Shown: one piece after another, positions 1-64,000 of the stretch | Layout of the letters: every line of letters starts with the position of its first letter | How positions within the stretch are numbered: position 1 is the stretch's first letter | Origin: Candidatus Parcubacteria bacterium | Lineage (GTDB): Bacteria > Patescibacteriota > Minisyncoccia > Phycocordibacterales > UBA2100 | NCBI GenBank assembly: GCA_003599295.1 | Contig: QZJK01000011.1 | Span: 13,372-77,371 of the forward strand | Direction: 5' to 3' | Length of the DNA stretch: 64,000 bases | Made by a program: the position numbers and the translations under genes | The notes under the pieces: generated by a model | Told to the model about the DNA's origin: nothing | What the model saw: only the letters and a program-made list of their open reading frames with translations | Database searches by the model: none

Positions 1-548
1 TAGAGAAAATTCTCTGCTGCGATCTTCCGGCTTATGCCGCCGACTTTGGTCAAAAGCGGATGGCCTGCACCCATGAGAGCCGCAGCGGGCATGCCGTGGA
101 TGTTCCCCGAAAGAGTCGTCTCGTGCGTATTGGCATCCGGATGCGCGTCTATCCAGATGACGCCGAGCGAACGATGCGCGAGCGCAGCTCCTGCGATAGT
201 GCCTATTGCCATAGAGTGGTCTCCTCCGAGCGCTAAGACGAAATCCCCGTGGCGAGCCGCCTTCTCTACGGCGGCGCAGGAATCGCGGGCGGTCATCGCT
301 ATTTCCTCAAGATATTTCGCCGAACCGGCGCTCGCCGTATACGTCGGCTTCGGACACGCTACCATTTTCGTTTCAGATACGTCGAAATGGAGAGACGTAA
401 TGACTTTCTCGAGCCCCTTATCCAAGAGATAACGCGGTGCTTTCGCGAGCCCGCGTTCATCCGAACCAAGTTCGATGGGAACACCGACGATGCTGACACT
501 ACCGCCCTGGAGTTCGTGCTCGTAGAATGAAAGATTATCTCGTTTCAT
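1..548 (-). CDS. Arginase/agmatinase-family ureohydrolase. It is partial: the ATG is at 548 and the ORF runs off the window start.
   Basis: Manual minus-strand translation gives MKRDNLSFYEHELQGGSVSIVGVPIELGSDERGLAKAPRYL...GGDHSMAIGTI...IWIDAHPDANT. GGDHS and DAHxD are the arginase-family metal-binding motifs. The ORF track omits it because it is truncated at the edge. Confidence 0.65.
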   Translation of the reverse strand, partial: MKRDNLSFYEHELQGGSVSIVGVPIELGSDERGLAKAPRYLLDKGLEKVITSLHFDVSETKMVACPKPTYTASAGSAKYLEEIAMTARDSCAAVEKAARHGDFVLALGGDHSMAIGTIAGAALAHRSLGVIWIDAHPDANTHETTLSGNIHGMPAAALMGAGHPLLTKVGGISRKIAAENFL

Positions 549-668
549 CTCGTTGCCCCAACAATAGCAACTGCGCGCGGGTTGTCCGCTTCCCTGCGGC
601 GAAACTGTGGACAAGGTTCCGCGCCCAAATCTGAATTTCGAGAAAGCGCTTTTGTTATACTCATGTAT

Positions 669-1487
669 ATGAAGACAATCCGTCTGAATGATGCAGCACA
701 TATTCCCGTCATCGGATTGGGTACCTGGAACCTGAACGGAGAAAGCTGCGTTGAAAGTGTCGAGACCGCGCTCACACTCGGATATCGGCACATCGACACG
801 GCTGATGCGTACGGCAATCACCATGAAGTCGCTGAAGGCGTGCGGCGCGCTGGCATCCCGCGCGAGGAACTTTTTATTACAACGAAGCTTCCCTTGAGTA
901 ATGGGTATGCACGAGACACCGTGCTTGCGAGCGGCGAAAGATTTTTAAAAGAACTCGGCATCGAATACATCGACCTTCTTCTCATCCACTGGCCGGATCG
1001 CTCGTATCCTTTCTCTGAAACGCTTGGCGCGATGAACGAACTTAAAACGAAAGGCATGGTGCGTGCCCTCGGCGTATCTAACTTCACGCCGCACCATTTG
1101 GAAGATGCGTTCGCGACGGGAATCGAGATAACGAACAATCAAGTCGAACTGCATCCTTCCTTCAATCAAAAAGTCCTGCGTGAATTCTGTGCGTCGAAAG
1201 GTATCGCAATTACCGCATACTCTCCACTCGGAAGAAAACGGGATCTGGCATTGGCGCTTCTTCTCGAACTCGCAAAAAAATATTCCGCGACACCAGCGCA
1301 AATCGCGCTTAATTGGATTCTTTCGCGCGGTATGATAGCGATACCGAAAAGTTCACATCCGGAGCGTATCAAGGAAAATTTCGAAGCAACATCATTCGTC
1401 ATGGACGAGGCGGATTTGAGGCGCATTGATGAAATGCCCCAAGGCGAACGCATTGTGTGGCCCACATTCGCGGATTTTAAGTACTGA
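669..1487 (+). CDS. Aldo/keto reductase, 2,5-diketo-D-gluconate reductase-like.
   Basis: IPVIGLGTW...HIDTADAYGNH...LIHWP...ALGVSNF...IPKSSHPERIKEN are typical AKR motifs. The start is probably ATG 663 or 669; the upstream part of the 582 ORF has no homology. Confidence 0.85.
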   Translation: MKTIRLNDAAHIPVIGLGTWNLNGESCVESVETALTLGYRHIDTADAYGNHHEVAEGVRRAGIPREELFITTKLPLSNGYARDTVLASGERFLKELGIEYIDLLLIHWPDRSYPFSETLGAMNELKTKGMVRALGVSNFTPHHLEDAFATGIEITNNQVELHPSFNQKVLREFCASKGIAITAYSPLGRKRDLALALLLELAKKYSATPAQIALNWILSRGMIAIPKSSHPERIKENFEATSFVMDEADLRRIDEMPQGERIVWPTFADFKY

Positions 1488-1582
1488 TTGACTTCATTCT
1501 TGTGGGTGCATAAAGTTGAGTGAGAGATTCCACGCCGTGGAATCTTAATGTTCTGATCTCACGTAGAACAGGGAGTGAAAGA

Positions 1583-2446
1583 ATGAACGCAACCTTCAAT
1601 CTTTCCGGGACGTTCGTCGTCATGGGCGTCTTGAACAGCTATTCGCTCGCCTGGCAGATCGCTGAGCGCTTGAGGCGAAGTGGAGCGGATGTCATCGTTA
1701 CGTGCCAGTCATTAGACCTCTTGCCGAACGTCAAGAAGCTCGGTGAGAAGGTCGGGATCCGCTCGATATTCGTCTGCGACATGGAGAAATCGGAAGACAT
1801 GGATGCGTTCTTCGCGGAACTTGCGAATCACGCACCCATCGCCGGTTTCGTGCACGGAGCGGCCTATTCAGATCCCAAGGAACTAACGGGCCGCCTCGTC
1901 GACATGTCGCGCGACAACTTCGTGCGCACAATGGTCGTATCCTGCTACACGTTCCTCGACTGCTGCAGGCGCGTGGAACCGCTCATGGAGAACGGTGGCA
2001 AGATACTGACACTTACCTTCGGAGCGTCGCTTGCGAGTTGCGACAACTACAACGGCATGGGGCTTGCGAAAGCGGCTCTTGAGGCTGCTGTACGTGCCGC
2101 CGCGCGCGATTTCGGCGGACGAGAGATCGCAGTAAACGCGTTGTCACCCACAACGATGCGGACGGCGGCGGCACGTTCCGTCAAGGATCCATATCCGCTT
2201 GCCTACACGTGGATCGCAACCTCTCTTTTCGGACGAATCACCAAGCCGGAGGAAGTCGCGGCATGGGGAGCCTTCCTCCTCAGTCCGTTGAGCGACGGAA
2301 TGACCGGGGAGGTCGTCTATATCGACTGTGGAAAACGCAGTTCGGGCATGCCGCCGAAGCGTCATGCGCATCTTGTCGCCGAGATGAATGGAAAATACAA
2401 TCCAAGTAGTGCCACGACAAGTGCGGCAGCGACAACGGGCGAATAG
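1583..2446 (+). CDS. fabI: Enoyl-[acyl-carrier-protein] reductase (NADH), FabI-like SDR.
   Basis: LSGTFVVMGVLNSYSLAWQIAERL, NALSPTTMRTAAA and GEVVYIDCG align with FabI signature regions. RBS gggagtg lies before ATG 1583. Confidence 0.7.
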   Translation: MNATFNLSGTFVVMGVLNSYSLAWQIAERLRRSGADVIVTCQSLDLLPNVKKLGEKVGIRSIFVCDMEKSEDMDAFFAELANHAPIAGFVHGAAYSDPKELTGRLVDMSRDNFVRTMVVSCYTFLDCCRRVEPLMENGGKILTLTFGASLASCDNYNGMGLAKAALEAAVRAAARDFGGREIAVNALSPTTMRTAAARSVKDPYPLAYTWIATSLFGRITKPEEVAAWGAFLLSPLSDGMTGEVVYIDCGKRSSGMPPKRHAHLVAEMNGKYNPSSATTSAAATTGE

Positions 2447-2457
2447 CGGAGGAAGAC

Positions 2458-2700
2458 ATGTCTACCAGCAACCTTCTCTCGGCGGAGCTGACGAGGACGC
2501 TCAACGAGTTGCTGATCGCAGCCCGGAAGGCCCAACTCTCAGTCACCGAGGCAACAAGGAAGATCTCGGAACAACTCGAGGACTTGGGATTGGACCGAGG
2601 CTTCGTCATCGTCGAAGAACTCGTTATCACTCCAGGTCTTCAGGGAGCAAGGGTGGTTCTTCAGTTCCTCGGCGGAACTGAAGAAACTATCACGGTGTGA
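2458..2700 (+). CDS. Hypothetical small protein, 80 aa.
   Basis: Good RBS ggaggaagac before the ATG and host-like GC. No recognisable motif. Confidence 0.4.
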   Translation: MSTSNLLSAELTRTLNELLIAARKAQLSVTEATRKISEQLEDLGLDRGFVIVEELVITPGLQGARVVLQFLGGTEETITV

Positions 2701-2715
2701 CCGTGACTCGATATC

Positions 2716-2749
2716 GGCCGCGGCAGGGTTCTATCCCCGCCGCGGCGAC
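2716..2749 (+). terminator. GC-rich hairpin cggccgcggc-N14-gccgcggcg followed by acttcttta. Possibly the terminator of the 2458-2700 gene and/or the island boundary.
   Basis: Palindrome read directly from sequence. Its loop, agggttctatcccc, resembles a tRNA T-loop. Confidence 0.3.
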
Positions 2750-2930
2750 TTCTTTATGCCGGGAAGCGCAATAAGAGAAACTGCGAATCTATGACCCAAG
2801 TGGGACAGAATTGGAACCAGCTTATCACAGAGCTAAATCAGTGGCACCAGTTTGGCCGCGATTATGAGAATGCCTGCTTATCAGGCAAAAAACAGGCATT
2901 GGAGTTGGCCAGATGAAGTGCCTTTAGGGA

Positions 2931-3287
2931 TTAGAACAAAAGAGAAAGTAAAGAAAGGGCGGCTGCAACAACGGCAGTAACCAACCCCACAAAACCAATC
3001 GGCTCTTTATAAAAATGCTTGCGAATGAAACCGCCCCAACTATCGCCCAGTGCAAATAAATATTCCGCCTCATCCGTTAAGAAAAGTCGCGATTCATTGG
3101 AAAGTTGTTGTCCAAGCCGGTTATTTGTTCGTATCCAATTCCCATCCGCTTCTCTTAATCGGTCATATATCACTTCTTCCCCAACTTTAAGGCCTCGGGA
3201 GACTTCTTTCTTCGTGGTGTTCAAATCAATACCTCTATGAGACTTAAGATACGTATAAATCTCTTTGTCTATTTCATTGGTTTTCAC
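2931..3287 (-). CDS. Hypothetical tail-anchored membrane protein, island-borne. Possible GTG/TTG start.
   Basis: AT-rich ORF with a C-terminal hydrophobic helix (GFVGLVTAVVAAALSLLSLLF). The longer ORF to 3527 would overlap the opposing 3327 ORF. Confidence 0.3.
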   Translation of the reverse strand: MKTNEIDKEIYTYLKSHRGIDLNTTKKEVSRGLKVGEEVIYDRLREADGNWIRTNNRLGQQLSNESRLFLTDEAEYLFALGDSWGGFIRKHFYKEPIGFVGLVTAVVAAALSLLSLLF

Positions 3288-3326
3288 ATACAACACAGTA
3301 AATGATAAAATGATTCTTATCAAACC

Positions 3327-3701
3327 ATGAGAGGCGGATATAGGGCAGGAGCGGGGCGGAAAAAGGGGTTCGCTGCAAAAAATGCAGAAGAAGCTCGAAA
3401 GTATCTTTCCGAACGAGTGGCGGAGGAAATTGAGCCCATCACCACTAGCCTGATAAACAGGGCAAAAACAGGCGATATACGCGCCATCCATGAGCTTCTT
3501 GATCGCGCATGGGGTCGCCCGACACAAGCAATACAGATTACCTCCGAACGCTTGCCGGTGCCAATAATGGGATTACATTTCGAGAAGATGTCTGACGAAG
3601 ACCTTCATCAATACGCTCTGACGGATGATGAGCGTGCTATGCTCGAAAGGCGGTTACTCCCCTCGAAAACGCGGGAAAAGACGCCGTCCACTGCGGATTG
3701 A
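3327..3701 (+). CDS. Hypothetical basic protein, island-borne.
   Basis: 124-aa ORF (MRGGYRAGAGRKKGF...) with no recognisable catalytic motif. Possibly a DNA-binding or phage-like protein. Confidence 0.35.
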   Translation: MRGGYRAGAGRKKGFAAKNAEEARKYLSERVAEEIEPITTSLINRAKTGDIRAIHELLDRAWGRPTQAIQITSERLPVPIMGLHFEKMSDEDLHQYALTDDERAMLERRLLPSKTREKTPSTAD

Positions 3702-3961
3702 GCATAAACATCACAAAGGTGGCGCAAGAAGAATTCCGGTGCTAGTCTGATAAGCACAGGTTGAATATTGGCTCGTGAGAGCAAGACCTAAACCATCGCT
3801 TCGGCGGTGGCATGGTCGGGTAGACCGGTAAAGGACAGAAAACCCGTTGTGGGAACTGCCTTTACCGGCCATGTCGGGAAACCGGCGTGGATGGGGCTTC
3901 GGCTCCGTCAACCCGCAGCGGGCTTTGTGTTTTATCGGATAAAGTGATAAATAGATTGCGT

Positions 3962-4807
3962 ATGTTCGACTTTTTCCAAGCTATATTCGCAAAAATAACC
4001 TCATTTGTAGTTGGGGTCGTTATGGCCACTGGGTTAGTTCCCCCTCCTACAGCTCAACCATTGGCGACATCTACGGAACAGGTAGCTCTAGAGGTCATTC
4101 AAGAAGAAAGCGCTACAAGCTCACAGTCCGCCTCAGATCCTGAAGGATTTGGAAAAGAAACAAAAGAGGATGAAGAGGATGCCGACCTAAAAGCGGAGGC
4201 TGAGCGACTTAGAGCTGAACGAGACAGAGCAGAGGCGGCTAGAGCTAAGGCGGATGCGGCACGCGCGAAAGCTGAACAGATACAAATTCTTAACGACACG
4301 GCAAATAAGCTACAGAGCGATTTAGAAAAGACCCTTGCTGAAGAGGAGGCCAAAAAAGCTACTCTCGAAAAAGAGAAACGCGAGGAAGAAACGGCAACTC
4401 ATCAAACTGAGTCGGAAACTAATCTTGCAGAGCAGGAGCGGATGAAGAAGATAGATGAGATTCAAAAAGAATATCTCCTCAAAATTAATGCGCTGGAGAA
4501 GCAGTTGCTTGAACTCGGATTCTTCGACGGCAGAGAAAGAGACATCATTGATATCTACGAAAAATACATGTATTCAGTCCCCGAAGAAGTTAAAGCCGGT
4601 CTCGGATACATTCCTAGTAAGTATCAGTTAAGCGCAGTGACAAGGATATACGTGGCCGCCGAGAATAGAGATAAAACACTGGTGCAGGACAAGCATTACT
4701 CGCTACTCAGTGCTATCAAGGAAGCATTGGGTTCGGTAAAAAGAGAGGTGCGAGATGAAATCAACTTCTTGCAGAATGAGAAGGACAGAAAGATTTTAGA
4801 GGCTTAG
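3962..4807 (+). CDS. Membrane-anchored coiled-coil protein.
   Basis: N-terminal TM helix (FAKITSFVVGVVMATGLV) followed by a long Ala/Glu/Lys-rich heptad-like region (AEAERLRAERDRAEAARAKADAARAKAEQ). Confidence 0.5.
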   Translation: MFDFFQAIFAKITSFVVGVVMATGLVPPPTAQPLATSTEQVALEVIQEESATSSQSASDPEGFGKETKEDEEDADLKAEAERLRAERDRAEAARAKADAARAKAEQIQILNDTANKLQSDLEKTLAEEEAKKATLEKEKREEETATHQTESETNLAEQERMKKIDEIQKEYLLKINALEKQLLELGFFDGRERDIIDIYEKYMYSVPEEVKAGLGYIPSKYQLSAVTRIYVAAENRDKTLVQDKHYSLLSAIKEALGSVKREVRDEINFLQNEKDRKILEA

Positions 4808-5219
4808 GAGCTTGTGCACACGGACATACAGCCCCGATAACTTTATTGACTTTACCTGTTTGTGCGATATGCTTTTACATAGTTCTTTTCATTCAAATAT
4901 AACTTGTGATGGCATGATGGGTTAGAGCTGAAAAGACACATCCTGTCGTCGCGAGAGTCCAACGAATGCGGTTCGTCAACAGAGGCAAGCCAGAATTTTT
5001 GGCTGACACACCTATAACTGGTGGTAAAAACGCTGTGAGAAGCAGCTTTAACTTCTCGAGGTTGTTTTGGGGTTATCAGTTCCTCTCAAAAAATGGAGTA
5101 GGCACCTCTGAGGCAGAAATGTGTTGAGTTGGTAATTCGATAGCATGCTTTTTGAGCGTGCCCATATTGAGTTACCAATTCGACACATCGTAAGATTTAG
5201 GTAACACATAAAGGCAGAG

Positions 5220-5244
5220 AAGCGGCTATCGATGCCGCTTTTTT
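5220..5244 (+). terminator. Rho-independent terminator: aagcggc-tatcgat-gccgctt followed by TTTTTT.
   Basis: Perfect 7-bp stem plus a T6 run, read directly. Confidence 0.55.
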
Positions 5245-5349
5245 GTTTGCGGCATCCTTCCACAAGCGAAGCCCTCTTTTGGGTTGGCAGTCTCATGGAA
5301 GGAGCTGCCAAGCCAATAGCGGGCTTTATCAATTATTAGTAGCCACAAT

Positions 5350-5571
5350 ATGCTTGGAAAAGTAAAGTCCATAGTCATTTTTGCTCCCAAGAAGCGGCGG
5401 ATCAACATCGAGGTCAATGGTGTCATTGCGAAGACGTTCATAGTCGATGGTTATGGGAACAGTAAACGGTGGGAAAAGGTAAGCGTGGGAGACCTGTTAG
5501 ATGGGCTCGATTGGGCTGAGGAAGAATCTCGCATCATAGACGCTGATTCCAAAATCACCGTTCTTAAATAG
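5350..5571 (+). CDS. Hypothetical 73-aa protein directly upstream of the recombinase.
   Basis: ORF only. Its position is reminiscent of a directionality factor, but there is no sequence support. Confidence 0.25.
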   Translation: MLGKVKSIVIFAPKKRRINIEVNGVIAKTFIVDGYGNSKRWEKVSVGDLLDGLDWAEEESRIIDADSKITVLK

Positions 5572-5765
5572 TCCCATGATTAGTGTCGAGAAGTGCAGGG
5601 AACTATTGGGCGATGAGAGCCTCACAGACGAGCAAATTGAGGCTCTCAGAACCGATTTATACGAGATGGCGCAACTTGCCTTCGAGACGTGGGTGCACGA
5701 AAAATACGGTTCCAAATATCCCATTGGGTCATTGCCGGATTCACTATGAGCGCTACAGTTTAGCT

Positions 5766-7295
5766 ATGGGGAATGAAGGTCAAAAAACAAGTATCATTTA
5801 CGCAAGAGTCTCTTCATGGGAGCAGGTTTCGAACACCAGCCTTGAACGGCAAGTGCGCGAATGCAGAGAGTATGCGGAGCGGAACGGTATCACTATCATC
5901 GCGGAGCCGTTCATTGAGGAGGGCGAGTCTGCAAAGAGCGCAGACAGAACTCAGTTCCAAAAAGCACTGAGCTTTTGCGCTACCAAGAAAAACAAAGTTG
6001 GATATTTAATCGTGCACAAAGTAGACCGCTTCGCTCGCAATCAAGACGATCATGTTGCCACACGGGCATTTCTCAAACGATACGGAGTGCAACTACGCTC
6101 AGTGATGGAACCGATAGACGAGAGCACAATCGGACGACTTCAAGAGGGTATCCTCTCGGTGTTTGCGGAGTTCGATAACAATGTGCGAGCGGAGAGAAGC
6201 AAAAACGGGATGATAGAGAAAGTGAAGAAAGGCATTTGGGTATGGAGGCCTCCACTTGGCTACAAACGACTCACTAAAGGCGGCAACATCGTGCCTGAGG
6301 AAGAAACAGCCCATTACATCCAGCTGATATTCGAGGAATATAGCAAAGGCACTTATAGTTTTCAGGCGTTGTCCGATTTCATGGAAAAACGTGGATTCAG
6401 GACGAGCACCGGTAAAAAACCGTGCGCACAACTCATGGAAAAGATTCTTCGCAACCCTGCTTACTTCGGAACGATTCGAGCGTGGGGGCATGAGATTCGG
6501 GGTGCATTTCCTGCAATAGTTAGTGAGGAGTTGTATTGGAAGTGTCAGCCGGAGTTGCGCAGCAGGTTTGCCATAGTAAATCGTAGTATCACCAATCCGG
6601 CATTTCCTCTCCGCAAGTTCACAATTTGCCCTGAGTGCGGCCGCCCGCTTACAGGAAGCTTCTCCACCGGCAGAAAAGGAATGAAATACCCTTACTATCA
6701 TCACCAGAAGCAATCATGCTCTGCTGCGTCGTTTATCCCGAAGGAAACGCTGGAACAGCACTTCGTAGAGTTCCTACAAGAAATTAGTCCGCGTGCGCGG
6801 AACGAGAGGCTATTTAAGGCAGTTGTCGTTGATTTATGGCAAAAGAATTACAAGAAGTTGGATGAGGACAACGTGCGTGTCCGTAGGGAGATAGAATGGC
6901 TTGAGGCAGAACGTCAGCGGGTTTTTGATATGCACCGCACTGGCAAATATTCGGATGACGAGTTTTTAGAGCAGAAGCACCTTGTAAACATTCAGATTCA
7001 GCAAAAGAAGAATCTACTCGATGATAAGCGCATTGAGGAGTTCAACATGGACGAAGCACTTACCTATTGCTTCAACTACGTGCGCGAAAGTGGCAAGACA
7101 TGGAAACGGCTTGAGAAGGTTCCGGCGATACGTGTGCGGTTCCAAAAAGCCGCGTTCCCTGAAAAAGTGACTTTTGACGGCAAGAAATTTGGAACCAAGA
7201 AAATGTCGCTCGTTTACGAGCTGAATCAGGGGAAGAACCCCAAAAAATCTCAGATGGTGACCCTATCGGGAATCGAACCCGAGTTAACAGCTTGA
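5766..7295 (+). CDS. Large serine recombinase (resolvase/integrase family).
   Basis: N-terminal resolvase catalytic region IIYARVSS..Q..SLERQ. Then DRFARN, a recombinase domain and a zinc-ribbon (CPECGRP...). The last ~13 codons are antisense of tRNA-Glu, so the true C-terminus may be slightly different. Confidence 0.85.
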   Translation: MGNEGQKTSIIYARVSSWEQVSNTSLERQVRECREYAERNGITIIAEPFIEEGESAKSADRTQFQKALSFCATKKNKVGYLIVHKVDRFARNQDDHVATRAFLKRYGVQLRSVMEPIDESTIGRLQEGILSVFAEFDNNVRAERSKNGMIEKVKKGIWVWRPPLGYKRLTKGGNIVPEEETAHYIQLIFEEYSKGTYSFQALSDFMEKRGFRTSTGKKPCAQLMEKILRNPAYFGTIRAWGHEIRGAFPAIVSEELYWKCQPELRSRFAIVNRSITNPAFPLRKFTICPECGRPLTGSFSTGRKGMKYPYYHHQKQSCSAASFIPKETLEQHFVEFLQEISPRARNERLFKAVVVDLWQKNYKKLDEDNVRVRREIEWLEAERQRVFDMHRTGKYSDDEFLEQKHLVNIQIQQKKNLLDDKRIEEFNMDEALTYCFNYVRESGKTWKRLEKVPAIRVRFQKAAFPEKVTFDGKKFGTKKMSLVYELNQGKNPKKSQMVTLSGIEPELTA

Positions 7296-7329
7296 AAAGC
7301 TGCTGTCCTAACCACTAGACGATAGGGCC
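7255..7329 (-). tRNA. tRNA-Glu, anticodon TTC, CCA encoded.
   Basis: Minus-strand sequence GGCCCTATCGTCTAGTGGTTAGGACAGCAGCTTTTCAAGCTGTTAACTCGGGTTCGATTCCCGATAGGGTCACCA folds as a cloverleaf with anticodon loop TTTTCAA. Confidence 0.8.
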
Positions 7330-7410
7330 GTCTTTTCCATGACGGAAAAGGTGCAAGCATCATACGTTTTTTTGGAGGACTTGGCAAAAAATGCTAGTGT
7401 TTCTGTGTTT

Positions 7411-7497
7411 GGAAGCGTGGCTGAGTGGTCGAAGGCACCGCACTCGAAATGCGGCATGGGGGAAACTCCATCGGAGGTTCGAATCCTCCCGCTTCCG
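7411..7497 (+). tRNA. tRNA-Ser, anticodon CGA, with long variable arm.
   Basis: GGAAGCGTGGCTGAGTGGTCGAAGGCACCGCACTCGAAATGCGG...GGAGGTTCGAATCCTCCCGCTTCCG. Anticodon stem is ccgca/tgcgg with loop ctCGAaa. Confidence 0.8.
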
Positions 7498-7508
7498 CAG
7501 CAATAGTT

Positions 7509-9179
7509 TTATTTCCGTTTAGAAACCCTTTCAATCGCCGCTTTGATGAATGCGGTAAAAAGCGGGTGCGGTGAGAGCGGGCGGGCACGAAGTTCCGGAT
7601 GGAATTGAGTGCCAACCATAAATGGATGCGCGTCTTTCGGAAGCTCTGCTATCTCCATGAGCTTACCGTCCTGCCAGCGTCCTGAAAATACGAGTCCCGC
7701 CTTCTCGAGCTGCTCCACATACTTGGGATTTATCTCATAGCGATGACGGTGGCGTTCGGACACTTCCTTTTCCCCATACGCTTCACGGACGATGCTCCCC
7801 TCTTTGAGGATGCATGGATACGCGCCGAGACGCATCGAGCCGCCGTAGTCTTTCCGCGCAAGCTTCTCTTTCTGATCCGGAAGGATGTCTATGACCGGAT
7901 GCGGTGTTTTCTCGTTTATTTCCGTCGTATTCGCGTCCTTGAGTCCCGCGGCATTCCGCGCATATTCAATGACCAGCATGTGGAGCCCGTAGCAAAGGCC
8001 GAAATACGGGATTTTATTCTCGCGAGCGAACTGTGCCGTTCGTATCTTTCCCTCGATACCCGTCTCGCCGAATCCGCCGGGGACGATGATACCGTCGTAC
8101 TCGGCAAGCGATTCTACGGGAAGTTTTCCGCTCTCGATATCTTTCGCGTTTATCCACGCTATCTCCGGTTTGTATTTCAAACTGTACGCAGAGAACTTGA
8201 TGGCCTCGATGACAGAGAGGTACGCATCGGAAAGAACGAAATCTCCCGTATCAAAATACTTACCGACGATGCCTATCTTCACCGTTCCGTTCCCGTTGTG
8301 CGCGTGCTCCGCGAATTTCTTCCACACCGAAAGATCCGCCGGCGGTGCATCTTCTTTCCCGAGCGCTTCCAAAAGAGTGTCGGAGAGCTTGTCTCGTTCG
8401 AAATTGAGCGGCACGTCATAGATGGATTCCACGTCCGGCGCGGAGATGATGCGGTCTGCGGGTACGTTGCACCAAATCGCCAATTTTTCTTTTCGCTTCC
8501 TATCCAACAGATGCGTGGAGCGAGCGATGATGACATCCGGTTGTACCCCGTACGAATTCAGCATGCGTACCGCGTTCTGCGTCGGCTTCGTTTTCATTTC
8601 GCCGAGCGCCCCTGGTACGGGCAAGTAGGAAACCATGACGAACAGCACGTCTTCGGGGTCAAGCAGGTGCATGACGCGCGCCGCCTCGATGAAAAGTGCG
8701 TTCTGAAAATCGCCGATGGTACCGCCTATCTCAATGACCGACACATCCGACTTCGATGCCGCAGCGGCGCGCTTTAAACGGTCGGTTATCTCATCGCGCA
8801 CGTGCGGTATCGCTTCCACGCACTTTCCTCCGTAATCCAAATTGCGTTCGCGCTCGATAACGGAGCGATACACCATGCCGCTCGTCATGTAGTCGTCGGG
8901 ACCAAGATCGCGGTCGAGAAAGCGTTCGTAGTTCCCCATGTCTTGGTCCGTCTCAAGACCCGAATCCAAGACGAATACTTCCCCGTGCTCAATGGGGTTC
9001 ATGGTGCCCGCATCCACGTTGAGATACGGATCGACTTTCACGAGATTTACCGAGAGTCCGCGCGCGGTCAGAAGTTTTCCTATCGAAGCGGTCGCAATGC
9101 CTTTGCCGACGCCGGACATGACACCGCCGATGACAAAGATGTATTTATGCCCATCTTTTTTGCGCGCACGCACTGCCAT
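7509..9179 (-). CDS. pyrG: CTP synthase.
   Basis: N-terminus KYIFVIGGVMSGVGKGI, a glutamine amidotransferase region and a full-length 556-aa ORF. Confidence 0.95.
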   Translation of the reverse strand: MAVRARKKDGHKYIFVIGGVMSGVGKGIATASIGKLLTARGLSVNLVKVDPYLNVDAGTMNPIEHGEVFVLDSGLETDQDMGNYERFLDRDLGPDDYMTSGMVYRSVIERERNLDYGGKCVEAIPHVRDEITDRLKRAAAASKSDVSVIEIGGTIGDFQNALFIEAARVMHLLDPEDVLFVMVSYLPVPGALGEMKTKPTQNAVRMLNSYGVQPDVIIARSTHLLDRKRKEKLAIWCNVPADRIISAPDVESIYDVPLNFERDKLSDTLLEALGKEDAPPADLSVWKKFAEHAHNGNGTVKIGIVGKYFDTGDFVLSDAYLSVIEAIKFSAYSLKYKPEIAWINAKDIESGKLPVESLAEYDGIIVPGGFGETGIEGKIRTAQFARENKIPYFGLCYGLHMLVIEYARNAAGLKDANTTEINEKTPHPVIDILPDQKEKLARKDYGGSMRLGAYPCILKEGSIVREAYGEKEVSERHRHRYEINPKYVEQLEKAGLVFSGRWQDGKLMEIAELPKDAHPFMVGTQFHPELRARPLSPHPLFTAFIKAAIERVSKRK

Positions 9180-9194
9180 ACGAACTCTACTGTA

Positions 9195-10124
9195 TCACGT
9201 TCGCAGGTACCGCCTAACTGCAAGAAAACTGGATAACGCCCCGAGCGCAACGCCAGTGCCCACGACGATGACAAAAAGGAAGAAGAACGAACCTATATAG
9301 TAGTTATAGACGTTGAACGCCTCCAAAAACCGCTCGGAACCGGGCCCAAGCCAGAGGGTCAGCGGGTAGAGGAGAAGAAGGACTAGAAGGCCGCTTACCA
9401 CCCCATAGAGGACGCCGGCCACCATAAACGGTCCCCGCACGTACCATCTGCCGGCGCCCACGATATTCATGACGCCTATTTCGTCGCGCGCCGTGTATAT
9501 CGCGAGACGGATGGTGTTGAAGGCAATGAGAAGCGTGCAGAGCGCGAGAACGAATGCGATCACATACCCTACCCGCTTCGATGTTTGGATAATACTGGTC
9601 AACCGGTCTATCGCCGCCTTGTTCTGATAGAAATTCACCTTATCAATGACGGCCCCCGCTCCGCTTCCGGCTTCCTGACGCGATTCAAGGAACGCTGCGA
9701 TCGATTCATACTGGCTCGTTTCTTTCGCGCGTATGCCGAGGCTCGCCCCCAATGGGTTCTCTTCAAGTTCATCAAGGGCCTGGATCGTGAGCTGGTCGTT
9801 CTTGTGCCGTTCCCGAAATGCGGTAAGGGCTTCTTCGCGGCTCGTATATGCGACCGATGCGACTTCAGGAAGCGCTTCCAGTGAATTGCGTATTTCGGAT
9901 ATCTGTTCTTCCGTAGCACTCGTCATGAAATACACCGTCACGTCGACTTTTTCCGTGAGCGAAGCGAGCGTTGTCTGGAGGGCTGCTCCGAATATGATGA
10001 CTGCTGCAAGCACGAAGAGCGTTATCGTCATGATGAGAACAGCCGCAAGCGAAACGAACCCGTTCCGCATGAATCCGATGAGTCCGTACCTCGCGACTCT
10101 TTTTATGTTTACCCAAGTGCTCAT
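9195..10124 (-). CDS. ftsX: Cell-division permease-like protein FtsX.
   Basis: N-terminal TM, a periplasmic domain and three C-terminal TM helices. It sits directly downstream of ftsE. Confidence 0.8.
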   Translation of the reverse strand: MSTWVNIKRVARYGLIGFMRNGFVSLAAVLIMTITLFVLAAVIIFGAALQTTLASLTEKVDVTVYFMTSATEEQISEIRNSLEALPEVASVAYTSREEALTAFRERHKNDQLTIQALDELEENPLGASLGIRAKETSQYESIAAFLESRQEAGSGAGAVIDKVNFYQNKAAIDRLTSIIQTSKRVGYVIAFVLALCTLLIAFNTIRLAIYTARDEIGVMNIVGAGRWYVRGPFMVAGVLYGVVSGLLVLLLLYPLTLWLGPGSERFLEAFNVYNYYIGSFFFLFVIVVGTGVALGALSSFLAVRRYLRT

Positions 10125-10179
10125 ACGCGCTCTATTGTAGCATCACGCACTGATGCTCCTAGATATCTGTGGGGGTTTA

Positions 10180-10860
10180 CTATAAAACGTACTTCCCCAT
10201 TTTATCGTCTCTGACAACTCTTCCTTGGTCCATCGTAACAACTCGGCGGCCTACAGAATCGACGACGCTCTTGTTGTGCGTTGCAAGAAGGACGGTCGTA
10301 CCGAGATCGTTTATCTTTTTCAATATTTCGACGACGTCGTGCGTGTTTATAGGGTCAAGGTTTCCGGTCGGCTCATCCGCTATCAAGACGTCCGGCTGGT
10401 TGACGATGGCGCGTGCGATAGCAACACGCTGTTGTTCGCCGCCGGAAAGTTCCGACGGAAAACTCCACATTTTTTCGGGAAGACCGACGAGGTCGAGAAC
10501 GTGCGGCACATCAGCCTCGATATCCTCATCGCTTTTCCCCGCAACCTCAAGAGCGAACGCGATATTCTCATAGACCGTTTTCATAGGAAGCAGGCGGAAA
10601 TCCTGGAATATCGTGCCGATTTTCCGCCTCAATTCCCGAAGTTCGTTCTGCGAAAGCCCCTCTATCTGGCGCGAGCCGAAATAGACAGAGCCCTCGGTGG
10701 GCAAGATCTCCGCGAACAGCATTTTGAGGAGGGTCGTCTTGCCTGCACCGGAGTGCCCGACTAAGGAAACGAACTCTCCGGGCTCGACGCCAAGCGTTAT
10801 ACTCTCGACTGCAGGCGGTCCGCCGTTGTATTTTTTCGTTACTTTGTCGTAGAAGATCAT
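10180..10860 (-). CDS. ftsE: Cell-division ABC ATPase FtsE.
   Basis: Walker A GHSGAGKTT, ABC signature LSGGEQQR and Walker B VLIADE. Confidence 0.9.
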   Translation of the reverse strand: MIFYDKVTKKYNGGPPAVESITLGVEPGEFVSLVGHSGAGKTTLLKMLFAEILPTEGSVYFGSRQIEGLSQNELRELRRKIGTIFQDFRLLPMKTVYENIAFALEVAGKSDEDIEADVPHVLDLVGLPEKMWSFPSELSGGEQQRVAIARAIVNQPDVLIADEPTGNLDPINTHDVVEILKKINDLGTTVLLATHNKSVVDSVGRRVVTMDQGRVVRDDKMGKYVL

Positions 10861-10923
10861 ATAAACGACATTTCTAGCCCTAAAAGCTAGTTTTTGCGAA
10901 ACACCAGCTGCATAATCGCGTCA

Positions 10924-11820
10924 TTATACCGCACCTGCTCCGCTCTCCAAACTCCTTTCCGCATCTATGAACGATTGAATGTCCCCATCGAGCACGTTCT
11001 CGACGTCGCGGCGTTCATGTTCAGTGCGATGGTCTTTCACGAGCTGGTACGGATGAAGGACATAGGAGCGGATCTGGCTTCCCCACTCGATCTTCGTCGA
11101 GGTGCCGGCAGAAAGACCCCGCGCTTCGCGCTCTTGCGCTTCCTGCTTCAATTGAAAGAGCTTTCCCCGCAGCATTTCGAGCGCTTTTTCCCGATTCTGC
11201 AGCTGACTTCTCTCGCTCGTTACATGGACCGACATACCGGTCGGCTTGTGCGTCATCCTGACCGCCGTATCGCGTTTATTCACATTCTGTCCGCCCGGAC
11301 CTCCGGAACGCGCGACGGTCACCTCGAGTTCATTTTCCGGAATGTGCGCTTCACCGACATCGGGAAGCTGCGGCAATACTTCGACGAGTGAAAATGATGT
11401 TTGACGTTTGCCGGCCGAGTTAAACGGCGACATGCGCACCAAGCGATGAACACCCGCTTCACCTTTTAATGTGCCGTACGCTCCCGCACCGTTCACTTCG
11501 AGAGAGATGCTGCGGTACCCGCCCATCGTATTCTGGTTCGATGAGAGGAGTGCCGTCTTCCAGCCGCGTGCGAGCGCGTATTTGCCGTACATTTCGAACA
11601 AGATGCGTGAAAAATCTTCCGCATCGTCGCCTCCCGCGCCCGATACTATGGAAAGTATTGCGTTCCCCTTATCGTAGGCGCCGGCTCCCGCAAGCTTTGC
11701 CTTGAGCTCCTGATACTCTTTCAATGTGTTCTGCGCGCGCTCTTTATCAGCCCAAAAGTCTGCCGCGCCCATCGCGGCCTCTATTCTCTCAATGCGCGTC
11801 TGTATCTCCTCCTTTTGCAT
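10924..11820 (-). CDS. prfB: Peptide chain release factor 2. It is short, with no programmed-frameshift N-terminal segment.
   Basis: SPF motif ([15 protein letters not shown]) and GGQ motif ([11 protein letters not shown]). At 298 aa it aligns to E. coli RF2 from about residue 45 onward. Confidence 0.85.
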
Positions 11821-11832
11821 TGAGGCAGTATA

Positions 11833-11867
11833 CCCCTTACCACTTTTGAGCCAAAAGTGGTAAGGGG
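11833..11867 (-). promoter_or_regulatory. Perfect 15-bp stem-loop ccccttaccactttt-gagcc-aaaagtggtaagggg. It sits between the EamA stop and the prfB start, 12 nt upstream of the prfB ATG.
   Basis: Read directly. There is no U-run after it on either strand. Confidence 0.5.
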
Positions 11868-12764
11868 TTATTCGCGATTAAGCAGGGCGACGCGATACAT
11901 CGCAAACATGAGGACAACAGCGGCAGCATACTGGGTCCACGCAAGTACCGTGCCGTACAAAAAGTAATCGATGAAAATAGCGGTGAGCGGGAACGCGAGC
12001 TCGACGATGGTCGAGACGCTTGCCCGCGTGTGCTTGAGGCCCCGATAGTATATCCAAAGCGCGGCCATCCCCGTCGAGAATGCAATAAGCGCAAGTGTCC
12101 CGTATTGAACGAATGTAATCTCTCCGAGAGTCGGCGCGGCGCCAAGCGCGAATACGAACACGAGTGCGATAGGGACCGTGAGTAGGAATCGAAGGCCTGT
12201 AACGAATGTGTGCGAGTGGTTGAGAAGCACGTAGCGGGAAAATGCGGTTGATGTTCCCCATGCCGCCGCCGCGAGGAGCGCGTAGAGCGCCGCAACGACG
12301 TACGCTCCGCCCTCGGAGAAATTCACGAGACCATTCGGGAACGTGACGAAATAGCCGGCCGTGAGCGCGAGCGCCGCCCACGCAACATACCCTCTCGTGA
12401 TCCGTTCTTTAAGCAGAAGCCAAGCCGCGAAAATCGCGAAAAGCGGTTGAAGCTTTTGGAGAAGGAATACGACGGAAAATTGGATGAAATTCACTTTGAG
12501 GAGAGCCGTCGTGAAGAAAAGCGTCCCCAAGACTCCCGAAAAAAGCGCGACGAGGCCGATGGCCCCCCACTCGTGCTTGTTCAGCTTCTCCCCTTTCCAT
12601 GCGCGGAACAGGAAAGGCGAAATGAGAATGAGCCCTATCAAGTGTTCGAAGAACACTATCGTGACCGGGGGAAGACCGAAAAGCGAGCGGCGAAGGATGC
12701 CATCGAGAGCCCAGAGAATAGCGGCTATGAAAATAAGGAACGGGCCCGACGACATATATTGCAT
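11868..12764 (-). CDS. EamA/DMT-family transporter.
   Basis: About 10 predicted TM helices in two repeated halves. Start trimmed to MQYMSSGPF because an ArsR terminator lies at 12788-12815. Confidence 0.7.
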
Positions 12765-12787
12765 ACGAGAGTACGTGATATGAGTAA

Positions 12788-12815
12788 TAAAAAAACCCCG
12801 CTCGCTCGGGGTTAT
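12788..12815 (-). terminator. Rho-independent terminator for the arsR-family operon. On the minus strand: ccccg-agcgag-cgggg then TTTTTTT.
   Basis: Stem plus a U7 run, read directly. Confidence 0.6.
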
Positions 12816-13002
12816 GACAGACCACTCTAAAAAGAATGGCTTTGTCCTTCTTTCATCCCGACTGTACGGTCGGCACTGGAATCTCACCAGTTCGTGTCTT
12901 TTTACAGACTCGCGGGCTTTACCGCCGATTGGGACTTACACCCAACCCCGAAGGAACATGCTTAGTATACACGATTTTGAGTCTGTACGGTACCGCTCAA
13001 AC

Positions 13003-13371
13003 CTACTTTGCCAAAAATCCTGACTGACTTCGCACGCGATGTTTGTGCGTTCTCTTTTTGTGAGTCGTTTCAAGAATTTCTTTGAGTTTGCTGAGGCGCG
13101 TATCCCACTCTCGCTCCAGATGGGTAATGAATTTTTTGCCCAACTTCAACGAATTGATATCTAACAGTACTTGTACTTCACGCCCATTTGGTTTGAGGTG
13201 CACGATATTTGCAGACACGAGTACCTGTACTTGTTTTCGTGCTCCTTGTCTTGAGATATCAAGATTCTTGGTGAGACTCCCCATTGTATGTATCGCCCCA
13301 TCAGAAAGACGTTTGACGATCTCCAGTCGCACAGGGTCACCGAGTGCTTTAAAAACTTGAGCTTCTGTCAT
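13003..13371 (-). CDS. ArsR/SmtB-family HTH transcriptional regulator.
   Basis: ALGDPVRLEIVKRLSDGAIHTMGSLTKNLDISRQGARKQVQVLVSANIV is a winged-helix ArsR signature. Confidence 0.8.
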   Translation of the reverse strand: MTEAQVFKALGDPVRLEIVKRLSDGAIHTMGSLTKNLDISRQGARKQVQVLVSANIVHLKPNGREVQVLLDINSLKLGKKFITHLEREWDTRLSKLKEILETTHKKRTHKHRVRSQSGFLAK

Positions 13372-13808
13372 TTAGGTTTGCTGAAGAACTTCTCGAGACG
13401 ACCGAGCATAAATTCCCATCCTCCGGAATTCTGTTCGAATGCTTTTTCCGCCATACCTTCAGGTAATGCGGCAAAACCGGATTCTGTCATCGTGACCGTA
13501 CACGTTCCGTCCTCTTCTTTGATACTAAACTCGACCAGAGTGTTCGGTACGGTTGACACATCGCCGACAAAGTCACTGCCTCCAGGAATCCATCGATAGG
13601 CAAAGTACTCATAGGGCTTTGCCTCAACGACAGAAATTTGAGATTTGCCGTGTCCCTTAAAGACAAAAACCGGCTGTTCTCCGACCGCGTACGTGCCTTC
13701 TACGGCATCAGGGAACCATAAAATAACTTTCTTAGGATTTGCTATTGCGTCATATACCGCTTCCTTAGAAGCCTTAATGGCTACTTCGCGCTTAATTATG
13801 TCCTGCAT
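13368..13808 (-). CDS. SRPBCC/AHSA1-domain protein. This family is typically a partner of ArsR regulators.
   Basis: 146-aa ORF that overlaps the arsR start by 4 nt. The composition matches the Aha1/polyketide-cyclase-like fold, but it is not diagnostic. Confidence 0.65.
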   Translation of the reverse strand: MQDIIKREVAIKASKEAVYDAIANPKKVILWFPDAVEGTYAVGEQPVFVFKGHGKSQISVVEAKPYEYFAYRWIPGGSDFVGDVSTVPNTLVEFSIKEEDGTCTVTMTESGFAALPEGMAEKAFEQNSGGWEFMLGRLEKFFSKPK

Positions 13809-13865
13809 ACTTTTATGTACGAATTAATTATTAATGCTAATGGACGCAGTATAACAAGACGTGTA

Positions 13866-13895
13866 TAAATATGCAACCATAAAGTTGCATATTTA
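13866..13895. promoter_or_regulatory. 12-bp perfect inverted repeat TAAATATGCAAC-cataaa-GTTGCATATTTA upstream of the SRPBCC-arsR operon. Candidate ArsR operator.
   Basis: Read directly. It lies in the AT-rich promoter region about 60 bp upstream of the operon start. Confidence 0.5.
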
Positions 13896-13899
13896 TGTG

Positions 13900-14139
13900 G
13901 ATACGCTCCAATGTAGACTCAGGTCGTATCACCTTGGCTCCGCGGAGGCGCTGGGCGGCGCTCAGAGTCGCCGCGCGCGTGGCGAAATCACTTTGAATTT
14001 GATTTTTGAGCCACCAGCCGAGCTTGGAAACCCTCGGTTTTCCAACGCGCGCTTCGCGCGCTGCCTTCCGACACGGGGAACTCCCATTCCCCGACCCCCT
14101 CACACGCGAGGCGGCTCTACATTCACTACGTTCACTCTG
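13900..14139 (-). repeat. tRNA-trailer repeat element A, downstream of tRNA-Thr(CGT).
   Basis: Contains an inverted copy of the tRNA acceptor 3' end (agccgcctc), a GGGGTCGGGgaatgggagttCCCCGTG..GAAGG block, a cgcgcgaagcgcgcg hairpin and a ggaaaccc-tcg-ggtttcc hairpin. These are homologous to the elements at 15145-15318, 16046-16217 and 34774-34951. Confidence 0.45.
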
Positions 14140-14212
14140 AGCCGCCTCCCGGGATTGAACCGGGGACCTTATCTTTACGAAAGATACGCTCTACCAACTG
14201 AGCTAAGGCGGC
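14140..14212 (-). tRNA. tRNA-Thr, anticodon CGT.
   Basis: GCCGCCTTAGCTCAGTTGGTAGAGCGTATCTTTCGTAAAGATAAGGTCCCCGGTTCAATCCCGGGAGGCGGCT. Anticodon loop ttCGTaa with U33 in place. Confidence 0.8.
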
Positions 14213-14253
14213 AGTCCTGCAATCCTAATTCATTGAGACGGTATTTTCAATTG

Positions 14254-14325
14254 AGCCGAGGGCGGGAATCGGACCCGCAGTCTACTCCTTACCATGGAGT
14301 TGTTTTACCACTAAACTACCCCGGC
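14254..14325 (-). tRNA. tRNA-Thr, anticodon GGT.
   Basis: GCCGGGGTAGTTTAGTGGTAAAACAACTCCATGGTAAGGAGTAGACTGCGGGTCCGATTCCCGCCCTCGGCT. Anticodon loop atGGTaa. Confidence 0.8.
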
Positions 14326-14340
14326 ATCTCCGCGATACTA

Positions 14341-15000
14341 TCACGCTACGGAATAATTTTGTAATTCCTCAATACTATTTTGTATAGCCGCATCTGAGAT
14401 GTCGTTCCACGCGAGCGATGTATTCGATAGTACCTGCTCCTCGAGTTTCTTGGCGGATTCCGAAAGTCTTCTGAACGATTCCTCGGATCCATAATGCGGT
14501 CGTATCTTGTTCGTCTCCAGATAGCGTCTTCTCCCCTCAAGAAGTCTCTCGATAAGGGGTAGGACGCCATACGGCCCGACGCGAAGGTCGGCATATTCGC
14601 ATACCTTGCGCTCGACCGAAGGGTCTTTCAGCACTTCCTCCAGCTTCGAAAAGCCGAGGCCATCTATCAACGTGCATACGTTTTCCGGGAGGCCCATGTC
14701 TCGTGCGATAGCGGAGTTTGCCGTGTGATGGTCAGCGCCGTATTTTTTCACGTACTCATCTTTCACTCCTTGCCAGTAGACAAGTCCCTGTGGCTCGAGG
14801 AATTCCGGAAAATACGAGAGTTCCGATTTTATGATATTCCCCATGTCGTGAAAGAGGCATGCGAGCACGACGTCCCGCGTGCGTATCGGCTTCTTGAAGT
14901 TCTCGGATACCAGCTTCCCCACCGCCGCCACACGCAGCTGATGAAGTTGGAGGCTCGGCATCACCCGAAATTCGGCGTACAGCTGACGAGGGGTTACCAT
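14341..15000 (-). CDS. HD-domain metal-dependent phosphohydrolase.
   Basis: LFHDMG is an HD motif. The ORF runs to 15036; a start at MVTPRQ (15000) is plausible. Confidence 0.65.
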   Translation of the reverse strand: MVTPRQLYAEFRVMPSLQLHQLRVAAVGKLVSENFKKPIRTRDVVLACLFHDMGNIIKSELSYFPEFLEPQGLVYWQGVKDEYVKKYGADHHTANSAIARDMGLPENVCTLIDGLGFSKLEEVLKDPSVERKVCEYADLRVGPYGVLPLIERLLEGRRRYLETNKIRPHYGSEESFRRLSESAKKLEEQVLSNTSLAWNDISDAAIQNSIEELQNYSVA

Positions 15001-15144
15001 GCACTCATGTGACCGTGCCGACGATGCTTCTCGCAAAATCGAGTATCAAGCTCAGGATCTGGATGAGAAACCCAACGAACAGTTCCAAAAAACGGAGGAG
15101 GAACGATAAGAGCATTTCGAGAAGTCCCTTGAGTGCTTCCATAT

Positions 15145-15318
15145 GCCTATAAGTTTACCATTTTGCGCGAGCGACCGGATAAGAACTTCTGGAAAACCCA
15201 CGGTTTTCCCATTCCTTCCTCCACGGGAAAACAAATGTTTTCCCGACCCCTTTCCCCTTCAAATCCGGTCTTTCGTTCAGCAAAATGGACCCGCGTACAC
15301 GAGTCCATTTTGTCGATG
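15145..15318 (-). repeat. tRNA-trailer repeat element B, downstream of tRNA-Asp. It ends in a 16-nt direct repeat of the tRNA 3' end.
   Basis: gcgcgagcgaccggat is present at 15145-15160 and again at 15318-15333 within the tRNA. There is an inverted T-loop copy (gaccggatttgaa), a GGGGTCGGGAAAAC block, and hairpins ggaaaacc-cac-ggttttcc and gggaaaac-aaat-gttttccc. Confidence 0.5.
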
Positions 15319-15392
15319 CGCGAGCGACCGGATTTGAACCGGCGACCTTTCCCGTGACAGGGGAACGCTCTAACCAGCTGAGCTACGCCCGC
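15319..15392 (-). tRNA. tRNA-Asp, anticodon GTC.
   Basis: GCGGGCGTAGCTCAGCTGGTTAGAGCGTTCCCCTGTCACGGGAAAGGTCGCCGGTTCAAATCCGGTCGCTCGCG. Anticodon loop ctGTCac. Confidence 0.8.
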
Positions 15393-15469
15393 AAGTGAGG
15401 AGCAAAGAGCATGCTTGCATGCTTTTTCTCCGAATGCCGCGGGCGTATGAGCCATGCGATTACGCCCGC
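15393..15469 (-). repeat. Conserved about 80-bp tRNA upstream leader repeat, copy 1, in front of tRNA-Asp.
   Basis: About 80% identical to 15577-15668. Shared blocks are agtgaggagcaaa, ctttttctccgaa and tatgag..cgattacgcc. It contains a copy of the tRNA 5' end (gcgggcgta) in a 9-bp hairpin, gcgggcgta-N13-tacgcccgc. Confidence 0.5.
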
Positions 15470-15508
15470 AAACGACGGCCATTCTAGCAGAAGTTTCCTT
15501 CCGTGTCG

Positions 15509-15575
15509 TGGTGCCGGCGCCAGGAGTTGAACCTGGGACCTAGCGCTTATGAAACGCTCGCTCTAACCACCTGAG
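15509..15575 (-). tRNA. tRNA-Met, anticodon CAT. Elongator Met or Ile2-type; these cannot be distinguished by eye. CCA is encoded.
   Basis: GCCGGCGTAGCTCAGGTGGTTAGAGCGAGCGTTTCATAAGCGCTAGGTCCCAGGTTCAACTCCTGGCGCCGGCACCA. Anticodon loop ttCATaa. Confidence 0.75.
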
Positions 15576-15576
15576 C

Positions 15577-15668
15577 TACGCCGGCCTAGTGAGGAGCAAA
15601 AAGGATGCTAGCGTCCTTTTTCTCCGAACGCCGCCGGAGTATGAGAAATACTCGATTACGCCGGCGTA
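15577..15668 (-). repeat. Conserved tRNA upstream leader repeat, copy 2, in front of tRNA-Met(CAT).
   Basis: Homologous to 15393-15469. It contains a copy of the tRNA-Met 5' end (gccggcgta) plus an inverted partner. Confidence 0.5.
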
Positions 15669-15727
15669 CAGAAAATCTACTAGACTTCGCCTACTCCAGC
15701 AAGCAAAACATATACTATAATTCTCTC

Positions 15728-15916
15728 ATGGGGCGTTTTTGGAATCTGGTTCTCACTATCAACTCCGCGCTTCTTGTCTGTGCGAGCGTCTTTCTCGTTT
15801 ATTCGTTCGGGACAATGCTCATCTTTTTCGAATGGAAACAGTTCGTACTTGCGCTCACTATTTTTATCGTACTCATAGGAACAGAGATGGTCTTCAATAC
15901 ACTCTGTCACGACTGA
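15728..15916 (+). CDS. Hypothetical small two-TM membrane protein.
   Basis: MGRFWNLVLTINSALLVCASVFLVYSFGTMLIFFEWKQFVLALTIFIVLIGTE. The upstream part of the 15605 ORF overlaps the tRNA leader repeat. Confidence 0.3.
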   Translation: MGRFWNLVLTINSALLVCASVFLVYSFGTMLIFFEWKQFVLALTIFIVLIGTEMVFNTLCHD

Positions 15917-15973
15917 GGTTGTTCCTTGCGATTTTTTCTTGCGGTGCAAGAAAAAATCAACTATTATTGACTT

Positions 15974-16045
15974 AGCGGGGTGGAGCAGTAGTAGCTCGCA
16001 AGGCTCATAACCTTGAGGTCGCAGGTGCAAGTCCTGCCCCCGCAA
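15974..16045 (+). tRNA. tRNA-Met, anticodon CAT, initiator-like (fMet).
   Basis: aGCGGGGTGGAGCAGTAGTAGCTCGCAAGGCTCATAACCTTGAGGTCGCAGGTGCAAGTCCTGCCCCCGCAA is near-identical in blocks to E. coli tRNA-fMet (GGGGTGGAGCAG, GGCTCATAACC). The 1:72 pair is unpaired (A:A) and A11:U24 is present. There are only 2 G:C pairs at 30-31 rather than 3. Confidence 0.7.
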
Positions 16046-16217
16046 CAAAAATGTAGAGATAGAAAACTTCCGCAAGTTTATTTTTGATGCGGGGACAGGA
16101 CTGGGAGAGGGTCGGAGAACGGGAGTTTTCTGTGAAGGAGAGCAGTGAGCGGAGCGAGCGTTGAGAACCGTGGGTTCTCAAAGAGGAGCGGAGCGACGAG
16201 TCTAGCCCCCCGCAACA
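16046..16217 (+). repeat. tRNA-trailer repeat element C, downstream of tRNA-fMet. It ends in an 11-nt direct repeat of the tRNA 3' end (cccccgcaaca).
   Basis: Inverted copy of the tRNA 3' end tgcggggacaggact at 16088-16102. Then a GGGAGAGGGTCGGAGAAC block, gagcggagcgagcg and the perfect hairpin ttgagaacc-gtg-ggttctcaa (16161-16181). Direct repeat at 16207-16217. Confidence 0.5.
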
Positions 16218-16221
16218 AGCA

Positions 16222-16938
16222 TCATTGAATGTAGCCGAACTCGCGGAACACTTTTTCGTAGAGGCCGATAACACGCCGAGCTTCGCGCTGATTCAGCGCA
16301 TGTTCGGTGCCATCGTGTGCGATGCGATTCCGTATTTTGTGCGCCTCCCACGCGGCATCGATGGAGTTAAAACTTGCACGGTTTGCTTGCTTCATTTTCT
16401 CCGCCATTGTCTCGCCTTTCAGACCCTGCATATCGAGAAGCTCATTCAGCATGATATCCGCCTCAAGAATGGCGAGGCGCCACCCATGCTCCGCGCCGCC
16501 GCGTGCCTGCTCCAATACCCTCGCCCAGCGAAGCTGGGTTCTCGGAATATCTTTCGAGGCGACCGGTCGTTGTGCGGCCGCAAGCATTTTTCTCTCATGA
16601 CGGCGGAGGAAATATACGCGCGCTCCGCAGTAGGCGGCAACGGCGATGAACGGAAGGCTTACCGCAACGGAAAGGAGCACGAATACGTACCATCCTTGCG
16701 CTATCGCACTATACGTTTCTGGCCCCGACACGCTTTCTAAAAACACGGGAAAATTCGAGGCGCTTAACGGCCACGCGAGCGGACGGACTGCTTCTACGGC
16801 CGGCTCCGCCGCAGGACCTGCGTTATTTATGGAATTGAATATGGTCGCGATGACACTCGGCACCCAATTGAACACGACGTCGCCGAAAAATCCGAACGTA
16901 TCCGACAGCGATTCACCGAGCGTTGGTTCCCCACCCAT
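16222..16938 (-). CDS. Hypothetical membrane protein.
   Basis: 238-aa ORF with hydrophobic segments (WYVFVLLSVAVSLPFIAVAAY) and no recognisable motif. Confidence 0.5.
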   Translation of the reverse strand: MGGEPTLGESLSDTFGFFGDVVFNWVPSVIATIFNSINNAGPAAEPAVEAVRPLAWPLSASNFPVFLESVSGPETYSAIAQGWYVFVLLSVAVSLPFIAVAAYCGARVYFLRRHERKMLAAAQRPVASKDIPRTQLRWARVLEQARGGAEHGWRLAILEADIMLNELLDMQGLKGETMAEKMKQANRASFNSIDAAWEAHKIRNRIAHDGTEHALNQREARRVIGLYEKVFREFGYIQ

Positions 16939-16956
16939 GGCACTAGTATACCGCTA

Positions 16957-18369
16957 CTACGACTTACTTTCGGCGTCCTCCCCTATTGCAAAGAGTGTTT
17001 CTTCCCTGCCGTGCGGAGCGATTATTTGGAACCCGACGGGGAGCGCGACGCCGTCGCGCATAACAGTTCCAGAAGGAACGGAAATAGCGGGCACGCCGGC
17101 GAGATTTGCAGGCGTCGCAAAAATATCTTCCGCATACATTGCAAGCGGATCCGACTTTGCACCAAACGTGAACGCGGGTGAAGGAGTTGTAGGCATAACG
17201 ACCGCGTCTACGCTCTCAAACTCCCGTTCAAAATCAGTGCGGATAAGCTCGCGCACCGCGCGCGCCTTCCGATAATACGCATCCGCGTAGCCTGATGAAA
17301 GCACGAACGTGCCGATAAGGATGCGGCGGCGCACTTCCCGACCGAAACCGAGAGCGCGAGTCTTCGAGTACACTTCTCCTATCGAATCCGCACGCACGGA
17401 GAGCCCGTAGCGAATACCGTCGTAGCGAGCAAGATTCGTCGACGCTTCAGCAGGCTGAATGATGTAGTACACGGCAAGCGAGAAGGCAAGATTCGGGAGT
17501 AGAACATCGCGTATTTTGTAGCCCTTGTCTTTCAGATGCTGGAGCGTTGTTTCGAAACGTTGAAGTACATCAGGCTCGGAACCCTCCGCAAGAAATGCCC
17601 ACGGCACCCCGAGCGTACGCGACTTCGTATCGTTTGCGGTAACGTCAGGAAGCGACGTGCTGTCCTTTGGGTCGTGTCCGCGTATCGCTTCAAATACTAT
17701 GCGCGCATCTTCGACCGTTTTCGTTAATGGACCGATCTGATCGAGCGACGACGCGAGCGCCATCAATCCGAAGCGCGACACCGCGCCATAGGTGGGCTTC
17801 ATGCCGACGATGCCAGTCAAAGACGCTGGCTGGCGGATGGAGCCGCCAGTGTCACTTCCAAGCGCCGCAAGTGCCATTGTGCCGGACACCGCGGCCGCAG
17901 AGCCGCCGGAGGAGCCGCCGGGAACACGCCTCGTATCGTGAGGGTTTTTGGTAACTCCGTACGCTGAAGTCTCGGTGGAGCTGCCCATCGCGAATTCATC
18001 CATGTTCGTGCGGCCCAAGAAGACAACTTTTTGCGCCTTAAGTTTTGTCGTTACTGTCGCATCGTACGATGCACGGTAGTTCTCAAGTATCTTCGAAGCG
18101 GCGGATGCAGTGCGCCCTTCGATAAGAATGTTGTCTTTCATCGCGAGCGGAATGCCGGTCAACGGTTGGATGTCATTCCGTGCTATCGCTTCATCGGCGG
18201 CTTTCGCCTCAGTGCGAGCTTCTTTTTCCCAGACTTCGAGGTATGCGTGGATATCGCCGTCTTTTTTCGCGATCGCATCAAGGTACGCGTTCGTCAGTTC
18301 AAGCGCCGAATATTCCTTAGAATCGAGCGCGCGGCGCGCCTCTGCAATGGTTAAAGATTCAAGATTCAT
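16957..18369 (-). CDS. gatA: Glutamyl-tRNA(Gln) amidotransferase subunit A.
   Basis: Amidase signature GGSSGGSAAAV...GSDTGGSIRQPA. Full length, 470 aa. Confidence 0.95.
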   Translation of the reverse strand: MNLESLTIAEARRALDSKEYSALELTNAYLDAIAKKDGDIHAYLEVWEKEARTEAKAADEAIARNDIQPLTGIPLAMKDNILIEGRTASAASKILENYRASYDATVTTKLKAQKVVFLGRTNMDEFAMGSSTETSAYGVTKNPHDTRRVPGGSSGGSAAAVSGTMALAALGSDTGGSIRQPASLTGIVGMKPTYGAVSRFGLMALASSLDQIGPLTKTVEDARIVFEAIRGHDPKDSTSLPDVTANDTKSRTLGVPWAFLAEGSEPDVLQRFETTLQHLKDKGYKIRDVLLPNLAFSLAVYYIIQPAEASTNLARYDGIRYGLSVRADSIGEVYSKTRALGFGREVRRRILIGTFVLSSGYADAYYRKARAVRELIRTDFEREFESVDAVVMPTTPSPAFTFGAKSDPLAMYAEDIFATPANLAGVPAISVPSGTVMRDGVALPVGFQIIAPHGREETLFAIGEDAESKS

Positions 18370-18372
18370 GAT

Positions 18373-20726
<2,354 letters not shown>

Positions 20727-20744
20727 TTATTCCGCTCTATGCGA

Positions 20745-22175
20745 TTAGTACCGAAGTTCAACTGACCGCTGCAGTGTGCGCGGATTCGTCGAGATAGTGG
20801 CGCAATTCGTACTGAATCCATCCGCGCGAACGGTCGTCCGAACGGCTTGGCTCGCGCCGCTTCGAGTCTTCTCGACAGAGACGTCGACGCAGTACCCGTT
20901 CGGTTCGAACTGGAACGTCTGCGGATTGCCGTAGCTTGTAAACGGGGAGATATTCAAAGCTTCACCGTCGCATGTGGCTGACACTGGTCCTGTGCCCCCA
21001 CTACCTCCACCACCGTCCGCTCCAGCGGGCGTATATGTAATAACGATTATTCCTCCAGCTCCCGCACCTGCGCTCGATGCATCACCTCCTTTGCCGCCTC
21101 CACCTGCTCCATATGACCCACCGGCTCCGCCGCGGCCCTCGTCGCCGCCTCCTGCGCCGCCACCACCTGCACCTTGCGCGCCCCATTCAATACCACTGCC
21201 ACCATTTCCTCCGGTGCCCGGATTTCCGAATCCGCCGCCACCGCCGCCACCGCCGTTGGTACCGCTTTGGCCGGGATCTCCAGAAGAACCTCCCGCGCCA
21301 CCACCTGAACCGGATGAGTTATTTCCTCCTCTGCCACCTGTTTTTCCTGAAGCATTTGCTCCTGCCGTTCCGCCGCCACTGCCACCGCCGCCACCACCCG
21401 CTTCATTTCCTGTACCAGCGCTCCCATTGCCACCGTTCCTTCCGGCGCCATTCGGCCCGGCAGCGCCACCGCCTCCGCCACCGCCGGATACATCGCCGCT
21501 GCCTGAACTTCCCCCACTCCCACCCGCAAATTTCGTCGTGCCAACGCCAGATGTCGGCCCTCCTGCTCCACCAACGTTTCCGTTCCCCGCGCTTCCCCCA
21601 TTCGCACACACTGTTGAATCGGCACAACTTGTGCCATTGAAATACGTATCGCCGCCGCTTCCTCCTTGCCCGCCGCCAGAACCGACGGAATAACCAATGG
21701 AACTCCCGGGCGTGAGATTGACATTCGTTACTTTAGAATACGCGCCGCCACCGCCACCGCCCGTTGGAGAATTGCCGCCGCCGCTATCACCGCCTCCTCC
21801 GCCACCGATGACCTCTATCGAATTGTTGGAATCATTCCAATCGGCGGGGACTGTCCACGAACTGCCCGACGTGCGTACGATGGTGATCTCCGCTCCTCCG
21901 CCACCGCCGCCACCGCCTGCTGCTGCCGGTCCGAATGCTTGATGTCGAAAATCCCAATAGAGAGCGCATTCGGCACCGGTATCTGCCGCATAGAATGCAA
22001 ATTGCGAATCGCGTCCTATTGAAGAGAGCGTGAGCTCCTTTTGCGCGACACCGAAAATCGAGGCGCCCAGCGCAAGCACGATTGACGCAACGAGGGCCGC
22101 CAAAAGAAGCGTAAAGCCGCGCTCTCCGCTTCGCTTCTCTGTCATCTTGTTTATGTATTGAAACATACTCGTCAT
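20745..22175 (-). CDS. Giant glycine-rich type IV pilin-like protein. It has the prepilin N-terminal cleavage/methylation motif.
   Basis: Leader plus G|FTLLLAALVASIVLALG. About 60% of the residues are Gly or Ser (poly-G tracts GGGGGGGG). The C-terminal motif is GIIVITYTP. The start overlaps the upstream stop (ATGA). Confidence 0.7.
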   Translation of the reverse strand: MTSMFQYINKMTEKRSGERGFTLLLAALVASIVLALGASIFGVAQKELTLSSIGRDSQFAFYAADTGAECALYWDFRHQAFGPAAAGGGGGGGGAEITIVRTSGSSWTVPADWNDSNNSIEVIGGGGGGDSGGGNSPTGGGGGGAYSKVTNVNLTPGSSIGYSVGSGGGQGGSGGDTYFNGTSCADSTVCANGGSAGNGNVGGAGGPTSGVGTTKFAGGSGGSSGSGDVSGGGGGGGAAGPNGAGRNGGNGSAGTGNEAGGGGGGSGGGTAGANASGKTGGRGGNNSSGSGGGAGGSSGDPGQSGTNGGGGGGGGFGNPGTGGNGGSGIEWGAQGAGGGGAGGGDEGRGGAGGSYGAGGGGKGGDASSAGAGAGGIIVITYTPAGADGGGGSGGTGPVSATCDGEALNISPFTSYGNPQTFQFEPNGYCVDVSVEKTRSGASQAVRTTVRADGFSTNCATISTNPRTLQRSVELRY

Positions 22176-23338
22176 TCCCAGGTTATTTCTACACGGCCAG
22201 GTGCACCCGCGCCTCCAGGACCGCCCCCTGTGCCTCCGAGGCCTCCGCCTCCGACAACGACCGTCATTTGAGAACCGGCGCTTAGGCTTCCGGCAGAGTA
22301 CGTTCTGCTCACGTATCCTCCGCTTCCACCGCCTCCGCCGTGGATCGTTCCTGAACCTTCGTCGCCGCCACCGCCGCCGGCACCGGGTGCGCTCCCAGTC
22401 GAGCCGGCTGTATTGTTGCCCCCCACGCCACCAGCGCCTCCGTCTCCGGGTGCACTTCCGCCTGCGCCGCCAGCGGCTGACGTCGTGTTTATGCCGGAAT
22501 TTCCGGGAGTGTTAACCGTCCCGCCTGTAGCAGTCCCGCCAGCACCTCCTTGGCCGCCGCCGGAGTATCCGCCTCTGCCGCCTTGACCACCGCCCGCTGT
22601 CCGCGTAGCGCCAGCGACTGTTATCGATGTGGCGCCACCAGGGTCTCCATCTCCCGCGGAGCCGCTTGCTTCCGAGCCACCGCCCGCGCCGCCGCCCCAA
22701 AGCTTCACGACGAGGCTCGTCGCATACTCGGGCACCAAGAACGTGTATTGGCCGGGAACGGAGAACGTAATCGCGTTTCCAGATGCTGTATCGTCGCCTC
22801 CACCACCGGACACGGAAGAGTCCGCTATCCAACGGTAGAGATTCTCCGATATCGTGAATGTGCGTGTCTGGAATGAACCGGAGCGCCAAGAAACGGTGAC
22901 CGACACCCGCACTTCATCGTCATTGCCCGACACGGGTTCCGCGCGCACCGTGCGCGTGAAGCGTGTAGCGACCCACGGCGACCCGTTCTCGTATCCATAG
23001 AGTTCCCCGTCCGTTTTAAGAGGCGGACACGTCACCGGACACTGCGTCATGCTGCCATTCCGGGTATCAACGGTGAATGGCTGGCCGGTGATGGAGGGAA
23101 TGCCGGTCAGAAGGTCCACTGAAGCACCCAGTGCATTCTGAAGAATATTCCCATCGCGCACATTGCGAACGGTTTCAACAGCTTCCTGCGCAAGATGGAA
23201 TGCCGTTATCTGGTCTCTCGCATAGTACGCGGCCGAAAGACTGCGCGCCGTAAGCGTCATCGGCGCGACGACTGCGACCGTAAGGAGCGAGACCGCCACC
23301 AATGTTTCTATGAGTGTGAAGCCTTTTTTCATGGTCAT
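22172..23338 (-). CDS. Giant glycine-rich type IV pilin-like protein.
   Basis: MTMKKG|FTLIETLVAVSLL prepilin motif. C-terminal region SLVVKLWGGGAGGG...GAPGRVEITWE. ATGA overlap with the upstream pilin gene. Confidence 0.7.
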   Translation of the reverse strand: MTMKKGFTLIETLVAVSLLTVAVVAPMTLTARSLSAAYYARDQITAFHLAQEAVETVRNVRDGNILQNALGASVDLLTGIPSITGQPFTVDTRNGSMTQCPVTCPPLKTDGELYGYENGSPWVATRFTRTVRAEPVSGNDDEVRVSVTVSWRSGSFQTRTFTISENLYRWIADSSVSGGGGDDTASGNAITFSVPGQYTFLVPEYATSLVVKLWGGGAGGGSEASGSAGDGDPGGATSITVAGATRTAGGGQGGRGGYSGGGQGGAGGTATGGTVNTPGNSGINTTSAAGGAGGSAPGDGGAGGVGGNNTAGSTGSAPGAGGGGGDEGSGTIHGGGGGSGGYVSRTYSAGSLSAGSQMTVVVGGGGLGGTGGGPGGAGAPGRVEITWE

Positions 23339-23901
23339 AGGTCAAGGGCGCGCTGGACGGCGGTCGCTTGGATGTGGAACGTGGTGCGCGTTTTTACCTT
23401 GTCCGCGCCCGCGGTCCCTTTGATGGAAATGACCACTTTCGGCTGGCTCGTGTCGCCCGGCGTCGTGCCGATGACGTAGAATTTCATGCTGTCGATAGTG
23501 ACGGACGGTGAAGTAATGGCGATCGAATTTTGACCGGAATTCTCCGATTTATAAATGCGTTTGGTCGACGCATCGTAGAGGTATACCCATTGGTCGCCTG
23601 CATCACCTCTGTCTCCCCCGAATGCCTCGAATGCGAGCACGGTGTCGCCGTTCCCGCAATCGCGCGCCAGAGAATACTCTCCTCCACCGCAATGGTAGAC
23701 GCTCCCCATGCGAAGTGCGCGCACCATGCTGTCGAGTGCAATATTCAAATTGTTCATGACGGAATGAAGCGCCTGAGTTTTCCGATTCGCATCAACGAGC
23801 GAAAGAAGGGCCGTGACGGAAACGAGCATGACGACAGCGAAGAGCGCCGTCGAAACTATCATTTCAATGAGCGTAAATCCTTTATCTCCTTTCATGCTCA
23901 T
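23335..23901 (-). CDS. Type IV pilin/pseudopilin-like protein.
   Basis: MSMKGDKG|FTLIEMIVSTALFAVV prepilin motif. Confidence 0.75.
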   Translation of the reverse strand: MSMKGDKGFTLIEMIVSTALFAVVMLVSVTALLSLVDANRKTQALHSVMNNLNIALDSMVRALRMGSVYHCGGGEYSLARDCGNGDTVLAFEAFGGDRGDAGDQWVYLYDASTKRIYKSENSGQNSIAITSPSVTIDSMKFYVIGTTPGDTSQPKVVISIKGTAGADKVKTRTTFHIQATAVQRALDL

Positions 23902-23904
23902 ACA

Positions 23905-24558
23905 TTATTGAACGGATATCTGTCCCGTGGACTCGACAATGACGCTTGCCTGGTCGCCCCGCGGCGATTCGAGGAGGACGCGTCCGCGTTCGTAGAGGGC
24001 TGCCGGATTCGCGACACCAGAGATGCCGTTCGCGCTGATGAAGGCATCTGGCTCCGGCCGTCGGAACATCAGGTCAAGCCTATTTAATCCGCATGTTTCC
24101 GTGGTGCTTCCCGGCGCAGTTACGCAAATATCGGCGGTATGAAATCCTCTCTGCATCGTTATCGACTCGACGAGTTCGTTCTGATTCGATTGGTATATGC
24201 CGTCTCCCGTCGCGGAAGGAAATGTGTCCGCGAACAAGACGTACACCGTGGGAGAATTGATGCTGAAATGCATGCCATATCCTGCGCTGAACTCGCTCTC
24301 GCCAAAACGGCGCACTGCTATCCCGTACACTTGCGCCTTCCGTACGGACAACGCGACATCATAGGCAAGGTTCTCAAGTAAAATCGCGCCTCCGAATCGG
24401 GCGTTATTCGCGAGCATGATACCGGTAATGAGGACAAGTATCCCGGTGACCACGATAAGCTCCGCCAAGGTGAAGCCCCGTTCTTTCCGCCGGCTTGGTT
24501 TCGTTCCATGCGAAAAACCATTAGCGGTCTCTGGATTCGCGGAATGTACTCGGCTCAT
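23905..24558 (-). CDS. Type IV pilin/pseudopilin-like protein.
   Basis: RKERG|FTLAELIVVTGILVLITGI prepilin motif. ATG 24558 overlaps the pilD stop (ATGA coupling); the ORF track start at 24606 would give an implausibly long leader. Confidence 0.7.
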   Translation of the reverse strand: MSRVHSANPETANGFSHGTKPSRRKERGFTLAELIVVTGILVLITGIMLANNARFGGAILLENLAYDVALSVRKAQVYGIAVRRFGESEFSAGYGMHFSINSPTVYVLFADTFPSATGDGIYQSNQNELVESITMQRGFHTADICVTAPGSTTETCGLNRLDLMFRRPEPDAFISANGISGVANPAALYERGRVLLESPRGDQASVIVESTGQISVQ

Positions 24559-25364
24559 AGGGGCAGGGGAAGCGCGTATAGGTGCGCGAACCACACGATT
24601 AGGCAACTCGCGACGAGAAATGGCCCGAACGGCACCTCGCTTTTCATTGTAAATCGCATTCGCCCATCACGGAATGCGGGTATGGGAATAAGTGTCCGCA
24701 CGAATCCCTGCACTGCATCGCTAGACATCGCAAGAAGCGGCAAGGAGACGGCTGCGCCCAGAATGAATGCGAAGAGGACCGCTATGAGGCCGCCCTCAAT
24801 GCCGAGGAGCCATCCTATCGAGAGCGCCAGCTTCGAATCGCCGAGGCCCATCCATTTCCCGTCCGATACGAGCCACAGAAGAAAAAGTGGGAGCGCAGTC
24901 AAAGGCCCCGCGAGTACCGCAAAAGCGTATGAAGCGCCTGTGCCGACGACCCCAAAGAGAGCCGCGGAGAGCGTAAGTATGCCGCACATAAGCACCCATC
25001 GGTCGGGAATGATGGTCGTGCGGAGGTCATGCACGGCGATAGCGAGGAGAAGTGCCGCGATGGGGAGTGCCACGAGTTTGAACGGTAGCTCTATGGGAGC
25101 GGCACCGATGAGCGCGAACAATACCGCAGTAGAGAGTTCAACAAGCGGATACTGGAGGGAAATACGCGCTTTGCAATCTCGACAGCGGCCGCCGAGGAGC
25201 ACCCATGAAAGAACGGGTACGAGATCATGTGACCGAATGCGCGCCCTGCATGAGGGACAGACGCTTCGACCGGAGATAGTTTCTTTCCCTTCTCGCAGAA
25301 CGAGAACGTTCAAGAAACTCCCGACGATGAGGCCGAACGAACCGAATACAAGGACGAGTGTCAT
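24555..25364 (-). CDS. pilD: Prepilin peptidase (A24 family).
   Basis: N-terminal Cys-rich zinc motif CPSC...CRDC. Multiple TM helices and a conserved Asp-containing region (LGDSKLALSIG). Confidence 0.85.
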   Translation of the reverse strand: MTLVLVFGSFGLIVGSFLNVLVLREGKETISGRSVCPSCRARIRSHDLVPVLSWVLLGGRCRDCKARISLQYPLVELSTAVLFALIGAAPIELPFKLVALPIAALLLAIAVHDLRTTIIPDRWVLMCGILTLSAALFGVVGTGASYAFAVLAGPLTALPLFLLWLVSDGKWMGLGDSKLALSIGWLLGIEGGLIAVLFAFILGAAVSLPLLAMSSDAVQGFVRTLIPIPAFRDGRMRFTMKSEVPFGPFLVASCLIVWFAHLYALPLPL

Positions 25365-25382
25365 TAGGAAGGATTATCGCAC

Positions 25383-25407
25383 AAAACCCCGCACGAGGCG
25401 GGGTTTT
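25383..25407 (-). terminator. Rho-independent terminator after pilA: aaaaccccgc-acgag-gcggggtttt. It is bidirectionally symmetric.
   Basis: Stem plus U-run, read directly. Confidence 0.6.
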
Positions 25408-25431
25408 GATGCCGATTGTTTTGCTCTACGA

Positions 25432-25929
25432 TTATGGCTTCACGTCGTAGACAGGATCGGTGCCGGCAAAGTCAGCACCGCTTCCCGTACAGATACCGGT
25501 GCTTGCCGCGGCATCCGCGTCCGAATCAAGCGCCGCGTTGTTGGTGATCTCGAGCGTCGCTCCGAGGTGATACGAGGAGCAGGTCGTTCCGGAGCCGAGT
25601 GCCGCGTACGAGTAGGGGCTTCCTGTCGACGGATCCTCGGGGATAGCCGAGATGAACCCGCCCGTTACGAGAGGACTGCTTGCCGTCGTTCCGATGGTTG
25701 TGGGGTATCCCGTCGTCGGGTTCGAGTCGTAATACAGTTCAAGCGCAAGCTGGAGCTGCTTGACATCGGAGACGCGTCGCGCGTCGCGGCCCTTCTGGCG
25801 AGCGCTATTGAGGGACGCCAACACGATAGACGAGAGAATACCGATTATCGCGATCACGACGAGAAGTTCGATCAGGGTGAATCCTTTCGATCCCCGTATA
25901 CCGTAACCGCGCATTGAAATAAGTGGCAT
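25432..25929 (-). CDS. pilA: Type IV major pilin.
   Basis: Leader...GSKG|FTLIELLVVIAIIGILSSIVLASLNSAR is the classic type IVa pilin N-terminus. A start at M25914 is also possible. It is followed by a strong terminator, as expected for a highly expressed pilin. Confidence 0.85.
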   Translation of the reverse strand: MPLISMRGYGIRGSKGFTLIELLVVIAIIGILSSIVLASLNSARQKGRDARRVSDVKQLQLALELYYDSNPTTGYPTTIGTTASSPLVTGGFISAIPEDPSTGSPYSYAALGSGTTCSSYHLGATLEITNNAALDSDADAAASTGICTGSGADFAGTDPVYDVKP

Positions 25930-26060
25930 GAGTCTTATATGCTATTAGTTGATAATTAAGGTGTACCCGTATTGTACCCCCTCTCTTCTTCGAGGGGAGA
26001 CGACCTGTGGATAGTTCATTTTTCTTGAAAAAGCCCCAGATTTCAGGGATTTTTAATCCA

Positions 26061-27272
26061 TTAGAATCCAGAGGCGATATTATAAATAGGGATGAGGACC
26101 GAGGCGAGAAGGACGGCAACGCCGAGCGCAAGCGCGACTATCATGATGGGCTCGATGAGGGAGACCAGCGTGTCAACCGAGTGATTCACCTCACGGCGGT
26201 AGAATTTGCCCATGGTGTCGAGCACGTGGCTCGTATTACCCGTCTCCTCACCTATCTTCAACATTGCGACGACGATACCCGGAACCTCGGGGTGTTTCCG
26301 CAAGGCCTCGGAGACCGGAAGTCCCGATTTTACGTCAGTCGCAGCCGCCTTAAGTATTTTTTCATAGGTGACGTCACCGACGACATTCGCGGTTATCTCG
26401 AGGCTGTTCAGCATTTGGATGCCGCTTCGGAGCATGGTGGAAAGGTTGTCCGCGATGCGGGAAAGGTAGAGCTTTTTGTAAATGCCTCCGATGACAGGGA
26501 CTTGCATGCGCGCTCGCGAATACGTCTCCTTCCCCGCCGGTGTCGTCCCGAAGCGTACGAGAAAGATGCCGCTCCCGACCAAGAGGATGCTTAAGAGAAG
26601 AATGTGCGTAGAGAGGAACTCGCTGATGCCTATCACGATGCGCGTATATATCGGTATGTCCTGGCCCACTTCGTTCAAAATGTCCGCGAGATTCGGGATG
26701 ACGACCGTCAGCATGATGCCCATGACGACGACGAACGTAAGCATGATAAAAGCCGGGTAGATAAGAGCATTCCGCGCTTTCTGTGTTATTTCATAGTTCC
26801 TGTCGAGATAATCCGAGAGGAACGTAAAGGTCTCGTCCAGTTTTCCGGACTCTTCGCCGACGCGCACCATGTTGACATAGAATGGAGAGAACACGTCCGG
26901 ATGCCTCGAGAGTGCGTTCGATATCGTGCTGCCGTTCTGGATGTCATTCGCTATCTCGAGCAGTTTTGCCCCTAGTTTCGGCGTTCGCGCTTCGGCAGCA
27001 AGAAGACGGAACGCGCGAAGCGCGGATACTTGTGCTTCGAAAAGCGTCGTCATTTGCCGCGAAATAATGACGATGTCAGCGTTCGTGACGCGGTCGAACA
27101 AGCTGATGCGACTCAAAAGCGCCGAGGATTTCTCTTCGACCGGATTAATAGCCGATATCACCAGACTGCGCCGCTGGAGCGCCGCTATCGCCACGTCGAT
27201 ATTAATGGCATCAATGGTCCCCTGACGCTCGGCGCCTTCGGCATCGATGGCTGTATAGGAGAACAAACTCAT
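26061..27272 (-). CDS. pilC: Type IV pilus platform protein (GspF family).
   Basis: Two repeated GspF domains with three TM segments, 403 aa. Confidence 0.9.
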   Translation of the reverse strand: MSLFSYTAIDAEGAERQGTIDAINIDVAIAALQRRSLVISAINPVEEKSSALLSRISLFDRVTNADIVIISRQMTTLFEAQVSALRAFRLLAAEARTPKLGAKLLEIANDIQNGSTISNALSRHPDVFSPFYVNMVRVGEESGKLDETFTFLSDYLDRNYEITQKARNALIYPAFIMLTFVVVMGIMLTVVIPNLADILNEVGQDIPIYTRIVIGISEFLSTHILLLSILLVGSGIFLVRFGTTPAGKETYSRARMQVPVIGGIYKKLYLSRIADNLSTMLRSGIQMLNSLEITANVVGDVTYEKILKAAATDVKSGLPVSEALRKHPEVPGIVVAMLKIGEETGNTSHVLDTMGKFYRREVNHSVDTLVSLIEPIMIVALALGVAVLLASVLIPIYNIASGF

Positions 27273-27281
27273 AGCCAGTCC

Positions 27282-28346
27282 CTAGAGAAGCCGCTGAAGC
27301 ACATTTGGATTCAGCGAGTATTGGTACGCGCTCTCGACGGTAATCTCGCCGCGCGCGACCAATTCCGCGAGCGAGCGGTTCATGTCTATCATGCCCTCCC
27401 CGGAACCGGTCTCGATGACCGTGTTTATTTCGTGCGTCCGCTTCTCGCGGATGAGATTCGCGACCGCCTTGTTGTTGACGAGGAGCTCATATGTCGGAAT
27501 GAGGCCGCCGGAGACGCGCGGAATAAGGCGCTGACTGAAGATGCCGGCCATGGAAGCCGCGAGCTGGAGCCGTATCTGGTCCTGCTGCGATGCGGGGAAG
27601 GTGTCGATGATGCGGTCGATGGTCTGTGCGGCATTGTTCGTATGAAGCGTCGAGAAGACGAGGTGTCCGGTCTCCGCAGCTGTGACTGCGGCGGCCATCG
27701 TCTCCGGTCCACGCATCTCGCCAACGAGAATGACGTCTACGTCTTGGCGAAAAGCCGATTGGAGCGCAGTCGCGAAATCTTTCGTGTCAATGCGCACTTC
27801 GCGCTGGTCTATGAGCGACTGCTTCGGCTGATAGACGTATTCCACCGGGTCCTCGATGGTCACGATATGTTCCATTCTCTCGACATTGATGAGTTCTATG
27901 AGGGCGGCGAGGGTCGTGGTCTTTCCTTGCCCCACCGGCCCGACCACCAAGAAGAATCCTTGGGATTTGCGGGCGAAGCTGGTCAGGACGTCCGGCAAAT
28001 TCAATTCCTGTACCGTACGGATGGTTTTTGGTATCAGACGAAGCGCGATACCGACGCTTCCTCTCTGAAAGAACGCATTGCCTCGGAATCGGGCGTTTTC
28101 ATCGCTTTCATAGGCAAAGTCCACTTCCTGCTCGACAAGAAAATGCTCCATTTGCTTATCCGTGAGGAGAGCTTTCAAGAAACCCATCGTGTCATCGGGC
28201 GTCAGAGGCGGCTCCTTCAGCATGGGCGTGAGGGCGCCGGCGACGCGGATGGTCGGATGCGCGTCTGTTGAGAAGTGGAGGTCGCTTCCGCCCTCGTGCT
28301 CAAGGACGTTTATGTATTTTTTGAGCGTTGCCGCGTAGTCTGTCAT
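27282..28346 (-). CDS. pilT: Twitching-motility retraction ATPase.
   Basis: Walker A GPVGQGKTTT, Asp box, Walker B VILVGEMR, His box TLHTN. 354 aa, with no N-terminal extension; this is PilT/PilU-like rather than PilB. Confidence 0.9.
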   Translation of the reverse strand: MTDYAATLKKYINVLEHEGGSDLHFSTDAHPTIRVAGALTPMLKEPPLTPDDTMGFLKALLTDKQMEHFLVEQEVDFAYESDENARFRGNAFFQRGSVGIALRLIPKTIRTVQELNLPDVLTSFARKSQGFFLVVGPVGQGKTTTLAALIELINVERMEHIVTIEDPVEYVYQPKQSLIDQREVRIDTKDFATALQSAFRQDVDVILVGEMRGPETMAAAVTAAETGHLVFSTLHTNNAAQTIDRIIDTFPASQQDQIRLQLAASMAGIFSQRLIPRVSGGLIPTYELLVNNKAVANLIREKRTHEINTVIETGSGEGMIDMNRSLAELVARGEITVESAYQYSLNPNVLQRLL

Positions 28347-28463
28347 GATATGTTCAATGAACGCCCGAGTGAAGCGTACACCTGTGATTTTAACACCTTT
28401 CTTTTCAATGCCGGCTTGAAACTGTGAGTATCCGGCAAGAGTCGGCGGTCGTCCGAAGGCGCG

Positions 28464-28892
28464 TTACTTTTTCTTCCCGTGCTTCTTTACCTCTTCCTTC
28501 ACCGCTTCCACGACCTCCGAAGGTATCATGCTGGCTTTCACCACATAGCGATCGACGCCTAAGCCCTCTGCTTTTGCTTTCTCGGCGTCATTCCCCTGAT
28601 TCGTGAGCGCGATCTTTACCGCGTCTGGAGCGAGGTGTTCCGCGTCAAGCGTCTGGAGGAACGAGAACCCGTCATGCTCCGGCATCACGATGTCGAACAC
28701 GATAGCTTCCGCCGCAAACCCGTCGCGCAAGAATCGAAGGGCGTCCGCTACCGATAGACACGCCTGTACATTGAAGCCTGCGCCGGCGAATTTCATGCTG
28801 TACATATCCACGAGGAATTTGTCGTCGTCGATCAGCAGTATGTTCCCCGACGCTCCTTTGCCTTTCTCGCCTTCCGTTTGGTCATTCATCAT
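28464..28892 (-). CDS. Stand-alone CheY-like response-regulator receiver domain, embedded between pilB and pilT.
   Basis: ILLIDDD..., phospho-acceptor context FDIVMPEHDG, and the conserved T/K positions (KIALTNQG). Confidence 0.8.
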   Translation of the reverse strand: MMNDQTEGEKGKGASGNILLIDDDKFLVDMYSMKFAGAGFNVQACLSVADALRFLRDGFAAEAIVFDIVMPEHDGFSFLQTLDAEHLAPDAVKIALTNQGNDAEKAKAEGLGVDRYVVKASMIPSEVVEAVKEEVKKHGKKK

Positions 28893-28981
28893 AGGTAATC
28901 TGCTTATTGATACAATTATTCTACTCTACTACATATCTGTGCGAGCCCCCGGGGACTGCCAGGGAAGATGTTTATACGTCC

Positions 28982-30736
28982 CTACGAAGCCGGTTTTTCT
29001 TTCTTTTCCGGCGCAGATTCGGCAACTACAGGCATTTCCTCTTCCTGAAACAGGAGTTTCGATGAAAGAGCGTTCAATTCGGAAAAAGGAATGGCTTTTG
29101 AGAACGCTTTCTGCATCGCATCTTCCTGCATCGTAAGCATGCCTTGCCCGCGAGCAGTCTCCCATAGCTTGGATTCAACTGGGTTCTCAAGGATGATGCG
29201 CTCGATCTCCGGAGACATTTCAAGCACTTCGAATACGGCCATGCGGCCGCGAAGCCCTGTGGGCGATGCCGAGGTGCGCATGGGTTCCCACGCACTCTTC
29301 GGTATCTTGAAGCGGTGCTCGGCGGGGAGCGTTGAAAGCTGCTCCTCGATATTCTTTCTATCGCTCGCGGATATCTCTATTTCCTGTGTGCTTCCTTCGA
29401 CAAGCGTGCGCACGAGGCGCTGTGCCATCGAAATGACGAGGACAGGCGGAATGAGATACGGCTCGACGCCCATGTCGATGAGGCGCGGAATGGTACCGAT
29501 TGCGTCGTTCGTGTGGATGGTCGAAAGTACGAGGTGGCCAGTCAGTGCCGCTTGTATCGCGAGCTTTGCGGTTTCGCCGTCACGGATCTCTCCCACCATG
29601 ATGACATCCGGGTCCTGGCGAAGCGTTGTTCGGAGTCCCGTTGCGAACGAGTACCCGATCTCGGGATGCACCTGCGATTGCGTGACGCCTTCGACGAAAT
29701 ACTCGACCGGGTCTTCAAGCGAGAGCACGTTCTTTTTTTCGCGGTCGACTTCCGAAAGCATCGAGTACAAGGTCGTCGATTTTCCCGAACCTGTAGGACC
29801 GGAAATGAGAACCAGCCCGTGCGGACGGTTGATCGCTTTCCGCACCAAATCGAGATTGCGCGGCGTCAACCCGATCTGATCGAGCGGGATGAATCCTTGG
29901 TCACGATCGAGAATACGAATAACGACTTTTTCCCCGTAGTACGAGGGAAAGGTCGAGACACGGAAGTCTATCTGCCGATTTTCGATGGACGCCGAGAAAC
30001 GGCCGTCCTGCGGTTTTCTTTGCTCATCGAGGCGGATGGAGGCGAGCACTTTTATACGCGCGACGAGCGAGCGGTGCGTCGCGAGCGGGAGGATAACACT
30101 CGTGTGAAGGTCGCCGTCCACGCGGTAGCGCACGCGCACTCCTGCGAATTGCGGCTCGATGTGGATGTCGGAAGCTTTTCCATCGATGGCGTACCGAAGT
30201 ATCGTCGACACTATCTTGATGGTCGGTGCATCTTCCTGTACGTTCCTCGTCCGCTGGCCGATCTCCGACGGACGCTCAATGGTTGGGTCATCGAGATCGA
30301 GCGGCGCCATTTCGGATTCGACAGGCCGCTCTTTCTGCTCGGTCGCGAGGTCGACGATGGCGCGGTCCACTTCCCCGCCGAGGCCGCGGTACATTCCGAG
30401 TATTCTTTCAAAATCCTCTTTTGATATTCGAAATACTTTAAACGGCATGCCTGTCGAGCGCGCGATAAAATTCAGCGCGTCGAAGCCCTGTATATCTTCA
30501 GGGTCAACCATGCCGATCTCGAGGACGCCGTCCCCGACCGCGAGCGGTGCGAGCTGATAATGCTTTGCGGATTCCTCGGGAATGTAGCGGAGGACATCGT
30601 ACGGCACCTTGGTTTCCCCTAGCTCTCTCATCGGCACTTCAAGGCCTCCACTCCCCTGGCCCGCTGCCTGCGAACTCGTAGAGAGATTTATTTGAGGACT
30701 TCCTGTTTGATTTGTTTGCGGCATACGAAGTATCAA
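28982..30736 (-). CDS. pilB: Type IV pilus assembly ATPase (GspE family).
   Basis: N1/N2 domains, Walker A GPTGSGKSTT, Asp box and His box TIHTN. The C-terminal tetra-Cys is not obvious. There is an unusual about 40-aa acidic/Lys-rich C-terminal tail. Confidence 0.9.
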   Translation of the reverse strand: MILRMPQTNQTGSPQINLSTSSQAAGQGSGGLEVPMRELGETKVPYDVLRYIPEESAKHYQLAPLAVGDGVLEIGMVDPEDIQGFDALNFIARSTGMPFKVFRISKEDFERILGMYRGLGGEVDRAIVDLATEQKERPVESEMAPLDLDDPTIERPSEIGQRTRNVQEDAPTIKIVSTILRYAIDGKASDIHIEPQFAGVRVRYRVDGDLHTSVILPLATHRSLVARIKVLASIRLDEQRKPQDGRFSASIENRQIDFRVSTFPSYYGEKVVIRILDRDQGFIPLDQIGLTPRNLDLVRKAINRPHGLVLISGPTGSGKSTTLYSMLSEVDREKKNVLSLEDPVEYFVEGVTQSQVHPEIGYSFATGLRTTLRQDPDVIMVGEIRDGETAKLAIQAALTGHLVLSTIHTNDAIGTIPRLIDMGVEPYLIPPVLVISMAQRLVRTLVEGSTQEIEISASDRKNIEEQLSTLPAEHRFKIPKSAWEPMRTSASPTGLRGRMAVFEVLEMSPEIERIILENPVESKLWETARGQGMLTMQEDAMQKAFSKAIPFSELNALSSKLLFQEEEMPVVAESAPEKKEKPAS

Positions 30737-30811
30737 TGGTCTACGCTACGCTCGAAAGGACGAAGGCCATTTTCCACGTCCTCCGAAGCACGGCGTTCTT
30801 CATTCACGGTC

Positions 30812-31141
30812 TCAAATCTCGCCCCCTTCTCCTGCGTCAAAACCCCGAGGGGCGAACGGGTTCCGCCGTCCGACTGGTTCCGGGACTATCTGTGTTCCAA
30901 AATCCCGGAGCGTGCCAAAGGTCGGATCGGAGAATATCGTTCCGGAAAGTGAGACTGCCCGCAGGGTCAAAAGCGTATTGACGATGCCTGCCTCGGCAGT
31001 CCCCACTTCGCCCACTACTTCTGTCGTGAGGAGGGCGTCATCGGGAGTGCTGTCTCCGGAGAACGCATACCACGCACCGCCGAGCGCGACCGCGCCGATG
31101 ATGACGATTGCGAGTGCGTTGCGCGAGAGGAATGACATCAT
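30812..31141 (-). CDS. Small TM-anchored protein at the PilP position in the pilMNO(P) gene order. This is an inference.
   Basis: N-terminal TM (ALAIVIIGAVALGGAWYAF). The start overlaps the pilO stop. Confidence 0.4.
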   Translation of the reverse strand: MMSFLSRNALAIVIIGAVALGGAWYAFSGDSTPDDALLTTEVVGEVGTAEAGIVNTLLTLRAVSLSGTIFSDPTFGTLRDFGTQIVPEPVGRRNPFAPRGFDAGEGGEI

Positions 31142-31143
31142 AC

Positions 31144-31713
31144 TTACTTCAACCAATACGTTCTAATAGTAATGTCGAAACTGTAGAGGGGCTCTCCTGT
31201 GTCGTCCGCATCCTCGGGCTGAAGCGAGAGGGAGACGAGATCGACGATGCGAAGGCTCGATTCGAGATTTTCCAAGAATTGCACGAAGACCGGATAGGTC
31301 GCGACGGTCGAAAACTGGAGCGTCAGTGAATCGAACTTTTGCCGCGCGGCACCGATGGCCCCCACGACGGAATTATCGCCGGTCTCGCTCGCGGGATTCG
31401 AGATGAGCACGTTCTGGAGCGCCATGCCATGAGCCCCGGCAAGATTATCAAGATCAAGAACAAGCCGCACGTTATCCACGTGGTCCGGAAGGAGTTTCTG
31501 GAGGCGCGCGAGGTCGGCCGGATTAAATGCGTTGTAGCGCGACAAAAGCGATTGCTTCAATTGCTGCAGCTCCGCGGCCCTATCGAGAGCCTCGTCGTAT
31601 TGTGCTATCTCCGCCTTTTTCGCTTGCACGGTCTGATACGTGGGCTGCGTGTACATGAAGAAGACCCCGAATGCGACCGCGAGACCAAGTGCCGAAAAAA
31701 TTAGTTTGAACAT
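31144..31713 (-). CDS. pilO: Type IV pilus assembly protein PilO-like.
   Basis: N-terminal TM followed by a coiled-coil (AEIAQYDEALDRAAELQQLKQ), then the core domain. Gene order is pilM-N-O. Confidence 0.7.
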   Translation of the reverse strand: MFKLIFSALGLAVAFGVFFMYTQPTYQTVQAKKAEIAQYDEALDRAAELQQLKQSLLSRYNAFNPADLARLQKLLPDHVDNVRLVLDLDNLAGAHGMALQNVLISNPASETGDNSVVGAIGAARQKFDSLTLQFSTVATYPVFVQFLENLESSLRIVDLVSLSLQPEDADDTGEPLYSFDITIRTYWLK

Positions 31714-31716
31714 AGA

Positions 31717-32427
31717 TTATTCCGTGGGCTGGCTTCCTTCCGAGGCGGTATTCTCCTCAGGGACTCCGTTGAACGGCGAGAGCGAGGATTGCACCTCCGA
31801 GGTCGGATTCGTGAGTTCCTGCGGAAGGCTCTGTGTCGCCCCGCGCACGATGGCGAGGTAATTGATGGCCGAAGGATTCAAAAGCGCCGAAAGGCTGAAG
31901 TGGACGCCGTCCGTTTGGCGATTGATGTTCGAAAAGATGGGACTCGTCACCATGCCGACCTTACTGAAAAGATCCGCCTGGAGCGCTATCGAGTTGACGC
32001 TATCGGCAATGCCGTCCATCTGTATCGTCATGTGCTGCGGATCCGAGCCATCGAAATCCAATGATATGAATGAAATGTTGCTTATCGTTGTCTGCTCAAG
32101 CATGCGGAAAAATGCGGAGGGCGCGATGTGCTTTCCCAAGACCTCGTTCGCGACCAACATGCGGTCATCGAGCCGCGTCAGCTCTTGGATGAGCGCGGGC
32201 TCGAATGCGGCGCTCGCGCGCCCGAGCTGTTCTATTTTCGAAGCAGCGCTTGCATGCAGATACTGATCATAGAGGAGCACTCCGACTCCGAGGACTCCGG
32301 ACACGACGAAAAGAACGACCGAGGCAAGCGCGGCGAGGTCCAAGAGACCGTTCTTCGCCGCTTTGCGGACGGAGCCGGCTTGTACCGTGTCTTTCGGGAT
32401 GAATGAGGGCGGTGTTGTTGTTTCCAT
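31717..32427 (-). CDS. pilN: Type IV pilus assembly protein PilN-like.
   Basis: Single N-terminal TM (LAALASVVLFVVSGVLGVGVLLY) and a periplasmic domain. Position is between pilM and pilO. Confidence 0.65.
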   Translation of the reverse strand: METTTPPSFIPKDTVQAGSVRKAAKNGLLDLAALASVVLFVVSGVLGVGVLLYDQYLHASAASKIEQLGRASAAFEPALIQELTRLDDRMLVANEVLGKHIAPSAFFRMLEQTTISNISFISLDFDGSDPQHMTIQMDGIADSVNSIALQADLFSKVGMVTSPIFSNINRQTDGVHFSLSALLNPSAINYLAIVRGATQSLPQELTNPTSEVQSSLSPFNGVPEENTASEGSQPTE

Positions 32428-32459
32428 AGTTCTTCTTCTGCCGCTCCCCGGTCGCGCGT

Positions 32460-33608
32460 TTACGATTCTTTGAGTTTCCGCAGAACAAGCCCGACCGCTA
32501 CCGCAAATCCTGGGCCTATCTCGCGAAGCACGTCTCCGAGGAACGCAGGCGCTTCCGTTCTTGCGAACGGGTTCGCTATTTCAACGTCCGCCTGCAGGGA
32601 GGTCTTTGCTTCTTCAAAAAGTCCTGGCAAAGACGCACCGCCGCCCGTGAAGACGACGCGCGATACATTCTTATTGTATCGCTGCCCGTAGCTCAATAGT
32701 ACCCGATTCACCTCGCTAAAAATACGCGTGAGTGTTGATAACAGCGCGGTCTTGATGCGTTCGTTCTCATCGGTAGAGTACGCTGTCGTGTCTTTAAGGC
32801 CGCGTTCACGCTTGACGCGCTCCGCCTTGTCGAATTCCCAGTTCAAGGAACGGCCGAGGACCTCCGTCATGTGCTGGCCGCCGACCGTGAGGAGATGTGT
32901 GAGGCGCACGACGCCGCGCTCGACGACATAGAGCTTGGTCGTCGCGGCCCCGAGATCAACCACCAAGACCGGCGCGATGCCGTGTCCGAGCGATGAACGG
33001 ACGACGCTGAATATCTCGATCTCATAGAATTCGACAGTGATACCCGCTTCCGCCGCAAGCGCTTGATAGTTCTCTATCGTAGCGTTATGAATGGCGACAA
33101 GGAGCACTTCTTGCCCGCGCGGTTTGCTTGACTCCTTTTCCATCCTGTCGAACGCGCTTTGCTCCCCCTCCTCCTCTGGTATCAAGAACCAGTCAAGAGC
33201 GACTTCGGTGATTGGCACCGGAATGTATTTCCGAGCCTCGATAGGAACGATGCGCTTTAAAGATTCCTTATCGACTTTCGGCAGCTCAACGACTGAGACT
33301 AAACTCGATGCGAACGGGATGGAAATACCGCCCTTTCGCGCCGTCACGTTCGCTTCTTTCATGAGGTCGGTCAACGCTTCGGCCGTTTTCTCCGACGAAA
33401 GCTTCACGGCTTTTCCGATGGGCTGCCCCCCGTAAGGACCGAGTGCTATTTCGCCATACGTCTCAAGCACCGCTGCGCCGCGCGACGCGCGAAGCTGCAC
33501 GACTTTTATGGAACTTGCGCCGATGTCGACGCCGAGAATGCTTCCCTCGGCGCCTTTGCCGAGAACTCCCGAGAGTGCTTTCCCAATACCCCCAAAAGAA
33601 AAAGCCAT
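32460..33608 (-). CDS. pilM: Type IV pilus assembly protein PilM (actin-like ATPase fold).
   Basis: ILGVDIGASSIKVVQL and VVDLGAATTKL are actin/FtsA-like phosphate motifs. Confidence 0.85.
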   Translation of the reverse strand: MAFSFGGIGKALSGVLGKGAEGSILGVDIGASSIKVVQLRASRGAAVLETYGEIALGPYGGQPIGKAVKLSSEKTAEALTDLMKEANVTARKGGISIPFASSLVSVVELPKVDKESLKRIVPIEARKYIPVPITEVALDWFLIPEEEGEQSAFDRMEKESSKPRGQEVLLVAIHNATIENYQALAAEAGITVEFYEIEIFSVVRSSLGHGIAPVLVVDLGAATTKLYVVERGVVRLTHLLTVGGQHMTEVLGRSLNWEFDKAERVKRERGLKDTTAYSTDENERIKTALLSTLTRIFSEVNRVLLSYGQRYNKNVSRVVFTGGGASLPGLFEEAKTSLQADVEIANPFARTEAPAFLGDVLREIGPGFAVAVGLVLRKLKES

Positions 33609-33653
33609 TCGGTACAGTATAGCGTACTTTATGAGTCTAGCGCGCGGTATTTC

Positions 33654-33977
33654 TCAGAGTTCGTCTATCTTAGCGGCGAGAATGAAGTCATTCTCGGAAA
33701 GCCCGCCTATCGCGTGCGTCGTGAGTGTTATGCCTACCTTCCCCCACCCGACAAGCATATCCGGATGATGTCCCTCCGCCTCGGCGACGCCGCCTACCCT
33801 GTTCGCGAATGCGAGTGCCTCCTTGAAATTCTTGAACTTGAATGTCTTGGTAATTCTTTTTGCATCGGGCGAGAGCGACCAGCCGGGAACCTCCTTCAAA
33901 TACTCTTCCGCTTTGGTGCGGAAGAGGGGCATGACTCCCCCTTCGCACGGCACGCAATGTTTTTTGGCAAAGCTCAT
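33654..33977 (-). CDS. Pterin-4a-carbinolamine dehydratase (PCD/DCoH family).
   Basis: 107 aa with EGHHPD, the hallmark PCD motif. Confidence 0.8.
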   Translation of the reverse strand: MSFAKKHCVPCEGGVMPLFRTKAEEYLKEVPGWSLSPDAKRITKTFKFKNFKEALAFANRVGGVAEAEGHHPDMLVGWGKVGITLTTHAIGGLSENDFILAAKIDEL

Positions 33978-33994
33978 GCGAGAATTGTAGCATC

Positions 33995-34642
33995 ATGAAT
34001 GTCCGCGCGTTCCTGAACACCATTCTCGATAGCGTCCTCCCGCGGCGCGAGCGGGATATGCGCACAAAACGGCGTTCACTCCAGGATATTCCGCTCGCTC
34101 CAACGACGCACGAACTGCTCGGCACGCGCATACTGACCATCATGGATTATCGGGAACGGGCGGTCGAAGAACTCTTGCAGAGTTTGAAATACGATGCGTC
34201 GGGACACGCCGCAACATTGTGTGCAGAGGCCCTTGAGGATTTCTTGCGGGAAGAGGTGTCTTCCGTTCGTGCATTCTCGACGAAGCGTATTCTCCTTGTG
34301 CCTGTGCCGCTTCATAAGGTGCGGGAGCGAGAGCGTGGATTCAATCAGATAGAAGTCATTCTTAAGCACCTGCCCAAAGAATTTCACGACGGCCGTGCCG
34401 CGGCTGTCGTTCCCGCGCTTTTACGCACCCGCCCGACGAAACAGCAAACGCATCTATCGCGCAATGAGCGCTTAAAGAACGTCGCGGGCGCATTCGAACT
34501 TTCCGACGCAAGCGTGCTTCACGATGCACACGTTGTTTTAATAGACGACGTCGTGACGACGGGTGCAACTCTGACCGAAGCGGCGAAGCCGCTCATGAAG
34601 CGCGGGATTTCTGTGAACCTGCTTGCACTCGCGCGGGCGTGA
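33995..34642 (+). CDS. comFC: ComF-family phosphoribosyltransferase-domain competence protein.
   Basis: LVPVPLHKVRERERGFNQ and the PRTase motif VVLIDDVVTTGATL. Confidence 0.8.
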   Translation: MNVRAFLNTILDSVLPRRERDMRTKRRSLQDIPLAPTTHELLGTRILTIMDYRERAVEELLQSLKYDASGHAATLCAEALEDFLREEVSSVRAFSTKRILLVPVPLHKVRERERGFNQIEVILKHLPKEFHDGRAAAVVPALLRTRPTKQQTHLSRNERLKNVAGAFELSDASVLHDAHVVLIDDVVTTGATLTEAAKPLMKRGISVNLLALARA

Positions 34643-34684
34643 AAAGAGCGCCTCGATGTGGTACGTTAAGCACGCAAGTGCGTA

Positions 34685-34773
34685 GGAGAGGTGGCCGAGT
34701 GGTCGAAGGCGGCACGGTGCTAACGTGTTAGGCGGGTAAAACTGTCTCGAGGGTTCGAATCCCTCCCTCTCCG
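34685..34773 (+). tRNA. tRNA-Ser, anticodon GCT, with long variable arm.
   Basis: GGAGAGGTGGCCGAGTGGTCGAAGGCGGCACGGTGCTAACGTGTTAGGCGGGTAAAACTGTCTCGAGGGTTCGAATCCCTCCCTCTCCG. Confidence 0.8.
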
Positions 34774-34951
34774 CAGATTTGAACGCAGTGAGAATACTGC
34801 GGAGAGGAGCAAGCGCTTCGCGCTTGCGTGGAGGGATTCGAAAGTGAGCGCGGGGTGCCTGTTCAGTAGGACGGGTCGCGCGAGCAGGCCCGAGCGGAGC
34901 GAGGAGCGACGGCGACGAGCGAGCTCTTGGGAGCATCCCTCCCTCTCCGCA
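34774..34951 (+). repeat. tRNA-trailer repeat element D, downstream of tRNA-Ser(GCT). It ends in a 17-nt direct repeat of the tRNA 3' end (atccctccctctccgca).
   Basis: Direct repeat at 34759-34775 and 34935-34951. Inverted copies tgcggagaggag and cgtggagggattcgaa, the hairpin caagcgcttcgcgcttg, and the gagcggagcgaggagcgacg block shared with element C. Confidence 0.5.
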
Positions 34952-34972
34952 AAAATCTATATAATAGAAGGT

Positions 34973-35305
34973 ATGACAAGAAAAGCTGGGGTTGTTCTTT
35001 TTTATGCACTTCCCATCGTTCTGATGATAAGCCTCATCCCGCTGATTCAGAATGATTATGTCCTTGCGGGCGTATACGGTGCCTGCATCGTTGCCCTGCT
35101 TTTCATAAAACGCGAGAAAAATGATCTCATCGCGCTCGCATTCGGCATTATCGGTATCACTATCGCCGAGTCCTTTTTCATCAGCACAGGGGTGGAAACG
35201 TTCGCGCGGCAGAGCTTTCTCGGCATGATGCCGCTCTGGCTCCCCTTCCTGTGGGGCTATGCGTTCGTGACCATAAAGCGCACGCTCCGCGTATTAGACC
35301 ATTGA
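34973..35305 (+). CDS. Hypothetical three-TM membrane protein.
   Basis: RBS gaagg before ATG 34973. The longer ORF from 34844 would run through the repeat element. Confidence 0.45.
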   Translation: MTRKAGVVLFYALPIVLMISLIPLIQNDYVLAGVYGACIVALLFIKREKNDLIALAFGIIGITIAESFFISTGVETFARQSFLGMMPLWLPFLWGYAFVTIKRTLRVLDH

Positions 35306-35362
35306 CCATTCACGCTGTCGCCATACGGCCATGGTATCTTTATCGATACCAACCGAAAGGAG

Positions 35363-35617
35363 GTGAGTTCTTTGCCAACCCTCATCATCAATCTCTTCTC
35401 GAACAGGGATGATTTCCTATTCGAGGCGTTCCGACTCGAATCTCGGCTTTCCATGCACGGGCAAATCAGCTCAACCAAGGGAAGCGGGGTGGCGCAGATA
35501 ACGCTTCGTACTCGGAAATCTCTGGAAGAGATCCGGGAAGAGATCAACCACTTGTCGCTCAAGGGCGACGTCAGATGCAACGAGGAAGAAAATGACAAGG
35601 AAATGTCACCGGCATAG
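35363..35617 (+). CDS. Hypothetical 84-aa protein with a GTG start.
   Basis: Perfect RBS aaaggagg 5-8 nt before GTG 35363. Confidence 0.45.
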   Translation: MSSLPTLIINLFSNRDDFLFEAFRLESRLSMHGQISSTKGSGVAQITLRTRKSLEEIREEINHLSLKGDVRCNEEENDKEMSPA

Positions 35618-35764
35618 CCGGCATTTCACGAGCCCGGAAACGACGTATGCATTGCATACGCACGTCCGGGCTCACTCAATACTTCAAGACGACATGGGGA
35701 TTGTGCGTACGAATGAAAAACAACACGCTATAGTGTATGCATTATCGAATAACGAAAACCTCGT

Positions 35765-36673
35765 ATGGGAAATCTGGGTTTGCGTCCCTTATCAATATTT
35801 CTGCTTGTATGCGCGCTTGCGCTCCCAACTTCTGCCGGTGCTTTTGAATTCGAGTTGCCTCAAGCACACCCCGGTGAGATACATGAGCGCATTACCGCAC
35901 GACTCAATTCGGCACTTCAAGGTTTGTGCGACCGTTTGCAGGACGGCAGACTTCCATTCCTCCTTCCAGATTTCTGCACTCCTCCCGAACCTCCTCCACC
36001 ACCTCCCCCGATTGACGTATGCCCGAACGTCCCAGGCAACCAGGAGAGCGGCCCGTGCGCTGACGAAGAATGCGTCGCGGATGGCGGGACGTGGAATGGC
36101 GAATCATGCGACGTGCCTCCGCCCGAAGAGACTATCGGGCATGTCGTTATAAGCGAAGTGCACTACAACATAGATGTCGCGCATGGTGTGAACGGAACTA
36201 ACGACAACAACGAATGGGTCGAGCTGTATAACGGAACGAATGAAACTGTTGACCTCTCCGGTTGGACGCTCGCTGACAATAGCTCGAGTGACGCGCTTCC
36301 CGCGGGAACAGTTCTTCCATCGGGGGCATTTCTTATCGTGACCGCAACGACAAGTACGGCTGATTTCTGGCCCGACATTCCGGATGATGTTGAGGTCGTA
36401 GTTCTTGGCAGTCAGATAGGCAACGGCCTTGCCGCGGACGGTGATGTCGTACTCTTGCGGGATGACGAAGACACTCTGATAGACGCAGTTTCCTGGGGCG
36501 ATGACACGACTGCCTTTGACCCTTCGGTGCCTGGCGTAGCACAAGGAGAATCTATCGCGCGCACCTTACTTACTGTTGATACGGACACGGCGGCAGATTG
36601 GGAGGGGCGCGGAATCCCTTCACCGGGGCTCGCGGACGTCCCGCTTCCTTCTGGTGTACCGGAGACTTTCTAA
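35765..36673 (+). CDS. Secreted lamin-tail-domain (LTD) protein.
   Basis: Signal peptide MGNLGLRPLSIFLLVCALALPTSAGA and a poly-Pro linker. LTD signature VVISEVHYN...NEWVELYNGTNETVDLSGWTL...LPAGTVLPSGAFLIV. Confidence 0.7.
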   Translation: MGNLGLRPLSIFLLVCALALPTSAGAFEFELPQAHPGEIHERITARLNSALQGLCDRLQDGRLPFLLPDFCTPPEPPPPPPPIDVCPNVPGNQESGPCADEECVADGGTWNGESCDVPPPEETIGHVVISEVHYNIDVAHGVNGTNDNNEWVELYNGTNETVDLSGWTLADNSSSDALPAGTVLPSGAFLIVTATTSTADFWPDIPDDVEVVVLGSQIGNGLAADGDVVLLRDDEDTLIDAVSWGDDTTAFDPSVPGVAQGESIARTLLTVDTDTAADWEGRGIPSPGLADVPLPSGVPETF

Positions 36674-36765
36674 ATCTTTAGAAACGTCGAATTATTGGCT
36701 CGGTTTCCACATTTCGCGCACCGAAACGCGTTGCGTGAGTGCCCTTTGGGGCGCAAAATTGCGCT

Positions 36766-39700
36766 ATGCATGAGCCTTTTATGAAGGCGGGTTCTCGCGG
36801 TTCTTCAATTCTCGGAAGTATTCTCTTGCTCGCGCTCGCAGGAAGTGCGGCTGTGTCGTTTGAACCGTTTTTTTCGACTCCTTCCGACCAAGAACAATTT
36901 GCGGCAAGCAGTCTCGCGCTCGTCGAGGACGCTTCAACCCCAACGCAAACCTCCGCCGGACAAGAAACGGCAACGCAATCAGATTCGCTAGCTCCAGGAA
37001 CCGTCGTAGATTTTAGAGATCAGGTGTATAGCGTGTACTATTCGTGCCGGCAAGAAACGAAAGAAAAAAGCAAGGTGGATGAGCTCACGCAAACCTGCCA
37101 ACCGGGTTTTCTCTACACCATCTATGAAAGCGACGGGGTCATCTCCGTGTCTCCAAGCCCCGGCCCGCAAGGCAATGTCGCCTGTCCCAGTAATACGCCA
37201 ACGCGCGCGGGATCATGCAGCAACCCGGCATCTCCGAATCCGGTCTTAAGTTGCTGGAGCGGACAACCTTCATCCGGCGTCGTCTACTACGCTATCGGAA
37301 ACGAGAAGCCTCAATTCGCCGGAAATTGCGCATCCGGGCAGAAACTCGACGTCGCCGGAAATCGCCTCACCGGACTCAGTAAAACGCTCGATGCGGCAGA
37401 CCCGGAAAAACAGTCCGCCATCATGGCAACGGCGGACATATCTCCCACGCAACAAGCCACGCTGATGAATGCGTTTAACAACATACAATCCGGAGAACAA
37501 AAAGTGGAGGAGATAAGTGCCGAGCGGAACGATATCGAACAGCAGATAACAGCGTATGCGAACTGTACGAATCCCGCGAATCCGTGCACAACGGAACTGC
37601 AAGCGCTCCAAACACGCAGAGACGAAATACTGCGGGAACAGCGGATAGCTGAGAGCGAGCTTGACTCGCTTCAAAATAATGCCCAACGTCTGTTGGCCGG
37701 CGAACCGCCGGTGAGCACGTCCGGTACAACGAATTTTCCCGGCTATGATCTCCCTTCTCGCCTTGATTTTGCCCGAAATACAACGGGCTTCAACGGTAGC
37801 GGTTTTATTGGGAGCCCGGAGGCGCAACCATCTTCCCGTCCTATCGTAGCCTCGCCGCCGCAAACGCCGAATCCGACGGGGGAAATTGATTGGGGGAAAT
37901 TCTATAACCAAGGGTCGAGTTACCGACCGACACCCCAGCCGACCGGATCCGAAAGTACGGCAGGAACGGGGGCTCAGCCTTTTCAAGGTCCTCAATTCAC
38001 ACCGAGCTCCTATACGCCGCCCGGCATATCCGGTCCGAACAGGTTGACCGATGAAGAGCTCGCACAATTCCCTCCCGAGATCCAGCAGGCGGCTCAAAAA
38101 CAATGCGAGCTGGGGCGCTGTGCTCTCATGCATCGAATAGCTGGAAGTGATGCAACTTCCGCACAAGAAAAAGCGGGGCAAGTGACGCAGGTCGCGCTCA
38201 TAGGTTCGCCCAGTTGCTCACAAGTATCGATATCCGACTGTTTCAAGGCGGCCGATCTTCCTTACACGCTCGAGGGCCGCAAGCAAGTATGCGGAGCGCT
38301 GGGACTCGACTACTGCGACAGCGTGGGGAGCGCAAAAACGAACGTGCGAATGGCGGAGGACGTGAAAAGATTCTCCCAAACGGGTACGGTCACTGAAGTT
38401 ACGCAAACACGGACTGTTACCATTGACTCGCGCGGCTCCATTCTCGGAGAAGAAATTACGGAGAAAAGTACGGAATCACAAGTTATCGCTCCATCATACC
38501 AAGAGGGCGCGACGTTGCGTGATCTCGAAGCTTTCTACGATAGGGCTCAAGAAACCCAGAACGGGGTGGAGACCGTATATAAAGTGACGGGAGACGTGTG
38601 CGGGGTCGTCGGCACGAGCAGTAGCGACCAAACCTGCAGCTACTATCGGCGATTGGCTGACGCGCAAGGCGGCGTGTTGTCGAAAGACCAGTTGCCTTCT
38701 TATACCCGACAACAGCTCACCGCGGTCGAGACGGCCGGAAAAGCTATCCAAACACCGTTCCCGACCGCAGGAACTGTTTCCGATGTTGCGCCGAGAACGG
38801 CGGGCGGAACACTCGAAGCAGAGAATCTCGCGCCGCTTTTTGACGCAGAGAGGGTGCGGAACGCGGAAACAGCGCGCCTGGAAGGACTGGCTACGTATTA
38901 CAAAGAACAACAGCAAGAGCGAATCATCGAGACCACGTCAAGTCGCCTTCAGGGCCTTGCTGATTTTACGGAAGCGCAACAAGTGGCTCGGGCAAATGAG
39001 GCTTCGATACAACGCTGGGAAGGCATGGCTGCTTATGCAGAAGCGCAACGGGAAGCCCGCGCTCGTTCGAATGATGCTGCTTCCGCGCGGCTTCAAGGCC
39101 AAGCAGATTTCATAGCGCGTACCAATTATTTGGAGAACCATCCGACAACGCAAAATATGTATGACGCGTTGATAGCGGCGGGCCAAACGCCCGCAGAGAC
39201 CCAGCAGTATATAGACAAAGTGGTTTCAACCGGTGCTTGGAATACCGGGACGGAGGCGCAAGTGGATTCATACCTCGCGCACAACTACGACCGCATCGTC
39301 GAGTACGGTAAAGAGCGTACGGCGCTCGGAGAAGCTCTTCTCGGGAAAATAGTAGCGTCAGGGCCGCCACCGCCCGTAAGTGATATCCAAGTCACTTCCG
39401 CACCGCTTGTCCCGATACCGGGCTCCACAGAAAGCCTATCTACGAGAGATCTCATCAATCAAATCGTGACAGGAGGTTCACAGGCCCCTTCCGCGGCAAA
39501 CGAACTTTGGGATAGAGCGACCACGCGCCCTGCATGGCTTGACCCCGCGATAAAGCCTGCCGCGGATCTCGTCTCAGATCTGACCGGAAAAGATCAGGTA
39601 CTTTTCGGTGTGCAAGGACAACAATCGCAGGCTACGGATGAAGGAGTCCTTACGATAGATACGGGCATCAGGAGAGACTTTTCAATCGCCGATCCTGATC

Positions 39701-40455
39701 TTACGACAAGCGAACTCTCGCGAATTCTCCAAGAACGCGAGTTTGTCCAAACAGTGCCTTCCGGCTCGTCGATTTTCCAAACGTCGCTTCCGGTGACCCC
39801 CTCGGCCGCAAAACTCATTCCTTCGACATTGCCGAGCCCGACACTAACGGACATCGATTATGACGCGACCTTCTCGCGTGCAGTGCAAACGTACGGCGCA
39901 GACAGTATAGAAGTTCTCGGCGTTCAAAGCCTACTTTCGAATCCGGATCTCCGCGATGTGAATGAACTTGAGGCGCGTCTCCAGGTGTATGACTTGGCAC
40001 CCGTCCCTTCGCAAGAATTTCTCGGGACTGATCGGAGCATTCCCATCCCCTCTTCAGGTTACGTGCCTGTCGAAAGTAGTATCGGCTGTTGGTCCCCGAA
40101 CGTTGATTGCGGACTCATGAACAGAATGCCGGCGGAAGGGCAAACGGTCGTATTCACTCCGTCAGATGGGGGAGGGACCGAATATTCCTACTACACGCCA
40201 CCTACAGGTGTTATGTCGGCTCTGAACCCGTCCTCTTGGTTTACCCAGACCGGAACGGTTTCTCAAACTCTTCTTCCTGCAGGCGCTTCAACCGTTACCG
40301 TTACGAACGACGGCGGCGTCTTGTCTGTAAGAGTCGGCGGTTCGTCGAGCGTACGTGGTGTATACTCTTCTCAATCCGCCACATCGGCTACGTACGGACA
40401 GATACTCTCGGGACTTTCCGGACAACCCTTAAGAATTACAGCACCCGGTCAATAA
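36766..40455 (+). CDS. Very large secreted/surface protein, about 1230 aa, low complexity (Ser/Thr/Gln/Ala/Pro-rich).
   Basis: Signal peptide MKAGSRGSSILGSILLLALAGSAAVS. A long uninterrupted ORF with coiled-coil-like stretches and no catalytic motif. Confidence 0.65.
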   Translation: MHEPFMKAGSRGSSILGSILLLALAGSAAVSFEPFFSTPSDQEQFAASSLALVEDASTPTQTSAGQETATQSDSLAPGTVVDFRDQVYSVYYSCRQETKEKSKVDELTQTCQPGFLYTIYESDGVISVSPSPGPQGNVACPSNTPTRAGSCSNPASPNPVLSCWSGQPSSGVVYYAIGNEKPQFAGNCASGQKLDVAGNRLTGLSKTLDAADPEKQSAIMATADISPTQQATLMNAFNNIQSGEQKVEEISAERNDIEQQITAYANCTNPANPCTTELQALQTRRDEILREQRIAESELDSLQNNAQRLLAGEPPVSTSGTTNFPGYDLPSRLDFARNTTGFNGSGFIGSPEAQPSSRPIVASPPQTPNPTGEIDWGKFYNQGSSYRPTPQPTGSESTAGTGAQPFQGPQFTPSSYTPPGISGPNRLTDEELAQFPPEIQQAAQKQCELGRCALMHRIAGSDATSAQEKAGQVTQVALIGSPSCSQVSISDCFKAADLPYTLEGRKQVCGALGLDYCDSVGSAKTNVRMAEDVKRFSQTGTVTEVTQTRTVTIDSRGSILGEEITEKSTESQVIAPSYQEGATLRDLEAFYDRAQETQNGVETVYKVTGDVCGVVGTSSSDQTCSYYRRLADAQGGVLSKDQLPSYTRQQLTAVETAGKAIQTPFPTAGTVSDVAPRTAGGTLEAENLAPLFDAERVRNAETARLEGLATYYKEQQQERIIETTSSRLQGLADFTEAQQVARANEASIQRWEGMAAYAEAQREARARSNDAASARLQGQADFIARTNYLENHPTTQNMYDALIAAGQTPAETQQYIDKVVSTGAWNTGTEAQVDSYLAHNYDRIVEYGKERTALGEALLGKIVASGPPPPVSDIQVTSAPLVPIPGSTESLSTRDLINQIVTGGSQAPSAANELWDRATTRPAWLDPAIKPAADLVSDLTGKDQVLFGVQGQQSQATDEGVLTIDTGIRRDFSIADPDLTTSELSRILQEREFVQTVPSGSSIFQTSLPVTPSAAKLIPSTLPSPTLTDIDYDATFSRAVQTYGADSIEVLGVQSLLSNPDLRDVNELEARLQVYDLAPVPSQEFLGTDRSIPIPSSGYVPVESSIGCWSPNVDCGLMNRMPAEGQTVVFTPSDGGGTEYSYYTPPTGVMSALNPSSWFTQTGTVSQTLLPAGASTVTVTNDGGVLSVRVGGSSSVRGVYSSQSATSATYGQILSGLSGQPLRITAPGQ

Positions 40456-40777
40456 GCCAATTAAGTATCGAAAGAACGATGGCTCCTAGAAGCGCAGAGA
40501 AAAATCCCGCGACGGTGAATCCAGGCACTATCCATTGCATCGCGTAAAAAAGAAATGCATTGAGAACGAATGAAAAGAGTCCGAACGTGATGAGCGTTAT
40601 CGGGAGTGTGAGAACGTGAAGCACTGGCCGCACCACCATCACGATGACAGACCACACGAGCGCGACGAATAAAATCGTCGTCCATCCACCGGCGACAGTG
40701 ATACCGGGAACAAGATTGACAGTGAGATACACTGCCGCGACGGTTCCTAAATATTTTAAGACTATATGCACCCACAC
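40436..40777 (-). CDS. Phage-holin-4-like (DUF360-type) four-TM membrane protein.
   Basis: VPGITVAGGW...VRPVLHVLTLPITLITFGLFSFVLNAFLFYA...VPGFTVAGFFSALLGAIVLSILNWL matches the conserved VPG.-V-G/RP-L-LTLP pattern of this family. Confidence 0.65.
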   Translation of the reverse strand: MWVHIVLKYLGTVAAVYLTVNLVPGITVAGGWTTILFVALVWSVIVMVVRPVLHVLTLPITLITFGLFSFVLNAFLFYAMQWIVPGFTVAGFFSALLGAIVLSILNWLIDRVL

Positions 40778-40895
40778 ATACTAACACCTCTTCCGCATTT
40801 TCTTTCAATCTTCAGCGAGCCGGCGTGTTTTTGCGGAACCTCTGGAGACGCCTCGGCTTGGTCGACGCGTAGCGGCGCGAGGCGTTGAAGCATAA

Positions 40896-40922
40896 GGACG
40901 CGCACCGCAGGAGTGCGCGTCC
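40896..40922 (-). terminator. 10-bp perfect hairpin ggacgcgcac-N7-gtgcgcgtcc downstream of the small acidic ORF. It is terminator-like with a weak U-tract.
   Basis: Read directly. Confidence 0.3.
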
Positions 40923-40951
40923 GGGTTCCACGAAAATATGCCGGCGAGCGA

Positions 40952-41098
40952 CTACTCCCACGCCTTCTCATCCTCATCCACCCCAGTCCCAAGCATCGGA
41001 TCCTCCTCTTCTTCGTCCAAGCCGAGACTTCCTTCCGGCGACCCTTCCATCAAATCTCCGCCTTCCTTTTCCTTGTCGTCATCATCACGAAACGCCAT
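40952..41098 (-). CDS. Hypothetical small acidic protein, 48 aa (MAFRDDDDKEKEGGDLMEGSPEGSLGLDEEEEDPMLGTGVDEDEKAWE).
   Basis: Found by manual translation. It is below the ORF-track length cutoff and is followed by a hairpin. Confidence 0.25.
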   Translation of the reverse strand: MAFRDDDDKEKEGGDLMEGSPEGSLGLDEEEEDPMLGTGVDEDEKAWE

Positions 41099-41230
41099 AT
41101 GATGTTATGTGCATTTACATTTTTAATCCGACTATCTGATTGCCGAACACGACCATCGTACCGAGACCAATACTGCGCGCAAGAACGTTCAAGGGTGCAT
41201 CTGTGTATAACCCAGTAGTACTATGTAGCC

Positions 41231-43387
41231 ATGCAGCCAAACGATGATATATCGAAGCATTTTCGTCTTACTCCAGTACAGTCGGCCGCTCTAAAACGGC
41301 TCGGTTTGGGGACGATAGGCGCTCTCCTCCGGCATTTCCCCGCGCGCTATGAGACAGCGGGTGCTTCGGGAAGAGCCGGAGGGCTCGTACCGGGTACGAA
41401 AGTGACCCTTATCGGAACTCTTTCAAAACTCAAGGCCAGAAAACTTTGGAAAAGCCGCAGGAACGTCACCGAAGGATGGTTCGAGGATTCTTCAGGTCGC
41501 GTAAAAGTCATGTGGTTCAACCAGCCCTACATGGCTTCATACGTCCCGCAAACCGCGCTCGTGAAAGTAAGCGGGACGGTCGGAGGAAAAGAAGACCGCC
41601 CGTACATCGCGAATCCGGAGGTTGAGGCCATTCCAGCCGGAGCCGCGCTAGAAGGAATGTTCACGGGAGATACAGAGCCCGAGAGAGCATCTGTGTTCCC
41701 CGTGTATCCCGAGACGCGCGGCATCACGACAAAATGGTTCTACCACGCGCTCGAGCGGGTCTTCGCGAGCGATATTTTAACGCATGTTGCCGACCCTATC
41801 CCCTCCGATGTGCGCGACCGGTATCATCTCCCCGATCTCGCGCGTTCGCTTCTCGCGATGCATCGTCCATCGAATCCCCGCGAGGCGGAAGCTGCGCGAA
41901 AGCGCTTCGCGTTCGAGGAGATCTTTTCCATTTCGCTCACCCGCTCGCGCGAGCGGAGCGAAAACGACGCACAAGCTTCGTTCCCGATACAGAATGCCGA
42001 GGCTCTTGCCGAACGATTCCTCAAAACGATCCCCTTTCCGCCGACCGAGGCACAAAAGCGCGCGATCTCGGATATTTTGAAAGATTTCGGGGAACGACAC
42101 CCGATGGCGCGGCTACTCGAGGGTGATGTCGGGAGCGGCAAGACTCTCGTCGCGGCGGCGAGTGCCTACGCGGTCGTGAATTCTCGGCCGCCGAATCGCG
42201 AATCAGGTACGCTCCAAGCCGCCTACATGGCTCCGACGGAAATACTCGCGACCCAGCATTTCCAATCGTTCATCGAATATTTCTCGCACCTTCCCATCAA
42301 TATCGCGCTCATGACCGGAAGCGGCTGCAAGAAATTCCCCTCCAAAGTGAAACGCGGCGCCGCAACGGAGATATCTCGCGCGCAATTATTGAAATGGGTC
42401 GCGAACGGAGAGATAGCAATGGTCGTCGGCACGCACGCTCTCATCCAAAAATCCGTAAAATTCCAGCACCTGGCCTACGCAATAGTGGATGAACAGCATC
42501 GCTTCGGCACTCGCCAAAGGCGAGCGCTCGCGAGAAAGGGTGATGCGGCGCCGCATTTTCTCTCTATGACCGCAACACCCATTCCCCGAACGCTCGCGCT
42601 CACACTTTATGGCGACCTGGATCTCTCACTCCTCGACGAATTGCCGCCCGGGCGTGCGAAAGTGACGACCTCTATCGTGAAGCCAGAAGATCGCGAACGT
42701 GCCTACGCAGCAGTTCGAAGCGCGCTCTCGCGCGGAGAGCAGGCATACGTTATCTGTCCGCGCATCGAGGAACCCGATCCGGAAAAGTGGAACGCGCTCC
42801 AAGCGAAATCGGCAAAAGCCGAGGCAATCCGACTGAAAAAAGAAGTGTTCCCGAAACATGAGGTGGGGCTTCTCCACGGCGCGATGAAGAAAACGGAAAA
42901 AGAGAGTGCGATGCGCCGTTTTGCATCGAATGAAATACAGATACTCGTCGCGACATCGGTCGTCGAAGTTGGCATCAACGTGCCGAACGCGACGGTGATG
43001 CTCATTGAGGGGGCAGAGCGGTTCGGATTAGCCCAGCTCCATCAATTGCGCGGCCGCATCCAAAGGAGCTCGCGCCCACCGCATTGTTTTCTCCTCCCTG
43101 AAACGTCCGGGGAAATGGCGACGAAGCGCTTGCGCGCGCTCGAAAAATCGGACGACGGATTCAAGCTCGCGGAGGCGGACCTGGAAAGCCGTGGCGCGGG
43201 TGATCTCCTCGGGAGAAAACAATGGGGCATATCGGACCTCGGCATGGAAGCGCTGAAAAATCTGAAGCTCATTCGCGCCGCGCGCGAAGAAGCCGGGCTG
43301 CTTATTAAGCAAGACCCATCGCTCTCAAAGTATCCGGAGCTTCGCAAGCGCATCGAAGCGACCGCGATTGAACTGCACAGCGAGTAG
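41231..43387 (+). CDS. recG: ATP-dependent DNA helicase RecG.
   Basis: Wedge domain, Walker A GDVGSGKT, DEQH box and helicase C motifs. 718 aa. Confidence 0.95.
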   Translation: MQPNDDISKHFRLTPVQSAALKRLGLGTIGALLRHFPARYETAGASGRAGGLVPGTKVTLIGTLSKLKARKLWKSRRNVTEGWFEDSSGRVKVMWFNQPYMASYVPQTALVKVSGTVGGKEDRPYIANPEVEAIPAGAALEGMFTGDTEPERASVFPVYPETRGITTKWFYHALERVFASDILTHVADPIPSDVRDRYHLPDLARSLLAMHRPSNPREAEAARKRFAFEEIFSISLTRSRERSENDAQASFPIQNAEALAERFLKTIPFPPTEAQKRAISDILKDFGERHPMARLLEGDVGSGKTLVAAASAYAVVNSRPPNRESGTLQAAYMAPTEILATQHFQSFIEYFSHLPINIALMTGSGCKKFPSKVKRGAATEISRAQLLKWVANGEIAMVVGTHALIQKSVKFQHLAYAIVDEQHRFGTRQRRALARKGDAAPHFLSMTATPIPRTLALTLYGDLDLSLLDELPPGRAKVTTSIVKPEDRERAYAAVRSALSRGEQAYVICPRIEEPDPEKWNALQAKSAKAEAIRLKKEVFPKHEVGLLHGAMKKTEKESAMRRFASNEIQILVATSVVEVGINVPNATVMLIEGAERFGLAQLHQLRGRIQRSSRPPHCFLLPETSGEMATKRLRALEKSDDGFKLAEADLESRGAGDLLGRKQWGISDLGMEALKNLKLIRAAREEAGLLIKQDPSLSKYPELRKRIEATAIELHSE

Positions 43388-43407
43388 GTATCGGGACAAC
43401 TCGAGTA

Positions 43408-45051
43408 CTAGAAGGATGAAATGCTTATTGAAGCAGTATCGGTGCGAGTGCCGCGCACAAGGCGTATCGTGTACGAGCCCGTCTGCGAGTACGTGTGTGT
43501 GAATGTTTTGTCCGTGACGACTTGTGCGCATGAGCCCGTCCCTTGCGTTTGCACCACATGAGCGCTCCCGTCACCCCAATCAAGGTCATACGCGCTGCAC
43601 GGCGTCGCGATATTAAACTCTATCTCGACGGTGCGCGGATTTCCTCCGATGCCGGGCGTCACAACAAATGGGCCGATCTCGGCGGGAGGAGCAGTAACCG
43701 TAATGACCCTACTTGCCGCAAGCGTACCGGACAAAGAGCCGCGGTACAGTTTCGCGGTGTATGTCCCGCTTTGGCTGTACTGATGGCTTGCGCTGTACGA
43801 CTGTGCTTGGCAGGAATCCGGATACGATAACGATGTATTTTGGCCGTCCCCGAAATCGACGGTGTATGTGCCGCTGCCGCATGAACGATTGCCGTTAATG
43901 GTCCCGCTGAAGGAGACCGAGAGCGGTGCTTCCCCTGTCGTGGGATTCGCGCTTATCGAGTCGGGAATGGGCGTGGGGGTTGTTGGGGTTGGCTGCGCGG
44001 TTCCCGTAACAATGACTGTCGCGACCGTGCGGTGTGGACCAGATGAAAGCCCGACATTGTAGGTACCCGGAACTTGGTAGATATGAGAGAGCGTTTGCAC
44101 CAATTGCGTGCATCTTCCCGGGGGCACGGTTATCTGCGTCGTTCCGGTGCCATCACCGTAATCAACGGTGTACACCGCGCCGGCACAGGAATTGACCGTG
44201 TTTACGGTGGCCTCGACAGAGACCGTGAGCGGCGCATTCCCCGATATCGGCGTCACGCGGATAAAGCCGCCAACATTGGGCGCTCCCCCACCGCTCATTG
44301 TTGAGCATTGAAGGGACATTGCGGCAGCGGTGCGCGGCCCGACTTGTCCGTAGCCGGTGGTGGCCGCAGTGCCCGAAGAAACGATATTGTATTTCACCTG
44401 CCAGCGTTTGACCGCCGCTTCCGTAAGCGGTCCGTAATAACCGGTCACCAATCGCTCCGGATATATGCTTGCGTCACGAGCGAGGAATGATTGAAGCCTT
44501 GAGACATCGTCTCCCGTCGAACCAATGTAGAGAATGCGGCCTATCAGGGGGCACGCACTCGAATCGATGACGGGCGCTCCCGGGACGGGCGCAGGCACGA
44601 CCCCGCCGGTTTGCTGCTGGAGCTGCTGAACTTTCAGAAGCAGCGCTTGCACTTGCGCCTGTAAATCAGCAATAGTCGAGGAAGAAGGCGCTGGCGATGA
44701 TGCGGGCGGCGGCTGTGTCGCTCCCGCAAGTACGGTGATGGTGCCGACCATCCCGGAATGGAACGCGCAGTAGTACTGATAGGTGCCGGGAGTGTTGAAC
44801 GTCTGCGAATATGTGGCACTCGGCTGCATCGTGCCGCTGTTGAATGCATTCGTGTTCGAGGTGACCGTGTGCGGCATTGTGTCGGTGTTCGTCCACACGA
44901 CAGAATCGCCTGCAGTTATGGTGATGTTCGATGGCGCGAAATAGTTTGGGCCCATCGTCACGTTCGTCTGCGCCGCGAGGCTCACATTCGGCGAAAACCC
45001 GATAAGGAGCGCCAATAGACCCAAACTGAGCGAGAGACGCGCAAGAGTCAT
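43408..45051 (-). CDS. Secreted multidomain protein: cupredoxin (type-1 copper), peptidoglycan-binding and PKD-like repeat domains.
   Basis: Signal peptide MTLARLSLSLGLLALLIGF. Plastocyanin-like ligand motif YYCAFHSGMVGTITV. PG-binding-1-like GDDVSRLQSFLA...GYYGPLTEAAVKRWQ. Repeated ...YTVDYGDGTG/YTVDFGDGQ/DLDWGDGS blocks are PKD-like. Confidence 0.65.
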   Translation of the reverse strand: MTLARLSLSLGLLALLIGFSPNVSLAAQTNVTMGPNYFAPSNITITAGDSVVWTNTDTMPHTVTSNTNAFNSGTMQPSATYSQTFNTPGTYQYYCAFHSGMVGTITVLAGATQPPPASSPAPSSSTIADLQAQVQALLLKVQQLQQQTGGVVPAPVPGAPVIDSSACPLIGRILYIGSTGDDVSRLQSFLARDASIYPERLVTGYYGPLTEAAVKRWQVKYNIVSSGTAATTGYGQVGPRTAAAMSLQCSTMSGGGAPNVGGFIRVTPISGNAPLTVSVEATVNTVNSCAGAVYTVDYGDGTGTTQITVPPGRCTQLVQTLSHIYQVPGTYNVGLSSGPHRTVATVIVTGTAQPTPTTPTPIPDSISANPTTGEAPLSVSFSGTINGNRSCGSGTYTVDFGDGQNTSLSYPDSCQAQSYSASHQYSQSGTYTAKLYRGSLSGTLAASRVITVTAPPAEIGPFVVTPGIGGNPRTVEIEFNIATPCSAYDLDWGDGSAHVVQTQGTGSCAQVVTDKTFTHTYSQTGSYTIRLVRGTRTDTASISISSF

Positions 45052-45120
45052 GCCCGTATTCTCGCACGCCCCCGGAAGTGCACAATCACCGGAATCCACA
45101 CGTGCTTCATGTACCTTCAG

Positions 45121-45193
45121 TCCGCCTGCCTGGACTCGAACCAGGAACCCCAGAGGTATAAGCTCTGTGCTCTAACCATTGAGCTACAGGCGG
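45121..45193 (-). tRNA. tRNA-Ile, anticodon TAT, which reads AUA.
   Basis: CCGCCTGTAGCTCAATGGTTAGAGCACAGAGCTTATACCTCTGGGGTTCCTGGTTCGAGTCCAGGCAGGCGGA. Anticodon stem cagag/ctctg with loop ctTATac. Confidence 0.7.
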
Positions 45194-45228
45194 ATTTGAA
45201 GATTATAGACCTCGAAGCTCTACTTGCG

Positions 45229-46380
45229 CTAGCGAATTACTTTAGCGACTGCTTTAGCGACGCGCTTGTCAAACATGTCGGGCACTATTTTGTTTGCGGT
45301 CGGTTTGGGGACGAGCGCGGCTATGGCGCGCGCGGCCTGAAGCTTCATATCGTCGGTTATCTTTCGCACCCGATTATCGAGTGCTCCGCGGAAGACTCCC
45401 GGGAACGCGAGTGAATTATTTATCTGATTCGGAAAATCCGAACGGCCGGTGGCGATGATAGTAGCACCTCCCTTCTTCGCCTCATCCGGCATAATTTCCG
45501 GAGTAGGGTTCGCCATCGCAAAAATGATTGGATTCGATGCCATTTTTTTGACCATTTCCGCAGAAACGAGATTCGGTTTGGATACTCCGATGAATACATC
45601 CGCGTCGGTAAGCGCCTTCTTCAAATCCCCTCCCTCTTCGGCAAAGATAATCCCCTCCTCAATGAGCTGCTTCTTCGTAGTATTCAGGTCATTCCTTCCT
45701 TTCCATACTACTCCGACGCTATCAACGACGATGATATTTACTTTCGGCGCGAATTTCTTGAGAAGCCGCACTGTCGCGACACCGGCGGCCCCGACGCCGC
45801 TTACGGCCACCCAAGAATTGTTCAGGTCCTTCCGGATGACTTTCATCGCATTGATGAGGCCGGCCAAAACGACGATTGCAGTTCCGTGCTGATCGTCGTG
45901 CATCACCGGTATGTCGAGTGCTTCGACAAGCCGCCGTTCGACATCAAAGCATTTCGGCGCCGCGATATCTTCCAAGTTGATTCCGCCGAACGCCGGCGCA
46001 ATGCGAATGACCGTTTCAACGATTTCACCGGCATCTTGCGTGTCTAATACTATCGGCACTGCATCCACTCCCGCAAACGTTTTGAAAAGCGCGCACTTCC
46101 CTTCCATGACGGGAAGTGCGCCGAGAGCGCCGATGTTTCCGAGTCCGAGAACAGCGGAGCCGTCCGAAACGACTGCGACAGTTCTTCCCTTCATTGTGTA
46201 CTCCCGAGCCTCCTTCGGATGCTTACCAACGTAATCCGCAACAAAACCGACTCCGGGCGTATACACAAGCGACAGGTCCGCGCGATTTTTGACCGGCGTA
46301 GCCGATTCTATACGAAGTTTCCCGCGGAGCTTCTTGTGGAGCGCGAGCGCCTTCTTCGTAATGTCTTGCTTTTTAGCCAT
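45229..46380 (-). CDS. NAD(P)-dependent malic enzyme.
   Basis: LSLVYTPGV...AVVSDGSAVLGLGNIG...VSGVGAAG are malic-enzyme NAD-binding motifs. Start trimmed to MAKKQDI. Confidence 0.85.
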   Translation of the reverse strand: MAKKQDITKKALALHKKLRGKLRIESATPVKNRADLSLVYTPGVGFVADYVGKHPKEAREYTMKGRTVAVVSDGSAVLGLGNIGALGALPVMEGKCALFKTFAGVDAVPIVLDTQDAGEIVETVIRIAPAFGGINLEDIAAPKCFDVERRLVEALDIPVMHDDQHGTAIVVLAGLINAMKVIRKDLNNSWVAVSGVGAAGVATVRLLKKFAPKVNIIVVDSVGVVWKGRNDLNTTKKQLIEEGIIFAEEGGDLKKALTDADVFIGVSKPNLVSAEMVKKMASNPIIFAMANPTPEIMPDEAKKGGATIIATGRSDFPNQINNSLAFPGVFRGALDNRVRKITDDMKLQAARAIAALVPKPTANKIVPDMFDKRVAKAVAKVIR

Positions 46381-46444
46381 AGCGCGCAGTATACATATTC
46401 TCTCAAAACAAGGAACCTCCGGCCGCGCGTATCGCGGACGGAGG

Positions 46445-46822
46445 TTAGGCGGAAAAAAGCCGCCTGAAGAACAAAAATCGCAACAGGCCGACGATAAGGA
46501 ATGCCATTCCGAACGCAGTCCATTCCGTGAGTCCGAATAGCGCCATGCCGCTGAATTGAATGCCGAGGAACATACCATATGCCGCGCCCACAATGACAAT
46601 ATAAAGCGCCGGCTGCTGAAGCCACCTCGGCAGCGTGTCTTTGAATACCCAAGACTTGTAGAGCGCGAATTTTGCGATGGCGATGGGGACTATAAGAACA
46701 TTCGCCGTCATTGGAATGCTCATGCCGCTTTCAACCAGGATAGATCCCGGGAGAATACTTCCGGCATGAACGATACCCGCCGTCGCAAGATACCGTGTTG
46801 CTTGTCCGGTGATGTCGTGCAT
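46445..46822 (-). CDS. GtrA-family small membrane protein.
   Basis: 125 aa, four TM helices, GtrA-like layout. Confidence 0.55.
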   Translation of the reverse strand: MHDITGQATRYLATAGIVHAGSILPGSILVESGMSIPMTANVLIVPIAIAKFALYKSWVFKDTLPRWLQQPALYIVIVGAAYGMFLGIQFSGMALFGLTEWTAFGMAFLIVGLLRFLFFRRLFSA

Positions 46823-46884
46823 CGCACGTTCCTTCCGCTGCTGGAGTCAATGAACCTTAAAAATGCTATGCTAATTCAAACACA

Positions 46885-48003
46885 ATGGCAAACGATAAAA
46901 CGTTAACCATAAAAAAACCGTTCGATTCGCACCTGCATCTGCGACGGGGCGCGGTCTTGCGCGCGGTGACGCCCTATTCAACAAAACGGTTCGGGCGCGC
47001 CATCATAATGCCGAACACGGAACCGCCGATAGAAACTGTTGAGCAGGCTACAGAATACAAAAAAGAAATTCTCGCTGCTGTAAATCATCCTAGTGTTTTG
47101 CAAAACACTAGAATAGATGAGGCTGCGTTCGAGCCATTGATGACCTTCTACCTCACGAAAAATCTGACGCCTGCGGAAATAGAGAGAGGATTTTCGAGCA
47201 GTGAATGTAAAATATTCGCGGTGAAATCCTATCCCTATGGCGCAACGACGAACTCACAGTGGGGCTACCGGAATATTTTGGAAGCGAAGGATGTACTGAA
47301 AAAGATGGAAGAGGTCGGCATGCCGCTCCTTCTCCACGGCGAAGTGCATTTGAACGAGCGCGACGAGGAGGAAGACCCGTACGACGGCGAGGCGATGTTC
47401 GTGAAAGACACGTTGCCGCGACTTCTCGACATGTATCCGAAACTAAAGATATCGCTTGAACATATGAGCTCGCACGAGGCAATCGATTTTATGGAAAAGA
47501 ACGGTAAAGACGGCAAACTCATGACGACGGTCACGCCGCATCACCTGATGTATGACCGGAGACACGCGTTTTCCGGCGGCTACCGCGCGCTCCTGCATTG
47601 CAAGCCGCTCGTCAAAAAGCGCGAGGACCGTGAAAGACTTCGCGATATGGTGAAAAAAGGACTTCCGTTCGTGTCTGCCGGGACAGACAGCGCGCCGCAT
47701 CCGGAGAACAAGAAATTCTCCTCGTGCTGTGCGTTTGGGGTCTTCAATTCCCCCGTCGCCCTAGAGATGTACGTACAAGTTTTCGACGAACTCGGAAGCC
47801 TCGACAAGCTCGAAGGGTTTCTTTCGGTGAACGGCCCGCGCTTTTTCGGCTTTGAGCCGGACGCAAATACGCTCACACTCGTGAAAAAAGACTGGCAGGT
47901 GACCGAGCCAGTCGTGACGGACGAAGGGGTGAATCTGTGGCCCGTTGGGCACGTAAAACACGGCCTTGGGAACGAGACTTTCCACTGGCAGATTTCGAAC
48001 TAG
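46885..48003 (+). CDS. pyrC: Dihydroorotase.
   Basis: DSHLHLR metal-binding motif and a 372-aa amidohydrolase fold. Confidence 0.8.
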   Translation: MANDKTLTIKKPFDSHLHLRRGAVLRAVTPYSTKRFGRAIIMPNTEPPIETVEQATEYKKEILAAVNHPSVLQNTRIDEAAFEPLMTFYLTKNLTPAEIERGFSSSECKIFAVKSYPYGATTNSQWGYRNILEAKDVLKKMEEVGMPLLLHGEVHLNERDEEEDPYDGEAMFVKDTLPRLLDMYPKLKISLEHMSSHEAIDFMEKNGKDGKLMTTVTPHHLMYDRRHAFSGGYRALLHCKPLVKKREDRERLRDMVKKGLPFVSAGTDSAPHPENKKFSSCCAFGVFNSPVALEMYVQVFDELGSLDKLEGFLSVNGPRFFGFEPDANTLTLVKKDWQVTEPVVTDEGVNLWPVGHVKHGLGNETFHWQISN

Positions 48004-49970
48004 GCGAGCGGCTGGTGCTCGATGTCTTCTTTCTTTTTCGGCGTAATGCCGTTCGCGATAAGTACTTTCTCGAAATCCTCACGCTCGATAGTCTCCACTT
48101 CGACGAGCTTCGCCGCGATGGCATCCAACACTTTTCGGTGCTTCTTTAACACGTTCTCGGCCTTTTTAAGCGCACCGTCGACTATTTTCTTCACTTCCGT
48201 GTCTATCTGCGCGGAAAGTTCTTCGGACTGTTCGGAGGCCTCTATGCCGGCTCCGAATATCGTGCGGCCTTGGGAAGGCTCGAGCGCGATGGGACCGAAT
48301 TTCTCCGACATGCCGTAGCGCGTCACCATGTCGCGCGCAAGTGCGGTCAACACTTGAAGATCGTTCGAAGCACCCGTTGTGATGTCGCCGTATACCATCT
48401 TTTCCGCAACGTAGCCGCCAAGACTTACCGCGATATCATCCAAGAATTCGTTCTTTGACTGCATCTTCCTGTCTTCGAACGGAAGCTTCAGCGTGTAGCC
48501 TGCGGCACGCCCGCGGCTGATGATGGAAATCTTGTGGACCGGGTCCGCATACGGCAAGACCGATGAGATAAGTGCGTGCCCGGCCTCATGGTACGCGGTT
48601 ATCTCTTTTTCTTTTTTATTAAGTATGTGGCTTCTACGTTCGGGTCCGAGCATGACCTTTTCAATGGAGCGAATAAGGTCGTATTGCGTCAGCTCCTTCC
48701 TGTCCTCGCGTGCGGCGAGAATGGCGGCCTCGTTCATGAGGTTCGCGAGGTCGGCGCCGGAGAATCCTGGTGTGCGCTCGGCGATGACGGTAAGCGCCAC
48801 ATCGGGGCCAAGCGGCTTCTTGCGCGCGTGTATTTTCAAAATATCTTCGCGGTCTTTTCTATCGGGAAGGTCAATCACGACGCGTCGGTCGAAGCGGCCT
48901 GGGCGTACCAGCGCGGGATCAAGAACGTCGGGGCGGTTCGTGGCCGCCATGATGACGACTTTCTCGTTCGGCTCGAAGCCGTCCATTTCGACGAGTATTT
49001 GGTTCAACGTCTGTTCGCGTTCATCGTTGCCACCGCCGACCCCCGAACCGCGAACGCGCCCGATGGCGTCTATCTCATCTATGAAAAGAATGGCGGGTGC
49101 GGCTTTCTTTGCGACTTGGAACGTATCGCGCACGCGCGAAGCGCCGACGCCGACAAACATTTCGACGAATTCAGAACCGGAAATCGAGAAGAATGGCACG
49201 TTGCTCTCGCCAGCGACCGCTCGCGCAAGAAGCGTTTTCCCTGTTCCCGCAGCACCCATGAGGAGAACGCCTTTTGGTATGCGTGCACCGATTTGGATGA
49301 ATTTTTTCGGATTTTTCAAAAAGTCCACGATCTCCGTGAGTTCCATTTTCGCTTCCTTCGCACCCGCGACATCCGCGAATGTCACTTTCTGCACTTCATC
49401 CTCCGGATTTACGAGACGCGCCATCGAACGGCCGAAGGTGAACGCCTGCATGCCCGCGCCGCGCACTTGGCGTGAGAGGTACCAGATGATGCCGAGAATG
49501 AGGATGACGGGGATAAGAAGAGGTGCGAGCGTAAGGAACCAGTATCGGGCGCCGCCTTCGTCTTTCACTGTTATTTCAACAGTCGCGAGACTTTCCGGCG
49601 TTAATCCGTAATTAAAGAAGGTTTCTGTAAGCGACGCCTCGGATTCTTTGCGCGTTATTTTTTCGGAACCGTCCGCGTACGTTGCGGTCACCGATGTCCC
49701 TTCGACGAGAATGGATTCGACGAGACCCGCTTCGATATCGCCAACGAGCTGGGACAGAGATACCTCATTATTCTCGGCAACGACATACTGCCGCACGATG
49801 GAATAGCCGGCTGACAAGACGAGGAAAATCGCAAACGCGATGAGCATCTGCGTCCACATCGAAGGACCCTCCGGCGGCTTACCGAGGGGTGCCCTCCCTT
49901 TCCGCGGCTTTTGTTCTCCTTCCCGAAGATTGGCCATATACCGGCGAGTTATATCACAAATAGCTTCCAT
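48000..49970 (-). CDS. ftsH: ATP-dependent zinc metalloprotease FtsH.
   Basis: Two N-terminal TM helices, AAA Walker [12 protein letters not shown] region and zinc motif HEAGHAL. Confidence 0.95.
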
Positions 49971-50005
49971 CTTCTAGCTTCGATTCGTGCAGAACAATCG
50001 AACAT

Positions 50006-50040
50006 CTTGCTACTTGCTACTTGATACTTGATACTTACTT
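50006..50040. repeat. Heptamer tandem repeat (tacttgc x2, tacttga x2, tactt) in the ftsH/smpB divergent intergenic region.
   Basis: Read directly: cttgctacttgctacttgatacttgatacttactt. Confidence 0.5.
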
Positions 50041-50045
50041 CCTGT

Positions 50046-50492
50046 ATGGCACTCATAGAGAACACACGTGTCGGATTCGATTACAACATCCTCGAAACCT
50101 TGGAGGCGGGGATGGAGTTGTTCGGATACGAAGTGAAATCGCTCCGAGCCGGCCAAGGCTCTTTGAAAGGCGCGCGCGTCGTCGCGCGCGGCGGAGAAGC
50201 ATACCTCGTCGGCGCATCCATTCCGCCATGGCAAATTGCGAACGCACCGAAGTCGTACGATGCGGAGCGCACCCGAAGATTGCTTCTATCGAAGAAAGAA
50301 ATAGCCCGGATATCCTCCGCGGAGGGAGAAAATGGCTTGACAATTGTGCCAATTAAGGTATATAATTCTCGCCGGAGGTTGAAATTGGCCATCGCGATAG
50401 TCCGCGGTAAGAAAAAAGCGGACAAACGTCAAACGATACGGAAACGCGAGGAGAAACGCCGGATAGAAAGAACATTGAAAACCAAAAAGTGA
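50046..50492 (+). CDS. smpB: SsrA-binding protein.
   Basis: MALIENTRVGFDYNILETLEAGMELFGYEVKS...; the basic C-terminal tail is typical of SmpB. Confidence 0.9.
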   Translation: MALIENTRVGFDYNILETLEAGMELFGYEVKSLRAGQGSLKGARVVARGGEAYLVGASIPPWQIANAPKSYDAERTRRLLLSKKEIARISSAEGENGLTIVPIKVYNSRRRLKLAIAIVRGKKKADKRQTIRKREEKRRIERTLKTKK

Positions 50493-50532
50493 AGTTAGCC
50501 GTTCGCGAAAAAGGAAGTGAAGTGCTTTTTTC

Positions 50533-50920
50533 GGGGGTGACTGGCTTCGACAAGGAAATCGACATATGTGTGCGCGGGCAACGCTGTAGCTGCGTTTCAA
50601 ACCGCTACACAAATTCAAGTGCGAACAAAGTAGCACGTGCAGTTTTGTCGCCCATTCAGTTGGGTGACCTGCAGTTCGCTTACGCGAAAGCCTAAGCGAC
50701 CGTCCACTAGGCTGATACTTGATTAAGCCTTCTTGGGCGTCACTTCATTCAAGCACTGAGTGTCGAATAGTCCGATCGACCTCTAAGACTAGGACTCGGC
50801 TTTGCGCGATTCTGTTCGTCCCTTACGCGCATCGCTTAAATCTTGAGACGATCTACGCCTCGTAGATACATACATACTGTTTTTCCTTGGACTCGGGTCC
50901 GATACCCGACACCTCCACCA
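50533..50920 (+). ncRNA. ssrA: tmRNA (transfer-messenger RNA).
   Basis: 5' GGGGGTGACTGGCTTCGACAAGGAAATCGAC is the canonical tmRNA start. The 3' tRNA-like end is GGACTCGGGTCCGATACCCGACACCTCCACCA. The internal tag ORF ends in ...LQFAYAKA-stop. It sits directly after smpB and is followed by a terminator. Confidence 0.85.
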
Positions 50921-50928
50921 TATGCAAA

Positions 50929-50953
50929 AGCCGCCCTATTGGGGCGGCTTTTT
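50929..50953 (+). terminator. Rho-independent terminator after ssrA: agccgccc-tatt-ggggcggct then TTTT.
   Basis: Read directly. Confidence 0.65.
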
Positions 50954-50969
50954 GCGTAATGAATAGAAT

Positions 50970-51650
50970 CTATTTTCTTGGAAAGCTGACCTCATGTACT
51001 CCGGCCGCATATGCTGCGACTTGGTATTGCTGGAAAATGAACGTTACCTCGTTCTCCGAGATGACGAATGAGCTGAAATTCTCTGGATTGGCATTCGCCC
51101 CTTCCTCGAACATTGCGTCGCCGAGTTCCGCTTTCAATTCCGAGGTCGCCGCGGCAGAAACTTGTTCCACGCTCATGCCAAGCATTGCGAACGCGTCGCT
51201 CTGAAGAAGCTGGCGGCCTGTCTCGCGATCGTAATTAAGTCCGGAAACAAGCGTAAGCGGATGCGCACCGCCGGTGTACTGCGAAAGTATCAGTTTTACG
51301 GAAACAACGTCCGGTCCGATGTAGACAGAGTCGTATGAACCATCAAATGAATTCTGCGGCGTCGCTGATCCAGCCGGGTTCGTGGGAAGCGACTTGAACT
51401 CCGTAACGGCATTCGAAACTACTTCTTTTATTTGCGCATCAATGCTCGCGATGCCGAACTGCGGATACCTGACGTCTATTACGTATGCCGCATCGCTTTC
51501 CTGTATGCGTTCCGTCTTTATCTCGACTCCCGCTTCTTCGGTGCCTTCCTCAACCATGGCCGGTTCCGCAGTCTTAAGATATGGAGCCACGAAGTATAGG
51601 ACCCCGCCCAAGACCGCGAGCGCGACGACGACGGAAAGAACCATTTTCAT
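50970..51650 (-). CDS. DUF3298/DUF4163-like secreted protein (RsiV-like fold).
   Basis: N-terminal TM/signal. YTGGAHP is characteristic of DUF3298. Confidence 0.5.
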   Translation of the reverse strand: MKMVLSVVVALAVLGGVLYFVAPYLKTAEPAMVEEGTEEAGVEIKTERIQESDAAYVIDVRYPQFGIASIDAQIKEVVSNAVTEFKSLPTNPAGSATPQNSFDGSYDSVYIGPDVVSVKLILSQYTGGAHPLTLVSGLNYDRETGRQLLQSDAFAMLGMSVEQVSAAATSELKAELGDAMFEEGANANPENFSSFVISENEVTFIFQQYQVAAYAAGVHEVSFPRK

Positions 51651-51668
51651 ACAGCGACTATAGCAGAA

Positions 51669-53075
51669 CTACACCTTTTTAGCGATGTACTTTTGAATCA
51701 GTTCGGCATTCGCGTCGAACGTCTCGAACCGCTCAGGAAGACCGCCGAGCTTCGCGAAACTCTCGGGTATCACCGGCTCACGGCCTATTGCTTCACGGAT
51801 GGTCGCAGAAAATTTCGCCGGCTGTGCGGTCTCCAAACAAACCAGCGGCACATCTTTCTCGCAGAGTTGCTGTCCTACCTTCACGCCGTCAGCGGTATGC
51901 GGATCAATGAGCATGTTGTATTTTTCATGCAGCGCGCGGATAGTCGCGATACGATCTGCATGCGTAGACGAACCTGCGAGAAAAACATCTCGTTTCAGTC
52001 GCGTTAATTCCGGCGCACCGGAAATATCGAACGCACCCTTCGTTTTTAACTCTCCCCACAACTCTTTCATGCGTGTGGCGTCGCGCTCTACGAGGTCGAA
52101 GATATAGCGTTCGAAATTCGAAGCTTTTGATATGTCCATTGAAGGACTCGATGTTGTCGCAACTTCGGTTCCCTTTCGCGGACGATACTTACCTGTCGTA
52201 AAGAATTCTTCGAGGACGTTATTTTCGTTCGTCGCGAGGATAAGGTGTTGTATCGGCACACCCATCCGTACTGCAATGTATCCCCCGAGAATATTGCCGA
52301 AATTCCCTGTTGGAACGGCGAACGAGACCGTTTCGTTCCCCGTGTTCGTCGCATGAAGGTATCCCCACACGTAGTAGACCGTTTGGGCGACTATGCGCGC
52401 CCAATTGATGGAATTGACCGCGCCGAGCTTGTAGCGTTCTTTGAAATCGGCGTCTTCGTTGATCGCTTTTACGATATCCTGGCAATCATCGAACGTTCCC
52501 CGCACCGCAATATTGAAAATATTCTCATCCTGGAGCGTGTACATCTGTTTTCTTTGAAAATCGCTCATGCGGCCGAGGGGCGAGAGCATGAAGACGCGGA
52601 TTCCTTTTCGCCCGCGCATCGCGTATTCCGCAGCGCTTCCTGTGTCTCCCGATGTTGCTCCGAGGATGTTCAGCGTTCCTCCGCGCTTTTCGAGCACGTA
52701 TTCGAACAAGCGGCCGAGTAATTGCAGGGCGATATCCTTGAACGCGAGCGTCGGGCCTTCGGAGAGTCCGAGGATATAGAAATTCTCTTCGAGTTTTTTG
52801 AACGGCACTATTTCATCGCTTCCGAATGTGTCCTTTGTGTACGTTGCATCAATGAGTGTTCGCAAGTCTTCCGGAGGAATATCGTCTGCGAACCTGGAAA
52901 GGATGGCGAATGCAAGCTCCGGATAGCTCATTCCGCGCATGTTTTCCAACTCGTCCGGAGAAATGCGCGGATATTCTTCCGGAACGTAGAGGCCTCCATC
53001 CGATGCGAGCCCTTCCAGAAGAATGTCCGTGAACGATTGCGGCTTTGCTCCCCCGCGCGTTGAGACGTAGCGCAT
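51669..53075 (-). CDS. thrC: Threonine synthase, long form.
   Basis: PLP-lysine motif PTLAFKD, about 468 aa. Confidence 0.85.
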   Translation of the reverse strand: MRYVSTRGGAKPQSFTDILLEGLASDGGLYVPEEYPRISPDELENMRGMSYPELAFAILSRFADDIPPEDLRTLIDATYTKDTFGSDEIVPFKKLEENFYILGLSEGPTLAFKDIALQLLGRLFEYVLEKRGGTLNILGATSGDTGSAAEYAMRGRKGIRVFMLSPLGRMSDFQRKQMYTLQDENIFNIAVRGTFDDCQDIVKAINEDADFKERYKLGAVNSINWARIVAQTVYYVWGYLHATNTGNETVSFAVPTGNFGNILGGYIAVRMGVPIQHLILATNENNVLEEFFTTGKYRPRKGTEVATTSSPSMDISKASNFERYIFDLVERDATRMKELWGELKTKGAFDISGAPELTRLKRDVFLAGSSTHADRIATIRALHEKYNMLIDPHTADGVKVGQQLCEKDVPLVCLETAQPAKFSATIREAIGREPVIPESFAKLGGLPERFETFDANAELIQKYIAKKV

Positions 53076-53080
53076 GGGAT

Positions 53081-53506
53081 CTAGAGCTTCAGGCGATAGA
53101 CGTTCGTTTCCTTTTTCTCAAATCCGAGTTTCTGGTAGAGCTTATTCGCAGCAACACGGGCAGGGCGACTAGTGAGATGTATCGAGTGCGCTCCCCGAGA
53201 TTTCGCCCGCTCTATCGCTTTTTCACAAAGCTGCCTTCCTAATCCTTTGCCGCGCGCCGCCTCATCAACAACAACGTCCTCAAGCTGTGCCGTGATACCG
53301 CCCGGCTTCACTATGAGCGCTAAGGTCGCCATACCGATGATCTTGTTGTTCTCCGTAGCAACCCATAGTTCGGAGCTTGCATATTGCACAACCTTTTGTA
53401 GATGCTCGAGAGAGCACTCCCCATCTTTTCCAAGCTGTGCGAGAAGCGCGTTAACATCCGCGCATGCATTCTCATCAGCCGAAGTCAATTGAACGATGTC
53501 TGCCAT
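53081..53506 (-). CDS. GNAT-family N-acetyltransferase.
   Basis: Acetyl-CoA-binding motif ARGKGLGRQL, 141 aa. Confidence 0.75.
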   Translation of the reverse strand: MADIVQLTSADENACADVNALLAQLGKDGECSLEHLQKVVQYASSELWVATENNKIIGMATLALIVKPGGITAQLEDVVVDEAARGKGLGRQLCEKAIERAKSRGAHSIHLTSRPARVAANKLYQKLGFEKKETNVYRLKL

Positions 53507-53607
53507 GTGCCCATACTACCGCCGAACAAAAGACCAAACAACTTGTCTTCGATCCCGTATCCACTTGCCGTTCTCTGTGAGCGGGAAATGACGGATATAC
53601 TTCTGAT

Positions 53608-54858
53608 ATGAGATACGAACGTTCCGCTATTTTTATCGCCTTCCTTGTCTTTGCGATGCTCAGCGTAAGTTCCCCAGCTACCCTCGACGCGGCAGAGAAT
53701 CCTGAACTCTGTAATCAGCTCTTCGGTCTTCCCGAAGGGACCATCCAGATGGATGCTGATAAAAGAATAATGAATCCGGAAGTATGCGAGGCATATGCGT
53801 TCCTTATTAGCCGCTACAATCCGGGACCTCGCAGCTCCGTTGGACTCTCGAATCCGAAGGTTGAGGGTATAACTAAGTTGAATCCCGACTTCGCACTAGC
53901 TCTCGCAAAAATGTTGCGGGCCGCTCCCCCAATGGGGATTAACTCGGCATATAGAACACCGGCGGGACAAGGCTCTAAGAATCCCCAGTCGAATCACATT
54001 TACGGATGTGCGGCTGACCTCGGATATTCACAAGGCGGTTGCGGTTCAGCTCACTGTCAATGGGTGTTAAGGAATGCTCCAAGCTATGGCATACACATTA
54101 GGATGAAATACAGTCCGGAGTGGAATCATGTCGAGCCAATAGCAAAAGATGCTTGCAGGAATAACGGCCCTGGCGTGGGCGCTCCTGTTGCGAACGCTCC
54201 GTCTTCCGGCCTCGCGGATAGCATCCGACAGTCTGTCGGATTAGGAGGTTCTCAAAACTGCACTCTCCCGGACGGACTGGTAGTGCCTTGCAGCGCTATC
54301 GCGAATCAAGGGGCAGCCCCAGCCGGCTCCCAGAGTCCGACAGGGGCGGCCATACCTCGGCAAACATTGCCTGCTTCGCAGCAACCGTTTCAATATCTGC
54401 CTTCCCCCACACCAGTATCGAACATCGTACAGCCTCCGGTCCCGCAAATCCCCGTGTCGACAACCTCGAGTACAACTACGCTCACGACATTTGAGCGGAT
54501 CATGCGTTTTGCCGAAGCAACAAGAGTTTCTAGTCCTGCTGCGACATCCGCCCCCCTGGTTCTCACGGCGAGTATCCGCGATATCGCAACCATCCAGCCA
54601 GACACTTCGTCGATTACCCCGCTTCAGGAAAATGGCACGCATCAATATTTACCTGTACCGTCCGCTCGTTTGGACACCTTCACTTCGCCTGACTTAGGCG
54701 GAGGTATTTCTCCAAATGTTTCGCAAGAAGTCACGGGGTATCAGAAAGTACTCGCAGATATGCAGACGACTCTCTTGCGAGCACTTGAATACTTGCGGCC
54801 ATTCGGTAGGCCATTGGAACCCGCTGAAGACTACGCACACGATGACTGGTCAGAATGA
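53608..54858 (+). CDS. Secreted M15-family (VanY/DD-carboxypeptidase-like) peptidase with a long Pro/Ser/Thr/Gln-rich C-terminal region.
   Basis: Signal peptide. SAYRTPAGQ...SNHIYGCAADL...EWNHVEP matches the H/D/H zinc triad context of M15 peptidases. Confidence 0.55.
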   Translation: MRYERSAIFIAFLVFAMLSVSSPATLDAAENPELCNQLFGLPEGTIQMDADKRIMNPEVCEAYAFLISRYNPGPRSSVGLSNPKVEGITKLNPDFALALAKMLRAAPPMGINSAYRTPAGQGSKNPQSNHIYGCAADLGYSQGGCGSAHCQWVLRNAPSYGIHIRMKYSPEWNHVEPIAKDACRNNGPGVGAPVANAPSSGLADSIRQSVGLGGSQNCTLPDGLVVPCSAIANQGAAPAGSQSPTGAAIPRQTLPASQQPFQYLPSPTPVSNIVQPPVPQIPVSTTSSTTTLTTFERIMRFAEATRVSSPAATSAPLVLTASIRDIATIQPDTSSITPLQENGTHQYLPVPSARLDTFTSPDLGGGISPNVSQEVTGYQKVLADMQTTLLRALEYLRPFGRPLEPAEDYAHDDWSE

Positions 54859-54896
54859 TCTCTCCATAGGACTCCTCTCCATCTCGTGCTATAGTT

Positions 54897-55523
54897 TTGC
54901 GGAAAATGGGATTCACTAAATACACCTCGCAAGCCGAGAAAGAGCGGGTTCGAATGAACGAAGGCATACGCGCGCGAGAAGTGCGCGTCATCGGCCCGGA
55001 GGGACAGAACGTCGGCGTACTTCCCCTTGCCGAAGCGATACAAAAAGCGCGGGAAGCGGGACTCGACCTTATCGAAATATCACCGAACGCCGTGCCGCCC
55101 GTGTGCAAAATCACCGACTACGGGAAATTCAAGTACGAACAAAAGAAGAAAGAGAAAGACGTGAAGTCGAAGGCACACGTAACAGAGACGAAGGTGACGC
55201 AGGTGAAAATAGGAACATCCGAACGCGACATGCACATCAAGGCTTCGAAGGCGGCCGCGTGGCTTCGCGAGGGGCATCGCGTGAAAGTGGACCTCTTTTT
55301 GTGGGGACGATACAAGTACATGGAGTTCAACTTCCTTAAGGAGCGCCTTGAGCGCTTTCTTGCCCTCATCCCTGAGAGCTATCGCACGGCGGAAGATATA
55401 CAAAAGAGCCCTAAGGGGCTGTCTGTCGTCATAGAACGCGACCCTGCGAAGAAGGTCGCGGCGCCAAAAACCCCTAAACCCGCCGGAGTGCTCGAGAAAA
55501 CCGGCGAAAACCCCGAGACATAG
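54897..55523 (+). CDS. infC: Translation initiation factor IF-3.
   Basis: NEGIRAREVRVIGPEGQNVGVLPLAEAIQKAREAGLDLIEISPNAVPPVCKITDYGKFKYE aligns to the IF-3 N-domain. The ORF opens with TTG at 54897 (non-AUG starts are typical for infC). ATG 54906 or 54953 are alternatives. Confidence 0.85.
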   Translation: MRKMGFTKYTSQAEKERVRMNEGIRAREVRVIGPEGQNVGVLPLAEAIQKAREAGLDLIEISPNAVPPVCKITDYGKFKYEQKKKEKDVKSKAHVTETKVTQVKIGTSERDMHIKASKAAAWLREGHRVKVDLFLWGRYKYMEFNFLKERLERFLALIPESYRTAEDIQKSPKGLSVVIERDPAKKVAAPKTPKPAGVLEKTGENPET

Positions 55524-55587
55524 GTGGGTTTGCATTCTGCCGTTTTTTTGGCATACTGTACCCACTGCGGCCACGCCGCAGTTTCTC

Positions 55588-55776
55588 ATGAAGACGAACA
55601 AATCATACATGAAGCGCCTGCGGGTCACGCGAAAAGGCAAGATCGTCGCGCGCACGCCGGGGCACAATCATTTCAACGCGAAGGAGTCCGGAAGCGGCCG
55701 CCAACGCCGCCGCCGCAGCGTCTCTTTCCATGCCGCGCTTTCGAACGCCGCGAAGAGCCGCTTTCTTCCCAACTAA
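55588..55776 (+). CDS. rpmI: 50S ribosomal protein L35.
   Basis: MKTNKSYMKRLRVTRKGKIVARTPGHNHF, in the infC-rpmI-rplT order. Confidence 0.85.
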   Translation: MKTNKSYMKRLRVTRKGKIVARTPGHNHFNAKESGSGRQRRRRSVSFHAALSNAAKSRFLPN

Positions 55777-55779
55777 CAT

Positions 55780-56124
55780 ATGGCAAGGGTAAAACGAGGA
55801 GTCGCGAAGAATAAACGACGCAAATACCTTTTGGCGCAGACAAAGGGGTATCGTTTCGGACGCAAAAATAAGGAGCGCGTCGCGCGCGAGGCAATACGCC
55901 ACGCCGGCGTTTACGCATTCCGCCACCGCCGTGCGAAGAAACGCGAGTTCCGGAATCTTTGGACGCTTCGCATTAATGCCGCCGCCCGCCCTCTCGGTCT
56001 CTCATATTCAAAGCTCATCGGCTCGCTCAAGAAAAACGGCATTGCACTCGACCGAAAATCGCTTTCTACGCTTGCAAAAGACTACCCTGAGTCGTTCTCC
56101 CGCCTTGTAGGACAGTTAAAATAG
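55780..56124 (+). CDS. rplT: 50S ribosomal protein L20.
   Basis: MARVKRGVAKNKRRKYLLAQTKGYRFGRKN is the typical L20 N-terminus. Confidence 0.9.
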   Translation: MARVKRGVAKNKRRKYLLAQTKGYRFGRKNKERVAREAIRHAGVYAFRHRRAKKREFRNLWTLRINAAARPLGLSYSKLIGSLKKNGIALDRKSLSTLAKDYPESFSRLVGQLK

Positions 56125-56153
56125 GGGGCTTTCTAATCTGAACGAAGCCAGCG

Positions 56154-56822
56154 CTAGAGAATGTACTCGGCGTTTTTTGCAGTTGCATCCCACGTGTCGT
56201 GATTATTGTAGACGAGTCCGGTCGCCTTCTTGTCTTCCAGAACCATTTCCACCAAGCGCTCGACGATGGCCTTCGGGTCTGAGTCATAGATGACTTTCTC
56301 GTTCGGGCGGTGCGCAGCGTCAATAATTTGCCGCAAAATCTCGTCCGTTTTCCATGACCCCTCGAGAATGCCGATCGGACGGCGATCTTCGAACGCAACG
56401 GAAAACTCGTTCAGAGTCCCTATACGGCCGCAACCGATAACGACTGCATCCGATGAACGTACGAGGAGCATATCGCGTCCCGAGTAGCCGAATCCGGTAT
56501 ATACGATGACGTCCATGTAATCCAAAGGGAGTTTGTATGTTTCGACGTGCTCGCGCTCCGTTGCTGCCGGCGAGAACCCTATCGAGAAACCGCACTCGTC
56601 TTTCGCGCCCATCGCGGAGTACATGGGAAACCCGGTCGTCGCGCCGGTCGTTATGATGGCGCCTTTGCGCGCTACCTCTCGCCCGACTTCTTTCGCCTTT
56701 TCGAATGCGTCTAATCCGCAATAGCCGGTCTCCGCCGCGCCGGAAACGCAAATCTTCACGACGCCGTATCCCTCGGGAAGGCGGCAGAAATTGCGCGGCA
56801 CTGCAGCGTGATTCGGGTTCAT
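56154..56822 (-). CDS. LOG/TIGR00725-like Rossmann-fold nucleotide-binding protein.
   Basis: VKICVSGAAETGYCG...GAIITTGATTG...MDVIVYTGFGYSGRDMLLVRSSDAVVIGCGRIGTLNE matches the pattern of this family. Confidence 0.45.
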   Translation of the reverse strand: MNPNHAAVPRNFCRLPEGYGVVKICVSGAAETGYCGLDAFEKAKEVGREVARKGAIITTGATTGFPMYSAMGAKDECGFSIGFSPAATEREHVETYKLPLDYMDVIVYTGFGYSGRDMLLVRSSDAVVIGCGRIGTLNEFSVAFEDRRPIGILEGSWKTDEILRQIIDAAHRPNEKVIYDSDPKAIVERLVEMVLEDKKATGLVYNNHDTWDATAKNAEYIL

Positions 56823-56872
56823 TATCTTCCTCGAGGACATTGGCCGTGATTATACCACGGCACGAGCCCCAA

Positions 56873-57250
56873 TTATTTGCTTCGCGCGAACGAGTGAGCT
56901 ATCCAGGCCGCCAAGGCGCCTCCAAGAGCATCCATGAGAAGATCAATGCTTGTATCAAGCGCATAATTCGCTTCCGGCACCAAACCGGCGAGAAGTTCGA
57001 ATGCTTCCCATATGACTCCGAGGATGAGTGCGCCGGCTATACCCCACGCAACCGTAGGTATGTATCCGGCATACGCGCGTATCCAAAGGAGAAAGAATGC
57101 CGCCCACATGCCGCCCAGCGCATGCGATACCGTATCAAGCCAGAGGAAGCGCCAATAGAAATGGTACTCGAGTCCTACGAGGTGAAGTGTCGCGAGGAAG
57201 ACCAGTGTCACCAACTGGGCGTATAGAAAGATGCGCGGCAGCATTTGCAT
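56873..57250 (-). CDS. Hypothetical four-TM membrane protein.
   Basis: Start trimmed to MQMLPRIF because the upstream part is non-hydrophobic and Arg-rich. Confidence 0.4.
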   Translation of the reverse strand: MQMLPRIFLYAQLVTLVFLATLHLVGLEYHFYWRFLWLDTVSHALGGMWAAFFLLWIRAYAGYIPTVAWGIAGALILGVIWEAFELLAGLVPEANYALDTSIDLLMDALGGALAAWIAHSFARSK

Positions 57251-57277
57251 AAATATTCGAAAGCGTCGCTCTCTTCG

Positions 57278-57309
57278 CCAAAAAATTCCGCACAGGCGGA
57301 ATTCTTTGG
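57278..57309 (-). terminator. Terminator-like hairpin (about 14-bp stem) with a U6 run on the minus strand, about 160 nt downstream of ndk.
   Basis: ccaaagaattccgc-ctgt-gcggaattttttgg, read on the minus strand. Confidence 0.35.
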
Positions 57310-57470
57310 CGCGGCTGGTACGGCAAGCCTGGGTTGATACCAGGTGGGTTTCCGCAACACCAACGCGCATTGCGCCGGGCTATATAGGAATCCCTTTGCG
57401 TTACCAAGCAGGTTTATGTACCGGCCGCTATTGCCAGTATACCACTTTGCCTTTTTCTACAAGCGAGATC

Positions 57471-58079
57471 TTACTCCAGGATGCCATCAAGGTTCACGTC
57501 GTAGAGTATCTCTTCGTGGATGATGCGATAGTCGGTGAGCTCTTCCTGCTTGAACCAGTGCGGTATCTCGGCTTCCGCCTCGGGAACAGAACCTGATGCG
57601 TGAACGAGGTTCCGGACCGCCCGGGTGTCGGTGTCAGCCATCGTGTACGAATCGAGAACGAAATCGCCGCGAATTGTTCCAACGTCGGAACTTAAGGGTT
57701 CCGTGCCGCCGGTGATCTTTCGAACGATGCCGACCGCATGCGCACCTTCCCATACCATCGCAACCACGGGGCCAGAGGAAAGATATTTCTTGAGGTTGGC
57801 GAGAATCTTCGCGGTTATTTCGAGCGGGTCTTCCGACGGCGGGGTCATGCCTTTCTCTCGATAGCTTTTTATCGTTTTCTCGCCGGTCACTCGCCGCCAG
57901 TTCGGGTCAAGCGTGTAATGCGCCTCCACATGGCGCTCGCTCGGCACGAGCATTTTCATGCCGACAAGCTTTAACCCGACATTCTCATAGCGCCTGATTA
58001 TCTCCCCCATGAGCCCGCGCTGGACCCCGTCGGGTTTTATAACGACAAGCGTTCGTTCGTCTTTCGGGTGTTGCTTCAT
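57471..58079 (-). CDS. ndk: Nucleoside diphosphate kinase, with internal insertions.
   Basis: VVIKPDGVQRGL...active-site His context NLVHASGS. Confidence 0.8.
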   Translation of the reverse strand: MKQHPKDERTLVVIKPDGVQRGLMGEIIRRYENVGLKLVGMKMLVPSERHVEAHYTLDPNWRRVTGEKTIKSYREKGMTPPSEDPLEITAKILANLKKYLSSGPVVAMVWEGAHAVGIVRKITGGTEPLSSDVGTIRGDFVLDSYTMADTDTRAVRNLVHASGSVPEAEAEIPHWFKQEELTDYRIIHEEILYDVNLDGILE

Positions 58080-58115
58080 TCCGGATACTCTAGCATGTTT
58101 CTGGCCACGATTAAA

Positions 58116-60956
58116 CTACTGGTAGAGAGATGCGGGATCGGGTAATCCGGCCGCGGAAAATGCGGAAGGTTCCGGAATCGCTTTCCCATAGCTCGCATCG
58201 AATTTCCTCCGAATCTCCGCCTCGACTTCCTCTCTGTCTTTGCCATACGTGCGATACGACAATTCTTTCAGCGCTCCGACCCCGCTGTAATCCATGTGCG
58301 GAAGGTCTGCGGTCTGTATAGAGAAGGGACGCGCTGGCACACCGTTGACGAGAAGCGAGAGCACGGCGTGTCGGTTCGGCAGGTTTTCCAAATCAGGCGC
58401 CGTGAAAACAGGTTCGAACTGCTTCGCAAGGAATTCCGCGTCCGTTGTTCCCACGCGGAACGCCGCTTTCGTGCCGACGTTCCCCACAACCGCATCGCGT
58501 ATTTTTTCATCAAGCTGCGCGATGAATTGGTGCGCGATGGTGAGCGCTAGCTTATATTTGCGAGCTTCCGAAAGGATGGTGCCGATAGAAGGCGTCGCGA
58601 AGTTCTGGAATTCATCGATATAGAGGTAAAACGTGGGAAGATCGCCGCGCGTATCCACGCGCGAGAACGCGGCCTGCAAGAATTTTGAGACAAGAATAAG
58701 CCCAAGAAGCGACGTGTTTCTGTCGCCGAGGCGCCCTTTTGAGAGGTTCGCAATAAATATCTTCTTATCGTCCATTATCTTGCGGAAATCAAAGGATGAC
58801 TGCTCCTGCGACACGATGGGGCGCATGATGTCATTCGTCAGAAAGACGTCGAATTTCGACGTGATGTAGGGTGCCACGTTCTCGAGAGACGGATCTCCCT
58901 GCGCCTGTTCCGCGATCTTCTTCCAGAACTGCACGATGATGGGATTCTTGCAGTGAGAAAGCTTGAGGTTCCTGAATACCGGGTCGGCGAAGACGCGCGG
59001 TATCTCGACGAACGTGCTGCCGGTATCCGGATCTTCTACAACAAGTTGCACCGCGTTCCTGTAGTACTGCTCGAACATCGGGCCGAACGCTTCCGGGACA
59101 TCAGCGTAGAGTTTTCGGAAGATGCCGTACACTTCATCAACGACGAACGTCTTCATTTCGGGACGCGCCCTGTCATATTCGAGCATGTTGAGTCCCATCG
59201 GCCGCGCAGTATACGCAGGGTCGAAATAGACGACATCGCCCGCGCGTTCAGGTGGAATAGAGGCTAATATATCTTCGATATCGTTCCCGTGCGGGTCAAT
59301 GAACGCGACTCCTTCGCCGTTCTTAATGTCCTGAATTATCATATTCTTGATGAGGCCGGTTTTACCTGTGCCGGTCTGTCCGATGACGTAGCAGTGCCGC
59401 AAGCGATCGCTCGCGCCAAAGTGCACCGTGCGCTCTTCCGCGCCGTAGCGATTGATGCCGACGGTAATGCCCTCTTTCGGCATTTCGACGGGCGCAGGAG
59501 TTTGTTTCGCGAACGAGCGTTTGAGTTCGCGGGAGGTCGTTACGCGCTCCGCCGTGAAGTGGAATATCGAGGTTATCTCGGCAAGCGAGATGGGAATGGC
59601 ATATGCATGGTCGAAAATGCGGAAACTGTAATCGCGGAGGAACGCGGGAATATTCCACTTTGATACTCTCTTGAATACGAGGCTGTTCCCTTTCGGATCA
59701 TCGTACTGGCTAAAAGGGGCGATGAGGTTGTCGAGAAGATCGTCTGCGCGTTTCTTGTCCGGCGCGGACGCGACGAGGCGAATTAAGACCGGTACGACGC
59801 GGCTTTTTACTTTGCGGCCTATCTCTTCGGTCGCGACCTGATCGGGCTGCCGCCTGAACGTACGGTCTTTCTCATCCTGCTTTTGCTTCTCCGACCTGAA
59901 CATCGAATCTGCCATGTCGTAGAACATCTCGCCTATCGCACTTTCCGGGACGTTCAGGGATTTGTGCAGTATCTTTCCCTTCTCAAGACGCCGCAGCATT
60001 TTCTTGTAGTGCTGGTTATATCGCTCCCCTTCGCTCGAGACTGTTAGCTGGAGCGCCGCTCCCTCGCCGTGCTTCGCGATCTTCGCGAACGCCGCGAGAA
60101 GCACGTTCATCGGGTCGTGCTCGAACATTTCAGGCGTCTTCAACGGATAGGCCGGGTGTTCCGAAAGTGTTGCGTACGCAGCCGCATGTTCTCCCTCGGC
60201 GTTAAAGATATTGTAGTCGCCGCGCTCTTCGGATATGCGCGCGTTCGGGAAGACCGACGAGATGAGGCGCTCTGCGAGGTCTTTCTTTTTTCGCGGGACA
60301 GCGAGGTACAAAATCGCCGATTCCGTGCCTTCGGGAACAGCTATTTCAAGAGAGAACCCCTCGTGTGCAGTGATGAGTGATGTGAGCCCCGCATAGAGCT
60401 GTTCGGAAGAAGAGAGGATCTCCTGCAGTTTCATCTGACGCGACTCTTCCTTGCCTCGCTCGCCGTGCGCCTGCGGGTCGATGGTGAAAAGCGTCAGATC
60501 AAGCGCAAGGCGCATCTTCTCCGAGGGCGGGGTGCCGCCTTGCGGGAGGCCTTCCGCGATGTAGCGGACTAAGCAGCGATGAAGGTCGTCCTCTAAATGA
60601 GGATTTTTCATCCGCGCGACCACCGAGAGCGCATTTCGGATACCCTGATTCGCAACGATCTTCAGGAGTTCGTCCATCTGCACGTCGTGAATTTCGGGCT
60701 CGAGCTTCAACACGTTCCGGAGAACGTCGTGTTCCGGCATGACAACGGCCTCATGAAGCACAATCGTGGGATGCGTTTCGGCATAAGCCGCGACTTCCCG
60801 CTTCGCGATGCGGTCCCGCTCGAGCTGGTTCGGCGCTATTTCGAGTTCCTGCTCTTTTTCACGCACGCGCTCGCGCAAGTATGCAAGTTCCTCTTCAGGG
60901 CTCCTGAATTTTTCTTGGGTCGCGGCCTTCGGCCGCTCCATCGCCGATGGAGGCAT
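58116..60956 (-). CDS. Orphan VirD4/TraD/TraG-like type IV coupling-protein-family ATPase with an about 470-aa N-terminal domain of unknown function and no TM helices.
   Basis: Walker A HCYVIGQTGTGKTG, Walker B YLYIDEFQNF, and EARKYKLALTIAHQFIAQL (the Q-S/H-Q-L motif of TrwB/VirD4). Confidence 0.5.
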   Translation of the reverse strand: MPPSAMERPKAATQEKFRSPEEELAYLRERVREKEQELEIAPNQLERDRIAKREVAAYAETHPTIVLHEAVVMPEHDVLRNVLKLEPEIHDVQMDELLKIVANQGIRNALSVVARMKNPHLEDDLHRCLVRYIAEGLPQGGTPPSEKMRLALDLTLFTIDPQAHGERGKEESRQMKLQEILSSSEQLYAGLTSLITAHEGFSLEIAVPEGTESAILYLAVPRKKKDLAERLISSVFPNARISEERGDYNIFNAEGEHAAAYATLSEHPAYPLKTPEMFEHDPMNVLLAAFAKIAKHGEGAALQLTVSSEGERYNQHYKKMLRRLEKGKILHKSLNVPESAIGEMFYDMADSMFRSEKQKQDEKDRTFRRQPDQVATEEIGRKVKSRVVPVLIRLVASAPDKKRADDLLDNLIAPFSQYDDPKGNSLVFKRVSKWNIPAFLRDYSFRIFDHAYAIPISLAEITSIFHFTAERVTTSRELKRSFAKQTPAPVEMPKEGITVGINRYGAEERTVHFGASDRLRHCYVIGQTGTGKTGLIKNMIIQDIKNGEGVAFIDPHGNDIEDILASIPPERAGDVVYFDPAYTARPMGLNMLEYDRARPEMKTFVVDEVYGIFRKLYADVPEAFGPMFEQYYRNAVQLVVEDPDTGSTFVEIPRVFADPVFRNLKLSHCKNPIIVQFWKKIAEQAQGDPSLENVAPYITSKFDVFLTNDIMRPIVSQEQSSFDFRKIMDDKKIFIANLSKGRLGDRNTSLLGLILVSKFLQAAFSRVDTRGDLPTFYLYIDEFQNFATPSIGTILSEARKYKLALTIAHQFIAQLDEKIRDAVVGNVGTKAAFRVGTTDAEFLAKQFEPVFTAPDLENLPNRHAVLSLLVNGVPARPFSIQTADLPHMDYSGVGALKELSYRTYGKDREEVEAEIRRKFDASYGKAIPEPSAFSAAGLPDPASLYQ

Positions 60957-60968
60957 GGGAAAAGTATA

Positions 60969-62246
60969 TCACTTGCCGGAAAGTGCTTTCGCGCCGATGT
61001 CGCGGCGATAGTACATATTCTCGAAATGGATTTTGCCAACCGCCTCGTATGCTCGCTCAATTGCCTCTTTCAGCGTCGAGCCAGTTGCGGAAACGCTCAA
61101 GACGCGGCCACCGTCGGTCACAAGCTGGCCGTTTACAAGCTTCGTGCCCGCGTGGAACACGATGACATTAGGCACTTTTTCCGCCTCTTCAATGCCCGTA
61201 ATCGGAAGTCCCTTCTTGTATCCATCCGGGTAGCCACCCGATGCGATGATAATGGTCGCCGCAAACTCCTGATCCCACTCCAGATCGAAATCAGCGAGTG
61301 TGCCGTCAATACATGCATTGAAAAGTCCGAACACATCCGATTTCATGAGACGCATGTAAACTTCCGCCTCGGGACATCCGAACCGAGCGTTGAACTCAAG
61401 GACTCTCGGACCTTTCGGCGTCATCATAAGACCTGGATACAGCATACCGACAAGCGGGCTCCCTTTGTCGGCAAGAGTGCGGAGCGCGGGCCGCACCACG
61501 CGCGCTTCAATATCCGCAAGCTGATTCTTAGAGACCCACGAGATGGGGGCGGCAACGCCCATGCCGCCCGTCATTTTTCCGGTGTCGTTCTCGCCTATCG
61601 TTTTATGGTCTTGGGCCGTCGGAAATACGATCGACGTCTTTCCATCCGAAATCGCGTGGATGGAAATTTCTTGCCCGTCCAGAAATTCTTCGATGACTAC
61701 CTTGCTCGCCGTGTTGAGGACATTATCAAGCATGGTCTCCTTGAGAGCTGTTTCCGCTTCCTCCATTGTCATGCATACGTATGCACCTTTGCCGAACACC
61801 ATCCCATCAACCTTAATGACGATTGGCGCGCCTTTTTCGCGAACATAGGCGAGTGCTTCTGCGTGCTCGGTGAATATCTTGAATTCGGCGGTCGGGATGC
61901 CCGCGTCTGCCATCAGTTGTTTTGAGAATGCTTTGGAACTTTCAATTTGCGCTGCGGCTTTCGTCGGACCCCAAATGCGAAGCCCTCTGGCCTGAAAAAC
62001 ATCCACGATGCCTTCACCGAGCGGATTCTCCGGACCCACCACCGTGAGGGATATTTTTTTTTCGATAGCAAACTCGGCAAGTTTCTCGAATTCCATCACG
62101 CCGATGGGGACGTTCTCGGCGACATTCCCGGTGCCGCCGTTCCCCGGCGCAATGTAGACTTTCCCGACGCGCGGTGATTGTTTCAACTTCCATGCTATCG
62201 CATGCTCTCGAGGATAGGTGCCAATTACTAAAACATCCTCCGCCAT
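60969..62246 (-). CDS. purD: Phosphoribosylamine--glycine ligase.
   Basis: ATP-grasp. VLVIG.GPREHA-like start, 425 aa. Confidence 0.9.
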   Translation of the reverse strand: MAEDVLVIGTYPREHAIAWKLKQSPRVGKVYIAPGNGGTGNVAENVPIGVMEFEKLAEFAIEKKISLTVVGPENPLGEGIVDVFQARGLRIWGPTKAAAQIESSKAFSKQLMADAGIPTAEFKIFTEHAEALAYVREKGAPIVIKVDGMVFGKGAYVCMTMEEAETALKETMLDNVLNTASKVVIEEFLDGQEISIHAISDGKTSIVFPTAQDHKTIGENDTGKMTGGMGVAAPISWVSKNQLADIEARVVRPALRTLADKGSPLVGMLYPGLMMTPKGPRVLEFNARFGCPEAEVYMRLMKSDVFGLFNACIDGTLADFDLEWDQEFAATIIIASGGYPDGYKKGLPITGIEEAEKVPNVIVFHAGTKLVNGQLVTDGGRVLSVSATGSTLKEAIERAYEAVGKIHFENMYYRRDIGAKALSGK

Positions 62247-62258
62247 TCGCGCATTGTA

Positions 62259-63026
62259 TTACACTTTCGTCAGGATTTCCGGGCCGTTCTTTGTTATCAA
62301 AACCGTATGCTCCGCATGCGCAGTGCGCGAACCGTCTTTCGTGCGATACGAATGGCCGTCTTCATCTATGAAAAGTTCTCCTCCGCCGAGCGTCATCATT
62401 GGCTCGATTGCGATTACCATGCCTTCAACGAGTTTCTCTCCTTTCCCCGGCTCGCCGAAGTTCGGCACATGAGGCTCTTCGTGGACCGCTTTCCCCACCC
62501 CGTGTCCGGAAAGGTTACGGGGAAATCCGAAGTTATATTTTTCAGCGACTTTTTCAACCGCGTAGCCGATGTCACCGGTCGTATTCCCTATCCTCGCTTC
62601 AGCGATACCTGCCTCGAGCGCTTCAAATGTGCCGCGGACAAGTTCTTCGTCTTCGGGAGAACCTTTCCCCGCGATAACAGTGACCGCATGGTCGGTAAAA
62701 AGACCCTTATGTTTTATGCCAAAATCAACGCAGACAACGTCTCCCTCTTGTATGACGGCACCATTTTGGCCGGCCGGCGAATGCACGATAACGTCGTTCA
62801 CCGAGACACAGAGACCAGAAGGAAATCCGTGTTTGTCGCGTTTCGTTCTGTATCCGAAAAAAGCCATTTCGTCGCCGTCGGCCGCAACCATCTCGCGTGC
62901 TTTCTTTTCAAGCTCCGCCGAGTTGATGCCCGGTTTTACCATGCCTGCGAGTGTCCGCACATGACGCGCAAGCCGCCTACCACCTTCACGCAATATGTCT
63001 ATGTCTTTTTGTGTACGGGCTATCAT
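62259..63026 (-). CDS. map: Methionine aminopeptidase type I.
   Basis: Metal ligands in the DVVCVDFG...HGVG..HE...IEPM context, 255 aa. Confidence 0.9.
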   Translation of the reverse strand: MIARTQKDIDILREGGRRLARHVRTLAGMVKPGINSAELEKKAREMVAADGDEMAFFGYRTKRDKHGFPSGLCVSVNDVIVHSPAGQNGAVIQEGDVVCVDFGIKHKGLFTDHAVTVIAGKGSPEDEELVRGTFEALEAGIAEARIGNTTGDIGYAVEKVAEKYNFGFPRNLSGHGVGKAVHEEPHVPNFGEPGKGEKLVEGMVIAIEPMMTLGGGELFIDEDGHSYRTKDGSRTAHAEHTVLITKNGPEILTKV

Positions 63027-63619
63027 TTCGTGATATTGAGTGCCGCCAGGATCTTCGTGTGCACCGTCTCTACATCCCCTTCTCCGTCTATTTCGTTGAT
63101 GGCCCAGCCGAGCGTGCGCAACTCTTCAATTGAAGGAACGACGTGCTCTTCGTACCACTTGAATCTGCTAAGAAGCGCTTCGTCCGTTGCGTCATCGGCA
63201 CGTCCGCGCGCGATGAGGCGCTTTTTCGCCGTTTCTTTTGAGAGCGTCAAGACGATGGCCCGCAGATCTTCACGCTTCCAAAGCCGCATCATGTCGTCTA
63301 CTGCGCGTGATTGGTCGGGCCTGCGGCACGTGCCGTCAAGAATAATATGCTGCGTTCCGTCAAATGAATCGTTTAACACGGTCGTTAACATCCATATCGG
63401 AATGAATGAGGGTACGAGCCCACCTGAATTAACGATCTCTGCTATACGTTTCGCTAAAGAGGTGTCCTTCTGCATGAATTTCCGCAACATATCGCCCATC
63501 TCGGGACGAACGACATCCCGAGCCGGGTCTTTCTCCTTGAGATAATCCTCAAGCAATACGCACTGTGTTCCCTTTCCTGCCCCAGATATACCGAAGAACG
63601 CGACGGTGACGGGATTCAT
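63023..63619 (-). CDS. adk: Adenylate-kinase-like P-loop kinase, divergent.
   Basis: P-loop FFGISGAGKGTQC. Position is next to map, as in many ribosomal-protein/secY/adk/map clusters. Confidence 0.6.
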   Translation of the reverse strand: MNPVTVAFFGISGAGKGTQCVLLEDYLKEKDPARDVVRPEMGDMLRKFMQKDTSLAKRIAEIVNSGGLVPSFIPIWMLTTVLNDSFDGTQHIILDGTCRRPDQSRAVDDMMRLWKREDLRAIVLTLSKETAKKRLIARGRADDATDEALLSRFKWYEEHVVPSIEELRTLGWAINEIDGEGDVETVHTKILAALNITK

Positions 63620-63624
63620 ACGAT

Positions 63625-64000
63625 TTATTCGAGATTGTAGCCTTCTTTCTTAAGAATTGCCACGACTTCGGCGACGGCCGCATCTAATTTTCCATCCGCA
63701 TTCGTCACCGAATAATCATAGAAAGATCTCTCATCCCTGACTTCAGCTTCGGCATTCGCGCGGCGTTTCGCTATTTCAGCATCGGGAAGCTCTGGATTCC
63801 TCTCACGCACCCGGCGCTCCAGCGCGTCTATGTTCTCCGGAACTATGAAGACTGTCGTCGCACCGTACTCTTTTTTATAGTACCGCGCTCCGACGATGTC
63901 GGGATTGACGATGACGATGCGTCCCGCTTTCAGTTTCTGTTCCAGATCTGGCTTGTACGAGCCGTAGTAGGTATCGCGGTTCGCGATATACGTTGACTCG
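63625..64000 (-). CDS. gmk: Guanylate kinase, C-terminal part. The N-terminus lies beyond the window.
   Basis: Manual translation gives ...IVIVNPDIVGARYYKKEYGATTVFIVPENIDALERRVRERNPELPDAEIAKRRANAEAEVRDERSFYDYSVTNADGKLDAAVAEVVAIL, which aligns to the Gmk C-terminus. Confidence 0.7.
   Translation of the reverse strand, partial: ESTYIANRDTYYGSYKPDLEQKLKAGRIVIVNPDIVGARYYKKEYGATTVFIVPENIDALERRVRERNPELPDAEIAKRRANAEAEVRDERSFYDYSVTNADGKLDAAVAEVVAILKKEGYNLE

Follow-up and report, generated by a model that had tools for sequence, protein, structure and literature searches.

A serine recombinase gene that appears to contain its own attachment site in a probable mobile element of Candidatus Kaiserbacteria

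Why does the gene of a large serine recombinase (LSR) end inside a tRNA gene, on the opposite strand, in a genome of Candidatus Kaiserbacteria? In the window (the whole 64,000-nt stretch of DNA analysed here), a tRNA-Glu(UUC) gene occupies positions 7255–7329 on the minus strand, as indicated by tRNA prediction and a match to the Rfam tRNA model (66.4 bits), and is followed by tRNA-Ser(CGA) at 7411–7498. The LSR gene, on the plus strand at 5766–7295, reads into it. A preliminary description of the locus had recognized this overlap and put it at 40 nt; the stop codon lies at 7293–7295, which makes it 41 nt. Codons 1–498 (5766–7259) are element DNA, and the last 11 codons with the stop (7260–7295) are read from antisense tRNA-Glu.

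The 509-aa product had been described as an LSR with a YARVSS motif, a recombinase domain and a CxxC zinc ribbon, and profile and motif searches bear this out. Pfam assigns Resolvase (PF00239; residues 10–157, E = 6.3e-33), Recombinase (PF07508; E = 8.7e-12) and Zn_ribbon_recom (PF13408; E = 7.8e-7), the PHROG integrase family phrog_95 matches with E = 3.8e-86, YARVSS is invariant across 30 and 46 homologues, and the pattern CxxC...YYHH...C is seen in the sequence. The protein thus has the features of its class, namely an N-terminal resolvase-type catalytic domain with the serine nucleophile, then a recombinase domain and a zinc ribbon into which a coiled coil is inserted. An AF2 model of a homologue (P0002; pLDDT 87) contains long helices at residues 345–392 and 398–423, and its best Foldseek matches are the integrases of SPbeta (E = 5e-18), Bxb1, phiC31 and LI. 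No Phage_integrase (tyrosine integrase) domain was detected in the element by Pfam search, and the LSR falls well short of the cut-offs that NCBIfam sets for the CcrA/B/C and XisF equivalogs.

The DNA that carries this gene differs in composition from its surroundings. Its GC content is 0.469 (2794–7260), compared with 0.5475 in the rest of the window, and 523 windows of the same size clear of the element average 0.549 (s.d. 0.0175, minimum 0.509), which places the element at z = -4.6 and confirms the low-GC island of about 4.5 kb that had been suspected by eye. Elements of 92–93% identity at other sites allowed its ends to be set to the base pair: homology with two of them (L001 and L004) starts at 2793 and ends at 7260 or 7267, with sharp breaks at both ends, giving a unit of 4466 bp. 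These near-identical copies sit at three different sites, the flanks being three unrelated sequences, and GA is the sole dinucleotide common to all six junctions of the three independent insertions. It is found at 2793–2794 (attL), where homology with L001 and L004 starts, and at 7259–7260 (attR), where homology with L001 stops. Comparison of the three insertions strongly supports GA as the 2-bp crossover, as expected for serine recombinases. The insertion sites of L001 and L004 are not tRNA genes, and may be either pseudo-attB sites or nested elements.

At the left end, the host flank of attL (...GCGAATCTAT) is the former 3′ trailer of tRNA-Glu, in antisense. The window's own two junctions share the 6-bp block TGACCC, and nothing else is shared: no long direct repeat or displaced tRNA fragment was found within positions 1–9000. 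Two left boundaries proposed earlier give way to 2793/2794. The first, a GC palindrome at 2716–2749, belongs to the host and forms a terminator-like hairpin within the former trailer of the tRNA; the second, an 8-bp inverted repeat at 2866–2897, falls within a segment of the LSR gene, its 3′ coding end, that lies detached from the rest.

This segment explains why the recombinase frame runs on into the tRNA. Within the element, the body of the LSR gene is not closed by any stop codon of its own. A profile hidden Markov model built from the tails of full-length LSRs matches the window at 2794–2862 (E = 2.7e-11), and marks a plus-strand stretch of 40 codons plus a stop (2794–2916, encoding TQVGQNWNQLITELNQWHQFGRDYENACLSGKKQALELAR) as the missing 3′ end. 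When 5766–7260 is joined to it, a 538-aa protein results that aligns with full-length homologues through residues 521–533. Since the last 40 LSR codons lie detached at the left end of the element, attP is located inside the LSR gene and integration splits it. The sequence evidence strongly supports a circular form that would encode 538 aa, with attP 40 codons before the stop, so the run-on into the tRNA is not incidental. The first ~27 nt of the tail also serve as the P′ arm of attP (CCCAAGTGGGACAGAATTGGAACC).

The same arrangement recurs in relatives. Detached tails are present, besides the window, in L001, L004, L092, L095, L096, L112, L102, L121, L122 and L125, with weaker matches in others; they lie on the same strand, 4–8 kb upstream of the LSR. 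Among the LSR tails of 120 homologues, 97 are antisense tRNA and 10 are full length with the conserved C-terminal helix motif xWNQL(I/V)xELxxWxxFG. Antisense tRNA ends 39 of 68 family loci (tRNA-Glu in 33; median overlap 41 nt), compared with 5 of 69 LSRs in a control set from viral contigs. Hence the split-LSR arrangement appears, on strong comparative support, to be systematic across a large family in Patescibacteria. One member, L009, carries a 30-nt terminal repeat that closes it into a circular unit of 6186 bp, in which the LSR gene is full length and intact. A full-length LSR need not come from a circle, however, since some full-length tails are the product of tandem insertion (L099).

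Taken together, the best explanation, and in our view a probable one, is that 2793–7260 is an integrated 4466-bp mobile element of Candidatus Kaiserbacteria, moved by its own LSR, with attP inside the LSR gene. The earlier proposal of an integrated mobile island with an LSR at an att/tRNA junction is thus upheld by the homology breakpoints, the circular relative and the foreign base composition. A decayed, immobile prophage or phage-satellite remnant, its LSR a relic stranded by the tRNA, is very unlikely. The phrog_95 assignment and the weak phage-type matches of a 124-aa reading frame would fit such a remnant, as would the lack of recognizable replication or transfer genes in the element; an exact-match search with the window's own proteins found none, hence no excised or junction form of this very element was seen. 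All reading frames are intact, however, including the detached 40-codon tail, nearly identical elements occupy different sites, and a circular relative of 6.2 kb exists. Furthermore, the family consistently spans 4.3–8 kb without structural genes (the search for virion, packaging and lysis genes gave no structural PHROG match other than one low-complexity tape-measure match, E = 0.005), and no relative above 32% identity occurs among the 2.9 million viral contigs of IMG/VR.

The element has entered tRNA-Glu at its 3′ end. In relatives, tRNA-Glu genes that are unoccupied end in GGGTCA, followed directly by CAA or TCG, with no encoded CCA, and the left flanks of other family elements are the antisense of such CCA-less tRNA-Glu trailers. 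The element side of attR gives TGGT, that is, the encoded CCA and discriminator of the tRNA. These sequences strongly support a crossover at the final two base pairs of the acceptor stem, so that the tRNA stays whole while the element supplies its discriminator base and encoded CCA. The acceptor arm and T-arm would then constitute the B′ half-site of attB. GAACC occupies positions 20–24 of P′ and 15–19 of B′, 5 bp further out in attP, a shift that fits the rule for the zinc-ribbon-domain (ZD) motif of LSR sites (Rutherford et al. 2013, PMC3783163), in att sites that, as read from the sequence, have a 2-bp core and no long repeats. We infer that the T-loop GGTTC is the ZD motif, the same GAACC recurring in attP. 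The junctions are predicted to be CAGATGGT-GA-CCCAAGTGGG for attP in the circle and AATCTAT-GA-CCCTATCGGG for attB in the empty site. No syntenic close relative with such an empty site was found: in L170 and L171, the nearest genomes with usable contigs, the tRNA-Glu/tRNA-Ser pair is inverted relative to pyrG and the gap is filled by other genes. The earlier description regarded this placement at a tRNA as typical for an integrase; this holds for tyrosine integrases, but for serine integrases tRNA targets were not known according to the literature (PMC7192596, PMC9262239).

Could the locus instead be a domesticated recombinase, vertically inherited beside tRNA-Glu and not mobile, such as a system by which the host rearranges or inverts its DNA? 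In favour of this, family members are found very widely among Patescibacteria, their partner reading frame being the same and their tRNA mostly so, and the tRNA-Glu/tRNA-Ser pair is inverted between relatives. Against this, the close relatives L170–L175 all possess tRNA-Glu without any LSR, and the foreign GC content, the near-identical copies at different insertion sites, the circular copy and the variable cargo make domestication extremely improbable.

Within the mobile element, the overlap of attP with the gene end could be mere compaction of a tiny genome, the tail being functionless and conserved as P′ arm DNA, and the LSR isoforms alike. Over tail codons 1–9, which include the invariant TTGGAACCA, identity per codon position is flat (0.57/0.59/0.57), as expected from constraint on DNA, and the protein motif may thus partly reflect attP itself (WN is encoded by TGGAAC); in integrated copies the tail can be any sequence of 1 to 55 aa, and the tails diverge completely beyond about 22 residues. 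Codons 10–22, however, show the periodicity of protein selection (0.46/0.66/0.34), and at 28–66 nt from the crossover they lie beyond the 25-bp LSR half-site. The tail frame is open for 20–41 codons in all copies, detached ones included, and the tail forms a confident helix in the AF2 model of P0002 (pLDDT about 90). Ala or -LAA is also a frequent tail ending, a bias without explanation in a DNA site: of about 40 full tails, about 17 close with Ala and about 6 with -AA, and several full-length ends read -LAA, -VAA, -QAA or -AAA. We therefore regard compaction as rather unlikely. In the window itself the tail closes with -LELAR, which gives no evident degron in this copy.

Besides the recombinase gene, the element carries an RNA and several small reading frames. 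The preliminary description had listed only hypothetical proteins apart from the LSR and a coiled-coil protein, and had missed a LOOT RNA (Rfam RF03000) at 3785–3909 on the plus strand. The covariance-model match scores 70.9 bits (gathering score 46.4) over the full length of the model (positions 1–121), and the RNA is predicted to form a stable, multi-hairpin fold (-67.4 kcal/mol, z = -5.65). Upstream of it lies a conserved box (TTGAATATTGG), and downstream a GCGGGCTTTGTGTTTT tract reaches to about 3935; from their sequence, these two flanks strongly suggest promoter-like and terminator-like elements of its own. LOOT RNAs are found in 15 of about 24 related elements, and that of L009 is complete only across the closure of the circle. 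Rfam papers give LOOT only as a metagenome-derived RNA (PMC7779021), and the literature searched names no organism, genetic context or function for it. Here it is placed in Kaiserbacteria and Patescibacteria, within LSR elements, a neighbourhood that the supplement of the original 2017 description may already note.

Five reading frames and a conserved non-coding stretch make up the remainder. On the minus strand, 2931–3287 encodes 118 aa from a GTG start picked by eye; the product is hydrophobic near its C terminus, matches no family and has weak relatives in L001 and L004. All others are on the plus strand. The 124-aa frame (3327–3701), 83% identical in L004 and present in 5 of 14 related elements, weakly resembles DUF5681 (Pfam E = 4.9e-4, under the curated cut-off) and phrog_15261 (E = 4.6e-7). 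The membrane-anchored coiled-coil protein reported earlier corresponds to a 281-aa frame (3962–4807), its N-terminal hydrophobic helix and acidic, coiled-coil-like region being judged by eye; it has no Pfam, NCBIfam or PADLOC match, and related proteins occur in 4 of 14 elements as variable cargo. The non-coding stretch at 4808–5349 is 72–75% identical in L001 and L004, with a promoter-like site at 4846–4873, a terminator-like hairpin near 5219–5245 and no Rfam match at E <= 1. A 73-aa frame (5350–5571) has relatives in the closest elements only. Directly upstream of the LSR, a 57-aa frame (5576–5749) without family match is a conserved partner of the LSR in 14 of 14 delimited elements, invariably preceding it; we infer that it is a candidate directionality factor or regulator, and the likeliest protein of the element for the former role. 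SprB has 58 aa and TP901-1 ORF7 has 64.

These features allow a tentative model, which we consider possible but far from established, in which integration is a built-in switch acting on the LSR itself and LOOT is a maintenance or replication RNA of gene-poor circles. Only the circular element would make the full-length LSR, whose conserved C-terminal helix may tune the coiled-coil and zinc-ribbon apparatus for attP × attB integration and which, in many members, would end in an -LAA-like degradation signal. Integration parts the 40 tail codons (2794–2916) from the LSR body, which then reads 11 antisense-tRNA codons and would yield a tail-swapped isoform. The two putative isoforms may differ in activity or stability, such that the form of the enzyme reports the integration state; where attP lies would itself specify directionality and copy control, with no separate sensor. 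LOOT may meanwhile maintain or replicate circles that encode no recognizable replication protein, a role in regulation being another candidate.

If true, integration that rewrites the recombinase's own C terminus would be a new and testable state-dependent control, at a time when serine-integrase directionality is under structural study (complexes of the SPbeta, Bxb1 and phiC31 integrases, the best Foldseek matches, were released in 2026). Since T-loop and acceptor stem are the best-conserved region of tRNA genes, their use as attB may be of value for genome engineering. Patescibacteria, with few described mobile elements, gain an abundant family of 4–8-kb integrative circles, and the orphan LOOT RNA gains a host clade and genetic context, turning the question of its function into an experiment on a 4.5-kb element.

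Among known systems, the LSRs of phiC31, Bxb1, A118/LI, SPbeta (SprA) and TP901-1 share with this protein the fold and the domain order (resolvase, recombinase, zinc ribbon, coiled-coil insertion). Their att sites are likewise short, have a core of 2 bp, lack long direct repeats and combine RD-proximal with ZD-distal motifs, the ZD motif lying 5 bp further out in attP; the small reading frame adjacent to our LSR is in the size range of their small directionality factors. Unlike in those systems, insertion here is at a tRNA gene's 3′ end, attP lies within the recombinase reading frame, such that integration changes the protein, and the 4–8-kb elements reside in Patescibacteria without phage or conjugation genes.

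An att site inside the integrase gene, interrupted on integration, is known from the SSV-type integrases of Sulfolobus fuselloviruses (PMC5861418). Those are tyrosine recombinases of archaeal viruses, whereas the enzyme here is of the serine class and its genome that of a bacterium (Kaiserbacteria); moreover, a large portion of the gene is lost when SSV integrates, whereas here only the last 40 codons are exchanged, leaving the catalytic and DNA-binding domains intact and translatable. Mycobacteriophages of clusters G, N and P, with their integration-dependent immunity, likewise combine an attP in a coding gene of the element with an attB overlapping a tRNA 3′ end. There, a repressor is truncated, losing its C-terminal ssrA-like degron, through a tyrosine integrase with a core of about 35 bp; in our element, truncation affects the gene of the serine recombinase itself, and the core measures 2 bp. 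Islander-type islands are also small cargo islands at tRNA 3′ ends, as are tycheposons, of which a minority carry an LSR, but both are bounded by the displaced tRNA fragment that tyrosine integrases leave, a repeat absent from the element described here.

The sequence between the FabI-like gene and tRNA-Glu has a GC content of 43-49%, against a window average of 54%, and the element delimited here (2794-7260) has a GC fraction of 0.469 compared with 0.5475 for the remaining window (z = -4.6). None of 523 equal-size windows elsewhere in the window falls under 0.509, so that the low-GC island reported in the preliminary description is borne out by windowed computation. An FMN riboswitch (12841-12959, minus strand, 106.5 bits) occupies part of the stretch at about 12750-14000, where GC is second-lowest in the window. 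ARAGORN and Rfam both find tRNA-Glu(UUC) on the minus strand, at 7255-7329, and tRNA-Ser(CGA) at 7411-7498. The large serine recombinase (LSR) of the island is encoded at 5766-7295 (509 aa), has Resolvase, Recombinase and Zn_ribbon_recom domains and matches the 'integrase' family phrog_95 (3.8e-86). Its stop codon lies 41 nt within the tRNA-Glu gene, in agreement with the earlier reading of a recombinase frame entering the tRNA. Exact-sequence look-ups of the LSR, the 80-aa flank ORF and pyrG returned no identical record, and among 2.9 million IMG/VR contigs no LSR relative exceeded 32% identity, with distant LSRs the only matches.

Comparison with close relatives sets the limits of the element. 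The closest LSR homologue, P0001 (93% identity), sits on three metagenome contigs (L001-L003), and a 92% identical relative is found in the Kaiserbacteria MAG L004, with the same element also present on contig L090. When the window was compared by blastn with these contigs, the shared sequence was the island alone, comprising 5574-7260/7267 at 86-87% identity, 4739/4954-5344, 2792/2793-2936 and, in L004 only, 3311-3929. The homology edges are abrupt at both ends, and the flanks are mutually unrelated in all insertions. The left and right junctions read AATCTAT-GA-CCCAAGTGG and ATGGT-GA-CCCTATCGG in the window, GCGTTGT-GA-CCCAAG and ATGGT-GA-TCTAATC in L001, and AAGTTG-GA-CCCAAGTGG and ATGGT-GA-ACCCAATC in L004. 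GA is the sole dinucleotide in all six junctions (window positions 2793-2794 and 7259-7260), and the element unit is 4466 bp long. Such GA-only junctions are the expected trace of the 2-bp staggered cut of a serine recombinase, with GA as the probable cleavage dinucleotide, and are consistent with the absence of a long direct repeat; no tRNA-fragment direct repeat was found as an island boundary. Together, these observations strongly support an integrated LSR element with boundaries at base-pair resolution.

The left boundary, which the preliminary description had left between two candidates, is thus present at 2793-2794 and coincides with neither. The GC palindrome (2716-2749) is on the host side, 45-80 nt short of the homology breakpoint, and looks like a terminator within the old tRNA trailer, and the inverted repeat at 2866-2897 falls inside the element, within an ORF that proves to be the detached end of the recombinase gene.

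Within the element, the LSR gene lacks its own stop codon. Integrated copies read through past the junction for 1 codon in L001, 55 codons in L004 and 11 antisense-tRNA codons in the window. When the window ends are joined at GA, the frame stays open for 40 further codons into 2794-2916, encoding TQVGQNWNQLITELNQWHQFGRDYENACLSGKKQALELAR up to a stop. Among the best 120 homologues (55-93% identity, nearly all from Patescibacteria MAGs where the source is named), 97 end in antisense-tRNA peptides (...G(I/F/V)EP... or ...RIEL) and 10 carry a full tail with the motif xWNQL(I/V)xELxxWxxFG. With an HMM of the full-length tails, detached tails were detected 4.3-8 kb upstream of the LSR gene and invariably on its strand, both in the window (E = 2.7e-11) and at the related loci L001, L004, L092, L095, L096, L112, L102, L121, L122 and L125, with weaker matches in L008, L103, L107, L109, L153 and L158. 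The reconstituted 538-aa LSR can be aligned with full-length homologues up to residues 521-533, scoring 24-33 bits higher than the integrated form.

Codon-position identities across 24 non-redundant tails divide the sequence into two parts. Codons 1-9, up to 27 nt from the crossover, have identities of 0.57/0.59/0.57 at positions 1/2/3, which we read as a DNA-level constraint that covers the invariant TTGGAACCA, while codons 10-22 (28-66 nt from the crossover) have identities of 0.46/0.66/0.34, which reads as protein-coding selection. The flat and the periodic segment together argue that the tail has two roles, as an arm of attP and as a peptide that is translated. In an AlphaFold2 model of P0002, a full-length homologue, built from an alignment of 46 sequences and averaging pLDDT 87, the tail forms a helix at residues 506-527 with pLDDT of about 90, and the model as a whole resembles the solved SPbeta, Bxb1, phiC31 and LI integrases. 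Sequence and structural model thus strongly support an attP site inside the LSR ORF, with the tail as the true gene end; the ORF enters the tRNA because its stop lies beyond attP, off the integrated body. Every comparison of sequence and structure made here places the window LSR among the serine integrases, and we predict that it works like one.

The two LSR isoforms may differ in function. Among about 40 full tails, some 17 have a terminal alanine and about 6 finish in -AA (LAA, VAA, QAA, AAA). This enrichment of alanine at the C-terminus, seen among others in L005, L133, L135, L144 and the homologous proteins P0104 and P0108, and the frequent -AA endings resemble ssrA degradation tags. This hint of a degron is a lead only, since the window tail ends -LELAR. 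The tmRNA of the window (50533-50920) encodes an unusually long tag, ANKVARAVLSPIQLGDLQFAYAKA, ending ...FAYAKA. When the element is integrated, an in-frame ATG (2791-2793) directly precedes the detached tail, with GTG in most other elements, and 2791-2916 could in principle be translated alone as a 41-aa peptide.

On the tRNA strand the crossover TC forms the final two acceptor-stem base pairs of tRNA-Glu. The occupied gene reads ...GATAGGGTCA-CCA-TCTGAG, and the empty site would probably read ...GATAGGGTCA-TAGATTC. Unoccupied tRNA-Glu(UUC) genes read GGGTCA-CAATTT in the host relative L171 (tRNA 87% identical) and GGGTCA-TCGCAA in L170, and an encoded CCA is also absent from most other tRNAs of the window, which identifies the CCA of the window tRNA-Glu as element DNA. 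Left flanks in other integrated family members (...AATTGTG|ACC) are the antisense of an L171-type trailer. These data strongly support an element that targets the tRNA 3' end and leaves the tRNA intact. The window pyrG shares 83% identity with that of named Candidatus Kaiserbacteria MAGs and 96-97% with unnamed metagenome proteins, and the close relatives L170-L175, reached through pyrG, have tRNA-Glu and lack the LSR. The comparison with relatives suggested earlier therefore yielded LSR-free tRNA-Glu genes and, by pyrG synteny in L170-L175, no clean empty site, the tRNA pair being inverted with other genes between. Relative to pyrG, the tRNA-Glu/tRNA-Ser(CGA) pair (window 7255-7498) is inverted between the window and L170/L171: the tRNA-Glu 3' end faces pyrG in L170 and L171, and the tRNA-Ser 3' end does so in the window.

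Targeting of tRNA genes extends across the family. Of 68 loci from genomes and metagenomes in which the LSR 3' end is complete (32-100% identity), 39 have an ORF that ends within an opposite-strand tRNA, namely 33 Glu (17 UUC, 16 CUC), 2 Ala, 2 Lys, 1 Arg and 1 Met, with a median overlap of 41 nt, equal to that in the window; full tails occur at 12 of the 68. As a control, only 5 of 69 viral-contig LSRs (26-36% identical) end in a tRNA. The same arrangement is seen in three to five viral-contig LSRs (L044, L045, L059) and in a second, distant LSR in L004 (1670-3246, 23% identical to that of the window), whose ORF extends 62 nt into antisense tRNA-Ala(UGC); the arrangement therefore extends beyond a single LSR lineage.

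The att sites can be predicted from these junctions, with attP as ...AAAAAATCTCAGATGGTGACCCAAGTGGGACAGAATTGGAACC... and the empty attB as ...GAAACTGCGAATCTATGACCCTATCGGGAATCGAACCC.... Both the P' arm (CCCAAGTGGGACAGAATTGGAACC) and the B' arm, which is tRNA antisense (CCCTATCGGGAATCGAACC), contain CCC..(T)GGGA proximally and GAACC distally; the GAACC occupies positions 20-24 of P' and 15-19 of B'. A zinc-ribbon domain (ZD) motif 5 bp further inward in attB than in attP is the rule for LI integrase and other LSRs (PMC3783163). The distal motif of B' is the universal T-loop/T-stem GGTTC, which would be the ZD motif in attB, with TTGGAACC as its candidate counterpart in attP; a T-loop in this role would explain why elements occasionally jump to other tRNAs and why ...GIEP... 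tails recur. An imperfect dyad exists between the P arm (TCTCAGATGGT) and P' read as its reverse complement (TCCCACTTGGG), and the B arm is the poorly conserved tRNA trailer.

Clustering of ORFs from 14 delimited elements gave one invariable module, a 53-72-aa ORF directly upstream of the LSR (window 5576-5749), with no family match in Pfam, PHROG, NCBIfam or PADLOC. Small LSR directionality factors such as SprB and TP901-1 ORF7 are in this size range, and by this likeness the 57-aa ORF of the window may be a directionality factor. Cargo is variable, with a DUF5681-like ORF in 5 of 14 elements, a membrane/coiled-coil protein in 4 of 14 and a Z1-domain protein in the relative L009; cargo ORFs had nothing over threshold in Pfam, PHROG, NCBIfam or PADLOC, and no replication, transfer or virion genes were recognised in the element.

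The preliminary description of the island contents, correct for the recombinase, overlooked a full-length LOOT RNA (RF03000) at 3785-3909 (70.9 bits in Rfam, gathering score 46.4). LOOT exceeds the gathering score in 15 of about 24 elements with available interior (window, L004, L006, L007, L009, L092, L096, L098, L099 with two copies, L100, L103, L107, L109, L112 and L122), every match lying at most 3 kb upstream of the LSR gene in either orientation. Its fold is far stronger than that of shuffled controls (z = -5.65). The RNA is preceded by a conserved box (ACAACTTAATA / TTGAATATTGG), which stops about 7-20 nt short of its 5' end, and is followed by a conserved GCGGGCTTTTTGTGTT tract, flanks that suggest a small RNA transcribed on its own. 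Both LOOT and the small ORF are strongly supported as recurrent components of the element. The Rfam papers present LOOT only as a metagenome-derived RNA, and the main text of the 2017 original description does not discuss it. A 540-nt non-coding stretch (4808-5349), 72-75% conserved in L001 and L004 and without an Rfam match, has a promoter-like site at 4846-4873 and, at about 5219-5245, a strong terminator-like hairpin; it may be an origin or another non-coding transcript.

Circular and tandem forms also occur. L009, from a Logan assembly, encodes an LSR 62% identical to that of the window and has a 30-nt terminal direct repeat. Logan assemblies use k = 31, for which such a repeat would be the k-1 signature of a circle. 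Closed, L009 is a 6186-bp element with a full-length LSR, and its LOOT RNA, cut 5' by the contig end, regains its 5' helix (GACCTA...GGTC). The completed RNA independently supports circularity and the attP configuration, and the existence of a circular relative is strongly supported. That all full-length tails represent excised forms is ruled out by L099, where one tRNA-Glu holds two tandem elements and LSR-A owes its full tail to fusion with the detached tail of its neighbour, element B. Such arrays (L099 126-12810, and also L098, L133 and L118) hold two different family elements head-to-tail at one tRNA-Glu, the upstream LSR fused in frame to the downstream tail, implying that an occupied site (attR) can be reused as a target.

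Elsewhere in the window, tRNA-Ser(GCU) (34685-34774) is followed by a GC-rich insert of about 170 nt (34775-34950), which has 17 nt of the tRNA 3' end (ATCCCTCCCTCTCCGCA) directly repeated at its borders and matches no Rfam family at gathering score. A 76% identical segment in L001 (5151-5263) lies just left of the LSR element and adjoins a tRNA-3'-end-like fragment (...CCCTAGGGGTCA). The insert resembles a miniature tRNA-associated insertion, or else a footprint.

Serine integrases have been described as 'not known for targeting tRNA genes', and in that account 14 of 297 candidate cases still require proof (PMC7192596), and mycobacteriophages with Int-S do not use tRNA genes (PMC9262239). A full-text literature search for serine recombinases and Patescibacteria turned up a single paper that mentions both, each term once, and its title suggests no link between them. 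SSV-type integrases carry the att site within int (PMC5861418), as does the window LSR element, and in the integration-dependent immunity of mycobacteriophages integration likewise edits a C-terminus, removing a degron in the form of ssrA-like tags (PMC9262239). Both systems rely on tyrosine recombinases, whereas the window element uses a serine recombinase and therefore falls outside either type. The window element belongs to a tRNA-targeting LSR family that is abundant in Patescibacteria, has its gene split by integration and carries the orphan LOOT RNA.

What the first reader, a model, noticed from the sequence alone, without database searches (positions are those of the whole stretch)
15145..16217. 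Family of about 130-240 bp repeat elements downstream of tRNA genes; each begins with an inverted copy of the tRNA 3' end and three of the four end with a direct copy
Four tRNAs are each followed by a non-coding element with the same architecture. These are Thr-CGT (13900-14139), Asp-GTC (15145-15318), fMet-CAT (16046-16217) and Ser-GCT (34774-34951).

The layout is: tRNA 3' end, then about 25-45 nt, then an inverted copy of 8-15 nt of the tRNA T-arm/acceptor 3' strand, then about 100 nt of structured body, then a direct repeat of the tRNA 3' end (16, 11 and 17 nt for Asp, fMet and Ser).

The bodies share motifs:
- GGGGTCGG(G/A)GAA...CCCGTG..GAAGG (elements A, B, C).
- A perfect hairpin with an AACC-GNG-GGTT core. 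In C it is ttgagaaccgtgggttctcaa and in B it is ggaaaacccacggttttcc. Element A has the related ggaaaccctcggtttcc.
- GAGCGGAGCGA / GGAGCGACG / GACGAG (C and D).
- A gcgc(g)cttcgcgc hairpin (A and D).

Read another way, each element is a 130-160 bp unit whose two ends are inverted repeats that mimic a tRNA acceptor end (TGCGGGG... in C, TGCGGAGAGG... in D). That is the layout of a MITE-like element.

The alternatives are a tRNA-targeting integrase att remnant (attL/attR with a duplicated tRNA 3' end), or a co-transcribed structured trailer RNA.

I am not aware of a described family with this architecture.
Basis: seen in the sequence. Interest (0 to 1): 0.75.

Follow-up and report, generated by a model that had tools for sequence, protein, structure and literature searches.

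The report
Tiny gene-end-replacing mobile elements in Patescibacteria
The four stretches after tRNA genes are copies of a widespread, apparently undescribed family of 130-180 bp non-coding mobile insertions in Patescibacteria (CPR bacteria) that settle at the ends of tRNA and other conserved genes, supply a new gene end and leave the old one behind as a short repeat.

Summary
Four tRNAs (Thr-CGT, Asp, fMet, Ser-GCT) are each followed by a spacer, an inverted copy of the tRNA 3' end, a structured body and a direct copy of the tRNA 3' end (17, 11 and 17 nt exact; degenerate for Thr).

They are insertions. A related contig (L002) has the identical tRNA-Asp with no element, and the gap is bounded exactly by the 17-nt repeat.

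Elements A, B and C share a two-hairpin core. Its pattern matched at least 119 stretches of genome contigs, nearly all labelled as Patescibacteria lineages. Of 126 core copies, 74 lie within 200 nt downstream of a tRNA of any type. Other copies sit at tmRNA, rpmG and other protein-gene ends, always with matching repeats.

The inverted copy sits about 7 nt from the core and straddles the repeat junction (-7 to +8). It pairs best with the gene's own end. Stem wobble pairs and GCGAAGC mini-hairpins are strongly strand-biased.

No linked recombinase, Rfam family or paper was found.

A second, related family inserts at tRNA 5' ends (two copies here).

Best reading: non-autonomous, gene-end-replacing integrative elements acting through a folded single strand. 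The enzyme and the mechanism are inferred, not shown.

The parts
14139..14212 (-). tRNA-Thr(CGT), target of element A
   Evidence: ARAGORN; Rfam tRNA
14007..14137 (-). Element A. Contains the inverted copy at 14108-14117, the core at 14026-14097 and a degenerate displaced tRNA 3' end at 14007-14022.
   Evidence: Covariance model R1 scores 59.4 bits.
15318..15392 (-). tRNA-Asp(GTC), target of element B (3' side) and of a 5' element
   Evidence: Identical 78/78 to L002.
15164..15316 (-). Element B, a 153-bp insertion. Contains a hairpin at 15281-15312, the inverted copy at 15258-15269, the core at 15191-15249 and the 17-nt direct copy at 15164-15180.
   Evidence: Absent from the orthologous site in L002, with flanks aligning on both sides. 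R1 scores 85.1 bits. DNA fold z = -6.2.
15974..16046 (+). Initiator tRNA-Met, target of element C
16048..16217 (+). Element C. Contains a hairpin at 16064-16079, the inverted copy at 16088-16102, the core at 16109-16181 and the direct copy at 16207-16217.
   Evidence: R1 scores 58.9 bits. DNA fold z = -4.15.
34685..34774 (+). tRNA-Ser(GCT), target of element D
34776..34951 (+). Element D, a diverged subfamily without the A-C core. The inverted copy is at 34798-34809 and 34830-34842, split by the hairpin at 34810-34826. The 17-nt direct copy is at 34935-34951.
   Evidence: No R1 match. A homologous element follows the same tRNA in L156, with the same 17-nt repeat.
15393..15469 (-). 5'-end element upstream of tRNA-Asp (77 bp). 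In tRNA orientation: copy of tRNA nt 1-9 (15461-15469), loop, inverted copy (15439-15447), then the long hairpin CGGAGAAAA..TTTGCTCCTCACTT (15393-15432).
   Evidence: Absent in L002. Family confirmed in metagenomes.
15586..15665 (-). 5'-end element upstream of elongator tRNA-Met (80 bp), same layout as the Asp 5' element
   Evidence: Absent in L002. Pattern match.

Best explanation
A, B, C and (as a diverged relative) D are small, non-coding, non-autonomous mobile elements of a family spread through Patescibacteria. They integrate at the extreme ends of conserved genes.

At tRNA genes the junction lies at the T-loop/T-stem boundary. After insertion the gene ends in a copy of its own last 12-24 nt. 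Next comes a hairpin (terminator-like in most family members), then an inverted copy of the gene end, then about 7 nt further a conserved two-hairpin core, a tail, and finally the second copy of the gene end joined to the native flank.

Shown:
- the elements are insertions, with precise empty sites;
- the layout is the same at dozens of different targets;
- the inverted copy has a fixed geometry relative to the core and to the junction;
- the core is a strand-specific, covarying structure;
- no protein gene travels with it.

Inferred, my preferred mechanism: the element acts as a folded single strand, more likely DNA than RNA. The inverted copy pairs with the tail plus the carried gene-end copy to build a short duplex that imitates the target, with a small central mismatch patch. 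An unidentified recombinase encoded elsewhere in the genome recognises the core next to this duplex and exchanges strands with the real gene end. The element-borne copy then completes the gene, and the original end is displaced downstream.
For: Insertion polymorphism:
- L002 carries the identical tRNA-Asp (78/78) but lacks the 153-bp 3' element and the 77-bp 5' element.
- L002 also lacks the 80-bp tRNA-Met 5' element.
- Flanks align on both sides in each case.

Family and distribution:
- 74 of 126 core copies have a same-strand tRNA ending less than 200 nt upstream, covering most isoacceptor types. One copy follows a tmRNA.

Same layout at protein genes:
- Copies sit at the rpmG 3' end, at the 3' end of a small basic protein, and at an RNase H-like 5' end.
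- There a perfect 20-29 nt repeat is followed by diverged but homologous coding sequence. For L094 the split is 0 differences in 20 nt, then 8 in 22 (my own hand count on the sequences).
- This is the mark of a recombination junction with a foreign gene end.

Geometry:
- The inverted copy covers -7 to +8 around the start of the repeat.
- It lies a median 7 to 7.5 nt from the core.
- This holds for tRNA and non-tRNA targets alike.
- It is present at a score of 9 or more in 94 of 117 elements, against 3 of 117 shuffled controls. It matches the proximal copy better in 98 of 117.

Structure:
- Both core hairpins covary.
- Hairpin P1 has 21 G-T against 1 A-C pairs on the element strand.
- GCGAAGC occurs 47 times against 1 for its complement.
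- Single-strand DNA folds give z = -6.2 and -4.15.

Core is decoupled from the target: an identical 55-nt core sits at tRNA-Lys, rpmG and tRNA-Asp in three contigs.
Against: - No recombinase, transposase or reverse transcriptase is linked to the elements in 119 loci.
- The only recombinase in the window is a large serine recombinase at 5583-7292. This type of enzyme does not make 12-24 nt duplications.
- How the inverted and direct copies become matched to a new target is unexplained.
- A single site-specific enzyme serving more than 20 different target sequences has no precedent unless its specificity is read from the element's own stem.
- No circular or excised form, and no transcript, has been observed.
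- The loci were collected with a strict core pattern, so the invariance of the core is partly built in.
Confidence: 0.6

Rival explanations
1. Homologous-recombination hitchhiker. No dedicated enzyme exists. The element spreads between related genomes by natural transformation. The conserved gene (for example the tRNA) serves as the left homology arm and the carried direct copy of the gene end as the short right arm. The core and the inverted copy do something else, such as stabilising incoming single-stranded DNA or benefiting the host as a terminator or insulator.
For: - Targets are the most conserved sequences available: tRNAs, tmRNA, rpmG.
- The proximal gene end looks foreign in protein-gene cases.
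- At tRNA-Thr the displaced remnant resembles the L001 allele, while the working tRNA is the L002 allele.
- No linked protein gene.
- Competence genes are present in the window: ComF, plus pilus and secretion genes that could serve uptake, a type II/IV secretion ATPase and a T2SS F protein and PilM (named by reading the ORF translation).
- Tandem copies occur.
Against: - It does not explain the fixed geometry of the inverted copy: -7 to +8 across the junction and 7 nt from the core, the same at unrelated targets.
- It does not explain the strand-specific conservation of the core.
- It does not explain how identical cores reach unrelated targets.
- A right arm of 9-17 nt is very short for RecA-type recombination (established knowledge).
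Confidence: 0.2
2. RNA-based element. It is a structured RNA co-transcribed with the tRNA as trailer (3' family) or leader (5' family) and cut out by tRNA-processing enzymes, because its closing stem imitates the acceptor/T-arm. It has a cellular function, or it is copied back into DNA by a reverse transcriptase (retro-homing).
For: - Wobble bias on the sense strand and covarying hairpins.
- The inserted unit runs from one tRNA-like processing site to the next.
- The native promoter-like site of tRNA-Asp lies upstream of the 5' element, so the element would be transcribed as part of the leader (L002 comparison).
Against: - 39 of 63 well-defined elements have a hairpin followed by a T-run between the gene end and the rest of the element. 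This would stop co-transcription.
- Elements at the 5' ends of protein genes lie antisense to the gene, so no common RNA-end logic holds.
- GCGAAGC is known as an exceptionally stable DNA, not RNA, mini-hairpin (from memory: Hirao and colleagues, 1990s).
- No reverse transcriptase was found in the window or near the elements.
- No Rfam family matches.
Confidence: 0.12
3. Decayed attL/attR scars of ordinary integrase-borne islands or prophages that once sat in these tRNA genes.
For: - Duplications start in the T-loop and run to the 3' end, as for many tyrosine integrases (established knowledge: Williams 2002).
- Serial fossil tRNA 3' halves occur in some loci (L008, L020).
Against: - The same about 55-80 nt core lies between the repeats in more than 100 genomes and at more than 20 targets. 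Independent deletions would not leave this.
- No integrase lies nearby.
- The core pattern is absent from 2.9 million viral contigs.
- The inverted copy has no counterpart in att scars.
Confidence: 0.04
4. A classical MITE: terminal inverted repeats plus a fixed target-site duplication, moved by the transposase of a parent insertion sequence.
For: Small size, hairpin potential, multiple copies, presence/absence polymorphism.
Against: - The inverted copy is not at the left terminus of the insert. The spacer of 21-48 nt is part of the insert.
- The 'right repeat' is target sequence.
- Duplication length varies from 9 to 29 nt.
- The repeats differ for every target.
- No transposase was found in the window or among neighbouring genes.
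Confidence: 0.03

Closest known systems
Integrative genetic elements that target tRNA and other conserved gene ends through tyrosine integrases (T-loop sublocation class)
   Same: - Insertion inside the 3' part of a tRNA gene, starting in or next to the T-loop.
- The element supplies a replacement gene end, so the gene stays intact.
- The original end is displaced and remains as a direct repeat.
- Tandem and serial insertions occur.
   Different: - 130-180 bp and non-coding, with no integrase.
- One structural family serves essentially all tRNAs, plus tmRNA and protein-gene ends on either side (5' or 3').
- It carries an inverted copy of the target at a fixed distance from a conserved structured core.
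Recombination sites formed by folded single-stranded DNA: integron attC sites, and the CTX-phage attP(+) used by XerCD
   Same: - Function inferred from a strand-specific hairpin, not from a duplex sequence.
- In CTX, two inverted target-like half sites fold to imitate the chromosomal target. After integration one end reads 'inverted copy - loop - direct hybrid copy', as here.
- Imperfect stems with a central mismatch.
   Different: - Those systems have one fixed target (attI or dif) and known enzymes (IntI, XerCD). Here the imitated target differs from copy to copy, and no enzyme is known.
- Single-strandedness and DNA chemistry are inferred, not shown.
REP/BIME/REPIN elements moved by RAYT transposases, and palindrome-associated derivatives of IS200/IS605
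   Same: - Short non-coding hairpin elements at gene ends.
- Moved in trans by a single-copy enzyme acting on single-stranded DNA.
- Strand asymmetry.
   Different: - Those elements carry no copy of the neighbouring gene, make no long duplication and do not replace gene ends.
- No RAYT or TnpA was found near the elements or in the window.
MITEs
   Same: Small, non-autonomous, structured, polymorphic insertions.
   Different: - No true terminal inverted repeats.
- No fixed target-site duplication.
- No parent insertion sequence.
Guide-plus-scaffold systems of mobile elements (IS110 bridge RNA, TnpB/IscB omega RNA)
   Same: A target-complementary segment of about 14 nt at a fixed distance from a conserved structured scaffold. 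The segment spans the insertion junction.
   Different: - Those RNAs are encoded inside elements that also encode the enzyme.
- They leave no 12-24 nt duplication and no replacement gene end.
- The resemblance is architectural only and was not tested.

Membership tests
MITE | Inverted repeats at the two termini of the inserted unit | tested here: not met
   The empty site in L002 shows that the insert begins directly after the tRNA and includes a 48-nt spacer before the inverted copy. The inverted copy pairs best with the gene's own end.
MITE | Target-site duplication of fixed short length | tested here: not met
   Direct copies range from 9 nt (5' family) through 11-17 nt (window) to 29 nt. 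In protein-gene cases they continue as diverged homologous sequence.
MITE | A parent insertion sequence or transposase with matching ends | tested here: not met
   No transposase among the window ORFs. None enriched within 3 kb of 119 loci.
Integrase-borne tRNA-targeting integrative element (or its att remnant) | Direct repeat of the tRNA 3' part that begins in a loop (T-loop or anticodon loop) and flanks the insert | tested here: met
   Repeats start at the T-loop/T-stem boundary and run to or past the discriminator base in 44 tRNA-linked copies.
Integrase-borne tRNA-targeting integrative element (or its att remnant) | An integrase gene inside the element, next to one att site | tested here: not met
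   The elements are 131-176 bp and non-coding. No integrase is nearby.
Integrase-borne tRNA-targeting integrative element (or its att remnant) | One conserved target per integrase/att family | tested here: not met
   The same core occurs at most tRNA isoacceptor types, at tmRNA and at protein genes.
Folded single-strand recombination site (attC / CTX attP(+) type) | Strand-specific imperfect hairpin that forms the recombination site | tested here: inconclusive
   Strand bias: G-T 21 against 1, GCGAAGC 47 against 1. The stem straddles the junction. A mismatch patch lies next to the junction (read by eye). All of this is compatible but indirect.
Folded single-strand recombination site (attC / CTX attP(+) type) | A dedicated tyrosine recombinase (IntI or XerCD) acting on it | not testable with these tools
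   Whole genomes of the hosts could not be retrieved. None is present in the 64-kb window.
REP/REPIN or IS200/IS605-derived palindromic element | A linked or genome-encoded HUH (RAYT/TnpA) enzyme and insertion without duplication | tested here: not met
   Duplications are present. No such enzyme is in the window or among neighbouring genes. A genome-wide search was not possible.
Any curated RNA family (Rfam 15) | Match to a covariance model | tested here: not met
   The only matches at gathering score in the region are the tRNAs themselves. Nothing credible appears at E up to 10 over 13800-16300.
Intrinsic transcription terminator | G+C-rich hairpin followed by a T-run directly after the gene | tested here: inconclusive
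   39 of 63 family members have a hairpin plus T-run between the gene end and the inverted copy. The hairpins of B and C in the window are weak and were not called by the scan.

The most novel reading that the evidence does not exclude
The inverted copy is a programmable guide. It is a segment of about 14 nt, held 7 nt from a conserved scaffold and spanning the insertion junction. It tells an unknown trans-acting enzyme where to insert the element, as folded single-stranded DNA or as RNA. Changing the guide, and the carried gene-end copy, would retarget the element. That would make this a minimal nucleic-acid-guided insertion system that repairs the gene it enters.
Probability: 0.2. Interest if true: 0.95.

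Novelty: new variant of a known kind. Interest (0 to 1): 0.8.

Why it matters
- Patescibacteria have tiny genomes and are thought to carry few mobile elements. Here 6 insertions sit on 5 of the 9 tRNA genes in one 64-kb window, and the same design recurs across the phylum.
- The design is a non-coding element that brings a replacement gene end, a hairpin, a target-complementary segment at a fixed distance from a conserved scaffold, and leaves the old gene end as a repeat. I found nothing like it in Rfam or in the searchable literature.
- If an enzyme reads the target from the element's own stem, this would be a compact programmable insertion system.
- These elements create tRNA-end fragments that can mislead tRNA annotation and genomic-island callers.
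- Their sharp junctions with foreign gene ends are usable markers of recombination and gene flow among uncultured lineages.

Tried and rejected
- **Plain sequence similarity among A-D.** Only 12-16 nt matches, so it is not a high-identity repeat. Motif and structure searches were needed.
- **Rfam at gathering score and at E up to 10.** No family.
- **Viral contigs scanned with the core pattern.** Zero matches, so no phage carrier was found.
- **Neighbour-gene clustering in 119 loci.** Only housekeeping families (LepA, RF, FtsE, RecG, ribosomal proteins). Free-standing LAGLIDADG/HTH genes occur near tRNAs in about 6 loci, too few to call a partner.
- **Pfam on 40 window ORFs.** One large serine recombinase at tRNA-Glu, judged unrelated because that enzyme class exchanges at a 2-bp core.
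- **Exact-protein look-ups to obtain annotated context of the source contig.** Not on record.
- **Native-terminator fold-back idea.** The idea was that the inverted copy is made by snap-back from the gene's own terminator. Rejected as a general account, because the empty tRNA-Asp site in L002 has no hairpin.
- **Possible base triple or pseudoknot.** Looked for between the purine-rich junction (GAGGAAGG) and hairpin P2, and between GTG-N and CCG-N-GG. There are correlations by eye in alignment A1, but with many exceptions. Not pursued.
- **Element A as a clean insertion.** The comparison with L001/L002 shows a larger 1.16-kb difference that also contains two genes, so A alone has no clean empty site.
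- **Seven paper searches.** No description of such elements. One apparent lead (PMC10714607) concerned rRNA introns and archaeal tRNA introns.
Full report
**1. What is in the window**

ARAGORN finds nine tRNAs and a tmRNA. HD-domain and ComF proteins in the window have their named homologues in Candidatus Kaiserbacteria and Parcubacteria. The host is therefore a member of the Patescibacteria (CPR bacteria).

Read in tRNA orientation, four tRNAs are followed by the same layout:

| Element | tRNA | Spacer | Inverted copy | Direct copy |
|---|---|---|---|---|
| A, 14007-14137 (-) | Thr-CGT | 21 nt | 10 nt | degenerate |
| B, 15164-15316 (-) | Asp | 48 nt | 12 nt | 17 nt |
| C, 16048-16217 (+) | fMet | 41 nt | 14 of 15 nt | 11 nt |
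| D, 34776-34951 (+) | Ser-GCT | 23 nt | 22 nt, split by a hairpin | 17 nt |

- The 17-nt direct repeats of Asp and Ser-GCT exceed all 300 shuffles, as does the 13-nt inverted repeat of Asp. The 13-nt inverted repeat of Ser-GCT only ties the largest shuffle value.
- fMet direct (11) and Thr inverted (10) exceed the shuffle maxima by 1.
- The other five tRNAs show nothing.
- The body motif GGGTCGGRRAA..GTG..AACCGNGGGTT occurs exactly three times in 64 kb, in A, B and C. No shuffle produced a match.
- Otherwise the copies hardly align.
- A covariance model of the core finds only A, B and C (85, 59 and 59 bits) and not D.

**2. They are insertions**

Contig L002 encodes a 79%-identical HD protein. 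It carries the same gene order and an identical tRNA-Asp (78/78).

- In L002 the tRNA is followed at once by the sequence that, in the window, follows the distal 17-nt copy. The 153 bp of element B are simply absent.
A 77-bp block directly upstream of tRNA-Asp, and an 80-bp block upstream of elongator tRNA-Met, are also absent from L002. Each is bounded by a 9-nt copy of the tRNA's first nine bases and contains an inverted copy of them.
- For element A the relatives L001 and L002 lack a larger 1.16-kb segment, made of A plus an ArsR gene and an SRPBCC gene. A therefore has no clean empty site.
- For D, a contig with a 91%-identical ComF (L156) has the same tRNA-Ser followed by a homologous but much more diverged element. 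It has a stronger hairpin and the same 17-nt repeat.

**3. The family is large and general**

Nearly all are labelled as Patescibacteria lineages: Paceibacterota, Kaiser-, Yonath-, Wolfe-, Taylor-, Staskawicz- and Moranbacteria and others. From base frequencies I expected about ten chance matches (my own estimate).

- Of 126 core copies, 74 have a same-strand tRNA ending less than 200 nt upstream. These cover most isoacceptor types. One copy follows a tmRNA.
- In 49 well-resolved cases the order is always the same: gene end; a hairpin, with a T-run in 39 of 63; the inverted copy, ending at the complement of the T-loop; about 7 nt; the core; a tail; then an exact 12-24 nt copy of the tRNA running from the T-loop/T-stem boundary to or beyond the discriminator base.
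- Copies without a tRNA sit at the ends of protein genes: the rpmG 3' end (L094, L099, L106), the 3' end of a small basic protein (L015, L034, L090), and 5' ends on the opposite strand (L032; an RNase H-like gene in L103 and L110).
- In these cases a perfect 20-29 nt repeat is followed by diverged but clearly homologous coding sequence. In L094 I counted 0 differences in 20 nt, then 8 in 22 (a hand count on the sequences). That is what a recombination junction with a foreign gene end looks like, not a drifting duplication.
- Tandem copies occur (L043, L079, L095).
- The pattern is absent from 2.9 million viral contigs.

**4. Anatomy that constrains the mechanism**

- **(a) The inverted copy is general.** It scores 9 or more in 94 of 117 elements, against 3 of 117 shuffled controls. 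It complements the gene's own (proximal) end better than the distal copy in 98 cases, against 5 the other way. Single-strand folds that include the tRNA end put the dominant stem between the tRNA 3' end and the inverted copy, with the small hairpin at the tip (z = -6.2 and -4.15).
- **(b) Its position is fixed relative to the core and the junction, not relative to the gene.** It lies a median 7-7.5 nt from the core and covers -7 to +8 around the first base of the repeat. This holds for tRNA and non-tRNA targets alike. The loop back to the gene end varies, with a median of 31-35 nt.
- **(c) The core is a covarying structure.** It is GGGT, then hairpin P1, then GTG-GAGGAAGG, an optional hairpin, and hairpin P2 (AACCGNGGGTT at its centre). 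Both hairpins covary: GC to AU in 45 sequences for one P1 pair, and up to six standard pair types in P2.
- **(d) It is strand-specific.** P1 has 21 G-T against 1 A-C pairs. GCGAAGC occurs 47 times on the element strand against once for its complement. From memory, d(GCGAAGC) is the classic extraordinarily stable DNA mini-hairpin. This tilts me towards single-stranded DNA rather than RNA, but it is not proof.
- **(e) The tail before the distal repeat often reads GTGAGAT.** This is a T-loop look-alike whose two central bases would face the inverted copy as a tandem G-A mismatch (read; inference).
- **(f) The core is decoupled from the target.** The same 55-nt core sits at tRNA-Lys, rpmG and tRNA-Asp in three contigs.
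- **(g) No protein travels with it.** Neighbouring genes are housekeeping. The only recombinase among the 40 window ORFs scanned is a large serine recombinase at 5583-7292.

**5. The sister family at 5' ends**

The pattern CGGAGAAAA..TTTGCTCCTCACT found 30 metagenomic stretches. About 18 of them end 0-2 nt before a tRNA (Glu, Met, Ala, Arg, Thr, Asp, Phe), and three more lie one element-length (78 nt) upstream as tandem copies.

- Each has a copy of tRNA bases 1-9, a 10-15 nt loop and an inverted copy. Tandem copies occur.
- Read outward from the gene, the order is the same as in the 3' family: gene end, long hairpin, inverted copy, short loop, direct copy.
- The motif AGTGAGGAG next to the gene end is shared with some 3' elements, such as L043.

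I regard the two as one superfamily.

**6. How it most likely works**

*Shown:* these are mobile insertions that keep the target gene intact by ending it with a gene-end copy and pushing a second copy downstream. Targeting is extremely precise and target-specific. A conserved single-strand structure lies next to a target-complementary segment.

*Inferred:* the element is moved in trans by an enzyme encoded elsewhere. It acts as a folded single strand in which the inverted copy and the carried gene-end copy form a duplex that imitates the target. The exchange point lies in the middle of that duplex.

The nearest precedent is the way CTX phage DNA folds two inverted dif-like sites into a target mimic for XerCD. 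After integration that arrangement leaves 'inverted copy - loop - direct hybrid copy' at one end (established knowledge). Here, however, the imitated sequence differs from copy to copy.

The main rival needs no enzyme: transformation plus homologous recombination, with the gene as one arm and the repeat as the other. It explains spread between genomes and the foreign proximal ends. It does not explain the fixed geometry, the conserved core, or movement between unrelated targets.

An RNA-intermediate reading, plain att scars and a classical MITE fit less well (see the rival explanations).

What none of the readings explains is how a new target's sequence gets written into both the inverted and the direct copy.

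**7. Comparison with known systems, and novelty**

In outcome the elements behave like integrase-borne elements that target conserved gene ends and preserve the gene. They fail the defining tests for those elements (no integrase, many targets). They also fail the tests for MITEs (no terminal repeats, no fixed duplication, no parent insertion sequence) and for REP-type elements, and they match no Rfam family.

Seven full-text searches found no description.

I file them as a new, miniature and non-coding variant of gene-end-targeting integrative elements. There is a real chance, about 0.2, that they represent a guide-directed insertion mechanism of a new kind.

Noticed in passing
window 15393-15469 (-) and 15586-15665 (-); loci L006, L126-L155: A second family of 77-80 bp elements is inserted exactly at tRNA 5' ends. 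The layout is: copy of tRNA nt 1-9, loop, inverted copy, then the long hairpin CGGAGAAAA..TTTGCTCCTCACT. Both window copies are absent from L002. About 18 of 30 metagenomic pattern hits abut a tRNA, and three more lie 78 nt upstream as tandem copies.
   Followed up: yes
window 5583-7292 (+), overlapping tRNA-Glu 7255-7329 (-); low-GC stretch 4001-6000; LOOT RNA 3785-3909: A 570-aa large serine recombinase (Resolvase, Recombinase and zinc-ribbon domains) ends inside tRNA-Glu on the opposite strand. It lies next to a lower-GC segment (0.46) and a LOOT RNA match. This looks like a separate integrated element at the tRNA-Glu/tRNA-Ser(CGA) pair.
   Followed up: partly
window 12982-14006, with repeats at 12973-12981 and 14001-14010: A cassette of about 1 kb carries an ArsR-type regulator and an SRPBCC protein. 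It lies between element A and the FMN riboswitch, flanked by CTCAAAATC / CTCAAAAATC. It is absent in L001 and L002, where tRNA-Thr(CGT) is followed directly by the riboswitch.
   Followed up: partly
It has no core and no tRNA-end copy. Its origin is unexplained.
   Followed up: no
window 14139-14212 versus L001 1948-2022 and L002 2162-2237: tRNA-Thr(CGT) in the window is identical to the allele of the more distant L002. The closest relative, L001 (93% HD protein), has a different allele throughout. The displaced remnant at 14007-14022 resembles the L001 allele. This suggests that the whole tRNA gene was replaced together with element A, in a mosaic background.
   Followed up: partly
L006 4202-4897; L023 5475-6158; also L080, L082, L099, L117: Free-standing LAGLIDADG-type or HTH-bearing endonuclease-like genes sit next to tRNA genes within 0.1-1.7 kb of elements in several loci. 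They may be an independent tRNA-adjacent mobile gene, or they may be relevant to double-strand-break-driven spread.
   Followed up: partly
L125 (tmRNA locus); window tmRNA 50533-50920: One family member sits downstream of a tmRNA gene with a copy of its 3' end (CCATCTCCA). The window's own tmRNA has no element, only an ordinary-looking hairpin after it.
   Followed up: no
L008, L020 (upstream of the core copies): Serial partial duplications of tRNA 3' halves (about 40-45 nt, with different acceptor ends) precede the elements. They look like fossils of repeated end-replacement events at the same tRNA.
   Followed up: no
window 12841-12959 (-): An FMN riboswitch (106 bits) lies upstream of an EamA-type transporter gene. 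The arrangement is conserved in L001 and L002.
   Followed up: no

Follow-up and report, generated by a model that had tools for sequence, protein, structure and literature searches.

Small, very probably inserted tRNA leader cassettes of Candidatus Kaiserbacteria repeat the tRNA 5' end in direct and inverted form

Two tRNA genes in the window (the whole 64 kb stretch of DNA analysed here) are each preceded by a short module that holds both a direct and an inverted copy of the first nine bases of the tRNA itself. We are highly confident that these modules belong to a family of insertion-type elements. As to their nature, we lean towards the reading that each repeat is a small, non-coding, gain-and-loss-prone cassette, probably selfish and specific for its tRNA, which occurs in a subset of Candidatus Kaiserbacteria and whose hairpin neutralises the duplicated 5' end.

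The tRNA-Asp(GTC) gene (15318-15392) and the elongator-type tRNA-Met(CAT) gene (15509-15585) were both placed on the minus strand by ARAGORN and Rfam, and the repeated regions are therefore 5' leaders. Each tRNA is preceded by one module of 77-80 nt, which runs from an upstream copy of tRNA nt 1-9 (T-up) through a loop X (usually ATCG..CTCA) to T' (nt 1-9 in reverse complement), and on through a linker GGCRTTC and a hairpin of terminator-like form (hairpin 2) to a tail TCAYTW; the intact tRNA follows, and its own nt 1-9 are here called T-down. The features of the locus are as follows.

15164-15317, minus strand: tRNA-Asp trailer element, of related architecture and separate from the leader finding
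15318-15392, minus strand: tRNA-Asp(GTC); its nt 1-9 (15384-15392, GCGGGCGTA) are T-down of copy 1
15393-15398, minus strand: copy 1 tail TCACTT, single-stranded, directly 5' of tRNA +1, the expected RNase P site
15399-15431, minus strand: copy 1 hairpin 2, GGAGAAAAAGCATGCAAGCATGCTCTTTGCTCC, with an A-tract and a T-tract on its flanks, terminator-like
15432-15438, minus strand: copy 1 conserved linker GGCATTC, within the GGCRTTCGGAG block
15439-15447, minus strand: copy 1 T', TACGCCCGC, perfect reverse complement of tRNA-Asp nt 1-9
15448-15460, minus strand: copy 1 loop X, ATCGCATGGCTCA, resembling initiator tRNA-Met nt 23-36
15461-15469, minus strand: copy 1 T-up, GCGGGCGTA, which repeats tRNA-Asp nt 1-9 upstream and forms the 5' arm of hairpin 1
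15481-15509, minus strand: predicted promoter of the tRNA-Asp unit; the -10 ends 11 nt before T-up and the -35 overlaps the tRNA-Met 3' end
15509-15585, minus strand: tRNA-Met(CAT), elongator type, CCA encoded; its nt 1-9 (15577-15585, GCCGGCGTA) are T-down of copy 2
15586-15592, minus strand: copy 2 tail TCACTAG
15593-15625, minus strand: copy 2 hairpin 2, GGAGAAAAAGGACGCTAGCATCCTTTTTGCTCC
15626-15632, minus strand: copy 2 linker GGCGTTC
15633-15641, minus strand: copy 2 T', TACTCCGGC, complement of tRNA-Met nt 1-9 with one C.T mismatch
15642-15656, minus strand: copy 2 loop X, ATCGAGTATTTCTCA
15657-15665, minus strand: copy 2 T-up, GCCGGCGTA
15674-15679, minus strand: -10-like hexamer TAGATT, 8 nt upstream of copy 2 T-up

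The proposal, made from the sequence alone, that two homologous leader repeats stand 5' of tRNA-Asp and tRNA-Met was borne out by a repeat search together with the tRNA calls. The search returned a direct repeat of 58 nt with 86% identity (15394-15451 and 15588-15645) and a second shared block (CGATTACGCCCGC and CGATTACGCCGGC, at 15457-15469 and 15653-15665). Two 13-nt blocks, AGTGAGGAGCAAA and CTTTTTCTCCGAA, are confined to these two leaders, with exactly two occurrences apiece in the 64 kb. On the tRNA-sense strand, copy 1 reads GCGGGCGTA-ATCGCATGGCTCA-TACGCCCGC-GGCATTC-GGAGAAAAAGCATGCAAGCATGCTCTTTGCTCC-TCACTT, followed by tRNA-Asp (GCGGGCGTAGCTC), and copy 2 reads GCCGGCGTA-ATCGAGTATTTCTCA-TACTCCGGC-GGCGTTC-GGAGAAAAAGGACGCTAGCATCCTTTTTGCTCC-TCACTAG, followed by tRNA-Met (GCCGGCGTAGCTC). 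The proposed hairpin that copies the 5' end of its own tRNA was found in both leaders, with loops of 13 and 15 nt rather than the 13-20 nt given before: GCGGGCGTA and its perfect reverse complement are 13 nt apart in copy 1, and GCCGGCGTA and TACTCCGGC are 15 nt apart, with one C.T mismatch, in copy 2. Positions 15577-15585, previously counted as leader, are the first nine bases of tRNA-Met itself. The two-hairpin fold of both leaders scored better than all of 200 shuffles (z = -3.3 to -4.8, either strand). A gene for an HD-domain protein lies nearby on the minus strand (14341-15036), and the homologues of this protein assign the organism to Candidatus Kaiserbacteria. Elsewhere in the window, a large serine recombinase gene adjoins tRNA-Glu, and no link between this gene and the cassette was seen.

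A Kaiserbacteria contig (L010) with a 79% identical HD protein has the same tRNA-Met and tRNA-Asp genes and the same upstream flanks without the module, which makes the module an insertion, with a 9-bp direct repeat on its flanks. The empty junctions of this contig read ..tctagtagattttgtgtac|GCCGGCGTAGCTC for Met and ..ctgctagaatggccgtcgttt|GCGGGCGTAGCTC for Asp or, with the same sites cut differently, ...tctagtagattttgtgtac|GCCGGCGTAGCTCAGG and ...ctgctagaatggccgtcgttt|GCGGGCGTAGCTCAGC. In the window, L010-like flanks are followed by T-up, the cassette and T-down; compared with L010, 68 nt (Asp) and 71 nt (Met) are inserted after tRNA nt 9, and a second nt 1-9 follows. Across the family, the insert measures 64-73 nt, and the direct repeat corresponds to exactly tRNA nt 1-9 in every copy, with a fixed length of 9 nt. 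All four host tRNA sites were also found empty in other contigs, in varying combinations; presence and absence were drawn from metagenome contigs, among which many independent ones were concordant. Rather than a conserved feature of these tRNA genes, as had been suggested, the modules are optional insertions that are missing from the same genes in relatives.

In total, 15 full copies and one truncated copy were gathered from 10 related metagenome contigs, using one metagenome pattern scan and look-ups around homologues of the HD protein; the sample is small and, since the scan pattern required TAATCG..CTCATAC, biased towards copies with this sequence. The hosts are tRNA-Met (three acceptor variants), tRNA-Asp, tRNA-Thr(GGT) and tRNA-Thr(CGT), with five distinct 5' 9-mers (GCGGGCGTA, GCCGGCGTA, GTCGGGGTA, GCCGATGTA and GCCGCCTTA). 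One contig (L035) carries a tandem double insertion before a single tRNA-Met, in which the two copies differ in the type of hairpin 2. As the conserved blocks recur at Thr-GGT, Thr-CGT and other Met and Asp genes in related genomes, a duplication confined to the tandem tRNA pair of the window does not account for them. The sequence-only reading had also raised the retention of the hairpin upstream of other tRNAs with a matching 5'-end copy, and this is what the 15 copies on 10 contigs display, T' matching the host tRNA throughout. All 15 copies are situated in one syntenic tRNA cluster (Met-Asp-Thr-Thr), so local recombination, in place of transposition, could account for their spread.

A covariance model built from 12 copies and run over the window and related loci (~217 kb) placed copies only directly 5' of tRNAs. 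Two weak matches to this model, L031 1377-1459 and L035 5514-5593, were rejected, one being unrelated with no tRNA downstream and the other the 3' end of tRNA-fMet plus a terminator. The pattern CGGAGAAAAAN{12,18}TTTGCTCCTC had eight matches in species-representative genomes, a set that does not include the source genome; these were in unrelated taxa, about as many as the chance estimate, and none was in the expected context. A scan of viral contigs gave one chance match only (9.5 bits with the covariance model). No family in Rfam 15 matched the leader or the trailer, either at the gathering score or at E up to 5, and no description of such tRNA leaders was found in the literature searched; PMC12439589, considered as a source on structured natural leaders, was not relevant. 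No transposase or integrase was found near any copy, no copy was found away from a tRNA, and no excised or free form of the cassette was seen.

The internal complement follows the host gene closely. All six variable positions pair in nine of the ten own T/T' combinations, compared with mostly 4-5 of six in 72 cross combinations. Up to four of the nine T' positions differ between sites, with T' following each host, and this variable segment lies between the conserved blocks CTCA and GGCRTTCGGA. The idea that T' was copied from the 3' acceptor strand of the same tRNA was rejected, as the two sequences differ (CGCTCGC in the Asp 3' strand, CGCCCGC in T'). Among the 15 copies, 14 have a T-up that exactly repeats the tRNA 5' end, including apparently orthologous Met-site copies with differing acceptor stems. 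In the L013 copy, T-up (GCGGGAGTA) and T' (TACTTCCGC) have changed together (C6 to A with G to T) and no longer equal the tRNA; T' still forms seven Watson-Crick pairs and one G.U pair with it. An alignment of 12 sequences supported both hairpins, with 95.2% of cells paired, 12 of 23 pairs changed on both sides and a covariation matched by none of 500 shuffles. The arms of hairpin 1 contain seven G.U pairs on the tRNA-sense strand and none on the antisense strand, indicating that hairpin 1 is a structure of the sense strand, most simply of RNA. Loop X has been lost with the stem retained in L028_Asp and L040_Asp.

The sole promoter-like site (ACGACA-17-TAGAAT, 15481-15509, minus strand) lies upstream of copy 1, and none lies inside the modules. 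The TAGATT hexamer upstream of copy 2 recurs at the L010 empty site, with the same spacing, before tRNA-Met +1. Every filled site has a TANNNT hexamer that ends 7-14 nt upstream of T-up, in most cases 8-11 nt, and at the empty sites such a hexamer ends 8-11 nt before +1 in nine of 12 cases, with none within 16 nt in the remaining three. Judged from these hexamers, the native leaders of the tRNAs seem very short. Since the native -10 is located upstream of T-up, transcription should run through the cassette, and RNase P should then remove it. An earlier suggestion that the repeats are promoter modules does not agree with the position of the only promoter-like site upstream of the repeat, nor with a -10 geometry that is the same as at empty sites.

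We hypothesize that the native promoter transcribes the cassette and that the T-up/T' hairpin would form at the extreme 5' end of the pre-tRNA, where it would replicate the acceptor stem. Hairpin 1 would block the pairing of T-up with the 3' acceptor strand and that of T' with the 5' strand, hairpin 2 would leave a single-stranded tail of 6-7 nt, and RNase P cleavage at the true +1 would discard the cassette. The host tRNA would stay functional and the insertion would be tolerated, because nt 1-9 are duplicated and RNase P can remove everything 5' of the real +1. T-up and T' would each threaten the folding of the tRNA, and selection would therefore keep them mutually paired, which would explain why the wobbles of hairpin 1 are confined to the sense strand and why its arms co-vary in L013. 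It counts against the cassette reading that a hairpin of terminator type, placed between the promoter and its tRNA, should reduce expression. Moreover, a purely neutral hairpin would not require T-up to be identical to the tRNA. The copies of the window, L034 and L041 are 95-97% identical, whereas nearby coding DNA is only 74-78% identical and a neighbouring protein 59%; this difference could reflect purifying selection for a function rather than neutrality.

The function in question might be a leader switch, in which T' alternates between T-up, leaving the RNase P site exposed, and T-down, sequestering it, and so tunes or delays maturation. We consider this doubtful. Two states of the precursor were compared: state 1, with hairpin 1, hairpin 2 and the cloverleaf, and state 2, with T' paired to T-down and T-up paired to the 3' acceptor strand, giving a cloverleaf in which the cassette forms an additional arm between nt 9 and 10. 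The predicted folds are nearly iso-energetic, which favours a switch, with state 2 equal or lower in eight of 11 precursors and the minimum-energy fold of the window Asp precursor (-68 vs -62.7 kcal/mol), in an energy model without tertiary structure and transcription order, two factors in favour of state 1. The latter leaves 6-7 nt (TCAYTW) single-stranded before the cleavage site. The alternative pairing between T' and the tRNA 5' end that had been suggested from the sequence is thus energetically competitive, and optimal for Asp, but its use as a switch is at odds with L013, in which both arms co-varied away from the tRNA, favouring selection for the hairpin itself. The identity of T-up to the tRNA in 14 of 15 copies and the high conservation between genomes with divergent coding DNA would also suit a switch, and synthetic leaders that sequester the 5' leader control RNase P cleavage, according to PMC7897497. 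Against these points, the cassette is optional, the same tRNA genes occurring without it in close relatives; the hairpin was kept when loop X was lost in L028_Asp and L040_Asp; and folding during transcription favours hairpin 1, since T-up and T' emerge before the rest. No ligand- or protein-binding element was evident in the leader, and no Rfam family matched it.

Another explanation, which we find quite unlikely, is that of a guide-programmed or templated mobile element, in which T', as RNA or as single-stranded DNA, pairs with the 5' end of the tRNA gene or else takes its sequence from the target, and the 9-nt repeat is a target duplication. There are two types of hairpin 2 (AAAATGAGAATAT.. 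and AAAAAGCATGCAAGCATGC), and both were found at several different tRNAs with T' following each, which implies that T' was re-matched independently of the rest of the element. Such an element would also account for a variable T' set between conserved blocks, for a direct repeat of always exactly nt 1-9 and the same extent as T', for the trailers, in which inverted and direct copies of the tRNA 3' end are of similar extent, and for the tandem double insertion in L035. However, no enzyme candidate and no excised or free form came to light, and the 15 copies all belong to one tRNA cluster. The mismatches and wobbles of T' could equally reflect compensation after insertion, and T' variants common to both hairpin 2 subfamilies at the same site (L032, L035a and L035b) point to local exchange and away from independent targeting. 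The broader proposal that the cassette and, by the same logic, the trailers form a new class of miniature mobile element, with target choice by base pairing, duplication of the guided segment and excision by RNase P, in effect a leader intron, is improbable as well.

Loop X bears on the possibility that the module is a local relic, that is, a decayed tandem duplicate of its own tRNA gene plus terminator with an internal deletion. It contains a 14-nt exact match to tRNA-fMet nt 23-36, equalled by none of 300 shuffles, and the founder of the cassette may have been a decayed tRNA-Met gene with its terminator. A relic would fit hairpin 1, which equals the acceptor stem, the terminator-like hairpin 2 and a period of 74-82 nt, close to the length of a tRNA. 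It is nevertheless very improbable as an explanation of each copy: loop X (CTCATA, like the Met anticodon loop), linker and tail are conserved across Asp, Thr and Met modules, the sequence after T' is unlike the trailer of the host tRNA, and T' is complementary to nt 1-9 by Watson-Crick pairing rather than a copy of CGCTCGC, the 3' strand of Asp. A tandem duplicate of the host tRNA was accordingly rejected as the source of the individual copies, and is still plausible for the founding copy at tRNA-Met.

Hairpin 2 has the A-tract, stem and T-tract design of the native terminators after tRNAs in these genomes; a consensus terminator scan did not call it on either strand. In 10 of 12 copies the antisense strand gives the more stable form of this hairpin, which speaks against the cassette reading, and its wobbles fall on both strands. 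On the plus strand, both window copies have a Shine-Dalgarno-like GTGAGGAG, with GAGGAG followed by ATG 8 nt on, and ORFs of 39 and 103 aa. That the module is a promoter, a terminator or a gene on the antisense strand is nonetheless scarcely credible, given the lack of promoter-like sites in the modules, the uncalled hairpin 2, the sense-only wobbles of hairpin 1, an ATG that is not conserved (L035b has CACGC there) and a 103-aa ORF without Pfam match. No conserved ORF was found in the insert. Plus-strand coding (MLACFFSE.. and MLASFFSE..) was rejected on the non-conserved ATG, and the two peptides are similar because the hairpin is shared.

The favoured cassette resembles several known types of element without belonging to any of them. 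Correia/NEMIS, RUP and REP/BIME are small intergenic repeat elements that are co-transcribed with their neighbours and variable between relatives. Like bacterial MITEs, the cassette is short, non-coding, hairpin-forming, probably co-transcribed with the adjacent gene and variable in its presence, with a short direct repeat of fixed length. MITEs are described as having terminal inverted repeats. Unlike MITEs, the cassette has no such repeats, shows no dispersal in the DNA analysed, was found only at tRNA nt 9/10 and contains an internal target-matched segment. Terminal inverted repeats were sought in several registers, and by inspection the ends, ATCG... and ...TCAYTW, are non-complementary in all 15 copies. 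As to dispersal, the 64 kb contain two copies, and members of the family were found only upstream of four tRNAs, all in the same cluster. Integrative elements with tRNA genes as their target encode an integrase and duplicate an att site, using the 3' half of the tRNA. The cassette is likewise bounded by a direct repeat of a tRNA segment and leaves the gene intact, but it sits at the 5' end, is ~70 nt long, lacks an integrase, has a repeat of 9 nt and holds an inverted copy of the target. With no terminal inverted repeats and no integrase, it lacks a defining feature of MITEs and of integrative elements alike.

Eukaryotic Dada DNA transposons insert in multicopy tRNA genes at the boundary of acceptor and D-arm (nt 8-13, TAGCTC), with duplications of 6-7 bp (PMC8869645). 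All host sites of the cassette carry TA|GCTCAG, and the target region coincides at nt 8-10. Dada elements are autonomous, whereas the cassette has no transposase or ORF, its duplication is 9 nt long and starts exactly at +1, and the gene is left intact. Group I introns are self-splicing ribozymes of roughly at least 200 nt. In Patescibacteria they occur in tRNA genes at position 35/36, in the anticodon loop (PMC13011429), and one case of a tRNA group I intron (~195 nt) was present in L020. These introns share with the cassette the phylum and a tolerated insertion in a tRNA gene that is removed by RNA processing, and the T-up/T' hairpin resembles their P1 helix, in which the 5' exon pairs with an internal guide. 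Unlike them, the cassette (~70 nt) has no ribozyme core and no match to Rfam Intron_gpI (gathering score or E up to 5), and it needs no splicing, because nt 1-9 are duplicated and an intact tRNA follows. Engineered RNase P riboswitch leaders, which are synthetic and ligand-controlled (PMC7897497), offer a further parallel: in them, alternative pairings of the 5' leader make the region required by RNase P accessible or hide it. The cassette shows no sign of a ligand or of control. Taken together, these comparisons describe a small site-specific insertion element with a target-matched complement, an arrangement present in no RNA family library or literature searched.

If read in this way, a bacterial tRNA gene can accommodate an insertion at its start and stay intact, by means of nine duplicated bases and trimming by RNase P, and this position would constitute a safe harbour unlike anticodon-loop introns or the sites of integration at the 3' end. 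The target-matched complement raises the question of whether base pairing guides the targeting or strong selection acts at the RNA level against free acceptor-stem strands. The copies also provide a natural set of pre-tRNAs with two competing folds, usable for studies of substrate choice by RNase P.

The idea that the leaders are the upstream counterpart of the trailer elements was supported by a parallel plan (T, loop, T', body, T) that combines direct and inverted copies of a tRNA end. The Asp trailer carries the tRNA 3' end twice, inverted at 15258-15275 and direct at 15164-15186, along with a terminator-like hairpin and a body. Copies of tRNA ends in leaders and trailers call for caution in the annotation of CPR genomes, where a search for att sites or tRNA fragments may be led astray by them. 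The 154-nt Asp trailer segment, made up of ~138 nt plus the second copy of the tRNA 3' end, is missing in L010, L032, L040 and L041.

Loop X of the leader cassette, the ~70-nt insertion found 5′ of tRNAs, comprises ATCGCAAGGCTCA plus TA (window 15448-15460, and the leader loops of the related metagenome contigs L028 and L041) and matched initiator tRNA-Met exactly over 14 nt, at that tRNA's nucleotides 23-36 (window 15996-16009). This length was equalled by none of 300 shuffled loops. Loop X may thus preserve a trace of the cassette's origin from tRNA-Met.

Between the window (15300-15595) and L041 (1-290), the block running from tRNA-Met to tRNA-Asp was 97-100% identical, its 40-nt spacer and Asp cassette included; between the window and L034 (4059-4799) the identity was 93%. 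The HD-domain protein adjoining the block was just 59% identical, and coding DNA close by 74-78%. These comparisons point to either recent exchange of the block or strong constraint on it.

In two further relatives, L014 (3790-3923) and L031 (upstream of 3730), the tRNA-Asp leader differed, being long and structured (..CGTTCTTCG..CGAAGAACGTGAGAAGGTGACAGCTCACGCTTCACTCCTCTCATGG..), and no -10-like hexamer was present close to it. This long leader may represent another family of leader elements.

Trailer elements were located 3′ of four tRNAs in the window:

13990-14138, trailer element after tRNA-Thr(CGT)
15164-15317, trailer element after tRNA-Asp
16047-16218, trailer element after tRNA-fMet
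34775-34952, trailer element after tRNA-Ser(GCT)

In all four, a structured body was flanked first by an inverted copy of its own tRNA's 3′ end and next by a direct copy, and motifs common to the bodies include GGAAAACCNNGGGTTTTCC and GAGCGGAGCGA. The tRNA-Asp trailer was an insertion when compared with L010, L032, L040 and L041, and tRNA-Met was followed by a trailer of similar kind in L014-L019.

A large serine recombinase of 570 aa (domains Resolvase, Recombinase and Zn_ribbon_recom) was encoded at window 5583-7295 (+). The gene terminates within the 3′ end of tRNA-Glu (7255-7329, -), an arrangement that suggests an integrated element at this tRNA. A similar recombinase was adjacent to tRNA-Thr(CGT) in L021. 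In L020 (2888-3160), ~195 nt split tRNA-Asp after CCTGT (position 35/36), and the gene was therefore missed by ARAGORN. The split position agrees with the group I intron site reported in Patescibacteria tRNA genes (PMC13011429), and a LAGLIDADG-like ORF (2202-2897) lay immediately upstream.

Other RNAs in the window were as follows:

3785-3909 (+), LOOT RNA
12841-12959 (-), FMN riboswitch
45120-45193 (-), tRNA-Ile, anticodon UAU
50533-50920 (+), tmRNA, tag ANKVARAVLSPIQLGDLQFAYAKA

Beside leader copy 2 (region 15716-15916), a hydrophobic ORF of 62 aa was observed at 15729-15916 (+); a longer, 103-aa reading starting within the leader copy gave no Pfam match. Since TATAAT stands only 7 nt upstream of the ATG of the 62-aa ORF, its mRNA may be leaderless.
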